Under the pieces are notes generated by a model. That model did not search any database. It had not been told where the DNA came from and saw nothing but the letters and a program-made list of their open reading frames with translations. A stretch of 63,992 nt of DNA, counting the filler, from Basidiobolus ranarum (Eukaryota), in NCBI GenBank assembly GCA_040143965.1. It is 4 parts of 4 records of this genome, joined end to end, with 100 filler letters (N's around TTAATTAATTAA, not from the genome) between each part and the next. Parts side by side here need not be neighbours in the genome. Positions count along the whole stretch, not along the records: positions 1 to 16,843 come from JASJQH010007203.1; 3 more parts are not named here. One strand, written 5' to 3'. A program made the position numbers and the translations under genes. Positions 1-63,992 of this stretch are shown here, in pieces (the first letter of the stretch is position 1; every line of letters starts with the position of its first letter).

Positions 1-798
1 GCACAATATCTCGCTCTGGGGGCACGCGGCTCGGTCACCTTACGAACGCCTGGTAGGTGCCAAGCGGGCGCGCTGTCGGGGGGGGGGACTTTTTGTCACT
101 TACAAACAGTGAATGTTGATCTCTGATATTCGAAAATTCTGCTTCATATTCCGGAAATTCATTAATGTATAGTGCCCGTATTTCATTGTTTATTGTATCG
201 TGATGTTTTTGAATTCAGAAGTTTTACTTTTATGGTGATCACCAATTTCGAATGTACACAGCATTTTTCTTTTCTTCTCTTCACTTCTTTCTTCATGTGA
301 CATCTTTCGGTTCTTGTTTCAAAAAAATCCATACCCAACCACTTATCATTCATTCAAAATTGTCTCCTATTGAAACAAAACCCTTTCTGTTCATTCAATC
401 ACCCTCCTAACACTTCGTTCCGACGAAACATTGGTCACTTCTGCGTATATTGAAACGTAATATATCATTTTCAAAGAGATTCTAAATATTCTTTTTTACA
501 CATACCATACTGTAATGTACATTACTTGTAATGAAGGATACTTAACAATACTTCTTAATGTTAAATATAAAAAGATCTGAAATGTAATAAAATAGTTTTG
601 CTTTTGCCCAAGTCAAGAATAATTTATGTGGTCGAATTTTCTGTTCAAATATCAATTTTTAGATAAAGAGCTGGGGTTTTATTCAAAGCGGAACAGATAT
701 ACAAATGAATAATCTATAATTAGAGTGAATGAGCAATCGTACGAATATAGATTTTGATGTGGATTTTTAGTGTACGATTGATGGGGTGTATAGCCCGC

Positions 799-2409
799 TT
801 ATTCCCATTCAATGGTGGAAGGAGGCTTGGTGCTGACATCGTAAACAACACGGTTAACACCCTTAACTTCATTGATGATTCTGCTGGAGATCTTCTTGAT
901 AACATCATAAGGCATAGGATACCAATCAGCAGTCATGAAGTCAGTAGTCTCAACGGCACGAAGGGCAATAACTTGCTCGTAAGTACGCTTGTCACCCATG
1001 ACACCAACGGACTTGATGGGGAGAAGAGCAGCGAAAGCTTGGCTGGTCTTGCGGTAAAGACCGGCCTTCTTGATCTCTTCAATGTAGATGTGATCAGCGA
1101 GACGAGCAATCTCAACTTGGCTGGGGGTAACTTCACCAAGAATACGGATAGCGATACCTGGTCCAGGGAAAGGATGACGCCATACAAGTTCATCATCAAT
1201 ACCCATAACCTTTCCAAGAGCACGAACTTCATCCTTGAAGAGTTCACGAAGAGGTTCAATCAACTTCAACTTCATATCTTCCAAAAGACCACCAACATTG
1301 TGATGAGTCTTGATGGTAGCGGAAGGACCCTTGAAAGAGATGGATTCAATAACATCAGGGTACAAGGTACCTTGAAGTAAGAACTCCATCTTACCTCTAC
1401 CGGTCTTCTCGGATTCAACATCGAGAGCAGCAGCTTCAGCTTCAAATACTTCAATGAAAGTATTACCAATGATCTTACGCTTCTTCTCAGGATCAGTAAC
1501 ACCCTTGAGTTTACCCAAGAAGAGATCAGCAGCATCAACGACCTTAAGGTTGATACCCAAGTGCTCACCGAGAATGGCCTTAACATTCTCACATTCATTG
1601 AGACGCATAACACCATTATCAACGAGAATAGCGTGGAAACGATCACCAATGGCCTCAGTCATCAACTTGGCGGCAACAGTGGAGTCAACACCACCAGAAA
1701 CGGCACCAACGACTTGAGCAGTAGGACCGACGATCTTGCGAATTCTTTCGATTTCTTTATCGATGAAGGTCTCCATGGTCCAGTTAGACTCGCACTCGCA
1801 AATGTCGATAACGAAGTTCTTAAGGAGGACCTTTCCTTGAGGAGTATGGGTAACCTCAGGATGGAATTGAATACCGAAAATGTGCTTCTCCTCATTGGCA
1901 ATGGCAGCGAAAGGAGCGGTAGTGGTGTTACCAATAACACGGTATCCCTTAGGGGGTTCGGACAATTGGTCACCATGAGACATCCAAACTTGCATCTGTC
2001 CTTCCAAGGTGTTGAAAAGACGATCGATGAAAGGATGTTCATCGTGCTTGGTGATGTTCAACATAGCATGACCGTATTCACGGTGATCGCAGGGAGCAAC
2101 CTTACCACCATTAACCCAAGTAATTTCTTGGAGACCATAGCAAATACCAAGAACAGGGACACCAAGGTCGAAAACGGCGGGATCAACGTGGGGAGCATCG
2201 GTATCGTAAACAGAATAAGGACTGCCAGAGAGAATAACACCCTTGGGCTTAAAAGGCAATTCGCTGATCTTTTGGGTGCAAGGAAGAAGTTCGCAATAAA
2301 CACCAACTTCACGAATACGACGAGTAATAAGGTGGGAGTATTGAGATCCAAAATCTAAAATAAGGACCGTGTCGTACAACTTTGAAGTATCAGCGGTATT
2401 GTTAGCCAT
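799..2409 (-). CDS. GUA1: GMP synthase (glutamine-hydrolysing), intronless
   Basis: GATase motifs [22 protein letters not shown] and QFHPEV; ATP-PPase motif SGGVDS; C-terminal KPPSTIEWE. Start placed at MANNT (ATG 2409). Confidence 0.98.
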
Positions 2410-5400
2410 TGTGAGATTAAGGGAAACGAACGAGAGAAAAAAATTGGCGTTGCCAAATTTTAAATCCCACTCGTTCTCTATTTCTACTCGAATCCATTTT
2501 TTTTTCTTCTTCGGTAGCCCATCAAATTTGGGTTTATCCAATTGAAGGGCTCGAATGCAGTGGGCTTTTTTTCAACAAATATCTTTTCAAGGTATCCAAT
2601 GCTCAAAGATTTTTTTATTTTCATACTAATTATGGCAATCGAGATGAAATTTAGCTTAATATTTTCCACAATTCCCGAATTTTTTTACTGCAAATTTTGG
2701 ATATTGCGGAGGATGGATCCAATGCAATTAAATGGATCTCCACCTTCATTCATGCCCCAAATAGCGCCCATGTATAGAATCCACAGATGTGCAGTGACTA
2801 ATTCCTAGTCTACATATATCGTTTGATTTGTTTTCGCCATGATGGGAACATTGTGGTCGATCTGCTTGTTTCGCCCGAGTACAGAATTACAACCCAAATC
2901 AAAGTTAATAATTAGCTGCAAATACAGCCAGGGATTCATGCACTCTTGGGTCCAATATATCGACCAATATCACACCAGAAGTGGACCAATGTTATTGCCA
3001 ATCATCAGCCAGTCAAATCCTTTTCAAATGACTGTATTGTCTTTCCTTACAGAGTAAGCGAATTCTCATGCCTTGATTAGCTCTGGGGATAAGTTAAAAT
3101 TAGCTTCACTCTGGATATCTAGTGTATAATATAAGGTGCAATTGTGGATACCGATTTTTTTTTCAGTCCTTACAATGAGCGTTGTCTCTTTGTTGTCGAT
3201 CAACCAAGCACAGATGAGAGCTTTGAAAGGAATCGTTGGTAAACACTGTTTATCACACTTCAACTAGCATTCACGATGCACTTCATTATCCGTCACTCTA
3301 TCTAAAAGTATGTGGTCATTTTACTAGTCTGACCTCCATTAGAGGTTCTATCTCTCCAGGTCCAAGCCGAAGCAGGGTCGACCCTGATAGAACTACGCCT
3401 TCTATTCAGTGACAACAGCATCCATTATAGCATTGAATTAAAATGGCATAGTGATGTCAATAGGCACCTTGCAAAATGTGTGAAAGGAAGCCTTGTTAAA
3501 ACTTTTCCACTAAGAAAGCGAATACTTGATGGCTTTGAATATCTGTGCTTGTATAAAGCAACATGACATAACATATTATATCGACAAACGACAGTAGCCT
3601 GGGCAAAGCCTGAGATGGAACTTCGTTCAAGTGAGGTTCTTTGTAGATCTTATGAAGATCAAAATACAATGCAGGGTCAGGAGAAATCAAAAAGATTCAA
3701 TTCGAGAAACCTCAAGTAACAGTCGATATTTACATGTTTGTTCCACAAGTCATAAGAATTATCAATCACATCCTATATAAGTATATATACCTGCTTAGCC
3801 AAATGGTTTTGAAACCTATTTGGTTAGTTGTTCATGTTGTAGTTGTAGAATAGGCTAAAGAGATTGAGACGAATGTGGTCACTGATAAGAATAAGGGCGC
3901 TTCGATATTACGGGATAAGAAGCTTCATTGTGAATTAACTGCTAAATGTAGCAAAGGTGACGAGGATGGTATAGAAGTTACATAATTTTTCGACTCTAAA
4001 TGTTTGCGGTTGGTTTCTGCGTTGCCAGGACTGGCAATGTCTTGCCTCTGTAGGTATATTCTCTTTTTACTATTTGCTCCAATATTTGATGAGGCTTGTT
4101 TTTTAATACAAGGAACTGTAACATATAACGTATAAAATCTACTTGATTATTCAAGCTAGTTGGTCCGAACTTACGAGGTTACGGTGTTTGTCATGGTACA
4201 GGTATTGTTCAATTGAAGGTTTCCTCTACCAGTTCAGTTCTATTTATTTGGCTACTTGTTACTTTGAAACGGATTGAAAGTATATTAGACAGCAAGGGTG
4301 GTGATTCTCTAGTTTTTCTCGTTTTGAGTGGTTTTAAGCCCCTTACTGCTAGACTGGTTATCGAACGAGAATAGGCAGATTTCGATATTTGACTAAATAA
4401 CATACTTCTATCTCTTGTGATACAACTGGAGACACTATTGAAGATCGTGTTTGCACTCCTACCTATCTCTGTCCATCATGGATGAGGTTTAATGAATATT
4501 CAATCAAGATGTGGCATTTGGTTAATATTATCGCCAAGTTCCAGAGCTAACTTCCTGGTTATAATGCTCTGATCACCTTGAGAGGTAGTTAATTTTCCCT
4601 GGAGGGTTTCAGTGACAATATCCACAAGGGGATCATCAATTCTCCGCTAAAAGCACACAAAAGGCTGAAGATGGTCACCACTGCGCTGATATTGCTCAAA
4701 TTGTCTAAAGAGTGTGCATCTCTTCGCAGCTTTATATACTGTTTATTATGCTTCCTCCACCAGTGCCCAAACACATCCATTTCCATATAATCATTATATT
4801 ATAAAAAAATTCAAAAATGTGTATCCTTTGAATTGCACCTTCGATATTTTACTAACTGTATCAGTTCTAAGGGTCACTAGCTTAAGTATGTATACAATGA
4901 ATAAAGCGTATATTTCGATTTCGTATGTGGAATGGTTTATACTTGAGCGCTAGTGGCGACCGATTTACTTTCGATCTTGTGAATCTTGAACGCTCAATTT
5001 TCTCTGAAAGTCTAGTAAAGTGTTAAATAGTAGAAAAAAGGAATCCAAGTACAAATGTCAGTTGTTGATCTAGATACCGTTCAGAAGACTGACTACATCT
5101 ACACCTATAGTTATATGTGGCAATACACTTGTAGAACATGAGCGTAAATTCCCCAATTCTAATCCAAAATGTTTAACTTATAGTCCGTGATAGATATAAA
5201 GTATATATAGTTAAGTAGATCCTACAACAATGAACATATCACTACTTACAAATCATTTACTTCCAATAATTCTTTTTATTACGTTGGTTATAGAAACCAG
5301 GGAAATAATAATGTAGCCCCGCAACAGTATTTAAAACACATTTTGAATTAATAGTTATAAGGGGGCTTTCTGAAGTTGAGATTTGACTCAGCAATCAATC

Positions 5401-6988
5401 TCATATTAGTTCGATAGAGAACTTTCCAACACAGAGTTCAAAACAAGTTTGCTAACCATGGTTTTAGTTTTACCACTTAATTATAAGCTGATGTAGAGAC
5501 ACCTCAGTTGCATATATCTCACACAAGAATCGCGCGTCATCATAACTCACTTAATATACATTATGATTGGCTTGTGTGTCAGACACCTTCACACTCTTTC
5601 CTGTTCCCCATACAGTTCCCACGCTTAATCTTTTGATCTGTTGCCATTTACTCTGAGTTCAAGTCCACAGAGGTTCAAGCGCTTGCCTCACAAAGTCGAT
5701 ATTTTTCAGTGACTCCTGTGTTTGAATGTCTGTTATCCTATTGTGAAAGATTTAAATTAATAACTAATTTTGCATTCATCAAACCAGGGAAAATCATCAC
5801 AATCTTCACTCATAAATAGCACACTGACTGGCGCAACTCAGTCCTAGATATTCTTCTTCTGTCTTCCCTCATTGATAATCCACGCATACTATCTTTGGTG
5901 ACAGTCTCTATAACTATCTTCCCTGCTTCAGCTGGGCAATAACTCTTAAAGCTTCTTAGACTTAAACTCCTTGGTTTCATATGTCTTTTTACTTCTTCTC
6001 TGAACAAGCTCACCACGTAGGACGTGACGTTGATATAGTCTAATTCCGTTTATTGAATTTCAAGAATTGCCAACAATAATACAAAGAAAGTTCAGTCAGC
6101 ACTCTCTACTATTACTGTAATTTCTTTCAAACCACCCAATCCCGCTTACTTTCCCTCCAACTAAACTCAAGAGCCAGCAAGATGGATGGTACCTTTGACT
6201 CACCTTTCTATAAGTTTATTTCACCTCAATAACCAATTTTCCTTGAGGATAGCAATCCGTATGACTACCTCTCTTCAGCACCAAAGGCTCCACAAGTCAG
6301 CTTCCAAGTTGAAAGTCACTGACTCGGATCAGCAGTCTCGAAAATCATTGAAAAAGGAAACACCTAAAGGGCAGACTTTCATTACAAGTAAGTGTACGAT
6401 TAGGGAAGTTTAATTTATCATGACTGAACATTGTGTATGATTAGGTCCCTTGTTTGGTAGTCTTCATCAATGGCTCGTTGAACACTGAATGTTGAATAGA
6501 ATCTTATCCTATCCAACAGATACACAACCAATCATTTGGCTTATGTACTCCAATTTATTTATCTATATCTATTACTATCCCGGGGGAAATGAATCCTTTT
6601 TGGAAATTTTCTCCATCAATTTATGATGTTATTATCCTGTTGTTGAATGAAAATAAATTTACTTTATTATCGGTGAATTTATTTCATCTGATGAGACTTT
6701 GGATGGCGGTAGGTATGTATGGATGTATGAGAACAATCGAGCCATACATTTAAGTGGAATTCGCTTCTGAAATCAGGGCGCGGGGAGGGGGGGGGAATTC
6801 CTCTATTTACAATTTATACAGTATAATCCGGGATTTATCGATTTAAAGGATTATGCAGTTGCTGTCACCATAATACTGGAGTGAAAAAGATCAGTCTTCT
6901 TATGGGCCAAGTTTAATTGACTAGTTGAGGTAAAAGGAGCTAGTATGAAGGGAATTTAGAGAATAATTTTGAGTATATACGAGTTGAC

Positions 6989-7556
6989 CTAAATACTACA
7001 TAGATAATATTTACCGTCAATGAACTTCATTTTTTGAGGGGTTTGTAAACCAAGAGTACTCGAAGTTTTTTGGTTTCTGTTGGTGATGACTCCTAAACGA
7101 AGAATAAAATAAACACCAATAAAGTTAGTAATGCACTTGGAGGTATCAGATAAATAGAAATGAAGTACTTTGTAGGTTCTTTTGTAGGAAAAGTTCAATC
7201 CGAATAGCACTAACTGGAGTGGTATTTCTTGTATTTGGAGGACTTTTTTTCTTCAAAAGTGGCTTATACAATGGACGTACTGGGGTTTGGTCTGGCCTAG
7301 GTAAAAGAGTTCCCCAGGCCTCCTTCACCCAACCCTGGGTTCTACTTCTCAAAAATAATATAGAGGCTTGGAAGAAAGGCCCAAGACTTTTGCTTAAAGG
7401 TTTTAAATTCCAGGTTAAAAGCTTTGGGGTCACGTATGTAAGCCTCAAAGTGGATACCAGCCGAGGAGCCAAGATTACCATTAGTGTAAGCTTTACTGAC
7501 ATTTTAGAGGCGACGAAAGTCCAATAAAGGAATCTTGGGTAAATAATGGAGAACAT
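6989..7556 (-). CDS. Putative two-exon orphan basic protein (~163 aa)
   Basis: An ATG at 7556 follows a TATAAAA box. A GTACTT...TACTAAC...TTTAG intron (7093-7168) joins ORF 7146..7556 in frame to ORF 6989..7210. No domain recognised. Confidence 0.45.
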
Positions 7557-8638
7557 ATTGGATTATTGGTTAATTGATAATCTCAAAGAAAAGTTAGGGT
7601 TGGTTAGTTTGGTGTTAGGATGGTTTGTAAATGTGGGGAGAGGGGGTTCCTTAAGTTTTATATGTTAATCGGAGCACATGTAGATGTGTATCCTCAATCC
7701 AAAATCGCTTCATTGAGGCTTCCTTATTGTGTGTACCACACTTAAACAATGAATCAATTGGGGATATATCATGAATGTATTGAGTCATTCAGATAGAATC
7801 AAATATGCTCAAGATGCCACCACCAATATAATGTTGCGGATGTTACATCTACCGAATCCCTCGAATACAAACAACACATCAACAAGAATAAAGCCGTGGG
7901 CAGGCACTTGTCTCATGTGGAGCGAAGATGAATGGCAATCAACATTGAAGGCACATCTGCAACTGAAGAAATAATTGGCTTCGTACACAGTGATCAGGAT
8001 TACTGATCGACTACATTTTCATATGTTCTGCACAAGTTTTAATTTGTATACATCATGCCGATAGTTTTGGATATAGGGGCTCGTAAGTCAATGTAAAAAC
8101 CAGTATTTCATTATTGATGCTGCATAGCTCAATTCGAATTCTCACATCCATTAAGGCTACGAATCTCTCTACATTCCAATGCGTTCATTCTTCTGCAATC
8201 AAGAGATTCGAAGCCTCAGTGGTATGTAGCTATATTGGGATTACATTGAGCATGTTCCAAGTTGTTTCTCATTGACCGTCATATCTGCTTCTTGACCCCA
8301 GAAAACAACTGGCGCAGGGCTTCTAGCGAAAAGGGCTGACATTGAAGTGAGATTATTAAAGCCTGGGCTTTCCAAGGATCCTCCTAGATGATCAACCCAA
8401 AAGCCATCATTCTTAGGCGTTTAAATGGGTGATTGATGGGTCGAAAATCGAAAATCCAATCCCCCCCATTGATAATTTCCCAGGTCTCATCTCCTTGACG
8501 CAGTAAAATCAAATATCTATTTTTCGGTTAATATGGTCAGTTGACGTCATTGGAGTGATTGAAATTATCGCTAGTAAATAAAGTTGAACTTCTGTTCAAT
8601 CATTAATTTGCCAAGTGTAAGCTTTTCTTTGTTTGAAA

Positions 8639-9835
8639 ATGTCTGACGCTGAAAAGGAAGTGCAAGAAATGCAAGAAGAGGATGCCGTAAGTCTAGTATT
8701 CGATAATTGCCATTGCTCTTTTCTTAAGCTTTACTTTGTTATAGAGCCTCATCTTCGATACCACTATGAAGAAGAAAAAGAAAAAGAAGAAGCAGGTGGC
8801 TTTTGAAGATGAAATTCCTGATGAAGAAAATAACCAAGAGGAGCCTGAAGCTGGTAAGTATACAAATTCAATTTTATCAGTGGTTTGTTTCAGATGACTA
8901 ATTTCGTCCTTCAAAAATCAGAAGAGAACAACGACAACGAGAATGGCGATGAAGACCCTACAGCTATGTTTGCCGACCTCAAAAAGAAGAAGAAGAAGAA
9001 GAGTACCAAGGTCCTTGATGAGGAGACCGAAGAAGCGGCTCCAGTCGAAGGCGATGGTGAAGCCTTTGATTTCGGGGAGATGAAAAAGAAAAAGAAGAAG
9101 AAATCCAAGAAAGCTGATTTGGACGCTTTCGAAGCTGACCTCAACGAGGAGAATGACCAAGAAGATTCTCTAGATATTGGAAGCAAAACAACCGGTAAGT
9201 GGATTCCATGTACATTATTTATTGTCCATATATTTATCATCATGTATTCTAGAGCGCAAGGGAGTTGAAGACGCATGGCTTGGGTCTAACCGTGATTATA
9301 CCTACCAAGAGGTTAGTTGATCGTATCAATTATGTAACAGCCCGATCTTTACTGACTGACTGCAATTTAGTTACTTGGACGTGTTTTCAAAATCCTCCAA
9401 CAGAACAACCCTGAGCTCATTTCCGAAAAGAGACGTTATACTATGGTTCCTCCATCTATCCATCGTGAAGGAAGCAAAAAGACCTTGTTTGCTAACATTG
9501 GTGATATTTGCAAGAGAATGCGTCGTCAACCTGAGCATGTTATTCAATTTTTATTCTCCGAATTGGGTACCAGTGGCTCTATAGACGGTAGCGGTAGTTT
9601 GATTATCAAGGGACGTTTCCAACAAAAACAGATTGAAAACGTGTTGCGTAGATACATTGTAGAATACGTAACTTGTAAGACATGTAAATCTCCAGATACT
9701 ATTCTTTCCAAAGAGAATCGTATTTTCTTTTTACAATGCGAATCATGTGGCTCCACTCGTTCCGTTTCGGCCATTAAAACTGGTTTCATGGCCCAAACTA
9801 CCAAGAGAGCTGTTCTCCGCCGAGCAGCTGCTTAA
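8639..9835 (+). CDS. SUI3: Translation initiation factor eIF2 beta subunit (5 exons)
   Basis: Three poly-Lys boxes; C-terminal zinc ribbon [13 protein letters not shown]...CESCGS; four GT-AG introns restore the frame. Confidence 0.97.
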
Positions 9836-10533
9836 ATGTTCATTCCAACTTCTCGTTGAATTTATTACTTCGCTTCCGTTGTTTCAGTTGGAATTCCCGA
9901 CTCTACCGAGCTACCAAGCCTCAAGCTTTGTGGACTGTAGTGATCAACAAGCATGTAATATGGGGGTGTAATAAACCAAACTTGACCCAGAAAGTACAAA
10001 TATTTGATCCAAGTTAACCTAACAAGATATGAATGATACGAGTGACTGTTCTAAGCGTATCACATCCAACTGCATCATAGACGAGAGAATTGGTAGACAA
10101 GTTTATTGTCTTATAGTAAGACACTGCAGGCGAATCGCAAGGGGAAGTCTGGTTGTATGTAAATCAGTCATCCGAGTGACCCCACAGTTTGCCTGATGAT
10201 CATGAAATAGTGTCAGTTAATGATATTATGTCCTACATGGTGCATCTGTTTATCAATGAGATAGTTTAATAAGAGTAAACTTGAAGCACGTTTTTTTATT
10301 GGGGTTAATATACTCTAATGGTTCCTTGCTACTCTACCAAGCTCAATTTGCATTTTGCCAGGAAATCAGCTAGTATCATCTACCCAAAATGCCAACCAAA
10401 TGTTGATGTTAAATGGAGATATTGTAAGCAAAAAATAACGTAAGAATCGAACTGCGGTTCTTTCTGGTCGCTAAAAATTCAGAAGCTCGCTGGAAATATT
10501 TCTTCAGGATGTGTTGTGATCGCACATGAAAAT

Positions 10534-11628
10534 TTATCGAGTCATCGCCAAAAAGGCCTCCATAGTGTAATGTGAGTCGTTTCCTTAAAAAGATATTTAG
10601 ATACATGAACATTGGTTTGTAAGGCTCAGGGTTCGATTAAATACTTACCAGCGTTGTGCAGGAAATTGTACTCAATCCCAAGACCATTCAAGATCTTGGA
10701 AAGCTTTTGCTTCTGGTGGCTCTCGGTTAATGCCATGTATAGACTGGTAGTATCAAAAACATCGATAGGCTCGGAGATATTGGCACCCATCTTTCTCAGA
10801 TAATCCAAGTCGTTCTTGACATCATGTCCCACCAGAATGGCTGGGTATCCACTTTTCCAGTCCGCCTCCAAATCAGCAACCGTGTTCAACAGGGTAGTGC
10901 ATACGGATTTCCCAAATATAAAGCGATCTTTATTATCAGCCACATAATTCCCATTGCGCAAGTGTACATTCTCCTTGATGATATAATGTTTGTCTAAGAA
11001 AACTTCATCCACCGAGTTATACATTGTCCATCCTACTTCCGTAATGTATGAATGATCTTCTTCGTAGGATTCTATGTCGATGGCAATGAACATATATTCC
11101 CTCTTTGAGATTGCTCGTTGGGCTTTTCCCAAAGAAAGTGCAATAAGACGCTCCCGCTCTTGTCTCTTAATCACCTTATTATACTTTGAGAGGCCTTTCA
11201 ATACACGATAATATGTCGCTCGACTATCTACTTCAACTGGTTCAATTTCATTGTACATTTCAAGTGGACAAAACATGGGCAGTTCCTGCTTCAGTAGCAA
11301 TTCCAATTCCTCCTTTACTTTAAGGTAAGAATGTTCTGATAATAAGAGATAACGAAGAGAATCCTTTTGGCTGATTCCTTAAATGATAAAGGAAAGGGTA
11401 AGTTAGATTTTAGAAACATCTCAAAGATAAGTAAGTTCCAGTCTAAATACCCAGATAGAAAAGCCTATCGATTCTATTGGTATAAAAATCGGGGGCCTTC
11501 AGGTGATCCGTAACGACATTTTGCAAAGTAGGAACTTTATCTAAAGCCTGAGCCCAAAACTTTTCCAAGGAGCTGAGCAAATAGAGAGATGAGGCAATCG
11601 TGTCGACATGAGTAATTTCGGTTGACAT
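10534..11628 (-). CDS. DEDDh 3'-5' exonuclease, Gfd2/YDR514C/QIP-like (3 exons)
   Basis: Motifs FIAIDIE, ILVGHDVKND, VFDT and LHNAG|ND, the last completed across a GTAAGT..AAG intron. Exon 1 is joined by a GT-AG intron at ~11380-11450. Confidence 0.85.
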
Positions 11629-12725
11629 TTGAGTGATGAGATGTGCTTCTTCTCAACACCTTTGGTGGTTCGGTTAATTAGTGAAGGAAGAGTACATTTA
11701 GGGGGTAATTCGCCTGATATAGGCTTTCATCTCCATTTGATATTTGTAAAATCACTTGTGGAACTATATATGGGAAAAATAAAGTTTGGAACCATACATT
11801 TAAGACAATTCCCAATGGCATGTGGGAGTTGAATTTCTATTGCGGTTTACTATTATTTTATAATATGGTTTCGGTCAAGGTGTGAAGGCTATGCCACCTT
11901 TTCACGATGTATCTGCTTGCTTGTGCTGCATACGAAATAGGGAATATCTAAGCAAATCCCAAAGCATGTTATGCATACAACTGCCTCCCTTTTATTGACC
12001 AACCTCTGTCAGATGGCTCAATTATTTCGATTCCTATTTCTCAGCAGAGTGCTAGGTAAAGGAATGAGCAGGAAGCATTAGGGCTATGGTAGTTTGCGAA
12101 GGTGTCAACTCAAAGGAGGGAATATATCTTAGCTCTAGTTGATTATCCTACTTTCTAAAACTAGCGCAGACATGTTCGGTGCTTGAACATCCCAATGGAT
12201 TTCTACATGAAACCCCTTAAAATCGAGAGTATATCAGAGGTGATGCTCCACTGTGCTAACAATATTGATTGCGAAGTGCTTATCAACACCATTAAAATGG
12301 ATTCGAGATAATGAGAACCCTTGGATGCGGTCACATAATGCAAAAGTAGTATCTGTTCCATCCATCCCTCATGGAGGTTTCCAAAACACCGAGAACTTGT
12401 GCCTACATACATGAAAATTCATTTTATATCCTGGGTTAGGTAAGTTGGAGTGGTGGAAGCGATGTATCGAGTACGTTTCACTTGTCAATGATCATGATAC
12501 TTCCAAATCTCTAACCATCGGGTTATTTGTGGTTTCAACGTAGGGGAAATAACAAATGGATTGGTGATAGACATACATTTAGCACCAGGAATAATATTGG
12601 ATGGTTTGGTCCGTGTATCAGATACTATCTAGCTTTTACGGAATCAATCAACATCTTCAAACGTTCCTCCCCTTTTCGCATTACGATGTAGCATGTTCAT
12701 GATTCTATCTCGATGGATTATTCTT

Positions 12726-12733
12726 ATATATAA
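12726..12733 (+). promoter_or_regulatory. TATA box upstream of the secreted repeat protein
   Basis: TATATAAG about 60 nt before ATG 12793. Confidence 0.45.
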
Positions 12734-12792
12734 GCATGGGTTTGAAATAACAATGGCAAATACGAACCTCGTTAGATCAACCACTTTGAATT

Positions 12793-14466
12793 ATGATGGT
12801 CAAGGTACTTCCAAGTGCTCTCGTATGGTTCGCCATGGTCAGTTACAGCTTGGCCGCGGAGGAGAATGACGGACCCATGACTAATCCTACTCCCACAACT
12901 CCTCTTGTGGATTTGGAGGGAGTGAATGAGGATAGTTACAAGGCCCCAAAAAATGCTGGATCTGGAATGTATGGTCAGTCCAACAGTAAAAAGGGGTCTG
13001 ATGGGCACGATCATGGATATGGCCATGGTCATGGTCATGATAACTCCTATGGAGAGAGCTCATGGAAGTATGTTACCAGAACGCTTCCTGGAACATATCG
13101 GCAGACCGAAATTCCATCAAAGCCGATCTACGTAAAGCAAAAGGTTATTGTACGAGAGGCTAGTTACAAAGAGGTGACCCATACTATGCCCGACTCTTAT
13201 AAAGCAACGGTGGTTAACCTTCCGCCAGTTGTCAAAACCAAGAAGATTGTAACTAGACCTGCTGGCTTCAAATATATAGAGAAGACTGAGCCGGGCTCTT
13301 ACGGCTACAAACCCTACAGGTTGCCAAATGGGTACAAAACTATAAAGTCGCTTACCAAGCCAAGTGGTTTTGCAACTGCCACCTTTAATCTTCCTGGTAC
13401 TGTTGTCACTCAAACTATTACTGGGCCTGAAACAACTGAAACTGTCAAAGTGGTAGATAAGCCTGGTGGTTATGGATATAAAACGGTCAATCTCCCAGAT
13501 CGTTATGAATATAAGAAGTTCACCACCCCCAAGACATACAAAAAACAAAAGTATGTTACAAGGCCCGCAAGCTACAAAGAAATAGAGAAGACTGAACCCG
13601 ACACCTTCACCTATAAACTTGCACCAGGTAAGAAGCAAGTCAAACTAATCAAGACAATTACGAAGCCAGGTGGTTACAAATATGTAACAGAGACTAGGCC
13701 CTCCACATATAAATATGAGAAAGTCAAGCTCCCTTCAAAGTTCAAGAAAGTCAAAGTAGTAACCAAGCCAGGAAGATATGTTGAGGTCAAGAAGACTGTC
13801 CCTTGTACCGATTGTACGAGAACAGTCACTTTGCCAGATACATATAAGACTATCAAGGTGATAACCCGACCAGCTGGATTCAAATACGTCAAAAGGACTC
13901 TTCCAGACACGTATGAGAAAAAAAGCTATACCACCGAGGATCGCTACGAGAAGAAAAAAGTACTAGTCAATGATGGTGGTTATAAGTACATCAAACAACA
14001 GGGACCGGTCACATATGTGAAGAAGAAGTACAAGCTACCTTTCAAGTATGAGAAATATATCGTCAAGGCTAAGAGTTACAAATATGAAACTGTAGTTAGT
14101 CCTGATCGTTACGACTATAAGACTGTGACACTCCCAGATAAGTATGAGAAGAAGAAGGTTGTAGTCAAGCCTGGTGGTTTCTCATACAAAAAGCAGACAT
14201 TACCTGACAGGTATATCACAAAGCCAATCAGGCTACCTGATACATACAAAACTGAGAAAGTGATTAAAAAGCCCGGAGGTTTCAAATATGTAAAGAAGGT
14301 CCTCCCAGGAACATACAAATACGTTAAGATTGCAGTTCCCAGTAAACCATATGGGTATGGACAGCCAAAGCCCAAGCCCGTATATGGACAGCCCAAGCCT
14401 AAGCCTGCATATGGACAGCCCAAGCCTGAACCTAGATATGGAGAATCCAAACCTGACACATACTAG
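12793..14466 (+). CDS. Secreted Lys/Tyr/Thr/Val/Pro-rich repeat protein (34-aa repeats, YGQPKPKP tail)
   Basis: Intronless 557-aa ORF. Hydrophobic signal peptide (..SYSLA|AEE), a His/Gly patch, ~12-13 degenerate 34-aa repeats and a 4-unit C-terminal repeat. Confidence 0.9.
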   Translation: MMVKVLPSALVWFAMVSYSLAAEENDGPMTNPTPTTPLVDLEGVNEDSYKAPKNAGSGMYGQSNSKKGSDGHDHGYGHGHGHDNSYGESSWKYVTRTLPGTYRQTEIPSKPIYVKQKVIVREASYKEVTHTMPDSYKATVVNLPPVVKTKKIVTRPAGFKYIEKTEPGSYGYKPYRLPNGYKTIKSLTKPSGFATATFNLPGTVVTQTITGPETTETVKVVDKPGGYGYKTVNLPDRYEYKKFTTPKTYKKQKYVTRPASYKEIEKTEPDTFTYKLAPGKKQVKLIKTITKPGGYKYVTETRPSTYKYEKVKLPSKFKKVKVVTKPGRYVEVKKTVPCTDCTRTVTLPDTYKTIKVITRPAGFKYVKRTLPDTYEKKSYTTEDRYEKKKVLVNDGGYKYIKQQGPVTYVKKKYKLPFKYEKYIVKAKSYKYETVVSPDRYDYKTVTLPDKYEKKKVVVKPGGFSYKKQTLPDRYITKPIRLPDTYKTEKVIKKPGGFKYVKKVLPGTYKYVKIAVPSKPYGYGQPKPKPVYGQPKPKPAYGQPKPEPRYGESKPDTY

Positions 14467-15200
14467 GTAGAGAAATTGGATCACAATCAATTTTCAAATT
14501 TTTGAGAATACAAAAATTAAGTAAATGTCTCATTGCTTTGTCATTAAGTTTTGTTCCTTGTGAATTGATATTGTGGCCCTTGAGTCAGAGACAATCGTGT
14601 TAAGAATAAACAATTCACACACAAATTTCGTTCTGCTGAGTGCTACGGCTTGCTGTTTGAGAACGTTTATACGAGAGCTATTCTCGGTGTAGAACAGCTG
14701 ACTTTGATGCCTAACTAGGATTATTGAAAATTCGGGCAACTCTTTCGGCAAATATCTTCAAGCCCTGGAGTCAAAATGATTTCCCTGTCTTTCGGTTATT
14801 ATTATGAAATATTTCCGATAAAATCCATATCGTCAACCGCCATGGCCTGATTTGGGGGTTTGACAAGTCGTATTTCGTGGTAGTTATTTGACCATACATC
14901 ACCAGAGTTGATCCGATCATAGATCTTATCGGACTCGATTTGAAAAGAAAATCTACTCCGAAAAGTTTGTTTACCTGGTTAGTAGACCATTCCGTAGCTA
15001 AAAGGATTTACGATTGTGATTCTAAAGTGTTCTGGATTGACTTTCTAGAATATAATCACCATTACAATCCATTCGGTAGTAAATTTTTAAAAATTTGAAG
15101 CGATTGGATAAGTCCTAATTCTCCCGGTTAACTTTTTTACAAGCGTAGCTTTTTAACCTTCTAAGCAGTGATTGACTGTTTGTGCATATCAACCTCATCA

Positions 15201-16525
15201 ATGTTGCCCAATACCAATTGCCTTAGCGGAGTCCATTCGTTGCTCGATAATGACTTGTACAAGTTCACTATGCAGCAAGCTATATGGCTTTTGTATCCAA
15301 ACGAGAAAGTTACGTTTCAATTCCATAATAGAACCACCGAATGCAAGTTAACTACCGAAGGCTTTCAGTGGTTAGAGGACCAGATTCAGGGTATTGTATA
15401 CATTTTTAACCACATCTACCCTCTTCTCAATCATTATATTAATTACATTCTTCAGCATTGGCCCACTTACGACTATCCTCTGAAGAGCGTGTTTGGCTGG
15501 AAAAAAGCTGTCCTTTTTTTAAGACACAATATCTAGATTATTTAGAAAAGTTCACTTTTAACCCCAAGAAGCATGTATCAATCAAGTTCGACTCTGATAG
15601 CAAGGATCTTTTCATTTCCATCGAAGGAATTTGGCACGAAGTCACTTTATACGAGATTCCCCTGTTGTTTTTGGTCAGCGAAGCCTATTTCAAATTTTCT
15701 GACACTGAATGGACTTACGACGGCCAGTATGAGAAAGCACTCGAAAAGGCCCGAGTATTATTGGAGAATGGGTGCAAATTTATGGAGTTCGGTACCCGTC
15801 GTCGTCGAGATTATCACACCCAAGAAATAATCATGTCAGCTCTCGCTCAAGCTGCTAAAGAATATCAAGAAGCCGCTCAAGACGATGAAAAGAGCATCCA
15901 GGAACGTGGTACCCTTATCGGAACGAGCAATGTTCATTTAGGTCGCCTTTTTAATCTCAAACCTGTAGGAACCATGGCTCACGAATTTGTCATGGGAATC
16001 TCTGGTGCTGAGGAAACCACAAAGGATGCCAATCGGTTAACTTTGGAGAAGTGGCAGCAAGTCTATGGCAGCAGCCTCGGTATTGCTTTGTGTGATACCT
16101 TTACTACCGAGGCCTTTCTTAGAGAGTTTTCATTTGATCTTGCCAGCTCTCTGACGGGCGTACGCCAAGACTCTGGATCTCCTTTTGAGTTTGTAGATAA
16201 AATCATTGGGCACTACAAATCACTGGGGATTAATCCTGCTAGTAAGGTCATTGTATTTTCTGATGGGCTAGATCCTGAGAGATGCATTCAACTCCAAAAG
16301 TATGCCACTGAAAAAGGTATTCAATGTACCTTTGGTATTGGTACGAATTTAACAAATGACTTTACCAATTCTCTGAATGGAGCCAGGAGTCCTGCCATGA
16401 ACATTGTCATCAAACTGAGGGAGATTACTGGTAAACAAGTAGTTAAACTTAGTGATGAACAGACTAAACACACGGGATCCATAGAGGAAATCAAGGCTGT
16501 TAAAGAAACACTGGGTATTGCCTAA
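15201..16525 (+). CDS. NPT1: Nicotinate phosphoribosyltransferase (2 exons)
   Basis: SLLDNDLYKFTMQQ, EFGTRRR, GTSNV, GTMAHE, GVRQDSG, VFSDGL, FGIGT; intron 15391-15455. Confidence 0.96.
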
Positions 16526-16843
16526 GATTTCTCTACTATATCCATGCTGGATGAATGATTCTGCGTACATTCCAACACATTTCTAATTTTAAATGCACTT
16601 TTTCTTTTACGCCAGTCTCCATTGCGTTCTCCATCATCTTTTACAATGATCTTTTGGCTCTACATTTGTATTTCACGAATAAATAGATTGTAATTTCCTA
16701 GTTTATTAAGACGCCCAAGTCATATAATATAATCACATTTAGTACTTCAGTGTCGAAATCAGTACCACACGTTAGTGAGGATGATCGTCAATTGTAACTA
16801 GCAATCTTCAAGAGTCTCAGGTGTAGTGTAGCTTTATTAATGA

Positions 16844-16943
16844 NNNNNNNNNNNNNNNNNNNNNNNNNNNNNNNNNNNNNNNNNNNNTTAATTAATTAAN
16901 NNNNNNNNNNNNNNNNNNNNNNNNNNNNNNNNNNNNNNNNNNN
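16844..16943. other. Artificial contig spacer
   Basis: 100 nt of N around TTAATTAATTAA (stops in all six frames). Confidence 0.97.
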
Positions 16944-17850
16944 GATAATAGAGTTTTAAAGAATATCTGGCAGATAATTAGTGATTGCACAAATTGGGAT
17001 ATGGTGACTTTCAAACCGAGGACCCTCATCAGATTTATTGGAATTGGTGGATTTAATGAGTACTACAATGTATTACCACTGTCATTACCGCTACTACTAG
17101 CAATATTACTGAATTATAAAATTAATTACAATATTCAAGCGCACCATGAAAGGTAGAAGATTCGTAAGAACGACACAAATCAAGAGCAACAAACCAGGAG
17201 ACTCTAGACTGGATGCCTTGAACACTACGCGGAGATGTATCCCAGCGATGTTGCTATGACACACCGGGATGATTGAAACAATCCCAGCGGGTGAGGAGAC
17301 AATCAACTCAAAGACTACTAATATGGATGGAATATTACACTAATCCAATTACCTTTCCAAATATAGAAGCGGTTAGTCTGGGCACCAAAGCCTAATTACA
17401 TTTTCTTTATTCTCTTTCCGTTTTGCCCTTTGCCCAGATGATTGTCTAGCGCTCTGTTGATTCATTAGATCTGGCTAGCTGGAGGGATCATCGCTTCGAA
17501 CCCAATGGTCAAGTGGCGTTCTACACTTGCTAAAATTGACTAGGGCCAAAGCTTTTACAGTTACGCTCCTTTTAGCCTACATCTGAAATGATCGCTCTAA
17601 GATATATGGGGATGGTTGGCTCTGTCCAGCCGAAGGCACTGATGGTACCATAGAAGCGGAGGTCTTCACTAATACAAGTGCACATAAGTTTAAACAAAAC
17701 CCTTCATATAGGTGGTGATGTCACACATTTTACTGGAAAATACTGGTTGATATAAATTGAATGGAAGTAATATATATTGACAAGATTGATTTATAAATTA
17801 ATAATGATGTAAACGTGTCCGAGTCCAAAAAGAATAAAATTATGACAAAG

Positions 17851-18556
17851 TTACGCCAAATATGGTACATCCGAATTTTTAGGAGTTGGAGTGGGGAGAG
17901 GCTCGGGTGCGGGGGAGGTGGTGGTTCCCGTAGGCTGAGGGTGGTCTTCAACAACAACATCTGCAAGTGGAAGGTTATCAACATATGGAGCAGGTATGGG
18001 CTCGTCGTTCAATATGTGCTTAGCAATATCCATATAGGATGGACCAGTGTTTGCCCATTGTTTCTCCAGAGTGTCTGCCATCGCACCCAAGGTAACTCGG
18101 TTCGGGGTCACAACTCTGTGATAGGGATCTAAATCGTCATCAATCTTACGGTTTCTTGCACGGATCTCCACACGAACTTTTTCAGTATTCTTATCTGGCC
18201 AACCTAAATAACTCCAAAACGAATCTGTCCAAGTGGCATTTTCATTATACTGCCAGAAAGTGTCGAAAACCAGGTCATGCTGTAATTCATGTTTATAGCC
18301 CAAGTTAACCTCGACAATAATATCGCTGAAGTTACGCATCCATTCAAGGATAGCATCTCTTGTACCAACGAAGCAAAAGCGATTACTTTGTCCAAGGCTT
18401 AAGCCGATTTTCCCTTTGAGATGGGGTGGAGTGACAAGCCTGGTTTCTGCTGAGTTCTCACCTAACGCATAGTAAATAAGGGATTAGTCTCGCATGTCAG
18501 CATAGTGTATCTCATAGAGAGGATACCTTACCAATTAAATAACCGTACTGTAGCAT
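17851..18556 (-). CDS. Hypothetical protein (2 exons, ~212 aa) with Pro/Thr-rich tail
   Basis: Exon 1 MLQYGYLI, a GTAAGG...CTAAT...TTAG intron, then an in-frame continuation GENSAETRL...EWMRNF into ORF 17851..18339. Confidence 0.75.
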
Positions 18557-18759
18557 TCTGTTGTATGATAGAGTATTGAATAGATTTATTCAAGAACCCC
18601 CTTTTTATAGGGAACTTGTGTTGGTTGACAGAGTGGTAATTTGAATCAGATGAGTGACTGTACTCAGTTTGGTGTCAATATGGAACATTTCGCACTCTCA
18701 TAAAATCGCAGTTTAATGAATTTTATTTGCACATGTAATGCAGTTATTTTTCCAGGCCA

Positions 18760-20238
18760 TTAAAGCTTGCTACTTGATTGGTCAATGATAGCTAGTACTA
18801 AGTTTGAGAGAGGACGGAACAATTTTGCATAGTGTTCAGCTTTCGCAGAGCTAGCCTGATTCTTGGCTGATCGGGCAGCGATTCCCTGGGTGATTACTGC
18901 CAGCTAGATAGATGGGTTAGTTAAATGGTACGATGATCCATGCGTTACTGTTTACATACCCTAAAGAAGGAGAAGGCAACAAAGAAGTCCCAATTCTTGA
19001 TGGGATATTCTCTATTTGCTATCTCACAGTAGAGTTTCATAAGCTCTTGTTTAGTTGGAAGCTCCAGGTTACTTATGGTTTCATCATCGAGGCGTTGTAG
19101 GGAGGGAACCGATTGTGGCAGAATGAGATAAGGCTGGAGGAGGTTTGTGAGATCTGATAAAGGATGACCTACGGTAGACAACTCCCAATCTAAGATCCCT
19201 ATAACCCTGGGCTCAGTTGGGTGAAAGACTAAGTTGTCGATCTATCAAGCCTATTAGTCAATCGATAGGGTACTAGCAAAAGACTTGTATGGATCTCATA
19301 CCTTGTAATCACCATGGATTAAAGAGGTGGTATCATCGCTCAGATGCTTGCTAAACCATGTGAGGATTTTCTTGAATCCAGGAAGTTCACCAACAGCTAC
19401 TCCTTGCTCATTAGTTACTTTAGATTGGATTTGGGAGATTTTCCCTAGAGATTTGATTTGTCTTGCATAAAAACCAGAGTCTTTGCCATAATCTCCAAGG
19501 CCAATCTTTTTAAAGTCAGTCGAATGAAGTTTCGCCAGAGTAGAAACTGCAGAATTCCAACTGATATGGAGTATGTTAGTTTCGCTGGTTTTGGCAGTGA
19601 GTCTTTGGAATGAGTTAATTTTGTTACCATTCTCTACGCTCTTTAGGAGGTAGGTCTTTGAAATCAACCTCAGTGTAGATACGACCGTTCACAAACTCCA
19701 TGACCTACAAGTAATCGGTTAGTCTGGTTGGACAAAGCTTTATGAAACAAAACTGACCAAGAATACTAACGTAGAAAGGAGTACCGATAATATCACTATC
19801 CTCACAGAGACAATAAACTTTTGGTACTGGAAGATCAGTATTCTTGCTCAAAGCCGATAAAATTTTGTATTCTCTCTCTACCGCATGAGCAGTGCGAGAG
19901 AGAATTTGACCAGGTGGCTTTTTACGTACAACGTATTTTGTATTGCTAATAAATAGGTTTGAAGTAAATATAATTTTCAAATAGGTCAGAGAGAGTAATC
20001 CTTCCAAAAAAGATCACTTACTTGGCATCGATTAACAAATAGGTTGGATTGCTTTGACCAAAAGCAAACTGTTGTAATTCAAATGGGGCTTTAAACTCAG
20101 AAACATGCTGAACCAAGTATGCTTCTAGTTTTGCAGAATCAATCTCATGTCTAAGAAAATAAGTTATGACTTGTGTAGCTTCGCCAAAAAGAGACAAACC
20201 TCTTACCTGATTGCAGTTGTTGCTTGACCAGCGGTCAT
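18760..20238 (-). CDS. APH/ChoK-like phosphotransferase (ACAD10/11 N-terminal domain-like), peroxisomal
   Basis: [65 protein letters not shown]; ends in SKL* (PTS1); multi-exon. Confidence 0.9.
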
Positions 20239-20630
20239 GGTGTTGTTTTTCTTGGAGATAAGGTTAAAGACAGATGAGGATATCTCTTAGTTTTTCTCAA
20301 TGCTAATAACAAGTAGCAGCAAGTAGATGGAATTTATTTAATACGTGGGCTTGGTTGCAACCTGCTACGAATGGGAAACCAGTCACTCACATACATGTAT
20401 TTTTACGGAATACTCTCCCGTTGCAGTGAATATTAGAATTTCATTGGCAAGATCACATCGACCACTGGATTCACCTTTGTCATCTCAAATACACAAATAT
20501 CCGAGATTCAGAAATCTAAGGAAAATGCATGTGTTCACTATTACTAACATGAATAGCGCGTGATATTTCATTCATTCGAGACAAAATAATCAAGTTGAGG
20601 AGAATATGGCTTTTATTATGCATTGAATAT

Positions 20631-21855
20631 TCATTGATGAAGAGAATGGTGTTCGACAACAACTCGTTTGGAGGGCAAACCACGTCCTAGGGATTAAGGT
20701 AATTGAGTATACGAAACAATTGTTCAATCTGAAGGTAGTATGCTTTACCTGGAACATCGACATACAGATATCTGTACTCCCATTTACCTTTTCCAGTCTA
20801 GCAAAAGAGTGTGGAAAGTTATGGATTTGTACTCCAAGCGATATATACAAGAATATTACTTTACCTTAGTCATATCTACGTGCGCTTCGCCAGTGTTGTC
20901 AGGCCCCTCGACAAAGAATCGCATAAGCATATGTGTTGTGCCTGCAGCATCATCAACTACTTGAGAGCTGTCATGGTAGAATATTTGGATTAGTTTAGGA
21001 TAATAAGTGACGAATATGGGGCACCTTACGCAATTCTTCTATTTCGACGCCTTTGACTCGAGGAGGGCTCACCATACCCCTTAATGGGACTGCCAAGTAC
21101 TGCTTGTAGCTTCAAAATATTAGGGAAATCCATTAGCAAAGATAGTCAGGAAAATAGTTTTTTGCAGGGAAATTGACATACTTCATCGTTAACTCGGATT
21201 TTTTCGAGGGCGTCTCCAAAAACATGAGTAGAGCTTTCAGAACCAAAGAGTTCCGAAGAAAGGTAATAAACAATGGTCCCTATTTCGCCATTTGGTTAGA
21301 TATGTGCTATGTATATAACGTCATGTTGGACTGAAATCAAAATTGATCGCTACCTAGGATGCCAACACCTAGAGCAATAACTCCAAGGTTGGTAGTGGTT
21401 TTACCAGCCGCAACAACTATTAAGATATGAAAGGTTAGTACATAAAATACAATAATAAGATGGTTTTTACTTTCAATACCTTTTTCACCAGTGGTAAGTT
21501 CGCTCCATTCCTTCTTCCCGCTCCCTTCAACCAATGACCTGTTACTAGCAAATCTCTTTATCTGGTGGCCTGTAAAGACTCTTCTCTCAATAGTTGTAGC
21601 ATTGTTTAGGCCAAGGGAGTTTACACTTAAAAGTCTTGTGTATTCAAGATTTAATGGAAGAAATATTATGAGAAAGTATATTTGCATTTACCTTTTTCTA
21701 ATAAGAGAGTTGGAGATCAGAAGCCTTTGAGGAGACTGAAATCTATATTTCAAGCGATTGTAAGCATATTATATTTTTAGACCTTGTCGGGAAATCACTT
21801 CATTTACTAACCTAGCTAAAGAACTGGTGGTTTGTCTGACTGTCGAGGTGAGCAT
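20631..21855 (-). CDS. TIM21: Mitochondrial import inner membrane translocase subunit Tim21 (multi-exon)
   Basis: Basic presequence, WSELTTGEK, one TM segment, ELFGSESS..VFGDALEKI, LGSPIKGYGE, HMLMRFFVEGP, YLYVDVP; GT-AG introns. Confidence 0.88.
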
Positions 21856-22259
21856 ATTTTCACACAATATTCTCAATTGAGTTCCTTCAACATACACAGC
21901 GCCTTAAACTACTGATTTTATGGATCAAATGACGCCACCAAATATTTTATATTTGGGGGAAAATTGAATCTAGTATGAAATTGAACAGTTATGGCTGTCA
22001 GGTTAAGTTTGTGCTAAACTGTTTAAACATGCTTGAGAGTTGAGTTTTCCAAAACTTCAGGCTTCATTGATTGGATGAAATTAAGCTAATGGAAGTTTCT
22101 GATTAGACCAAGGGTATAGTGCAGTATACTGATCATTATGATATAGTTGCAAGAACTATAGTGTAGAGAAGCTGCCAGAAATAATAAGGTGCCGTTGGGA
22201 GAAACCTGTAGCTCCCTTTTATTTGATCACAACAGGACTTGGCTCACAATTCCCTATCA

Positions 22260-23322
22260 ATGAGTTCAACAGCAAGTGATCCGACGCTAGAGCAATCAGT
22301 ACAGACAATCTTTCGAGAATTTGGCTTTGAGAAACTGGCCTTTCATTGGCAAGTAGTTTTGTTATCAGCAGCCGCATGTCAAGGAACCTTTTATTTATCT
22401 CGCGCTTTATCACCGTTATTGTTTCGTAAGACCTATCGAGGTCTGAATAACAAAGAGCAAATATCGTGGGATGCTCATGTTGTTTCCTTTGTACACTGCA
22501 TTCTTATCGTAACTCTTGCATTACCTATTCGTCTCGAACCCCGCCTTCTCAACGATAGGGTTTTCGGTTATGATTCACATGCTGGGGATGTTTATGCAAT
22601 TGCATGCGGGTTTGTTTTATCTATTAGTGGAATTTATTGTTTTCTAAAACTAACTTGAGATGAAGTTATTTTTTGTGGGATACAGCATTCCATGGTAAAT
22701 ATTTGAAAGAGTATGGTCTAGGGCCCTTGATTCATGCAAGCTCCTGCTTTATACTGGGACTATTTTCATATGTAAGTGAATTTCGAATCCTTCCGATTGT
22801 TTACAGAGCTCAGTATTAAATGGATTTTATAACAGAGACCATTCATTATGTATTATGGCTGTATATTCTTGATGTTTGAACTTAGTACGCCGTTTCTTAA
22901 TGTTCAATGGTTTATGGTAAGAGGAAATATGAAAAAGTAGCTTCGTGTCAGGAGCTATAGAGACTAATTCATATTCATTACAGGATAAACTTGGATTCGA
23001 AGGAAGCCTTGGACAGAAGGTCAATAGTGTAATCTTACTGGCCACTTTCTTTATTGTACGGATTATTTATGGCTTCTGGTCTCTATATTATTTAATCGGT
23101 ATACTATTTCCTTCTCTTGACATCTTCCGTTCTTCAGCTTCATTAACATGTTGATTAGTTGATATCTTACCCGTAGCACACTCCATTCCGTTACATCTAT
23201 TGACTCTATTCGGTGCAGCTCTGGGATGTCTGCACTTACTGAATGTGATATGGTTGTGTAAAATATTCTTACGGGTCAAAAAGATTCACAGTGAACCGGT
23301 GCCGAAAACAAAGACTAAGTGA
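22260..23322 (+). CDS. TLC-domain membrane protein (TMEM56/Tda4-like)
   Basis: WDAHVVSFVH, DRVFGY, ACGYFLWD, RPFIMYYG..FLMFELSTPFLN..WFMDK; C-terminal KTKTK ER-retrieval signal; 4 introns. Confidence 0.88.
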
Positions 23323-23953
23323 GCATAAAGATAGTCACCATTTGTACAGTACACTTTAGAATCAACGCAGCCAATCCTCTATATAAGAATAATATACATC
23401 GACCTGATGCCTTACTATATTTCGTCAATGAGCCTGTGGCATATACCAGGTATCATATTAAGCAAGTGATTTAAATAAACTGATGCAGGCCTATACTGGT
23501 CTCGGCTTCAGAAATCGGATTGATGATCCACAGCCGCCTAATTATATACACTTAATAATTATCGGCCCATTCCCATATGATTTGATCGATTAATCAATGT
23601 CACAGAGCTCCATCATCTAACAGGAATTGGATGAATCTGTGAATCCACGCAGAAGTAATCCTCACTAATCAGGAAAAAGGCTGCGCGTGGTTGACATGGA
23701 AAGAAAGATTCTTCCAAACAGCGAAAGAAACTAAAAATCGGCTCGGGGTTGTACATTTTGCCAGGTTTCGAATGGTCTCAAAGCAAAGAATACCAAACCA
23801 TATTAACTGGTCCAATGGGATAAATTATACATGCTTGATAGGCGTGATCTCAACATTTCTTTCGACCATACGAACCAGGTTTAAGGAGCCTCCTAAACCT
23901 TGTGCATGGCAATTTCATATAAAACCTTGCAATCTGCTTGTCTATCCCGGAAG

Positions 23954-25354
23954 ATGCCCGTCTCAACCATCAGCTCACCATCATACCCATTCCCCCAGGA
24001 GATCACTCAACGTATCATCCGGTGGTGTAGAGGTGATCCATGCGTATTAGCTGCCTGTTCTCAAGTAAATTTCCTGTGGTGTCAAAATGCATTACCACGG
24101 CTCTACTACGATCCTTGGTCTCAAGTGAAAACATTCACAAAAGCGGAGGAGAGACTGTTGCGCGCACGAATGCTTGTAGAAACATTGCTCTTGAGTCTTG
24201 TTAGTCACAACACGAGCGCCAAGCGAAAGATACTTTCTCAAGTATTCTCCAAATTTGTGAACCAGTTCGAGAGTAACTCACACTCACGAAAATTTCGACG
24301 ACCTCTAGCGATTGAGTACTTTTATTTGGTGCGAGAGTTTGATCTATCAATGATAGAAAAGGCATTGCATCTTGTAGATAGCAACATTCTCAAAGCTGCT
24401 AGTTCAACCTCTTTGAAGACTACAGAACTTAGCTTGCGTTGGTATCTAAATACCTTCAAGAAAAGATGTGAACCTGTTGAGAAGGTTGTTATTACGGAGT
24501 TACCTTTTTTTTGCTTTGAAGAGATTATTCCTTCTCTACAGAATTTTCCGCACCTGAGTCGTCTAGAACTATCTTCGCGCAACTCTTCACACCCCATCAA
24601 CGGCAGTCATCTGGCTTTGATTGCATTGGCTTGCCATCAACTTCAAGAGATCAAAATAGTGAATCCAGCTCGGCTCTCTTCCTGGTTGCGTACGATAACC
24701 GACGAAGATCTAAGCCTTGTCATTAATAGCCAAAGCAAAAATACCCTTCGTAAAATCCATCTTGAAGGACTAGTCATGGTTCCACTTAAGGCCACTTTGA
24801 ATTCATTGAGGCTCCAACACCCGGACTCTTTTCGCTCTCTTACGTTGAAGCAATGCAAGATTTCAGATCGAGGTGATTTTTCCATTCTAGGAGATTTCCC
24901 GAAGTTCGTTCAATTGGAATTCATAAATTGTGACAACTTAACGGATCAAGCACTTTTGGGGGCAGCTGCACGTTGCACTCAACTTCATACATTAAACTTG
25001 TCAGGTTGCTCTTCCGTTAGCTTCAGTACAATCGCCAAATTTATAGAAACTTCGAAATTCTCGTTACGTGACCTGGAATTTAAGGATATCCCGTATAACA
25101 CCGAGGAAGCTAGATCATCGCTAGCTAAATGTAACCACTTGAAAACACTAACATTAGGCGATAACATATCTATTCTGAAAGAGATGCAATCCTTAATATC
25201 AGATCTCTTGAACTCGTGCCCTCTTACGCAATTAGATCTCGGCCATGCAGAGATTGAATTGACCTCAGCCAAACAGTTCTACCATTACCCTAGACTCAAC
25301 ATGGTCAGTTTCAAGACTAACTCCAAGACACGATACACACTGAATTATGTTTAA
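23954..25354 (+). CDS. F-box/leucine-rich-repeat protein
   Basis: N-terminal F-box-like FPQEITQRII...LAACSQVNFLW...LY followed by LRRs (LHTLNLSGCSSV, LEFINCDNLTD). Start could also be at 23906. Confidence 0.82.
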   Translation: MPVSTISSPSYPFPQEITQRIIRWCRGDPCVLAACSQVNFLWCQNALPRLYYDPWSQVKTFTKAEERLLRARMLVETLLLSLVSHNTSAKRKILSQVFSKFVNQFESNSHSRKFRRPLAIEYFYLVREFDLSMIEKALHLVDSNILKAASSTSLKTTELSLRWYLNTFKKRCEPVEKVVITELPFFCFEEIIPSLQNFPHLSRLELSSRNSSHPINGSHLALIALACHQLQEIKIVNPARLSSWLRTITDEDLSLVINSQSKNTLRKIHLEGLVMVPLKATLNSLRLQHPDSFRSLTLKQCKISDRGDFSILGDFPKFVQLEFINCDNLTDQALLGAAARCTQLHTLNLSGCSSVSFSTIAKFIETSKFSLRDLEFKDIPYNTEEARSSLAKCNHLKTLTLGDNISILKEMQSLISDLLNSCPLTQLDLGHAEIELTSAKQFYHYPRLNMVSFKTNSKTRYTLNYV

Positions 25355-25508
25355 CTGGTAATATTCATCCGTGGGTTGCTAAATAACCCCTGTATATATC
25401 CAGAGTGCTCACCCGGGCACTTGATGTACATAATGCTACTGTAAATTAATTTTCATATCCTGATTTATGTATACTCTCATAACATTGAATGAAGCCAAAC
25501 AAATAAAC

Positions 25509-27534
25509 CTAATCTATATATTCCAAAGGAACATATTCGGGATTCCACATGGCATCGCGTACTTTCTTTTCTATTTCATCCGAGGCTATTTTCACTCTGG
25601 CAAGGCCCTTCTTAGTAGCTTCTCGAACTATAGCGCACGCAATCATAACTGAGACTTCTTTACTGTCCTCTATCCGCGGCAGCAGGCTGAGGTGCCGATT
25701 CTTATTCTTAACAGCTGGTGAATGCTCAGCTAAGCTTTGGACAGCAGCCCAAATCAAATCATCAGTCATTAAGCTGGGTTTACAAACTACACATCCTAAT
25801 CCAATACCAGGATAGACAAAGGAGTTATTACATTCGGCGATTTCAAAAGACTCTTCTTCCCATTTAGTATCTGGGAATGGTGATCCAGTAGCAATTAGAG
25901 CTTTTCCTTTGGTCCAAGTAATGATGTCGGAAGGTTTGGCTTCAGCAAGGCGAGTTGGGTTTGAGAGTGGAAACACTATGGGAAATTCACAACCTGCCGC
26001 CATGTTTTCAATTATCTCTTGCGTCCATGTATTAGGAGCAGTTGAAGTCCCGATCAAGATAGTGGGCTTAACATTCTTCACAACATCTAACAGAGAGTAT
26101 GTTGGGAAATCCTGGGCGGAGGAGATACTTTTCCAGGAAGATATCTCGTCAAATGGATGGGAGTAGTTTGACTGACCCGAAGAAAGTTTCTCCTGGGGTA
26201 TTCTTTCATGGATAAGACCAACTTTATCGACAAGCCATACCTTTCTAGCCGCCTCCTCCATAGAGAGGTTGCTATCACGAGCAATTGCTGCGGTTAATTG
26301 ATCTGATATTCCAATTCCTGCGGTACCTGCTCCAAAAATCACAATTCTTTGATCTACTAGTTTTCTATCTGTAACTTCAAGGGCTGCGATAATACTTGCG
26401 AGAGTAACAGCTCCAGTGCCTTGTTCAAAAAATATGGGTTTGTTGGTAAAGGTGGCAAATTCTTATAAGCGAACAAATCTTATAAATACCTTGAATGTCA
26501 TCATTAAAGGTGCATAGTTGATCTTGATATTTATCAAGGATTTTTCTAGCGTTTGACAGTCCAAAGTCCTCCCAATGTAAATATGCATTGGGAAACTTGT
26601 TCCGAACCGATTGTACAAATCTATCGATGAATTCATAATATTCTTTAGGAGGAAGTCTTTTCCTTCTCCAACCCATATATAATGGATCATTAAGCAATTT
26701 CTCATTATTGGTACCAACATCAAGGACTACTGGGATCACTCGACCTGGATGTACACCACCTAACAAAGTGTAAAGAACAAGCTTAGCGACGGAGATGCCG
26801 ACACCACCTACACCTTGGTCGCCGATTCCTACATTTATACTAGGGCGTTAGGCCCTTATAAACGTAAACATTTTATATTGTGTAATATCATACCCAGAAT
26901 TTCTTCGGAATCGGTTACAACAATAAGATCGATATCCTTAGGATGAGTATTGTTTTTTACGACATTATTGTAAAGAAGATTTTCAATATCGTTAGCAACT
27001 GGATAGGTAAGGTATACTCCTCGAGGTTTTCGAAACTCGTACGAGTATCTAGATTTAAAGGGTATGTTGGGATATGTACACATATATGTACCATATTGAC
27101 TCTATAAGGCCTTACCTTTCAATATACTCTCCCTCGGTTGGAGTATAGATTATTGGCAACATTTCCCTGAGATGACGTTCCAGCAATCCGTAAAATAGTA
27201 CTTCATTTTGCTCGTGTAAACTCTGTAAAAAAGAGTTTTTTAAAAGTGGTTCAGGACACTGACAATATTGCTTGTATGCTCGTTGACACTGTTCCTCGAG
27301 AGTATTTATTGAATAAGGCAATAGACCTTAGAGAATAAACTTTAGAAAGGTAAAATCAAACTCTGACATCTGTTACTTACCAATTAAACCAAATAGTTTT
27401 CTCTCATTTTCGGGAAAAGCCGAGCCTTTATTCAAAAATGCATTATTTAAAAGGAGCTCTCCAGTTAGCTTCGTACGTATACTCTTATTATTGCCAGGAT
27501 CTACACTAGCATCGTGTAAGAGGAGTGGGCTCAT
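25509..27534 (-). CDS. MAE1: NAD(P)-dependent malic enzyme (5 exons)
   Basis: LNKGSAF, PIIYTPTEG, GIGDQGVGG, LDVGTNN, WEDF, FNDDIQGTG, GAGTAG, PLSNPT, CNN..YPGIGLG. Confidence 0.96.
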
Positions 27535-28759
27535 TGGGCAGTTTTTTTCTTGGGCCAAATAGTATAGTTAACGTTCGGCTTTTACTTTTTTAAACTTTCA
27601 CGCTCTACTGCTTACAGATGGTGTATCCGTGACAAGTTTATTTATGACGTAACTAGTTACAAATCGCGATCAATTGACACTTCGGTCGGTGAGTCAGGAA
27701 ATGCTGATTCCTTCGCCTGACACTTCACTCAGCTATTTGATCAGTGCAAGTTTGACATGCTGACGTATCATTTGAATACATTATGAGAGGGTCTATGGTA
27801 TTCACTTACTACTGATTCCACCTTCTGGAACGCGCTCTTGTACTAGACATGTTCCGTAAACTAGTGGTCAGTCACTTGTGCTTATATGGTTTGTGGAATT
27901 TTCGACATATATCGAAAAGCACAAAAGAGCTTCTATTGTTTCACCAAAGAATCGACCATTACTTGTCGCCAATACCATCATACCTTTCCATCAATGTACC
28001 CCCACTATACATTGTATAACTCTTCAGCCACACTGGCACGAGAGCAGAGGGAGCGAGCGATAGCTGTGTGGTTAAGTATTTAATGGTTAAATATTTACCC
28101 AGACCCTGAAGCAATCAAAATTGGTCCATTTTATAAAGAAAACCTATTTGTTCTTAACCCTAACCCTATGTAAGAGGAATGGGAATGTATGATTGATGGA
28201 GTTGCAATAAAATTCAGACACATTACTTCGTTCGCTATGTTCCTGATCTGCAGGGTATTCCATGCCAAAGACTTGAAAAATGATTTTCGTTCGCCGTTTA
28301 ATCAACATTCACATCATTAAAATCGATATACTACGCGCTATTGTGTCAATAAAGGTAGATCAGGCGTGTTAACTTCCAACTGTCTTATCGCCCAATTTAA
28401 AGAGGGGACTGATCGCTTCTGATGAAGATAAGCATAAGTTCATATTGGTTTTCTCATAGGATTACCACCTAAATAGTGTCTTGTTATCGTGGTTAAAGAG
28501 AAGGCTCTCCACAGTCAGCTTAAGAACACGTTCACCTTTGAGAAGATCAATATCTATGCACGTACACTTTAGACAAGAGCTAGTCATTAAACTCTAGATA
28601 AACGGCGATGTCAAACATGTCGAATTTACAGTTTCTAGAATCTCTCAACATACGTTGAATCTTTATGATAAGTATGCACTATACACATACTATACTGGCT
28701 AGACTAGTAAAGGAATATACATATCAAATATTCGAGGGGAAATGTCACAGTTCTAATTA

Positions 28760-29789
28760 GGCTTATTACTGGTGAGGCTACTAGTGATATTAAAAGCTAA
28801 AGATTCCATACATCTGTCACAGTCGAACTCATTGATACCAAGGTATTCAACGGAAGAGGCAGTAGCATTACTGGCCGATTTATTTCTTGTTACTGCCACA
28901 ACTAGTTTGAATTTCGATTTATCATGAACCGAGTGTGGGGTAAAATAATGAAGAAATTTGTAGATCAATCTGCTATTATACATGTAGAGATTAGATTCGA
29001 ATTGGGAAATGCCACAGTTTATTAATTTATGTGGCTCCTAATGAGTGTGGTGGCTTAGTTACATGGAGTTGATTGTTGCTTTGCTCCAGCAATCAATTGT
29101 TTGGGATTTAGCACATTTGTGGTCTTTGATATCAAACTTTACATCCTAACATTGAATAATGGAATCCACTGAAATATCGCGAAATGTAGCAAATATGAGA
29201 GAGATTTGAGCGACAGAAGTGATCAACAAAATCATCCTCGTTCTGACTATAGTCGTCAGTACGAGAAAGATGAGGAGGACGATGAATATGAGAGAGGTTT
29301 GAACAGAAGACGCGGTCAGCAAAATTATCCTCGTTATCGTTACGGCCGTCAGCACGAAGAAGATGATGAATATGAAGGAGATTGGAACGAAAGACGAGGT
29401 CAACAAGATTACCCTCGTTCCCGTTATGGTCGCCAATACGAAGATGACGATGAATATGAGAGAGGCTCGAACAGAAGACGCGGTTAACAAAATTATTCTC
29501 GCTCTCGCTACGGCTGTCAGAACGAGGAGGGTGATGAGGATGATGAATATGATGGAGATTTGAGTAGCAGACGTGGCCAACAAAACTACACTCGCTCTCG
29601 TTATGGCCGCCAATACGAATAGGATGAACATGAAAGAGGCTTGTATGGAAGACGCAGCCAAAAAAACCATCCTCGCTCTCTCATTTCGGCCATCAACATG
29701 AAGATGGTGGATGTAAGAGAAAGTTAAACGAAAGACGCGGTCAACAAACCACTCTCAATCGCGTCAATAAGCATGAATCAAACTCATGA
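28760..29789 (+). pseudogene. Decayed gene for a Glu/Asp/Arg/Tyr repeat protein
   Basis: The repeat frame is broken by TAA (29485), TAG (29620) and a frameshift near 29680. The upstream part of the same frame also has several stops. The 5' boundary is uncertain. Confidence 0.55.
29200..29750 (+). repeat. ~84-nt tandem coding repeat (6-7 units; DEYERGLNRRRGQQNYPRSRYGRQYEED-like)
   Basis: GATGAA(T/C)ATGA unit starts at 29281, 29365, 29449, 29542 and 29623; indels are mostly multiples of 3. Confidence 0.9.
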
Positions 29790-31419
29790 CTAAAGCTGGT
29801 TGTAAAAGGCCTTAACGTAACTAAATAAACCTAAGTACTCCATGAACATTTGATATTATTTAAACAGTAACAATTCTTAGGAATTCTAAAATATATCCTA
29901 CCTAGATAGAGATCAAATGCTTGTAGTCTTGTCGTGTACACACCGAACACTTTAACATATCCTGCCGTACCTAATATGTTCCTATCTATGCTTAGTGGCT
30001 TTTTTAAACTTTCTGCCACTAAGTAATTTTATGAATTGAAGAACAAAAACGGGCTACTTACCAAATTTAGTGTTATTTTCCTTTTATGCTAGACACAATT
30101 CCCAATATATACGTTGAGTAGTAGTGATTGTTCCTTCACGATGAATGTGTTTAACTCTGTTCGTGATAAGTCATACCTTATTTTACACAAGCTTCCCTCT
30201 CAGTGGTTGCCACCAGCTTTAAGAATTTCACATCGTAATTCATTTGAAGACCCTGTTTTCGCGTATTTATCGGGAAAATGAAATAATTTCCATCGCCTCT
30301 AAGCTTGCTAAATCTGCAGCTTTTGGCTTGATCTCCTTCAATAGGAAGAAAACAAGCTTGCGAGCAACCTTGACAACAACTAAAATATTTGCTATTCGAG
30401 AGTGTCCAGATCACTATTTTGGAGTTACGGATATGGATGCCACTGTGCATCGTATCTCGTCTCGCTAAGAATTGTAAGTATTGAATGGGTATTGGTTTCG
30501 TTATGGAAAAGCCAAATTACCGTATTGAAAGATGTATATCCCCACAAAGTGGCTGTTGAAAGAGGTACTGAAACCTCTTACATAAAGAGCTACGCGAGTG
30601 CCATAAAGTTAGAAATAAGGGTATATGGGTATATATATGTACCAGGGAGTACAATTGACGCTCTACTGTAAGAATATATTTGTGATGCGTGGTATTTCGT
30701 ATTAGTTACAAGTGTAGTTCGTGGCTATTATGCTAAACTTAAAATCAGTCTAGAATCACCGACCATGAATATCAACATTTGCTGTAGGCTTCTAAGAAAA
30801 TTAATAGATAGATTGACATATGGATGCGAATGAGAAACACCACTTGGATCTATCCACTTGGGGTTAGAGTTAGTTTGTGTACGGTGGCGTTTTAAGCTTT
30901 TTGCTGTTCAGCAATTTTTTGAATGGAAGGAGAAAGAGCCCGATATGGATAGCTATCAGATATTTCCATTTTGTCAACATTGATTCAGTAATTTAACTAT
31001 AAATGGTAACCTATGGTTTTCTGCGATTTTATCATCTCTTTCTTAAATCCTTTTCTCGATTGCATTGAGGAGCACGGTTGATTGCTCCCTCACTCTGAAT
31101 ATCGCTGAAGTATGTTCGTCGTAGCCTTTGCGGTATTCTTCCCAAGTCAGAGAGTTTTACTTGGCGATGGACTGACATTATCATCGATACCATTAGTCGC
31201 TAGCTTACGAAAATATCCATAAATGCTGATAGAAAACTCTTTTTTGGTGGAGGTGTTGGATGCTCTTAATTGATTCCAGAAATGGTAATCAGCTAATAAG
31301 CTTTAGGATCCTCATTCCCAATGTCGAGACCAACAAAGGCTCAATTGAGTTGTATAAAAGTGTTGTCCTCCAAAGTTACGATCTTCACTATCTGCTTCTT
31401 CAATTACTACTTCTTAACT

Positions 31420-33102
31420 ATGACTGTAGACAACACTATTGAAACCCCAAAAGTTTCAACGAGTTCAGAGTCTCATCCTACCTCTTTCCTCCCTGTAAGT
31501 GCCAATGACACTTATCCTGAAGAGAAGAAAGAGGTTGACGCTTCGCTGGATGATCAGCCGCCGACATTTTACCGTCGCTATCGCTTATGGTTCCACCTCC
31601 TCATGTTCTTGATCATCACCGGGATGATGGTAGGAGCTTGGGTACTACATGGCAAGGACACCTTAGTCCTTTCGTTGATCTGGGCTTTTGTTTCTTTGAA
31701 GCTCATGTTTTACCACGTTACTACGAGAGTCCTTTCCAAGCCATTAGGGATGGTTTTCGGTGCTATCATGAAGGTGGTCTCCGCTATTCCCGAAAAAATC
31801 CGTCTCATTTTAGGTGTTCTACTTCCGGTTGCATTGATTGTAGCTGTTACTCTTGCTCTTCCGGTTCAAGAAGGACATAGCAGCCGCTTAGACAGATTAA
31901 GATCACTCCTTGGTCTCGTTGTATTTATTACACTACTATTTGCCACATCTGACGATCGTAAAAGGATTCCTTGGAGAACAGTTGTTGTTGGTGTTCTATC
32001 CCAATTTCTCCTTGGTTTGTTTATTCTCAAGACATCCGTTGGATATGATATTTTCAGCTGGTTATCAAACATGTGCTCCACTCTGCTCCAATTCTCCAAA
32101 TCTGGCTTGTCTTTCGTAACTAACGACGATATCGCCGACATCGGTATTTTTGTCTTCACTGTCTTACCTGCAGTTATTTTCTTTGCTGCCATTGTGAAAG
32201 TTGTTTATTACTTTGGTGGCATGCAATGGATTGTTCGTAAATTCGCTTGGTTAATGGTTAGACTGATGGGTACTAGTGGTGCCGAGTCTGTTGTTGCTGC
32301 TGCCTCTCCTTTCGTGGGTATGGGTGAATCTTCATTGCTTGTTCTTCCATTCTTAGCAACTATGACTCGCAGTGAATTGCACTCAGCCATGACCTCAGGA
32401 TTTGCTACCATTTCAGGTTCTGTTTTGGTTGCATTTATTTCAATGAAAGTAGATGCACAAACATTGATCACTTCTTGTGTAATGTCAGTTCCTTGTGGTC
32501 TAGCCGTCGCCAAGATGCGCTACCCAGAAACAGGTGAGCCAGTTACCAAGGGTAAGGTCAGAATTCCAGAGAGTGAAGATAAGGAGGCCAACTTTCTTCA
32601 TGCTGCCTCTAACGGAGCTGCACAAGGCATAGAATTAGCTTTATTGATTCTTGCTACCGTTTTATCATTTATTTCCCTTCTAGCCTTGGTCAATTCATTC
32701 CTTACTTGGTTGGGAAACTTCTTCAACATTGACTCCCTTACTCTTGAACTTATTGTTGGTTATTTGTTCTATCCTTTCATGTGGTTAGTGGGTATTCCAA
32801 ATGCGGATTTACTTACTGTTGCTCGCTTGATGGCTACCAAGATGTTCGTCAATGAATTCGCCGCATTCGCAGAGCTGGCCAGAATAACCACCGCAGGTGA
32901 ACTACAGGAAAGAACTGCATTATTGGGTATCTATTGCCTTTGTGGATTTGCCAACTTCGGATCTATCGGTATTCAAATCGGTGCTTTGGGAGCCATGGCA
33001 CCCTCTCGCAAGAAAGATCTTGCTGAGCTAGCATTCTCTGCCATGTTGTGTGGTACGATGTCTACTTTGATGAGTGCCACCATTGCTGGCATGTTACTTT
33101 GA
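31420..33102 (+). CDS. Concentrative nucleoside transporter (CNT/SLC28), intronless
   Basis: IPWRTV..G, GTSGAESVVAAASPFVG, MTSGFATISGSV, KMFVNEF, LCGFANFGSIGIQIG; many TM helices. Confidence 0.95.
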   Translation: MTVDNTIETPKVSTSSESHPTSFLPVSANDTYPEEKKEVDASLDDQPPTFYRRYRLWFHLLMFLIITGMMVGAWVLHGKDTLVLSLIWAFVSLKLMFYHVTTRVLSKPLGMVFGAIMKVVSAIPEKIRLILGVLLPVALIVAVTLALPVQEGHSSRLDRLRSLLGLVVFITLLFATSDDRKRIPWRTVVVGVLSQFLLGLFILKTSVGYDIFSWLSNMCSTLLQFSKSGLSFVTNDDIADIGIFVFTVLPAVIFFAAIVKVVYYFGGMQWIVRKFAWLMVRLMGTSGAESVVAAASPFVGMGESSLLVLPFLATMTRSELHSAMTSGFATISGSVLVAFISMKVDAQTLITSCVMSVPCGLAVAKMRYPETGEPVTKGKVRIPESEDKEANFLHAASNGAAQGIELALLILATVLSFISLLALVNSFLTWLGNFFNIDSLTLELIVGYLFYPFMWLVGIPNADLLTVARLMATKMFVNEFAAFAELARITTAGELQERTALLGIYCLCGFANFGSIGIQIGALGAMAPSRKKDLAELAFSAMLCGTMSTLMSATIAGMLL

Positions 33103-33771
33103 TACCAATCACTTTCTCGCGACCATTTTTGATATGCTGGTTCAAAAGTCGACTACTTCCATACACATTTCAATCATGGCATCACGCATTACTATTTGTA
33201 CAGATTCTGAGTTTGTCGTTAATAAACTTCACTAATTCTACAGCATTTTAATCCCAGCTCTCTGTAGGTCCTACTTCAAAATTTCCTTTACGATAACAAG
33301 TTCAGCAGCTACTACAAGTTTGTCGTACTTCATACAGTGATTTAATCTAAAATGAGAGGAATTAAAAAAATCAATTAGACAATTCATAAAATCAATGGGA
33401 TGATCGCAAAAAATTGGAGATAAGTGAAGACAAATGGCAAAGAAAAAGTGTTCAAACACTTACTCTGTATCAAATGTTTAGTGTAGCATTATTGATTTTT
33501 GCACCTGAACATAAATTAGGTTTGAAGTTTTTACTTGCATATAAAAAGCGTCTAAGGTAAACGATATACAATAGCATACTTTTCTCTTTTGTATGGTCTA
33601 GGATTTTGCACTTTTTGAAACTTCTCCAGTTCACCGTTCTGACAAGTAGGACACAGACTTGAAGTTTCAAACTCGTCAAGGAAGTATAGCTGGAAGCCTT
33701 CTTTGGCTATCATTTTTCTCATTCCGACGCCTCTATTGTGCGAATGATACTTTTCATTTCCAGCCGACCAG

Positions 33772-33871
33772 NNNNNNNNNNNNNNNNNNNNNNNNNNNNN
33801 NNNNNNNNNNNNNNNTTAATTAATTAANNNNNNNNNNNNNNNNNNNNNNNNNNNNNNNNNNNNNNNNNNNN
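33772..33871. other. Artificial contig spacer
   Basis: 100 nt of N around TTAATTAATTAA. Confidence 0.97.
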
Positions 33872-34449
33872 TTAACCTGCTCTGGTTGAAGTCTAGAATC
33901 ACCGGGGTTTGTCCATCCTGATTGAGGTCTGAAGTCGGAGTTGGGCTGTTCTTGCTGAGGTCTAAAGTCACCGGAGTTAGTCTGCCCTGGTTGAGATCCA
34001 AAGTCGAAGTTGGGTTGTTCTGAAGGAGGTCTGAATTCAGCTGAATTTGGCGAGGGTTGTTCACGATCAAAGTTATTAGATTCAGTGAAGCGATTATTCC
34101 TATCAGATCTTAAGACTTCCGGATCATCAAAATCACCACGTCTAGCATCTTCTGGTGGAGACCGATTCTCAAATTCATCTCTGAAAGGCTGTGTTCTTCC
34201 AAAATCTTCAGGAGCTTCGAATTGTTGAGGATCTCGAAATCGTACATTATCAGGCCGTCTGTTGAAGAAAGAGGGACGGAATCTGCCTGAAGAATCGGGT
34301 TCATTTGCAGAGGGTCTCTTTCTAAAACGATTGGGTAAGAGCCAGCCCTCGTCATTTGGATCTGTTCTTTGAGGCCAACGATCCTGTTGAGCATTGGCGG
34401 ACAAACTGTAGGAAATTACTATGAGGCAAGATAAAACGGTAGCTTTCAT
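33872..34449 (-). CDS. Secreted disordered Pro/Arg/Asp/Phe/Gln-rich protein, 3'-truncated at the contig end
   Basis: Signal peptide MKATVLSCLIVISYSLSANA; a 23-aa repeat (NSGDFRPQQEQPNSDFRPQSGWT) begins just before the gap; TATA-like TATATAAG upstream. Confidence 0.85.
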
Positions 34450-37237
34450 ACCTATGCTTTACTATAGAAGATATATTTTGATAGTTCACTAGTTCTGTAT
34501 GGCTTATATATAGCATGTATACATATATATAATGAATATATGGTTGATTTAAATGCTCGGCGGACATATAGGTAGAGTGTAATAGTTGTGCGTCCGCTTT
34601 CATTTTTTCTCCAGCTAGAATTAGCCATTATACCTATGCTCTTACTGCATAAGGATAACCTTCCGAGATACAGTTGGGAGATATTTGTAGTAATTATTAT
34701 TGAAGTCCTGGCTAACGGCATGCATGATGAGCTACATATATCACTTATACTTTAAAGCCGTCTCTGTTCCCTGCAAGTTCGTTGTATAGACGTTGAATGG
34801 TTTGGTTTTCTAGGATCAAGCATATATACTCCTTCTGCACAGATGATTACGATCACTACAACATCATATAAGTGATCGTTTGAGCGGCTGTTGTGGAATA
34901 AATACTTCCAATCATATTTAGAAGTTGAAAAATGTTGTATAAATACGGAAGATAGGCTACCGATGAACTACATTTTATGAAACATACTGTCCCTATAATC
35001 ATGATTGGGATATCTTTAAACCAGACAAAGCCTGTTACCCCATTCATATAGAGATATTGTCTATACGGTGAATACGTCTACATCATTGCCTGCATACACA
35101 ATAGGACATATGCCTTTGCTTGAGGTCACATCAGGGGAAGTATTTGATTTCATCAGACAAGTTATGGTAACTAAATGAGTATAAGTAGATGCGCATCATG
35201 CAAAAGAAAGATCTATCGGCAACGTTTAATATTTAGAATTTCCACTGATATTGGCTTGTTAGTAAACCAGATATGAAATAAAAATCCTGATTAAACTACT
35301 AGTGTCAGCTCCTTCATTTTATTGCGGTTGATGGTAGTATATATTTTATGGAAGTGTAAAATGAGTCAACACAAAATCAAAATTCTATGGCTCAATTTAC
35401 TATTAAAGCTCTGATACGTAAACTGGAACATCCATAGATGCACGCATATAATCAAGGCCATACAGTATATAAAGAAACTTCCTTCAGAATGAACTGATCA
35501 AAGTTGAATCAGCCACGAGCAGAGATAAGTAAGGACGTCTATCTCTCAGTTATGGCCATAAAGAGCTACAGTGGTGTAATTTAGCAAGACAGATATTGTT
35601 TTGTAGAACTTCATTTAGCAGCATACCCTTCGAACCTAACAACTACTTCATGGTGAGCCTTAATCTTAATGGTGGTTCTACCAGGTTTGGCCAACATAAA
35701 TCTAAATAGATATATAAAGGCTGTTTAGAAGTCGAACACGTTATCAGATCGCCGTGCAAGTTATATTAGGGAAGATTGATGATGATTTCTGCTATTGAGA
35801 GCCATCACATCATAATTAGACCACAGGTGTTCCAATATAATTAGAGGCGTAAAGATCAATGAATATGGTTTTTGATGACTGAAACTTGATTCACGAAAAG
35901 GGTGCTACAAATATATCACTGGTCAGTCATATTTAGCTATAACACCATTAGAATTCCATTGTCTCCAATAGAATTTTGGGTGGATGCACTATATCTCTTA
36001 GAAATGAAGATTATTGAAAATGATGTAGTATTCACTGTTATCAATATGTTGTAGAACTGCGATGTAAAACGTAAAGTGTATGTCTAAACCAACGATTGTT
36101 GGACATATCGAAAGCTCTCAATTCGGCGCTTTATTAGATGCAGCAAGGCCAAGTTAAATCACTTCTAATAAACGATACGTTAAAAGCGTAAAGAGCTAAA
36201 TTGATTATAAATCCGACTTTACTTGTTCGAGACTTGGAATGTCTGGTGAAACCTTTTGCAAGAAATCTGACCTCAACAAATAAAAGTACATAAGCCAAGA
36301 TTATTCAAACATCTATTGCTTAGTGAGAATATGCTAACTTACGTGTAATATGTGAGTCTTAGACATGAATTGTTCACCCATCTAAGGATAGGAAACTCCG
36401 TGTCACATACGATTTGAGAGTCTCGATTACAGTCAAAGTTCAACAGTTAGTCACTGAGTGGCTTTTATGACTTCCAAAATAAGCACTGCTCTGAAAGCTA
36501 GATTACAGAAGTAACAAATCCTCAATAACCAGCATGTTTCGGTATTCAGTCATATTTCATTAGACAAGCGTTCTCATGACAACAAGCAACATCCTGAATC
36601 AAACATGGATTAAGAAATCTTTACGAAAATGCAAAAATAGAGATATCTCCTGCTTATGATTCTCTCTCTTCGAATCATGATTCCCGGTTTTTATAATGGG
36701 GATCCCACATCCCCATTACATTCCACTTCAGGGATGCCTTTTTAGGTCATAAATCCACTGAGAAGCCTATTCTTAGATCCGAAAAATTATCGAAATTCTC
36801 TTGGTAGTAATCCTATAGTAATTCCACCACTTGTCATCACAGCATACTGAAGTGTGTGACAGGAGCTCGACAGACAAAAATGATCACGGGTAATTTTATT
36901 AAACGTAGTCATGAAATTAGCCGGCATATCCCCTGACTGTCTGCCATTTGAAATCGCAGATAACGCCTGATTTCTCACTTTCTCGACAGCTTCCTTATGA
37001 TTATTTGATTTTTGTCGTGTTTTCCGCGTAGTTTTTCTTATTAACACGATAGGTAATATCCGACACTTTCGAAGGAAGACAGCCCTTTTAGATATTAGCT
37101 TATTCAACAGTAGTACCCACACTATTCGGTGTATGTACACTTCATTCTACTTTACTGTCCTAATACTATCATATTTTACTGACCGACTCTCATTTAAAAG
37201 ATATTCTACCTGCAGCAAAACGATTCTACCTATCCAA

Positions 37238-38670
37238 ATGGAGGTTAGTGAGTTTCTGAGGAAGTGTAAATTGGAGCAATATGCAGATACCTTTATCTCT
37301 GAAGGTTTTGATCAGCTCAAATCGGTAAGGGCTCTTGTTTCAATTGCTACTATGATGATACTTACTTTGGCTGCTTCAGCTTCTTGAGATAACAGAGAAT
37401 GATCTAGCTGCAATGGACGTTAAACGAGGCCATCGCAGGGTAATATTTCGAAGACGTTAAACATGGAAGGCTCGTTTAAATTAACTCGTCCTATCCCTAT
37501 TCATATAGCTATTACAGCGTGAAATAGCCAGTATCAGAGGGATACCTAGTTCTCATCCCATTGGCGTTCCATTGGTGCCTCCTGAAGGAACATTTATATC
37601 CCTGGGAGATTCTGGTAAAGCAAAATGTTTCTTTATTATCCCTTGTCCATTTTCGCAATCGTTTGACTCAGCCTCATTCTATTACATGTTCTGCTTCCTG
37701 ACTCAATTTTTGTCTTATCTCCTTAAGCAATGTCGATACCAATGCACCAACTTTCACCTACCTCAGGCGAAATGAGCTCGGATGCTAACGGAAATAAAAG
37801 AAAGTATAGACGACACCCTAAACCGGACAAGAATGCACCAGAGAAGCCGCCTTCTGCTTACGTGATGTTTTCCAACAAAGTTAGAAATGAACTCAAAGAT
37901 CAAAACATGTCATTTACAGAAATCGCAAAAATAGTTGGAGATCGATGGAAATCTATCAGTCCAGAGGAAAAGGACGAAGTAGAACGTAGTGCTGCCAAAG
38001 AGAAGGAAGAATATTACGAAATTCTAAACGCCTATAAAGAGACAGATGATTACAAGGTAATTCAATCTATTTCATCCAGATATTCCAATATATTTCATCA
38101 CTAAACCAGACATTAAAATCATCTTAGGAGTATCAAAAGTACTTGGAAGAATTTAGAAAGAAATCCGGAAGCTGTGGTAATTTATGATTTTCTCGTTGTT
38201 ATTTGGTATAAAAGGCAGTCGTTAAATTCCCATTTTGTTTACCATTAGTTCGACCTGTTGGGAGACCCAGAAAGCATCCCAAAATTGAAGATAGTTCAGA
38301 CACAGCATCTGTAATTCAACATACCTCCAATATTTCCAATGTCGTGAGTGTTCCCCATATTCCACATGTTACGGAGGTCTCAGGTATAACCCATGATCAG
38401 GTAATACAAAATACCGCGTCTCCACAAAGTCTTCAGAATGTGCAAAATGTTCAAGACCTTCGCAGCATCCAAGAAGCCCAAGGGGTACACGCCATTCAGG
38501 ATCTTCCGCACGTACAAAACGATGAGAAGCATCCAGCGTCGAATCATAGCAACAATCATGAGCAAGATATTAGCCTTGAATTCGTGGTCAGTCAACCAGA
38601 GCAAACTTGTATCTTAATCTAGCTTTTTTAACACAATTCTAATTAGCCTTATCCGTACATGCTGTTTTAG
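37238..38670 (+). CDS. SAM-domain + HMG-box + AT-hook protein (multi-exon; 3' end approximate)
   Basis: SAM: FLRKCKLEQYADTFISEGFD..LLEITENDLAAMDVKRGHRR. HMG: KRKYRRHPKPDKNAPEKPPSAYVMF...IAKIVGDRWK. AT-hook: VGRPRK. Confidence 0.88.
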
Positions 38671-40040
38671 CGACTCTTTCAAACGACAGCGCCCTAGCAG
38701 GACTCTTGGTACGAAAGCATTAACCAGTCAAACTTTTCCTGAAGATTTCCGATCTGTCATTACCTTAATATATCGATGAAAAGGAGTTACAAGCGTACAA
38801 AAGATGCCTCATCAATGGATAAAAGCAGTCTTGATGTATAATTTCTATTTATTTTTTGATCTTCAAGTTTATAGAGCTTAGATCTCATCTTCTTTTCCCT
38901 TCAACATAGTTTCTAAAGCTGACATTCCTTCAATTATTCTACTCGTTTTTATGCTTCTCCATTGCAATATTATGACTATTATTCATCTTATCTCTTCATT
39001 CGTACCTTTGCGTCTCCTTTACTTGCCACACCTTCATTCCAGCTGAAACCAAATGGTATAAGCATCAGTTGTAAATAAATATTTTTTGGACTAGGAGTAC
39101 TTGAATATGATATGATGATAGGAAGGATCGGCTAAGGCATGTGATAGCATGCATGTGGGGTGTGGTGCATGACACGAAGATGGATCCACTTGAAAAATGG
39201 TGTTTCGTTTGCAGTCTTTCGTCCTGCATTAGAGCCCAAGTTAACGCCTATAAATTAATTGTTAGGGGGGAGGCATAGTGGAGAATGATATGGAGGATAT
39301 GTTCATTTGAATCTAGTTCAATTTGAAAGGTTAATTTTCAGTAGAACACAATTAGTATAAAAGTATCGATTAATTCCAACTCCTTTAACTCCAATTCCAA
39401 AATTTATGAGTATCATTGATATAAATGAAAAAATTATAAAAAAGAAATCATTCAACTTTTAATACAATTTAAAAATTCCCTTAATGTCTTTAATGACTTT
39501 CTATCGATTTGTTGTAGTATATACATATATTGTTATGGTTATCTCTAACTATTAACAACTCAAATTTTGGTTAAATTTTGTATATACTTTCACAGAATAT
39601 CCCTTTGAAATTTAATCTTATAATATCCCATGAAACGATCTTTTATAAATGGTATAGATACTTGTCATTATACCTATATGTCTCACTGGTGGGCTTGAAC
39701 GCCATCCCTCAGAATGAAATTTGGATGAATGTATTCACCATAGTTGAGTCATACACATCATATCTGTCCATGGTGATGGTGATGGTCATTGATCTCTGAT
39801 TTGTACAAAGAGAACAGGAGAGATTTGGCATTTACTGAGGTTTATTTACATGATTTCTTGAATTGATTTTTTTCCAATCTATGGATAATAGTTGAAAAGA
39901 ATCCATGATATTAGACGTAAAGATGGTATTATGATGAATTGCCCCTCTTCTGCCCTCCCCCTTTAGAGAACATCCTCCAACGCCATTTGAAAATAAATTG
40001 ACTTACAAAATTGGCTTATTCAGTTACCGTGAAATTTAAG

Positions 40041-41564
40041 TTAAGTATTCGTTCGAGAGAAATTACATTCCAGTAATGGGACTATTTTGGTCTTTTTCAC
40101 AACCTTGTAAACAACATACAGAATTATGAAGATAAAGATTCCCAAGTATGCAGCGACGATACCACTCCAGTCAATAGGATGTGAAGAGAATCCAGTATAC
40201 CCTTGACCGATCATAACGATAACACACAGGATGAGTGCAAAAATAGGCCCGAATGGGAACCACTTGGCACGATATGGTAACTCATTTAAATCACGTCCTT
40301 GGGCTATATACGCTTTTCTGAAGCGATAATGGGATACGGCAATACCTAACCAGGCAATAAATCCAGTGATACTAGACGCATTGAGTAGCCAGATATAGAC
40401 CACTTTGTTCCCGAAAAGTGAAGTAAGAAATGACAAGCAAGCAATCAACGCAGTGAATGCAAGTGCGTAGATAGGAATACCATTAGAGTTGACCTTACGG
40501 AATATTTTGGGGGCTTTTCCTTCATTAGCTAACATCCAAAGGGTTCTACTGGCCCCGTACATACCAGAATTTCCAGCTGAAAGAATGGTGATCAGAATGA
40601 TGGCATTCATCACATGTTTGGAGGCAGCGAAGCCAGAGCGTTCAAAGCCAAGGGTAAACGGACTGGTTGTAACATCTCCTCCAGTAAGTGCAGGATCGGT
40701 ATAGGGAATAAGCATGGAAATGACGAAGATGGCGCTAATATAGAAGAGTAGAATTCTCCAGAAAACCTGTTTCACAGCTTTAGGTACATCTTTCTCAGGG
40801 TTGGCTGATTCACCTGCAGCCACACCGACCATTTCGGTACCTTGAAACGAAAATCCTGCAGCCAAGAACACCCCTAGCACTCCAAGGAATCCATTAACAA
40901 ATGGTGCTTCACCAATTGTGAAATTGGACACTCCATACACCTTTCCACCTAGAACACCAGCAGACACAAATATACCGACAATTACAAATATAATTACCGT
41001 AACCACTTTGATGAGAGCAAACCAGAATTCAGCCTCACCATAGCCTTTGACCGAAAGAGCATTGAACCCGACGATGAGAATAAGTAGCAGAAAAGACCAA
41101 ACAATTCCAGGACATTTGTCTGTACTAACCCACATCTGCATGATTCCCTCTCCAGCGGCAAGTTCAGTAGCAACGGTGATAGACCAACTAAGCCAATAAT
41201 TCCACCCCAAGGCAAAACCAAATGCTGGGTCAACAAAGCGAGAGCCGTAAGTGTTGAAGGAACCAGATACAGGTATGTAGGCAGCCATTTCACCCAGACT
41301 TGTCATCAAAAAGAACACCATGATTCCAATTAAACCATAGGAGAGAAGGGCACCTCCAGGGCCACCATTGGCGATCGATTGACCACTGGCGATGAAAAGA
41401 CCAGTACCGATAGTTCCACCAATGGCAATCATCGACAAATGGCGTGTTTTCAAGGTACGATTGAGCTGTTCTTCATTGTTCTGAATCTGCACCACAGAAG
41501 CCTTTGCCGGTTCACCATACGACTTCTCGAAGTTCTCCATATTAATGGATTCGTTATGAGACAT
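40041..41564 (-). CDS. APC-family amino-acid permease, LysP-like, intronless
   Basis: RHLSMIAIGGTIGTGLF, GFALGWNYW, YGEAEFWF, FSFQGTE, QVFWRILLFY, SHYRFR; about 12 TM helices. Confidence 0.95.
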   Translation of the reverse strand: MSHNESINMENFEKSYGEPAKASVVQIQNNEEQLNRTLKTRHLSMIAIGGTIGTGLFIASGQSIANGGPGGALLSYGLIGIMVFFLMTSLGEMAAYIPVSGSFNTYGSRFVDPAFGFALGWNYWLSWSITVATELAAGEGIMQMWVSTDKCPGIVWSFLLLILIVGFNALSVKGYGEAEFWFALIKVVTVIIFVIVGIFVSAGVLGGKVYGVSNFTIGEAPFVNGFLGVLGVFLAAGFSFQGTEMVGVAAGESANPEKDVPKAVKQVFWRILLFYISAIFVISMLIPYTDPALTGGDVTTSPFTLGFERSGFAASKHVMNAIILITILSAGNSGMYGASRTLWMLANEGKAPKIFRKVNSNGIPIYALAFTALIACLSFLTSLFGNKVVYIWLLNASSITGFIAWLGIAVSHYRFRKAYIAQGRDLNELPYRAKWFPFGPIFALILCVIVMIGQGYTGFSSHPIDWSGIVAAYLGIFIFIILYVVYKVVKKTKIVPLLECNFSRTNT

Positions 41565-44500
41565 AGTCAAGTACAAACGAATAAGGTATAAAAAGTGGAA
41601 GATATGTCAAATCTCACCAAAAGAAAAGCGAAAATATTGCAAACGAAGCTAAAAATAAATTGATGGAGAAATGAGAATGTGGAGTCTTTGGATGCGCCCA
41701 GTGGATATTTATAACAAATTCGTGCAAGTTAGATGGTCATCCTATCACTTCCAGAAAAGCAATCAATGCATCAACAGAGTGTGACCAGATTTTGTAAGCT
41801 ACTTTACATATAATACATCTGTGCCAATATAGTTAATTGTCATCAGAGGGATTGAGATCTCGGATCCTTTCGTGTGTTTATCAATATTTACTTGCTGCTC
41901 TAATGTTTTCGGAGATCCACGAATCAGCCGGACGGTGGTAGTTTGGGCAATCAGGTAATATGCTCGCACTATTTACCTGGTCAGCGCCTGTTTTCGAACG
42001 ATGAGCCTACTCAATCGGAAGGGAAGTACAGCATGAAACAGACGAAGTGTCGTATATAATACGTACTTTGAGTGAGTTTTCTAATTATGTCGATTATATT
42101 CGCTGAATATTGATCGGGTGATAAATATTCTGTAAATGGAAATAATATTGATTGGGGATACGTGGTCATGAGGTGCTTACGAGGTCATATTAAGATCAAC
42201 CTTTAGATTGGGTAGATATATATTTGGATGACGTGGTATCGACGGGTATGGAATGGAAAACGAGAGGTGGTGAGAGTAAGCCCGGTGTTGGGAAGATATC
42301 CGATCACTTGGCACACTTACTCACCCTAACCGTTGGTTACTAGTGAACAGCTCCTTCTTGTGGAGTGGGAGATAGGTATGAAAGACATTTCCCTAATACA
42401 ATGGAGCCACAGCATTGGCTAAACTCAGGCAGATTTGTGATCTGATGATATACACAATTGCTACGAAAGAAGCAACCCGAGTTCCTTTGTTTGACAAGGG
42501 CTCTGATATCCAAACCCAATAGCCCCGAAACATATCTAATTTCATTCACAATTGTGCGGTGTGACTTTAGCCATGTTCCCTGGCTGCTGGTCTATTCTGC
42601 CAGTCAGCTACCCTACCTCTATGCGAGATGAAAGTACTGCCATCAAACTGTTGAGTCCATGTTGATAGCCAGCCTAACAAAGGAGTGCCAATCAAATGAG
42701 AGTTCGCATTTCTCGCTCGCTCCGTCTCCTCCATCTCAGTTTACTTGAGATTCATCCTATTCATTGATGAGCCAACAGTAAGGTTAGGTTCCACTAATAA
42801 TTGGGGCGAGGTTTTACACTTCACCTAAATGGGATTTGCGAGAGAGCTTCGTTGTCCAATACCAACTGATGGCTGAACATAATCTAGTCTGATGAGGTTT
42901 CATCTCGTCCAATATTTAGCGCCATAAGTTGTGCATTCTCCATATAACAAAATATCCCGAAAATATAATGATTCCAAGGTTCATTGATTGCTCGGTAATG
43001 CTTTGGAAGAGTGCATCTAACAGGCGTGTACGAGGAATTCTACGCTAGATAATTCCACAGATGCATCCCTGGAATGCATTGTGATCAGCAGAGAAGGGGG
43101 TATACTTATTATCTCTTGGGATAGGCAGCCATCTAAACAATCTGTACGTCTATGGTCAAGAAACGATTGCAATAAACTGGGATCGTGATTTCGTTAGCTA
43201 TCCGCTAGCACTGAGTTTCTAGACACAACCAATGTGCATTTGGTGTGACTAAACAAACAAGGGATAATCCCACACGCTCGATTAACGCCTCGAAATATTT
43301 TCTACATGCCGTGTGAATAAACATATGGGCTGTATATTGAACATCATTGCTAATTCAGAGTCTTGGAAAGACGATGCGAAGACTTAGCTAATACTGCGTA
43401 CGATGTACAAAGGAATGCAAACTCTACTATATATATCAATAACCAGTAAGGCGGTGCCCGTTCCCCGATAGAGATAAAAAGGATTGAGCAACCATCCCAG
43501 CGATGGATAAATCAGTTAGTCACTCCCTATAGGCCAATATATTCGTGTTCTAAGGTGTTCCAGTGACTAGGTTTGTAAATTAAGAATTGGATTTAGTGTA
43601 GGCCATATTGAAACCTAACTACTGTTCGCACAGTCCCCCACGACAATGATTAAGCACTAGTAAAGCTCACTGTGTCGGTATTGGTATTGGTATCTGTGAA
43701 ATCAGCACACTCGTGGGGTTGTGAAGGCTTATGGGGATTCATTACTTGCTTGTAGTAATCTTCAGTGATGTGAAGGAGTTCCCATTTTGGTTAGAACTAC
43801 GGAACTATGAGCCAATCCGATGTCCCTACTGGCCTAATGAAATTTACTTTTCCATGCTCTATATATGGAAAAGGTCGAAATCTCAAGCTTGTGATCAAGT
43901 TCGTATCCATGGTCCTTCTCAATCATGGAATACAGTGTGTATTGAAGTGCCACCCGAGAATTGGTGATGTATTCAATTTATTCATTTAAAGACACAAGAC
44001 TTATGCCAAGTAGTAATGTGACGATGAGATCACGAATCACTTGACTAGACTGCACTGAAAATGTGAATATCACACTCTGGCCGCAAAATCCAGTTGGAAA
44101 CTAGCGGTAACAGGAGATCAGGTCCAGAATAAGAAGTACGCATCGAGATGACGAATAAAACGACAGGTGATGGTATGTTGTTCCACGGCCTGGTTTCTTA
44201 CCGTAATACTTGGGTATAATTTGGAAAATGAGATACAAAAGCAGTTAGAGTCCTTTTCTATATGGAAATACCGCGATACCTTAGGACGAGCCCTTCAGAG
44301 CAGTTAGCAAATATATGTCATTCTACTCACTACGCTTCCTTCACTATGTCATAAATGTTTGTAGTTTGGATCGAGTTATTTTCAAGAGCACATAGTAGGT
44401 CATCTTCCAGAACTAGAGTTCGAAATTAAGAAGTTTTTACTCGGCGTGAAATATTGAAATGCCCAAAATAAGAAAATGGATGTATATCTTACTGTAGTTG

Positions 44501-45163
44501 GTCAACGGCAAAGGCATGTGGCTAACTAAATTAATCATCACATCAGTCACAAGGCCAATTAAAATATCATCAGTCAGGCTCCCACTTCATGTGGGTAGAG
44601 TTGGAGAGTGCATTGCGAGTCAACAATTCTACATGTTGGTATCCAAGATAGATTCCCACAACTTGAGTAATATATTTGGCTGGAGCAGCATATGCTTAGG
44701 CGCTGACACATTGTTTACATCAACTAATATGCTGGGCCAAAACAAGGTGGGATAAAAACTACTATCGCCGCATCGTGAATCTCTTTCCACGCGAAACTTT
44801 TCCCATGTGTGTATGACCAAGCCAAATCGGATATACCAAACCAATATGGTGATGGAGAAAAGGAGCCAGCATCGAAGCTGTTTGTACCTTTAGTGAAAAG
44901 ATACAGACATCACGATAATGACACATAGGGTATTCAGGTAAGTCACATGTCAAGAGAACTATGATTTTAAAGTCTTAGGTGTACATACATACATGCATGT
45001 GCAACTTCATGAAAATGTTATTATCAACTATCTATGGATTATTGTTCACGTCTCCTGTAAACATTCGCGCAAGACCGCCGGAACAAGTCAATACACTTCG
45101 TATGGATTTATTGATTGATAGATGAGTTATATATATGTGCATCATGTTGACTTTGGAAGAATT

Positions 45164-46541
45164 CTAGAGTATCCTATTTTCTGATACATGTGTCAAAAGT
45201 TTTGTAGCAATAAATATATCACCATCTAGACTGGTGGCTTTAGCTTCTGGATAGGTGGATTCATTGGCTTTCAAGATAAACTCTTGCCAATTTCCCTGCT
45301 CAAAGTCATCTCGTGGTATCTCTATACCAAGGCCATATTGCTGCATCATCGATAAAAGACCTGGCTCTTCGATAAAAGCTGGCCTACTGACAAATAGCAT
45401 GGGCTTCTTGTGTAAGATGCATTCGGTGCAGGTACCAAAACCCTAGATTACAGCCAAAAACCATCAAAATAAAATATAAGTTCAGGAAATGGTTAGGAAA
45501 TTAGTACCGCTATAATTTACCAATTTTCCAAGTACAACATCAGAGCAATTCACCAAATCTGGCACATAGGTATTGCGATCCACACACAAAAAGTTTGATG
45601 GAAGTTTGTGTTCCTTTGAGTTAAAGCCGCAAACTATTCCAACCCACCCACTAGGCAACGCACGATTCCATTTTTCTTCTTTCATATTATGCCCACCAAA
45701 CGCAACCAGTAAAATTTTTGGCATCACCTCTTGATCAGTTTTGATTATTCCCAAATGCTTTAGTACCTCCACTTTGGAAAGACGAGATTTTCTTCCAAAA
45801 AGTGGTGTGTCAATGATTCGTTCAGGCTCATTATCCAGAAAAGCAGGAATTTCAATATAGCCTGGCATGCGCAATAGAATGTTGGCTTGCTTGTAAGCAT
45901 CCGTAATGATTGGTAGCCATTTGAGGATGATTTTATCGTAAGAATCACCGTTTAAAAGACCCTCATATACTTTGTCAAATGTAAAGTTACTTGCTATGAT
46001 GGATGGGACATTACACTTTTGCGCGGCGGCGCTTATGGCATAAGGTTATTAGTCTCCATCGACGACAATAAGTCATATATATACTAACCAAGGTAGGAAT
46101 GGGGCATCTGAAACTATTAATTTAGCCTCAACGGAGGTAAGCCAGTTTACTTCCTCTTCAATCTTTTCCTCATAACGCTCCATGAAGCATTCTAGATTAG
46201 TTAAAGTGGTAAGTCGATCGACATCGTAAGGAAGAGGCTGCTCTACCACCGGATCAATAACAGAATGACGATAGACCCAAGATGCGGAAGGATATGAATG
46301 TAACATTTCCTCAAACAAAAATTCTTTTCCATGGGCAATTATATTAACAACAACCTCTCCATGGCACATCTCTATCAATTTAGTAATGATTTGAGCAGAC
46401 CGAGTAGAATGTCCGAAACCTACATATGGTTTAACGACATCAGTAATAGGTAGAATGTTGAGTTAGTGAGTAGTAGATATCAATGAGATTACCATGACAT
46501 GAAACATAATAACATATAGAGACGGGTTTATGTGTACTCAT
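45164..46541 (-). CDS. GT-B-fold protein resembling the N-terminal domain of plant L-arabinokinase (4 exons)
   Basis: CYYVSCHG|FGHSTR, IVSDAPFLP, ASNFTFDKVY, LLVAFGG, YVPDLVNCSDVVLGKL|GFGTCTEC, FVSRPAFIEE. Confidence 0.82.
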
Positions 46542-47162
46542 CGTTTAATGAACTTTCTAACACTCTTTGTTTTACTCAAATCAATTTAACAAACCCAAAA
46601 TTTACCTCTGGTATCAAATAGCAAAATATCTGGAACTACGTAATATAGCTAATATCTGCTTCGGTATGCTAGTCTAGAAATTAGGACCAATGATGTTAGA
46701 AAAAATACTCATAAAAGTGGTCATCAATCGGTAATGGTATGTCTTGATATTTCATGATTTTTATGTTCAATGATAATGAAACATAATAACCTATCATGGC
46801 TCAACTAAGATTCAGGATGAGAGTTTTGAGAGTTCAGCGTATATGCAAATGCTATACATGTTTATGCATAAGCAGATGGCTTATTGAGGTCATCATGTTG
46901 TGCTCTGAGCAGAATAACTATTGTCCAGGTTTTTGAAATTACCACTTCAAACATAAAGCAGCTTGTATAGTAAGTATGAGAAATGACTAGATACGCAGTC
47001 TCCTTACCCCCAGTACATGTTTGACCCTGAATGAGAACAACGGGAATCAGTCATGTCAACAGCTTTATAAAATGGCCACTGCTGGTGAAACAAAACTCCA
47101 GAGTAGAGCCCAAGAATTCTTACTGGCAGGGTGGCAAAAGAACTCAACTCATATGTACTAAT

Positions 47163-47495
47163 TGTTAAAATATTTTAGGAGTTGTTGGAAGTAATTTGGA
47201 GAACTAAAAGAATTGGTGGTGTTTCACTTGATGATTTATTGAGTGTAAGTTGACATTTATACTTTTATCAAGAGGTAGGCAAACTAACATGTAGAATGTG
47301 CTTAGGAAGGTCCTCGGAACATGCACGCAAAGCTTGAGGTCTGTTAGACAAGTTTGAGAAAATCATATAATCTTCGAACTACCAAGTTGGTAAAATATTC
47401 CAAGTAAATACCTCATGAAAATATTGAATAACAACATAGTGAAAGGTAGCTAACTATATGCCTATATAGATGTGTAAGCTATGTCCTTTTCAACA
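47163..47495. mobile_element. Solo LTR (copia family) with 5-bp TSD CTAAT
   Basis: TGTT...AACA termini; CTAAT at 47158-47162 and 47496-47500; colinear similarity to the LTR at 51899-52246. Confidence 0.9.
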
Positions 47496-49079
47496 CTAAT
47501 GTATCCCTCACATAAGATCTGCACTGATTTTTCTATACTAAACTTAAATACCTCAACCTATGGGCATATCTTGCTCTCAGGTTAGAATCATGATGCACAT
47601 CTGAGATGCTGTAAGGCATAATAGATCTTTAGATACTTCTGCTATCTCAAGTATATCTATACTGCACCACTTATCTCAAGCTAAAAGTTCTTCTATATAA
47701 CTGTAATTCAGCATCAATTACTCGTATGTTGTGCTTCTAACCACTCGATTCCATGGCAATTGTTCTCCTAAATGCTCACAACAGATAAGTCACTATTCTC
47801 CTATTTCTTAAGTGCCAGAATCTTAGAAGCTATTCCACATGATGTGGCATGTTTCAACCATACATCACCAATATCGAGAATAATTCCTCCAGGACTATTA
47901 TATGCATCTGCTTTAGAAATTGGATGGGTTATTGTGAAGAGTTGGCCATATTTTAGGTATTGCTCTAATCCTCTATTTCAACACTGCAAAAAAGATTCCC
48001 AAGATCTAGATCATGGTGTATATCTCCGTAAGTTACTTTATTATTGTCATCTGAAACCTATCCAGTGATTCACTGGAAAATAAATACATCTAATCGTAGT
48101 TCTCTAAAGTTGTCAATAAATACCTCAACACCCAAGGCGTCGTGGTGATGATAACAAGTGTGCATAATCCTGATATCAGACCTTCATCCAAGAACGGAGC
48201 ACTAGTATATTAATAGAACCACGGTGTGGCTACTAAATATATCACAAATATATTTAGTTAACAATCACACTTCCATATTTGGCATTGGGTTTCAGAGATT
48301 GGTGATGGAGCTTATCAGCATGGTGTAGGAATGTTTGGAGTTGAAACATAGTACAATACCAATTCCCCGATATGTCCCGGTTTCACTTTGGAATCTTTTA
48401 ACCTCGCTACTAAAATCTACAACCAGGCATGGCGTTGATCTGAACTATTACTATGCTTAGTGCATCGTTGGTTAGAGTTCATTGGCCTGGTATAATCAAG
48501 TAAATCAGGCCTTGTTCTAGTAAGTTTAAGTTTAACGAAATGACTGCCATTTCTTTAGCTCAACCGTGAGATACTACGATAAGGTCAATGTGTGTGGTTC
48601 GATATGGGCCACTTCACGCGCCTCTACATGTGGCCAGACTGAGAAAGTAACTTTGAGAGAAAGTATAAGCATGTACAGTCATTGTGAAGCCAACATTAAC
48701 CAACACTGACCCGTCAGCGACTTACCGACATTAATGTGCCAAACTATCAATGGGACCTGCAGAGCTTATTGAAGCATACCAAATAAGACCCTGTGCATTA
48801 TCACTCCAAGGGGCGTTGATTGAATAGAATAGAAAAATGATTCGCTCATTAAACTGCTAAACTCATTGGTCTCAATATAGATAACGCCAATGTAAAATTT
48901 GAATTATGCACTATTTTGGTACTCATCCAAACAAGTCACTCCCTGTGACATCCCTCGCATCTTAATAAATTGGAAGCCCGCTCCCACAAATTCATTCACA
49001 TTTCCTACTTTCCTTCAACAGCACACAGTGTTGAAAGCATATTCCCAACTAAACGGCATCGTTCAACCTTAATTTCATA

Positions 49080-49946
49080 ATGGCATCCGCACCCGTTCAG
49101 ACAGTATCCCTCGACTTGACAAGTCAAAAGTTGACTACAGCTGGCCTCACCTTGCCTCCCGAATATACCGTCGATGGTTTTGATACATCAATGTTACTGA
49201 TGAGCGAGAAACCAGTAATGGTGGAAGCTAAGATCATCAAAAAACCCACATTATCAGCATTAGCGATATTCAAGAAATGTTTGCTATTGACTGATGGTCG
49301 TGATAAATTTCTTAAAGTAATTCAATACTTCAGCAAGCTCCTCCTTTTAATCGTGTTTAGAAACCCCAAACGCTATCCTGCCATACATAAACGATTGAGT
49401 TCGATGGCTAGCGCGTTCTCTAGTACTCGTAAAATATTACGACTTGGCAATTTCCTTGAGCCATGTGATACAGTTCAGGAATTCTTGTCCGGATCATACA
49501 AAAATTTCTCCATCATGACCAGGAACCAAAAGCTCTCACATCTCTACAGCAGCTGCAAAGCGGCCCTTGAAGTAGTCAATTGTATTAGTGATGACATTTT
49601 CTGTCTAAGCAAGATTGGTTTAGTTCCAAAGTCCTGGGGAAAGAAATCCGAACCTCTCTCGACCAAATTATGGTTTGTGGCAATCTGGTTAGACCTCCAT
49701 GAGCTTGTTCAAGACCGCCTCGATTTGCAACGCCAGATTCATACTGAATCTCATACAATGGACAAGGCCAAACTACAAGATAAGGTCTACTGGAATAATG
49801 TTAGCATAACCAAACTCCTAGGAGATCTAGTTTTCTGTGGATATGACTTTTTCGAATGTAATTTCTCGGAAACCTTCCAAGTAAGCGCAGGATTTCTCTC
49901 CGGAGCATTGGGGACATACAAGCTGTGGGTCAAGAAGTCCATCTAA
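49080..49946 (+). CDS. PEX11: Peroxisomal membrane protein Pex11 family
   Basis: DGRDKFLKVIQY, FSSTRKILRLGNFL, hydrophobic C-terminus GFLSGALGTYKLW. Confidence 0.9.
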   Translation: MASAPVQTVSLDLTSQKLTTAGLTLPPEYTVDGFDTSMLLMSEKPVMVEAKIIKKPTLSALAIFKKCLLLTDGRDKFLKVIQYFSKLLLLIVFRNPKRYPAIHKRLSSMASAFSSTRKILRLGNFLEPCDTVQEFLSGSYKNFSIMTRNQKLSHLYSSCKAALEVVNCISDDIFCLSKIGLVPKSWGKKSEPLSTKLWFVAIWLDLHELVQDRLDLQRQIHTESHTMDKAKLQDKVYWNNVSITKLLGDLVFCGYDFFECNFSETFQVSAGFLSGALGTYKLWVKKSI

Positions 49947-50687
49947 GCCAACCAGCCAGCCTAATTCCCAACTATCCGAGCATCACACAATGTATACATC
50001 ACCCTCCCTCTAATTTCCATAGACACCCACTTCTGTATCTTAACCAATCTCCTAATTGCCAAGTCTTATTCCCTATCCCCAAATCCCATAGTAGAACCGA
50101 ACTCTTTCACTTCAATATTTACCTTGTCTTACACATAATTAAAAATTAATTTGATGAATCAAGATCCTGCCTCTCCAACCGGAATACGCCAAATTTGTAT
50201 AGAAGTTTCACTTGCGAAAATCTTATTTACTTGTACCATATTTTTAAACACATGGTTTTCGCCCGTGTCCCAATCGGGCCATGATGTTTCAGATAACATA
50301 CCTAATCACTGTATATCATCATCAGAAGCAGTCGTATACACTGGGGAAACCTAGCGATGCGTGCATTCCAAGGCCAAATCAAACGCATCACCGTTATATT
50401 AATAGCCCTTCGGTTCCATTCAATTGTGAAACAAATTGACATCATGATGTGCAGGTTCAATGGAGCGAAGTAAATGGGTTTCGCCAGGCTGAACGCCAGC
50501 ACACGCCAGCCTCTTGGTTGAACCGGGAGCAGTTAGCTGAGATCGGTGGTACATGATAAGCAAAAATGTATGCAGAGATGGTTTCTCAATGGCACACGGT
50601 GAAATTTGCGTGAACACAGCTAAATGGGCTGGTTGTGAAGCGGTGGGTCGATTGCGCGCGACGGGCGGTATGTTTAGGCCTGGAATT

Positions 50688-50787
50688 NNNNNNNNNNNNN
50701 NNNNNNNNNNNNNNNNNNNNNNNNNNNNNNNTTAATTAATTAANNNNNNNNNNNNNNNNNNNNNNNNNNNNNNNNNNNNNNNNNNNN
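50688..50787. other. Artificial contig spacer
   Basis: 100 nt of N around TTAATTAATTAA. Confidence 0.97.
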
Positions 50788-51081
50788 GCTTAGAGATTAT
50801 AGGCCCTTGCTATACATTCTGGGAGTTCCCAATGGAGCACACCTGTGGTGAAATGATGCTCCATGTGAAATTGTCAGTATTACCATATGCTAATCTGAGT
50901 AACAATGTATCAGCAAAATCAGTGATGGATGTAATGCAATGGGTTAAGGAGACTCCAGAGTTTATTAACCTGCGAACAAAGGGCACTTTTCAATGTGCTC
51001 ACAGGTTTTCACATTGTTTGAGCACAATAACAGCAACAAAGCCCAATCCATGGACACAGAGTAAGTACCTTTATAATTGGA

Positions 51082-52246
51082 CTAATTTGCTTGTGTGATA
51101 ATCTCATTTCCAGATTCGGTACATTTTTCTTCTTTTGCAATTCTTTTATAGCAATCTTTGCTTAAATGGCCAGTTCTTTTGCAGTAATCACAGAATATGT
51201 TACTTTTCTTCTTAAAGTGCTTTTGACCTTTATAGGATGGTTTCCAATAGCCTATGAAAGCATTTTCTTCATTCTTGTGTTTGGATCCCAATTTGCATAA
51301 ATCTTCATCCAGAGGTCTACCAAATACATAATTTCAGGTCAAATTTTCAGTTCTTGATTCTAGAGCTATTACTAGGCTCTGAAACTCATGTGGCAGGCTA
51401 TTCAGGACTGTAACTATGATATCCTGATCAGTAGTAGGTACTCCCATGCATTACATTTCATCCACTAAAATAGTGAGTCTATTAATTAGTGATTTAATTT
51501 CTTCTCCTGGCTTCATCTTGAAGTTAAAGAATTGTCTTCTTAGAAACATCTTGTTGGCAGCAGAACTTGCTTGGAAGGTGTCTTCCAAGGCTTTCCATAC
51601 CTTCTTGGCAGTTTTAGCTATTGAACATTGAATTAGCAATTTGTCTTTTACATAAAGATAAATTGTGTTAAAGGCACTTTGTTCTTTTTTAACCTGAAGT
51701 AAAGCTTTGGTTTCAGATAGTTTTGCATTGTTTTCTTCTCCTACAACAGTGTCCCAAAGTCCTTTTTCTTGCAGCAGCATCTTTATTTAAATTTTGCAAA
51801 CATGATAATTGGTTCTATCCAATTTTTCAGAGGAGGGAAAAGTTCCATAAATATGAGAAGTAGACATTACAGAGAGTGCAAGCTTGGGGCTCATAATCTG
51901 TTAAGATATTTGAAAGCCTGTTGGAAGTGGTTTGGAGAACTAGAGAAATTGGTGGCTTTAACTTGCTGATTTATTGAAGAGAAAATTGACATTTGTAGTT
52001 TTGTCAAGATGTAAGTAAACCAACATTTATAATGTGTAAAGAAAGGTTTGAGGAACATGTGTGCAAAGTTTGGGGCTTCTAGCACAAGTTTGAAAAATCT
52101 GTATATCTGAGAACTTCTAAGTTGGTAAAAATATTCTAAGTAAATTCCGATTGAAAATAGTGGATAGTATCTTAGTTCAATATAAGATAATTAAGTACTA
52201 AGCTATATATGACTATGTAGGTGTTTAGGCAATGCTAATTTCAACA
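51082..52246 (-). mobile_element. Degenerate Ty1/copia LTR retrotransposon: 5' LTR (51899-52246), PBS and gag pseudogene
   Basis: TG..CA LTR followed directly by GATTATGAGCCCC (copia-type PBS). Gag reads EKLDRTNY...MLLQEKGLW, TAKKVWKALE..F, VLNSLP.EF and CCHC knuckle CDYCKRTGHLSKDC, with in-frame stops. Confidence 0.92.
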
Positions 52247-53106
52247 GCTTTCTTGTTTCTGATATAGCATCATGACTAAAGCTAACTAAGATGTTGAATA
52301 AAGATCAATTATCCAACATTCAATATTTAATTATTTTGAGGTTTAGCTCTAACATCTTTAAAACCATCACTCTGGGATAGATTATGTTGGTATGTTGTGT
52401 ATTTGCAACATCAAACAAGTTATCTTAAATTTTAAACTGTTTGAGAATTTGGCTACTTGGTTCTATCCAAAAGATCTGTATCCAACATTTCTAACACTGT
52501 CTTTAGAGTGGATGTTATACTTTTAGTTACAAGATGTGTGCACAATTCATTAAAGCACCAAAGTCAATGCATCTATTTCCTCTGAATACTAATGAATCCC
52601 AAATGATAACACTAAAGCTTGTATCGCAATCTAGATTCCATCAAAAGCTACAATGCTATGCTACTTCAATGGCTAGCATTAATTAATCTATTCATGAGCA
52701 GTTATACTTACAGAAAAAATACCATTAAACTTTAGCAAAAGACTGAGAAAATGCTACTACCGGAAAGTACAGGATGGTACATATCCCGCTGTCCAACATG
52801 TAGCCCGTTATTAGACTTGTTCCATCTGATCAGGGATTATCAGACCTTGACTTGATTTTCTAGAGCGAAAGGGATTGAAATGGATAATACTTGAGGATGC
52901 TGGTTAGTGGCAAATTGAGTGGCATAAAATTTAGAGTCCTTTTCCTTCCCCCAATATACAACGCTACAAGATTGCACACGTCACACAGCACTCTGGAATA
53001 TGAAACACTTCTAACAATTATTTGTGATTGAGTGGCATCTCATCCAAACCTTCCTAAGATCTAACTGGCAGCAGAGGGAATTATTCGGCTATATTCAGAC
53101 CTTGTA

Positions 53107-53181
53107 ACGCTGTAGATAGACTTTGAATCTAGATGTCTGTATTATATATACGCTGTAGATAGACTTTGAATCTAGGTGTCT
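53107..53181 (+). repeat. 32-bp direct repeat, two copies (period 43)
   Basis: ACGCTGTAGATAGACTTTGAATCTAG(A/G)TGTCT at 53107 and 53150. Confidence 0.9.
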
Positions 53182-53508
53182 CATTTGAAGGTACCTCAAC
53201 GTACGTATTGATTGGATGGAATCCAAGTATATGATGTAATGTGAATTGAAGATATTTTGAATAGACAGGTTTAAGATACAAGATTTGCCAAAGTGGTGCA
53301 CGAAAACGGATGTTGAAATTTAATTATGGACAACCTTAATTTCAATGAATTTAATGAGAATCACCTTTAGTTTACTTTAGGGAGTTTCGCCAGTTGCATA
53401 AATGGAAATGTACTTCCCACCTTAAGACGCTTAAAGCAAGGAGATTCCCCAATCGAGTTTGGACATGTGTATTTGGACGCATCAAGCCGGAAGTTTCTTG
53501 CGCAGTGT

Positions 53509-53560
53509 AGTGTAGTAATGCTCGGTATATAATTAGTGTAGTAATGCTTGGTATATAATT
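53509..53560 (+). repeat. 26-bp tandem duplication
   Basis: AGTGTAGTAATGCT(C/T)GGTATATAATT, two copies. Confidence 0.9.
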
Positions 53561-53974
53561 TGGCTCTAATCGACATGGTATGCGGTGTATGCAGTGGTTG
53601 GAGAAAGGACATTTAAAATACCAAGGTTTGGCTTAGCGTTAGGTTGTATTCCCCAGATGTGCTTCAACGGCTTGTGATCGGGATCTTAGTACTACCTTCG
53701 TCATCGAAGTGTGACAAATGTGACATTTGGGGAAGATCAATGGTACGGGTATGGACACACGCACACGGGTATAGCAGCACAAATACGTCAGGCCCAAGAT
53801 TGAGTTTCTTCACGTATGATTGATGGAAGAGATTATTTATAATCCCTTCTGTATTAAAAAGCGACTGCCTATTCGTCATCAAACTCTCCTTTTATCGTTA
53901 CTGACTGCATTGCCCTTATCATCGTATCTTTACGCCTTTGAAATGTTGGAAATAAATAATTTACCCGAGTCACA

Positions 53975-54014
53975 CTGCCCATAACCCATTCACCCTGCCC
54001 ATAACCCATTCACC
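53975..54014 (+). repeat. 20-bp perfect tandem duplication
   Basis: CTGCCCATAACCCATTCACC, two copies. Confidence 0.9.
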
Positions 54015-54723
54015 CGGATCATCGCTAAATTGATTTGTTTCGAATCGAACTCAACAGTGTAACACATAGAGACATGCAAATCAAAGGCGCAATACAAAGC
54101 ATTTAGCAGAGTGTTTAAGAGAAGGTTTAAAATGGAGCTCGAGTAACTTGGCATTCTCCTTGTCACAATCCATCTTAAAATAGAGTTGGCGTAGGGATTT
54201 CCAATGTGAAACGAATGCCTATTTCACGTATATTAGGTGATCAAGCCAATTGCCTCACACACACACACTTATTTTTATTCAGGCTTATTAGAACGGAGCA
54301 AATGAATATCTTTGCTCAAACTAATGCCCACAAATAGAGTGCGATTGGCGATATGTTTGCGGGGCTTAATTAGGAAATAGTAATCAAAAAAAGGATGTGT
54401 CGACAGGTAGTAGTGTGCATTTTTACGAATGTTTCCCGAATATATTAACAATAGGATTGGATCCCTGTAGACAAAGAAGTAGCAAATAAAACCCGATCTC
54501 CCCAGGTTTTGTAACTTCACTGACCCTTTATTAGATCCACACTCCGTCGTTTTCTTCATTTTTTGTTGCTTCTTCTGCAACTTATTTACTCTTGATCAAC
54601 TTGGTTGGGTTTATTTAGACTATACCAGTGTGCCTTGTAATTGTGACCAAGAATTTTCGTTTCTTTTGGTGCTTTTGTACCGTTTTCATTGTTGTTCTTC
54701 TGTAAATCACATTTATCTTAAAA

Positions 54724-57700
54724 ATGCCCTCGAAAGGTATGCAGTGTATTTCTCTAGAAGTTGGGTGTTCCTTCCCCACCGTCCCTTCATTCCCTCATTA
54801 ATTCAATGGTATTTTCGTCTATTAGGCCTGGAACAAAGCAGAACAAGTGTAGATACAAGTGTGGAGTTAGATGAATTTGGACGTGATATCAGCAGTAGGG
54901 ATACTTCACAGTACTCGCACTATCAATTTTAGTGAATTAACACCGATCTTGTTCTATTCTACTTAGGTCGGATTATAGAAAATGCTGACAGAGAAACCAC
55001 TCCTCGCCGACAAAAATCCCTGATTCGACCGGAACGTCGTCCAACCACTAGAAGATATCCCCAGAGAGGAGAAGTAGATTTTGATGAAACCACCGGTCGT
55101 CAAGATATTCTTGGAAGAAGTGACAGTTTTGCCATGCCAAAAAAGACGAAGAAAATCACGATGATTTCTAAATCCAAAAAATGTCCTACTTGCTGGGTGA
55201 TATTTACCAAGATCAGTACAATCTACGCTCCATCCCCATTATTGGTGTGCTGTGGTAAGTGAGACTCAGATATTCATACTTGGAAGTCAGCATGTGGTTA
55301 ATGACTGGCAATTTTGTAGGCTTAAAAACATCTGCAATTAGACAGGCTTGGAGGGAAAAGATGGCATTGTGTACGATTATCTTTTTGCTTTGCGTAGCTG
55401 TTGGTTTCTTAACTTTCGGATTTCAACAAGTGTTGTGCGGCTTTGACAATGTGGGCCGGGTTAAGCAGGGGACTATGAGTTTATCTGATGGCTCATTGAA
55501 TGGCAAAGCGATGAGATTAGAGGGACTGAATCATCCGGTAGCTCCCGGAGTCCCAGATGGAGGCAGCGTCGTTTCGACAGCGGGTGGCAAAGATATATCA
55601 TTTCTATTTCAAAATGTAAATGGCCGTTGTAAAGGGGTTCTCATCCCTACGACTGGTGCAGATAGCAACGGTAATGTAATCAACTATTTCCCTTGCATCA
55701 TTCGAGATACCAATACTACCGTAAATCCATCTGCTGATCCCGAAAGATCCGCTTGTCACTCCTCAGCTTTGGCTAGGAATACTCTTAAACGACTTGAGTT
55801 CGAGGGAGAGATCTATTACGACTGGAGCGATATTCGATCTGACCAAAGGACTATGGTTGTATATAATGGACATGTATTAGATTTTGATTTGATCTCATGG
55901 CTAGTTCCTGGGATCCAAGCACCATCCATATTTTATCAGCTGAAAGATCCCAAATCCCCATATCGTGGAACTGATGTAACCTACTTGCTCAACAATTTTC
56001 ACAGAGCCGAGGCTGATTGTGCCATGGATATCTTGAAAGTCGGGGTACTCGATACCACTAGTATGGGATGTATCATCTCCAATGTTGTTCTTTACGTCTC
56101 ACTTATCGTTATCCTTGGCGTAGTGTTGACCAAGTTCTTCCTTGCTGTCTTTTTCGGATGGGTTTTGAGCTGGCGTCTTGGCTCGTTCCGTGAGGAGACT
56201 TACGAAGAGCGTATGAAAAGACTCGAGGCTATTGAACAATGGAGTGATAATCCCAACAACTTGGCTATCGCTGCCTCTAGATCGAACAGTACGATCAATC
56301 ACAAAGTAAGCACAGGCTTCCTACCAACTACTAGCCGTTACTCATCCCCCGCCATGATTGCTGAATACAACAATAGACGGAATATGGGCTATCCTAGTCC
56401 ACTTGGCAATGAGAATAGGACTAAGATCAGCTTATCCTCCGCTTCTGCTAATAGATCCACACGAACCACTTCCACTCCACCAGACTCCCCACGCACTCTT
56501 TCCCGTCGCTCCTCACACAGTTCTTCCACTGCTGTATCCAACATCCATACGCCACCTACACCACCACCCGTCTCCTTCCAACCCTTCAATTTCCGCTTGG
56601 CCCATACTATCATGCTTGTTACATGTTATTCAGAAGGGGCGGAGGGAATGCGCACTACATTGGATTCGTTAGCCATAACCGATTACCCACAATCACATAA
56701 ATTGATACTGGTGATTGCCGATGGAGTCATTACAGGGAGTGGGAATGACATGTCAACGCCAGATATTTGTTTATCAATGATGAAAGATTTTGTGATTTCC
56801 CCAGAGAACGTCCAACCATTCTCATATGTAGCCATTGCTGATGGTTCCAAACGCCACAATATGGCCAAAGTGTATGCTGGATGTTATAAGTTCGATAACA
56901 ACACGGTTCCTCCGGAGAAGCAACAACGTGTTCCCATTATTTTAATCTCAAAGTGTGGTACTCCGGAAGAGGCCAGTACTCCCAAACCAGGGAATCGCGG
57001 GAAGCGTGACAGCCAAATCATTCTAATGTCCTTTTTACAACATGTGATGTTCGATGATAGAATGACAGAGATGGAATATGAACTATTCAATGCCATTTGG
57101 AGTACCACTGGTGTCAGCGCCGATAACTTTGAGATCGTACTGATGGTGGATGCCGATACTAAAGTGTATCCTGATTCGGTGACTCGAATGGTTTCCTGTA
57201 TGGTACGAGATCCGCAGATCATGGGTCTTTGTGGTGAAACGAAGATCGCCAACAAGAAAGATAGTTGGGTATCCATGATCCAAGTGTTTGAATACTACAT
57301 CTCCCATCACCAGAGCAAAGCATTCGAGTCAGTGTTTGGTGGTGTAACTTGCTTGCCTGGATGCTTCTGTATGTACCGAATCAAGGCTCCTAAAGGAGTC
57401 AATGGTCTATGGGTCCCAGTTCTCGCCAGTCCAGATATTGTTGAGCACTACTCAGAGAATGTAGTAGATACATTACACAAAAAGAATCTATATCTACTAG
57501 GTGAAGATCGATTCCTAACTACCCTGATGTTAAGAACTTTTCCCAAGAGAAAAATGGTATTTGTACCCCAAGCAGTATGCAAAACTGTGGTCCCCGACTC
57601 ATTTGGCGTACTCCTATCCCAACGTCGTCGTTGGATCAACTCCACTGTTCACAATCTTCTGGAGTTGGTTTTGATTCGTGACCTTTGCGGTACCTTCTGT

Positions 57701-58288
57701 TTTTCCATGCAATTCGTGGTGTTCATGGAATTGGTTGGTACTACGGTACTACCAGCAGCTATTTGCTTTACCATATATCTGATTGTTATCTCGTTCATTG
57801 TTACTCCGGTTCCGGTGATTCCTCTAATTTTGTTGGCAATCATCCTGGGCTTACCCGCAGTGCTGATCCTAATGACTACTCGTAAATTAGTGTATGTTGG
57901 TTGGATGCTCATATATTTAGTCTCTCTCCCAGTATGGAATCTTATCCTTCCCTTGTATGCCTTTTGGCATTTTGATGACTTCAGTTGGGGCCAGACTCGT
58001 ATGGTTGCTGGCGAAGCTGGTGGCGGCGGTGATCACAGTAAGAAAGAGGGAGAATTTGATTCAAGTCGGATCACCATGCGCAAGTGGTCAGATTTCGAGC
58101 GAGTCAAACGCCGTAAAGCTAACCATGTGTTATCAGGATTGAATAGCTATGGTAATTCCAACTCCTCTATCGAAAAGCTAGGCTACCATACCCCTAGTCA
58201 ACTTGCCCGATTCTCCTCATTCAATCTTTCAGCAAATCAAAGTGAAGCTGATAGTGACAGCACTTATAATAGCCGTAGTTCCAAGTAG
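54724..58288 (+). CDS. CHS3: Chitin synthase, class IV (Chs3-like; 4 exons)
   Basis: N-terminal RQKSLIRPER, AWREK, a cytochrome-b5-like region, TCYSEG, NRGKRDSQ, MVDADT, CLPGCF, LGEDR, SQRRRWINST, DDFSWG; no myosin head. Confidence 0.96.
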
Positions 58289-58479
58289 AAAACATTGTTT
58301 TTATTCTGACCACATTCTCATTTATCGTTTGTTTATCGTTTGTACAAAATTGATTGATAATAAAGTAACTTTTTCGGATTTTTGATTTATTTGGGCTTTA
58401 GAGATGTTATTTATATAACCAACGCTACTTATTTTTCTAAATTTAGGGAATATTAATTTACACCTGGTGAATCCTCTTT

Positions 58480-59557
58480 CTAGATATCTATGCAAATGTG
58501 AGCTTATTTTGATTAAGTAGATATTGACTTTGTAGCCACTTACCATCCGACTTCTCTGGTATAGATGGGGATGAAATGAAACCAGTACGCTTCTGTAACT
58601 CCATTTTACGTAATTGCTCTTCAACACAACGAGCCAACGATGAGTCCTTCCCTCTTCCAACCCTTTTGAATAAAGGCTTGGTCGATTTTTCATCAGCTTT
58701 CTTTTCCGATTGTTGGGCTTGGACGGGCGGTGGAGTTGGGGGCCGAGGTTGAGGTGTAGCCCACTGAAATGTTGGATTAAATAAAAGGTGAGGTTGTGCA
58801 ATATTAAAAGATAGGAAGGGAAAGCTACCATTTGTTTTAACTGCTCCATATGCATTTCTTCATTTGGTGGGAAGTCTTCCTGAAGTTGTTTCAGGTGGGT
58901 TTCTAGAGCCTCCAGTCGTTCGTAAACGTTGAATGGTATATGGGACACTAAGAAATTTTTTGTGTGGTCAAGTAAATAACGAGGTTTCCTATTAGATATA
59001 ATTTAGACTGACATTACCTGCTTTAAGATTGAAATGTTCTTCAAGGCATTTTAACCTTTCTTCAACACCAGTCGATAAAGTGACCATATCGGTTTTCTTT
59101 AACTTATTGTTTTGTTCGTTCGTACCATGATGCATAGATCGCATCAACGGTCCCCAGTCATTATTTACCACGTCTATTCTCATTTGTAGAGAACGATTCA
59201 ATTTCACCGCATCGGTTCTAGCACAAGTATCGGCACCTTTTATGTCCAGTTATTTTTAAGTCAACGTCGACAAATAGAGAACTTGAAATTTGACATTACC
59301 CTGACTACTTGGATTCCGTTTTAAAAATTCTATTCTATTACTCTCGTCGATTTCTCGTCGCTTAAGGTGAATGAAATTATTTAACCTTTGGTCGACCTAG
59401 AAAAAAAACACCTTTGGTAATAAATAACTAAAAGGAAAAAATATCGAAAAAGTTCCCTTCTAAAAGATAATACTTCATATTTACCACCACGAATTTGGAT
59501 CAACTCTGGATCGGTTGTAGATTCTGTTGTAACGTATGTACTTGAGTTATCTTCCAT
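58480..59557 (-). CDS. MBIP-like protein (MAP3K12-binding inhibitory protein / ATAC subunit homologue; multi-exon, 3' end approximate)
   Basis: Spliced product IQIRGGKYE|VDQRLNNFIHLKRREIDESNRIEF...TCARTDA...VVNNDWGP...GVEERLKCLEEH...PFNVYERLEALE matches the recalled MBIP C-terminal blocks (SCARTDA, AVEERLQNIEAHL, DIYQRIKKLE). Confidence 0.78.
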
Positions 59558-60067
59558 TATATTAAATAGCACGTTTTCTTCTCTTGTATTTCAAACCACT
59601 TACTTTCCGAAAGCTCTGCCGATGGAGAAGCGGTTCTTGTTCGTTTCATACTTTAGATAAGTGGAAATATCGATCTCGGTTGAATAAGCAAATAATTATC
59701 TATAGTATCTATACAATATCGATGGTTAAGAAGAAAATTCCAATCCACTGAAATGGAACTTAAATATTGTTGGTCTATTGACATTCAAATAACTCATGTG
59801 ACTGGTTAATCTAATATAGGTTTATTCAAGTACACTAAGTGAATGCAAGAATGCATCTTTGTTAAAAAAAATAGAGGCTTTTAGAGTTTTTGTATTGATT
59901 GCATTCAATGAAATAGCTACAAAGAAAAGTATTGAAATCAATGCTTTGAAAGTTCGATATAGTCGAGGATAAGAGAAACGTAATTTATATACACTGTATA
60001 GTTCGTGATTCAATCATGACAGTGCTCTCCTCATTAACAGGTGTTGATATAGAACAAGTATGCCAGC

Positions 60068-60705
60068 TTAAAAGTCGTGAGACTGGGGTGGATAAGTAGC
60101 GTTAGCATAGTAATTAGGTTGAGGATACTGTGGATGTTGAGGATGCATATGATGTTGCTGTTGAAGGTCTGGTGGCTGTTGGAATAGAACACCGGATGTC
60201 TCACCGCCATCTTCGTCTTTATAATTCCCGCTACCTTTGTCTACCTTTATAGTCTAACACAATTTGATAATTACTAAACAATCGACATACACATGATTCG
60301 AAGAGAAGTGAAAGGTACCTCTCGGTATTTACTCAGATATACTTTTAGTACTTCTGCATAATTTTCGAAGCCGAGGGACTGCATTGCCCAAAGTATATCT
60401 TCCCCGTTGATTGTTTTACGCTTTTCTTGGATACAACGATCACTAGCTGTGAGTGTAAGTTAAGGAATAATAGACCTAGTAACTCTTGGTTGGAATCTAT
60501 ACATATGAAAAAAAGGATATTCGCTAGTTATGAAAGAAATGAACTCGGAAACACACTCTTGAATTGTCTCTTTGGCTTCTTTGGCGATTTTGGCATTATC
60601 GGGGAGACTTCGCTTCATAATGCGGGCAACATTAGCAATAGGAAGGAGACGATCTTGTTCGCGAATATCTTCGTGGTCATCCATACCTTGATGGGATTCA
60701 CCCAT
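60068..60705 (-). CDS. HAP3: CCAAT-binding factor subunit NF-YB/Hap3 (3 coding exons; first coding intron is U12 AT-AC)
   Basis: [79 protein letters not shown]. Confidence 0.96.
60449..60520 (-). other. U12-type (minor spliceosome) AT-AC intron
   Basis: Donor ATATCCTTTT, branch point TTCCTTAAC (60467-60459), acceptor CAC. Removal restores the conserved ITSEASDRC. Confidence 0.95.
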
Positions 60706-61973
60706 TCTTCAACTTTAAAGTGCAGGGAAAGAGTAACCTAAAATGGTTGGTTTGACAAGCAAGACAGATATCTATGGAAGACAGATATAAAAAGTAAGAA
60801 CAATATTTCCTGTGCTACTCTTAGTAGGGAACCAGCTTACTGGACAAATGGAGATTTAAATAAAGTATCTTTTCGTATTCAACGATTCGCTGATGAACAC
60901 AAACCAAACGAAAAAGTAGCCCAAGAGATCGAATTCGAAACTAGGGTTGATTTTCATACAAGAAAAAAATCCTCAGTTCGGATTAAATATCCCTTCCTCA
61001 CCACCCACTTGATTCGCTCTACCAAAGTCAAATTAAGTAACTCTATGTTGATGAATCAAACCAATTCCAACGCGAAAAGTATGGCGCACGCGTTCCTAGA
61101 CAAACAGTAAACTCGATACTTACCGACCAATCATCATCGACACTTTATGCATTGAATCTTAGAGGCTGAGAAAGCCTAGTATGACTGGAGCTTCTGTCAC
61201 AGTCAGAGAGAGATCTCTGTTTGGTTTAGTTTCAAAGGATTTTCCTTCATCGATCGTCAAGCTCCGTCTCAAACATGAACTTGTTTAAATTGGAAATCTG
61301 GATTAGCATGTGAGGTTAGGGTTGGAGCTTTTGCTTCCGGTAACCCTAACCCTGATCGCTTCTTGCTGATATGCCATGGTTGATTGTGTCCTAAGTAGTG
61401 TGACGAGCAGAATTCGAATTCTGGCCAATAATGAGCTCAGGTATTATTTGTACTACATCAAAATCATTAGCAACTATCACAATCACGGAATCAAAATACT
61501 AGGAGTCTTAGTGGTCGCATACCCTAACCCTAAGATAGCACTTGGGAAATTAGTCACAGAAAGTAAACATTTTAGAGAAATTTTTTTTCTTCAGCTAGTC
61601 CAAAATCCCAAAATCCCAAAATCGACGTAATCACTTTGTTACGTAAAAGTGGGAGATAGTGATGCCTTTTGTAATTTCCCATCCACTTCTGATTTGGTAA
61701 ATTACTGAGTAAAAGTACAGGGTTAACAAAATCTGAATCTACTCCAAATTTTCGACGATTTTAATATTGCCTCCGAAGGTACTTGAATTGGTCGTACCTC
61801 TTGGTTCACTTGTTTTCAACGTATTCAGTCTGGTCACCTTTTTCTTCTTTTGGTTGTTCATTTCTTCAGCATCTACTGTATCGACTAAATTGTGAAGAAT
61901 TCCCCATATTTTCTTTTACAAACATTCCATTTTATTATTAGTCTTATTTCCATTTGCCCCATCTTAGTTACAA

Positions 61974-63041
61974 ATGTCCGATATTTCCGCTGATATTGGT
62001 GCCATCGATGCTTGGATCGAACAACTCAAGGAATGTAAACAACTGTCTGAAAGCGAAGTTAAAAAATTGTGTGAAAAAGTAAGCTCTTCTGATTTCCCAC
62101 TTCATCTTTGAGTTTCCAATTTAACCCCACCTTGACTCTAGGCGAAGGAGGTCTTGAAAGATGAATCTAACGTTCAATACGTAAAGTGTCCAGTTACCGT
62201 ATGTGGAGATATTCACGGCCAATTTCACGACTTGATTGAGTTGTTCAAGATTGGTGGTAATTCACCAGATACTAATTACCTTTTTATGGGTGACTACGTG
62301 GACCGTGGTTATCATTCCGTTGAAACTGTGACTCTATTGGTAGCTATGAAACTTCGTTATAGAGACCGTATCACCATTCTTCGTGGAAACCACGAATCTC
62401 GTCAGATTACTCAAGTTTATGGTTTCTATGACGAATGTCTGAGAAAGTATGGTAACGCTAACGTCTGGAAATACTTTACTGATCTTTTCGATTTTTTGCC
62501 ACTCACTGCCCTCATCGAAGACCAAGTATGTCCTAAATATTGAGCATTCACCATGGCAATCCAGTGTACTTACCATTCCTCTCTTCTTCATCATTAGATC
62601 TTCTGTCTTCACGGTGGATTGTCTCCTTCAATTGATACCCTTGACAATATTCGTTCTCTTGACAGAATTCAGGAAGTCCCACATGAAGGTCCCATGTGCG
62701 ACCTGTTGTGGTCCGATCCTGATGATCGTCCAGGATGGGGTATCTCTCCTAGAGGTGCAGGCTACACCTTCGGTCAAGACATTTCCGAGGCATTTAATCA
62801 TAACAATGGGTTAACCTTGATTGCCAGAGCTCATCAGCTTGTCATGGAGGGTTACAACTGGAGCCAAGACCAAAATGTGGTTACCATCTTCAGTGCCCCC
62901 AATTATTGTTACCGCTGTGGCAACCAAGCGGCCATTATGGAGATTGATGAACACATGAAGTATTTCTTCCTTCAATTCGATCCTGCCCCAAGAAGAGGAG
63001 AACCACATGTCACTCGTCGTACGCCAGATTATTTCTTATAA
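61974..63041 (+). CDS. PPH21: Serine/threonine protein phosphatase 2A catalytic subunit (3 exons)
   Basis: [30 protein letters not shown]-terminal RRTPDYFL. Confidence 0.98.
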
Positions 63042-63547
63042 TCCACCTATTTCCCCACTTTTTATTTGAAGTACGTTCATCTTTCTACACTTATTACCAA
63101 TCTGTTTTCTCCATCATCAGTTTGGCTTTAATTGAAAGACTCAAAAGCCATGTATCATAAGCTAATTGATAAAGCCAAGAAAAAAATCGACATCTAGTAT
63201 AACCCTCAAGTGAAACCAAAAGTTGTTAGAGATATCTTATTTACTGAGGAACGTCTGGGATCTCATCTCAGTTCTCTTCATTTTCGATGAGTGAATTGTT
63301 CTTTCTTTATACTTCTCTTATTTCCACTCTCTCAACTTTTGTAGAAATCAATTTTAATAAATTCAAACGAATAGATCCTTGTCTTTTATAGCTTTCTGGA
63401 GGGTGAAGAGTGGGGGATGCCACATTGCTTCGCAGATTATATATATTTCTTACAGGCTAGTTAGTAGAAAATGCTAGGAAAACTGGGAATTTCTAAGTAT
63501 TATCAGAAGAAATATACAAATAATGATGGATATGGAACAATGACTAT

Positions 63548-63992
63548 CTAATCTGAAGGACCAATCATGTTTTCAGGGCGAACCCATTGTTCAAATTGTT
63601 CCTCCGTCAAAAGTCCAAGGGAAATAGCTGCTTCTTTCAGGGTTGTTCCTTCTTTGTGAGCTTTCTTAGCACATTTGGCTGCATTATCATATCCGATGTA
63701 TGGATTCAACGCTGTAACCAGCATCAATGATTCATTCATGATACTGGTGATCTTCTTCTCATTCGCTTCAATACCGACAACACAGTTCTTGCGGAAGCTG
63801 TGGCATCCATCAGTCAAGAGGCGAATGGATTGCAGCAAGTTCTTGATCATCACTGGCTTGAATACGTTGAGCTCGAAGTGTCCATTCGATCCAGAGATAC
63901 TGATTGTTGTGTTGTTGCCCATCACTTGAGCACAGAGCATCGTCATCGCCTCACACTGAGTTGGGTTGACCTTTCCAGGCATGATCGACGAT
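63548..63992 (-). CDS. FUM1: Class II fumarate hydratase, C-terminal part (runs off the window)
   Basis: [14 protein letters not shown] signature; [32 protein letters not shown]. Confidence 0.97.

What the first reader, a model, noticed from the sequence alone, without database searches (positions are those of the whole stretch)
12793..14466. Secreted Lys/Tyr-rich protein built from a cryptic 34-aa tripartite repeat: candidate fungal adhesive or cross-linked wall polymer
Seen: a signal peptide, an acidic linker and a GHDHGYGHGHGH patch precede ~430 aa of repeats such as KPGGYKYVTETR-PSTYKYEKVKL-PSKFKKVKVVT. Each repeat has three 11-12-aa subunits of the form P-x-x-[YF] followed by beta-prone K/V/T residues. 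There is one central CxxC (PCTDC) and a YGQPKPKP tail. The period is kept in the protein while the DNA has diverged, which suggests old selection on structure. Established: Tyr-X-Tyr and Tyr/Lys motifs mediate isodityrosine cross-links in extensins and DOPA-Lys adhesion in mussel foot proteins. From memory, the P-x-x-Y-K-T-V..V-x-x-P pattern also recalls long beta-repeat inserts in some bacterial peptidoglycan-binding proteins. Inference: this is an uncharacterised, very basic, beta-ribbon or fibre-forming extracellular protein, perhaps a spore glue or wall coat.
Basis: partly seen in the sequence, partly recalled or inferred. Interest (0 to 1): 0.72.

Follow-up and report, generated by a model that had tools for sequence, protein, structure and literature searches.

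The report
Orphan secreted lysine-tyrosine repeat protein
A gene of the frog-gut fungus Basidiobolus ranarum encodes an exported, strongly positively charged protein built from thirteen old copies of a 34-residue unit that matches no known protein family; it is probably a wall, matrix or glue component, but its role is untested.

Summary
Window 12793-14466(+) is an intact, intronless 557-codon ORF. It encodes a signal-peptide-like N-terminus, an acidic Pro/Thr segment, a His/Gly patch and 12.7 units of 34 aa. Each unit has 11+11+12-aa sub-units. One PCTDC and a YGQPKPKP-type tail follow. The lag-34 autocorrelation has z = 16.7. 27 of 38 sub-units start P-x-x-[YFW], against a shuffle mean of 4.8. 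Synonymous sites between units are saturated (pS 0.80, pN 0.47), yet 11 of 12 full units keep exactly 34 residues.

The organism is Basidiobolus ranarum: the flanking NAPRT ORF is 100% identical to an NCBI protein of that species.

No family or relative was found in Pfam, NCBIfam, PDB sequences, two word-indexed searches, an exhaustive phmmer search of 1.84 billion representatives, two metagenome scans or the ESM Atlas. A control showed that a 35%-identical relative would score E about 1e-25.

The beta-ribbon idea is not established. AF2 pLDDT was 44 and 35, the core lies on the disordered side of the charge-hydropathy plot, and there is no beta-type amphipathicity. Expression, localisation and Tyr chemistry could not be tested.

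Best reading: a lineage-restricted polycationic extracellular matrix or adhesive protein (confidence 0.48).

The parts
12725..12734 (+). TATA-like element TATATATAAG, 59-68 nt upstream of the start codon
   Evidence: Read directly. Consistent with a promoter, but such strings occur by chance in 39% GC DNA; not tested against chance.
12793..14466 (+). Complete single-exon coding sequence, 557 codons plus TAG
   Evidence: An in-frame stop lies just upstream. P(open by chance) is about 2e-14. pN < pS between units shows selection in this frame. Codon usage is like the neighbouring genes. The ESM Atlas holds the identical 557-aa sequence.
12793..12858 (+). Signal-peptide-like N-terminus (aa 1-22): MMVK, hydrophobic core, SLA|A
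   Evidence: Sequence. Hydropathy is 1.63 over aa 5-20, and the best 19-aa windows of the protein are at aa 1-3. No SignalP was available, so the cleavage site is inferred from the -3/-1 rule (general knowledge).
12859..13053 (+). Non-repeat N-terminal segment (aa 23-87): acidic Pro/Thr-rich part, then a Gly/Ser/Asn-rich part; net charge -6
13003..13038 (+). His/Gly patch GHDHGYGHGHGH (aa 71-82), a candidate metal-binding or pH-sensing site
   Evidence: Sequence. A 6-bp DNA repeat lies at 13011-13039. Metal binding is inference only.
13054..14346 (+). Array of 12.7 units of 34 aa (aa 88-518). Unit consensus: P-G-G-Y-K-Y-V-T-x-T-L / P-D-T-Y-x-Y-K-x-V-T-L / P-D-T-Y-K-K-x-K-V-V-T-K
   Evidence: lag-34 z 16.7; P12 in 12 of 12 units; K30 in 11 of 12; Y15 in 9 of 12; mean unit identity 35% aa and 46% nt; pS 0.80, pN 0.47.
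13801..13815 (+). PCTDC (aa 337-341), the only two cysteines. They replace the usual P-D-T-Y-x-Y of sub-unit B in unit 8
   Evidence: Any disulfide role is inference.
14347..14463 (+). C-terminal Pro/Lys/Tyr/Gln tail (aa 519-557) with about 3.5 nonapeptides of the type YGQPKPKPx; hydrophilic to the last residue
   Evidence: 27-bp repeat 14356-14456, 83-86% matches; QPKP three times; last 25 aa KD -2.1, so no GPI-type signal.
14605..14610 (+). AATAAA, about 140 nt after the stop codon
   Evidence: Read directly. Consistent with a polyadenylation signal; not tested against chance.

Best explanation
This is a genuine, native gene of Basidiobolus ranarum for a non-enzymatic, exported, polycationic repeat protein with no detectable relatives.

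Proposed working, step by step.
(1) Supported by sequence only: the N-terminal signal peptide takes the protein into the secretory pathway. With no membrane segment, no ER-retention signal and no GPI-type tail, it leaves the cell as a free polypeptide of about 61 kDa.
(2) Inferred: the 430-residue array carries net charge +62 and one aromatic residue in nearly every 11-12-residue sub-unit. It adopts an extended, non-globular but length-ruled conformation. It sticks by multivalent charge and by Tyr/Lys (cation-pi, hydrogen-bond) contacts to anionic extracellular material, either the fungus's own wall or spore-surface polymers or foreign surfaces. It thus acts as a coat, filler or glue.
(3) Speculative: the many Tyr (10 Y-x-Y, 25 [YF]K), the His/Gly patch, the single CxxC and the Gln/Lys/Pro tail provide sites for secondary curing, by oxidative Tyr coupling, metal bridges, disulfide or isopeptide links.

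The strict 34-residue length, kept despite saturated synonymous divergence, says that spacing itself is the selected property.
For: Real and native gene: open frame with P about 2e-14; pN 0.47 < pS 0.80 among units; codon usage equals the neighbours (Nc 52.9 vs 51.6, GC3 0.44 vs 0.42); TATA-like box, A at -3 and AATAAA; an identical protein record in the ESM Atlas.

Organism: flanking NAPRT is 100% identical to B. ranarum KAK9712698.1 and 82% to B. meristosporus.

Export: hydrophobic N-terminus with SLA|A; no other hydrophobic window (best 0.65); hydrophilic C-terminus; no KDEL/HDEL.

Non-enzymatic and non-globular: no Pfam, NCBIfam or PDB match; pLDDT 34.8-44.1; Atlas model pLDDT 0.34; charge-hydropathy H 0.407 against a boundary of 0.465.

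Polycation with regularly spaced aromatics: K93, Y56, pI 9.8, core charge +62; aromatic at sub-unit position 4 in 33 of 38.

Spacing under selection: 11 of 12 full units are exactly 34 aa, P12 is invariant and K30 is in 11 of 12, while nucleotide identity is 46% and pS is saturated.

[quoted passage not shown] Lys/Tyr/Pro repeat proteins are wall or glue components elsewhere (PRPs: PMC4020777 passages; extensin Tyr-X-Tyr cross-links: PMC4275275 abstract).
Against: There is no direct evidence of transcription, secretion, localisation or modification.

The window holds no tyrosinase, laccase, peroxidase or other cross-linking enzyme; the neighbours are housekeeping genes.

There is no wall-anchoring signal (no GPI, no Pir-type DGQ motif), so retention in the wall is assumed, not shown.

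No relative was found in the annotated B. meristosporus proteome, which is present in the searched collection. A conserved glue or wall role in the genus would predict one. However, the query itself is also missing from that collection, so the collection is incomplete.

Codon bias gives no hint of the very high expression usual for bulk structural proteins.

Low pLDDT for an orphan without an alignment does not prove disorder.

I found no paper describing such a fungal protein, so the functional class rests on analogy.
Confidence: 0.48

Rival explanations
1. Ordered beta-repeat rod or fibre. Each 34-aa unit folds into a three-stranded mini-sheet (as proposed for the 36-aa Als tandem repeats), or the 38 strands form one long single-layer meander or solenoid. 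Function would then come from the fold: a stiff spacer, or hydrophobic or amyloid-like self-association.
For: There are three sub-units per unit, each starting with a turn-type P-G-G or P-D-T and followed by V/T/Y/I-rich residues. The length is strictly conserved. The low-confidence AF2 block model places strands in 6 of its 9 sub-units and no helices. Als repeats of 36 aa are described as three-stranded antiparallel sheets (PMC10144551, passage).
Against: pLDDT was 44.1 and 34.8, with none of the 102 or 557 residues at or above 70. The full-length model shows only two short strands. There is no beta-type amphipathic signal (z -1.4 to -1.8 at 150-180 degrees) and the core is on the disordered side of the charge-hydropathy plot. 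Both faces of the putative strands carry conserved Lys (K5, K18, K28, K30), which leaves no plausible solenoid core. There is no Pfam hit to the Als repeat or to any beta-repeat family.
Confidence: 0.2
2. A soluble secreted polycation aimed at other organisms and not at the fungus's own wall. It would agglutinate or permeabilise gut bacteria, or bind host polyanions (mucus, glycosaminoglycans) in the amphibian/reptile gut or in infected tissue.
For: Net charge is +60 in the mature protein, with no anchor signal. There are two XBBXBX-type basic clusters. Basidiobolus lives among dense gut bacterial communities (PMC10964425, abstract only).
Against: No similarity to any antimicrobial or lectin family. 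The protein is far larger and more regular than known cationic antimicrobial proteins (general knowledge). A regular Tyr/Pro spacing kept over saturated divergence is not explained by a need for charge alone.
Confidence: 0.12
3. The hydrophobic N-terminus is not a cleaved signal peptide. The protein would work inside the cell as a polyanion (nucleic acid or polyphosphate) binder or as a condensate scaffold.
For: No signal-peptide predictor could be run. Very basic Lys-rich repeat proteins often bind nucleic acids (general knowledge).
Against: The N-terminus has the canonical n-h-c layout with small residues at -3/-1, followed by an acidic mature end. No NLS-type or RNA-binding domain was found. 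The two Cys form a CxxC, and the Thr/Pro-rich N-terminal segment is typical of exported proteins (inference).
Confidence: 0.06
4. Dead or never-expressed ORF: a decaying orphan with no present function.
For: No relatives were found anywhere. The exact sequence is absent from the 15-billion-protein collection that does hold the neighbouring gene's product.
Against: A 558-codon open frame has a chance probability of about 2e-14. pN is well below saturated pS and some positions are invariant. The start context, signal peptide and stop are intact. The ESM Atlas holds an identical gene call.
Confidence: 0.05
5. A precursor cut into many short peptides: a Kex2-processed repeat protein, like the Ustilago repellents (recalled) or the KEP class.
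For: It is a secreted tandem-repeat protein.
Against: There is only one KR and no RR in 557 residues, and it is not at unit borders. Unit borders are K/R-P, which is unfavourable for Kex2 (general knowledge).
Confidence: 0.03

Closest known systems
Tandem-repeat (TR) region of Candida albicans Als adhesins (36-aa Thr-rich repeats; PMC10144551, passages read)
   Same: It is a fungal, exported protein. The repeat length is nearly the same (34 vs 36 aa) and is thought to comprise three short strands. The repeats are Thr/Val-rich, present in many copies (13 vs 5-35), and linked to adhesion to surfaces.
   Different: No sequence relationship: no Pfam hit at E <= 10. There is no N-terminal Ig-like ligand-binding domain, no amyloid core/T region, no Ser/Thr stalk and no GPI anchor. 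This protein is polycationic (17% Lys, 10% Tyr), whereas Als repeats act through hydrophobic surfaces. The fold is not predicted with confidence.
Plant proline-rich wall proteins and extensins (PPVYK/PPVEK decamers; Tyr-X-Tyr cross-link motifs; PMC4020777 passages; PMC4275275 abstract)
   Same: These are secreted, basic, Lys/Tyr/Val/Pro-rich tandem-repeat proteins without enzymatic domains. Y-x-Y motifs are present (10 here). The C-terminal YGQPKPKP nonapeptides resemble PRP-type Pro/Lys/Tyr repeats. Those proteins become insoluble in the wall.
   Different: This protein has one Pro per 11-12 residues instead of 2 per 5. There is no PPVYK, PPVEK or SPPP. The unit is 34 aa with three sub-units. 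It comes from a different kingdom, and no homology was found. Hydroxyproline and peroxidase cross-linking are unknown here.
Mussel foot protein 1 and related DOPA/Lys adhesive or coating proteins (decapeptide repeat; papers seen as search listing only)
   Same: The composition is dominated by Lys, Tyr, Pro and Thr. The protein is very basic, secreted, and built of many tandem units with Tyr next to Lys (25 [YF]K, 14 KY). Predictions suggest it is non-globular.
   Different: There is no decapeptide and no matching motif. The units are old and diverged (46% nt identity), not recent near-identical copies. DOPA formation is unknown, and no tyrosinase lies nearby. The organism is a fungus, not an animal.
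Fungal Kex2-processed repeat proteins
   Same: A secreted fungal protein made of tandem repeats of a few dozen residues, orphan-like in distribution.
   Different: It lacks the defining dibasic cleavage sites between units: one KR in total.
P0002, a 235-aa singleton ORF from a metagenome contig, the only database hit (E 7.8e-4)
   Same: It shares an 11-residue rhythm with T-V-T-x-P-x-x-Y-like sub-units, at 32% identity over 124 aa.
   Different: It has no signal peptide. It is Trp/Arg/His-rich, not Lys/Tyr-rich. Its period is 22 aa and nearly perfect, with no 34-aa unit. The score is a repeat-on-repeat match at the significance limit, so I do not accept it as a relative.

Membership tests
Als adhesin tandem repeat (Pfam Candida_ALS repeat; accession recalled as PF05792) | Sequence match to the 36-aa Als repeat model | tested here: not met
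   The Pfam scan at E <= 10 returned only bMG10 (E 0.01, 16.5 bits, below the 26.2 cutoff), DUF4766 and CFAP61_dimer. There was no Als repeat.
Als adhesin tandem repeat (Pfam Candida_ALS repeat; accession recalled as PF05792) | Architecture: N-terminal Ig-like binding domains, T region, Ser/Thr stalk, GPI anchor (PMC10144551) | tested here: not met
   The N-terminal non-repeat part is only 65 low-complexity residues with no domain hit. The C-terminus is hydrophilic (KD -2.1 over the last 25 aa).
Plant PRP / extensin | PPVYK/PPVEK pentamers or Ser-Pro(3-4) blocks | tested here: not met
   0 PPVYK, 0 PPVEK, 0 SPPP, and a single PP in the whole protein.
Plant PRP / extensin | Tyr-X-Tyr cross-link motifs | tested here: met
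   There are 10 Y-x-Y motifs. Their presence says nothing about actual cross-linking.
Mussel-type DOPA adhesive proteins | Post-translational Tyr to DOPA conversion and quinone/metal curing | not testable with these tools
   This needs mass spectrometry or a redox-cycling stain on native material. No tyrosinase gene lies in the 64-kb window, and no whole genome is held.
Mussel-type DOPA adhesive proteins | Short (about 10 aa) near-identical tandem repeats rich in Pro/Hyp, Tyr, Lys | tested here: not met
   The unit is 34 aa (11+11+12), with mean identity 35% aa and 46% nt. The decapeptide motif is absent.
Kex2-processed repeat proteins (KEPs) | Dibasic KR/RR sites between repeat units | tested here: not met
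   There is one KR (aa 367) and no RR.
   The best NCBIfam hit has E 7.1. Pfam has none above cutoff. 0 bacterial hits at E <= 1e-3 among 1.84e9 representatives. The PDB profile search found 0.
Beta-solenoid / single-layer beta-sheet repeat folds | Confidently predicted regular beta architecture with one coil or hairpin per repeat | tested here: inconclusive
   AF2 gave pLDDT 44.1 (block, 4-row alignment) and 34.8 (full length). Strands appear only in the low-confidence block model. No fold search was run, because models this poor give meaningless matches.
GPI-anchored or Pir-type fungal wall proteins | C-terminal hydrophobic GPI signal, or Pir DGQ-type repeat | tested here: not met
   The C-terminus is hydrophilic, and there is 0 DGQ.

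The most novel reading that the evidence does not exclude
The protein is the long-unknown proteinaceous glue or wall cement of Basidiobolus: the adhesive cap of capilliconidia or a layer of the thick zygospore wall. On this reading it is a length-ruled polycationic Tyr/Lys polymer that is secreted as a fluid and then cured by oxidative Tyr coupling and His-metal bridges. That would be an independent fungal invention of the chemistry used by mussels, trematode eggshells and plant walls. Because its internal repeats are old, unannotated orthologues should then exist in other Basidiobolus genomes.
Probability: 0.12. Interest if true: 0.7.

Novelty: new variant of a known kind. Interest (0 to 1): 0.38.

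Why it matters
If the protein is an extracellular coat or glue, it would be the first molecular handle on how Basidiobolus spores stick to arthropod carriers or build resistant walls. Basidiobolus is a gut symbiont of amphibians and reptiles and an occasional human pathogen. Such a protein would also be an independent example of Lys/Tyr-based biological adhesion in fungi, of interest for biomaterials.

It is also a clean case of a protein whose repeat length, more than its sequence, is conserved over saturating divergence. That invites a structural explanation.

As it stands it is one more uncharacterised orphan repeat protein. The value lies in the testable predictions, not in a demonstrated function.

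Tried and rejected
(1) An alignment of overlapping five-unit segments (A1) was useless, because MAFFT aligned the identical overlaps. I replaced it with non-overlapping blocks (A2 and A3).

I sent the 102-aa block alignment instead and got 0 hits.

(3) A 102-aa (three-unit) super-period was suggested by the lag-102 peak. I rejected it: unit pairs at distances divisible by 3 are no more alike than others (0.362 vs 0.340, permutation p 0.11).

(4) Homo-oligomer prediction with three copies of the 102-aa block gave no verdict (score 0.00 against a mark of 0.32; the controls were not run and my alignment was not used). It counts neither for nor against self-association.

(5) The ESM Atlas gave a best feature score of 0.81 for the whole protein (arthropod DUF4816 clusters) and 0.79 for the core. 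All structure rows had TM <= 0.22 by query. These are at chance level by the tool's own calibration.

(6) The bMG10 Pfam hit (E 0.01, below cutoff) and PDB 8i6k (E 0.75) were dismissed as noise.

(7) I did not accept P0002 as a relative.

(8) Metagenome scans gave 221 and 374 pattern matches, with 0 confirmed.

Paralogues, oxidase genes and expression therefore could not be examined. tblastn of the protein on the window found no second copy.

(10) The scan's earlier notes held nothing by place, sequence, relatives or the word 'tyrosinase'.

(11) Literature: no paper combined fungal spore wall, dityrosine, lysine-rich and tyrosine-rich (0 papers). The searches on entomophthoralean conidial adhesion and on Basidiobolus with tyrosinase/laccase gave nothing relevant in their listings.

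(12) An amphipathic alpha-helical 11-mer reading (apolipoprotein-like, recalled) was rejected. Each sub-unit begins with Pro plus Gly/Asp, and the moment near 100 degrees is only z 1.8.

(13) I did no fold search, because both models were below pLDDT 50.
Full report
WHAT IS THERE

Window 12793-14466(+) holds an uninterrupted ORF of 557 codons. An in-frame stop lies directly upstream of the first ATG. With the window's stop-codon frequency of 0.055, the chance of 558 open codons is about 2e-14.

The gene has a TATA-like TATATATAAG at 12725-12734, an A at -3, an out-of-frame upstream ATG at 12753, and an AATAAA at 14605-14610. Codon usage is indistinguishable from eight conserved ORFs of the same window (Nc 52.9 vs 51.6, GC3 0.44 vs 0.42). 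So it is a native gene, with no sign of extreme expression or foreign origin.

Two long ORFs on the opposite strand (13120-13644 and 14118-14462) have no Pfam hit. I take them to be by-products of the biased codon content.

ORGANISM AND SURROUNDINGS

The window is fungal. It carries a class-IV-type chitin synthase, GMP synthase, an eIF2B/5-domain gene, a DEDDh exonuclease (immediately upstream, minus strand), nicotinate phosphoribosyltransferase (NAPRT, immediately downstream), malic enzyme, a CNT nucleoside transporter, an HMG-box gene, an amino-acid permease, PEX11, a copia gag fragment, a metallophosphatase and fumarase.

The NAPRT ORF is 100% identical over 99% of its length to an NCBI protein named Basidiobolus ranarum (KAK9712698.1). 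It is 82% identical to that of B. meristosporus CBS 931.73. This confirms, independently, what earlier unchecked notes of this scan said about the genome.

No oxidase, transglutaminase or wall-assembly gene sits next to the target. The neighbourhood gives no functional hint.

ANATOMY OF THE PROTEIN

- aa 1-22: MMVK, then a 12-residue hydrophobic core, then SLA|A. This is a textbook signal-peptide layout. The strongest hydropathy windows of the whole protein are here, and nothing after residue 30 exceeds 0.65.
- aa 23-87: an acidic Pro/Thr-rich stretch and a Gly/Ser/Asn-rich stretch (net charge -6), ending in GHDHGYGHGHGH (aa 71-82).
- aa 88-518: 12.7 units of 34 aa.
- aa 519-557: about 3.5 nonapeptides of the YGQPKPKPx type, hydrophilic to the end. 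There is no GPI-type signal and no KDEL/HDEL.

Overall composition is K93, T61, Y56, P55, V52 and G41, with only two Cys (PCTDC, aa 337-341). The mature pI is 9.8 and the core net charge is +62. There are no N-glycosylation sequons, 10 Y-x-Y, 25 [YF]K, and a single KR.

THE REPEAT IS REAL AND HIERARCHICAL

Residue autocorrelation of the core peaks at lag 34 (identity 0.328, z 16.7 against 300 shuffles). It also peaks at lags 68, 102 and 11 (z 11.6, 13.2 and 9.2). Proline spacing reads 11-11-12 again and again.

In register, the unit consensus is P-G-G-Y-K-Y-V-T-x-T-L / P-D-T-Y-x-Y-K-x-V-T-L / P-D-T-Y-K-K-x-K-V-V-T-K. P12 is present in 12 of 12 units, K30 in 11 of 12 and Y15 in 9 of 12. Of 38 sub-units, 31 begin with Pro, 33 have an aromatic residue at position 4 and 27 match P-x-x-[YFW]. 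In 1000 shuffles the mean was 4.8 and the maximum 11.

A further 102-aa super-period is not supported (permutation p 0.11).

THE REPEAT IS OLD, AND ITS LENGTH IS WHAT IS KEPT

TRF finds no 102-bp DNA repeat. Units are on average 46% identical in DNA and 35% in protein. The proportion of synonymous differences is 0.80, which is saturated, while that of non-synonymous differences is 0.47. Yet 11 of 12 full units have exactly 34 residues and the twelfth has 32. Internal shifts compensate (9+14, 7+4).

By contrast, the 27-bp tail repeat is 83-86% identical in DNA, so it is young.

The constraint is position-specific and not merely compositional.

NO FAMILY, NO RELATIVES, WITH A SENSITIVITY CONTROL AND A CAVEAT

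- Pfam: nothing above cutoff (best bMG10, E 0.01, 16.5 bits against 26.2).
- NCBIfam: best E 7.1.
- PDB sequences: 0 hits with the block profile, and one hit at E 0.75 with the protein.
- Word-indexed search of 5.8 billion clusters: 0 of 8000 scored candidates. With the block profile against longer proteins: 0 of 7992.
- Exhaustive phmmer over 1.84 billion representatives: one hit at E 7.8e-4. This is a singleton 235-aa metagenome ORF with a near-perfect 22-aa Trp/Arg/His-rich repeat and no signal peptide. It matches only through a shared 11-residue rhythm, and I do not accept it as a relative.
- Metagenome contig scans: 221 and 374 pattern matches, none confirmed.
- ESM Atlas: best scores 0.81 and 0.79, inside the tool's stated chance range.

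Control: one half of the array finds the other half at E 1.1e-25 with the full library size, and 0 of 200 shuffles are reported. A protein built from this repeat would have been seen even at 35% identity.

Caveat: the exact query sequence is itself absent from the 15-billion collection, although the neighbouring gene's product is present and the ESM Atlas holds the query letter for letter. The collection is therefore incomplete for this very species. Absence from the B. meristosporus entries may be an annotation or sampling gap. Eukaryotic genome DNA could not be searched with the tools offered.

STRUCTURE: NOT RESOLVED

AF2 on a three-unit block, with a four-row alignment made from the protein's own non-overlapping blocks, gave mean pLDDT 44.1 and pTM 0.21. 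It showed six strands, each within one 11-12-aa sub-unit, and no helix. Full-length single-sequence AF2 gave pLDDT 34.8. The Atlas ESMFold model has pLDDT 0.34.

The core lies on the disordered side of the charge-hydropathy boundary (H 0.407 vs 0.465). Chou-Fasman averages are nearly neutral (alpha 0.96, beta 1.03). The hydrophobic moment shows no excess at beta angles (z -1.4 to -1.8 at 150-180 degrees).

Conserved lysines fall on both faces of any putative strand, which argues against a packed solenoid core.

The strict length conservation nevertheless argues for a regular geometry. I read the protein as extended and non-globular, with turn-like P-G-G and P-D-T punctuation. I leave an ordered three-strand-per-unit ribbon as the main rival. 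A homo-oligomer prediction returned no verdict and is not used as evidence.

HOW IT MOST LIKELY WORKS

Supported by sequence: entry into the secretory pathway and release without a membrane or GPI anchor.

Inferred: a 430-residue polycation with an aromatic residue every 11-12 positions binds multivalently to anionic extracellular material and forms a coat, filler or glue.

Speculative: curing through Tyr oxidation, His-metal bridges, the single CxxC, or Gln/Lys links in the tail.

The biology offers places for such a material. Members of the Basidiobolaceae form capilliconidia whose beak is covered with adhesive material, and zygospores with thick two-layered walls (PMC13370150, passages). 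Nothing ties this gene to either.

Rivals are: an ordered beta rod; a soluble polycation acting on bacteria or host polyanions; an intracellular polyanion binder; a dead ORF; and a peptide precursor. The last is essentially excluded by the single KR.

COMPARISON WITH THE KNOWN

The protein works, at most, like three known kinds.
- Als tandem repeats: 36 aa, three-stranded, surface adhesion (PMC10144551).
- Plant PRPs and extensins: PPVYK/PPVEK repeats and Tyr-X-Tyr cross-links (PMC4020777; PMC4275275 abstract).
- Mussel-type Lys/DOPA proteins: papers seen only as a search listing.

It is a member of none. The defining motifs or architectures were tested and not met.

I found no paper describing a Lys/Tyr-rich repeat protein of a fungal spore wall or glue (one search returned 0 papers; two searches listed nothing relevant). 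These searches cover only the open-access library.

VERDICT

By sequence it is an orphan, and by likely role it is a new variant of the widespread class of Lys/Tyr/Pro-rich extracellular repeat proteins.

Interest is moderate (0.38). Orphan low-complexity secreted proteins are common in fungal genomes and no functional evidence could be obtained. The old, length-ruled repeat and the possible link to the unknown Basidiobolus spore adhesive make it a reasonable candidate for a simple expression and localisation test.

Noticed in passing
window 37727-38101 (+): An HMG-box ORF (PF00505, E 1.9e-14). In zygomycete fungi the sex locus is built around HMG-box genes (recalled). The flanking ORFs had no Pfam hit at 1e-5, and I did not check for the usual TPT/RNA-helicase neighbours.
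   Followed up: no
window 51454-51786 (-): A fragment of a copia-type LTR retrotransposon gag (PF14223, E 6e-25). It is isolated, with no long pol ORF nearby among ORFs of at least 110 aa.
   Followed up: no
window 23897-25351 (+): A 485-aa open frame with no Pfam family at E <= 1e-5. By eye the sequence looks leucine-rich-repeat/F-box-like. Otherwise uncharacterised.
   Followed up: no
window 1381-2355 (+), opposite GMP synthase at 802-2571 (-): A 325-aa stop-free frame antisense to the well-conserved GMP synthase gene. Most likely a spurious shadow ORF.
   Followed up: no
window 12793-14466 versus the protein collections: The exact 557-aa product is missing from the 15-billion-protein collection, although the product of the gene 700 bp downstream is there as a B. 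ranarum NCBI entry and the ESM Atlas holds the 557-aa sequence. Either this gene is not called in that annotation or the collection drops it. This is a warning for 'orphan' claims on low-complexity proteins.
   Followed up: partly
window 14356-14456 (+): The C-terminal nonapeptide tail is encoded by a young 27-bp DNA repeat (83-86% matches). This contrasts with the saturated divergence of the 102-bp units. The two repeat systems of the gene have very different ages.
   Followed up: partly
window 55259-58285 (+): A large chitin synthase with a CHS4-like domain (PF03142 E 3e-281, PF22997 E 3e-19). It lies 41 kb from the target, and no link to it is implied.
   Followed up: no
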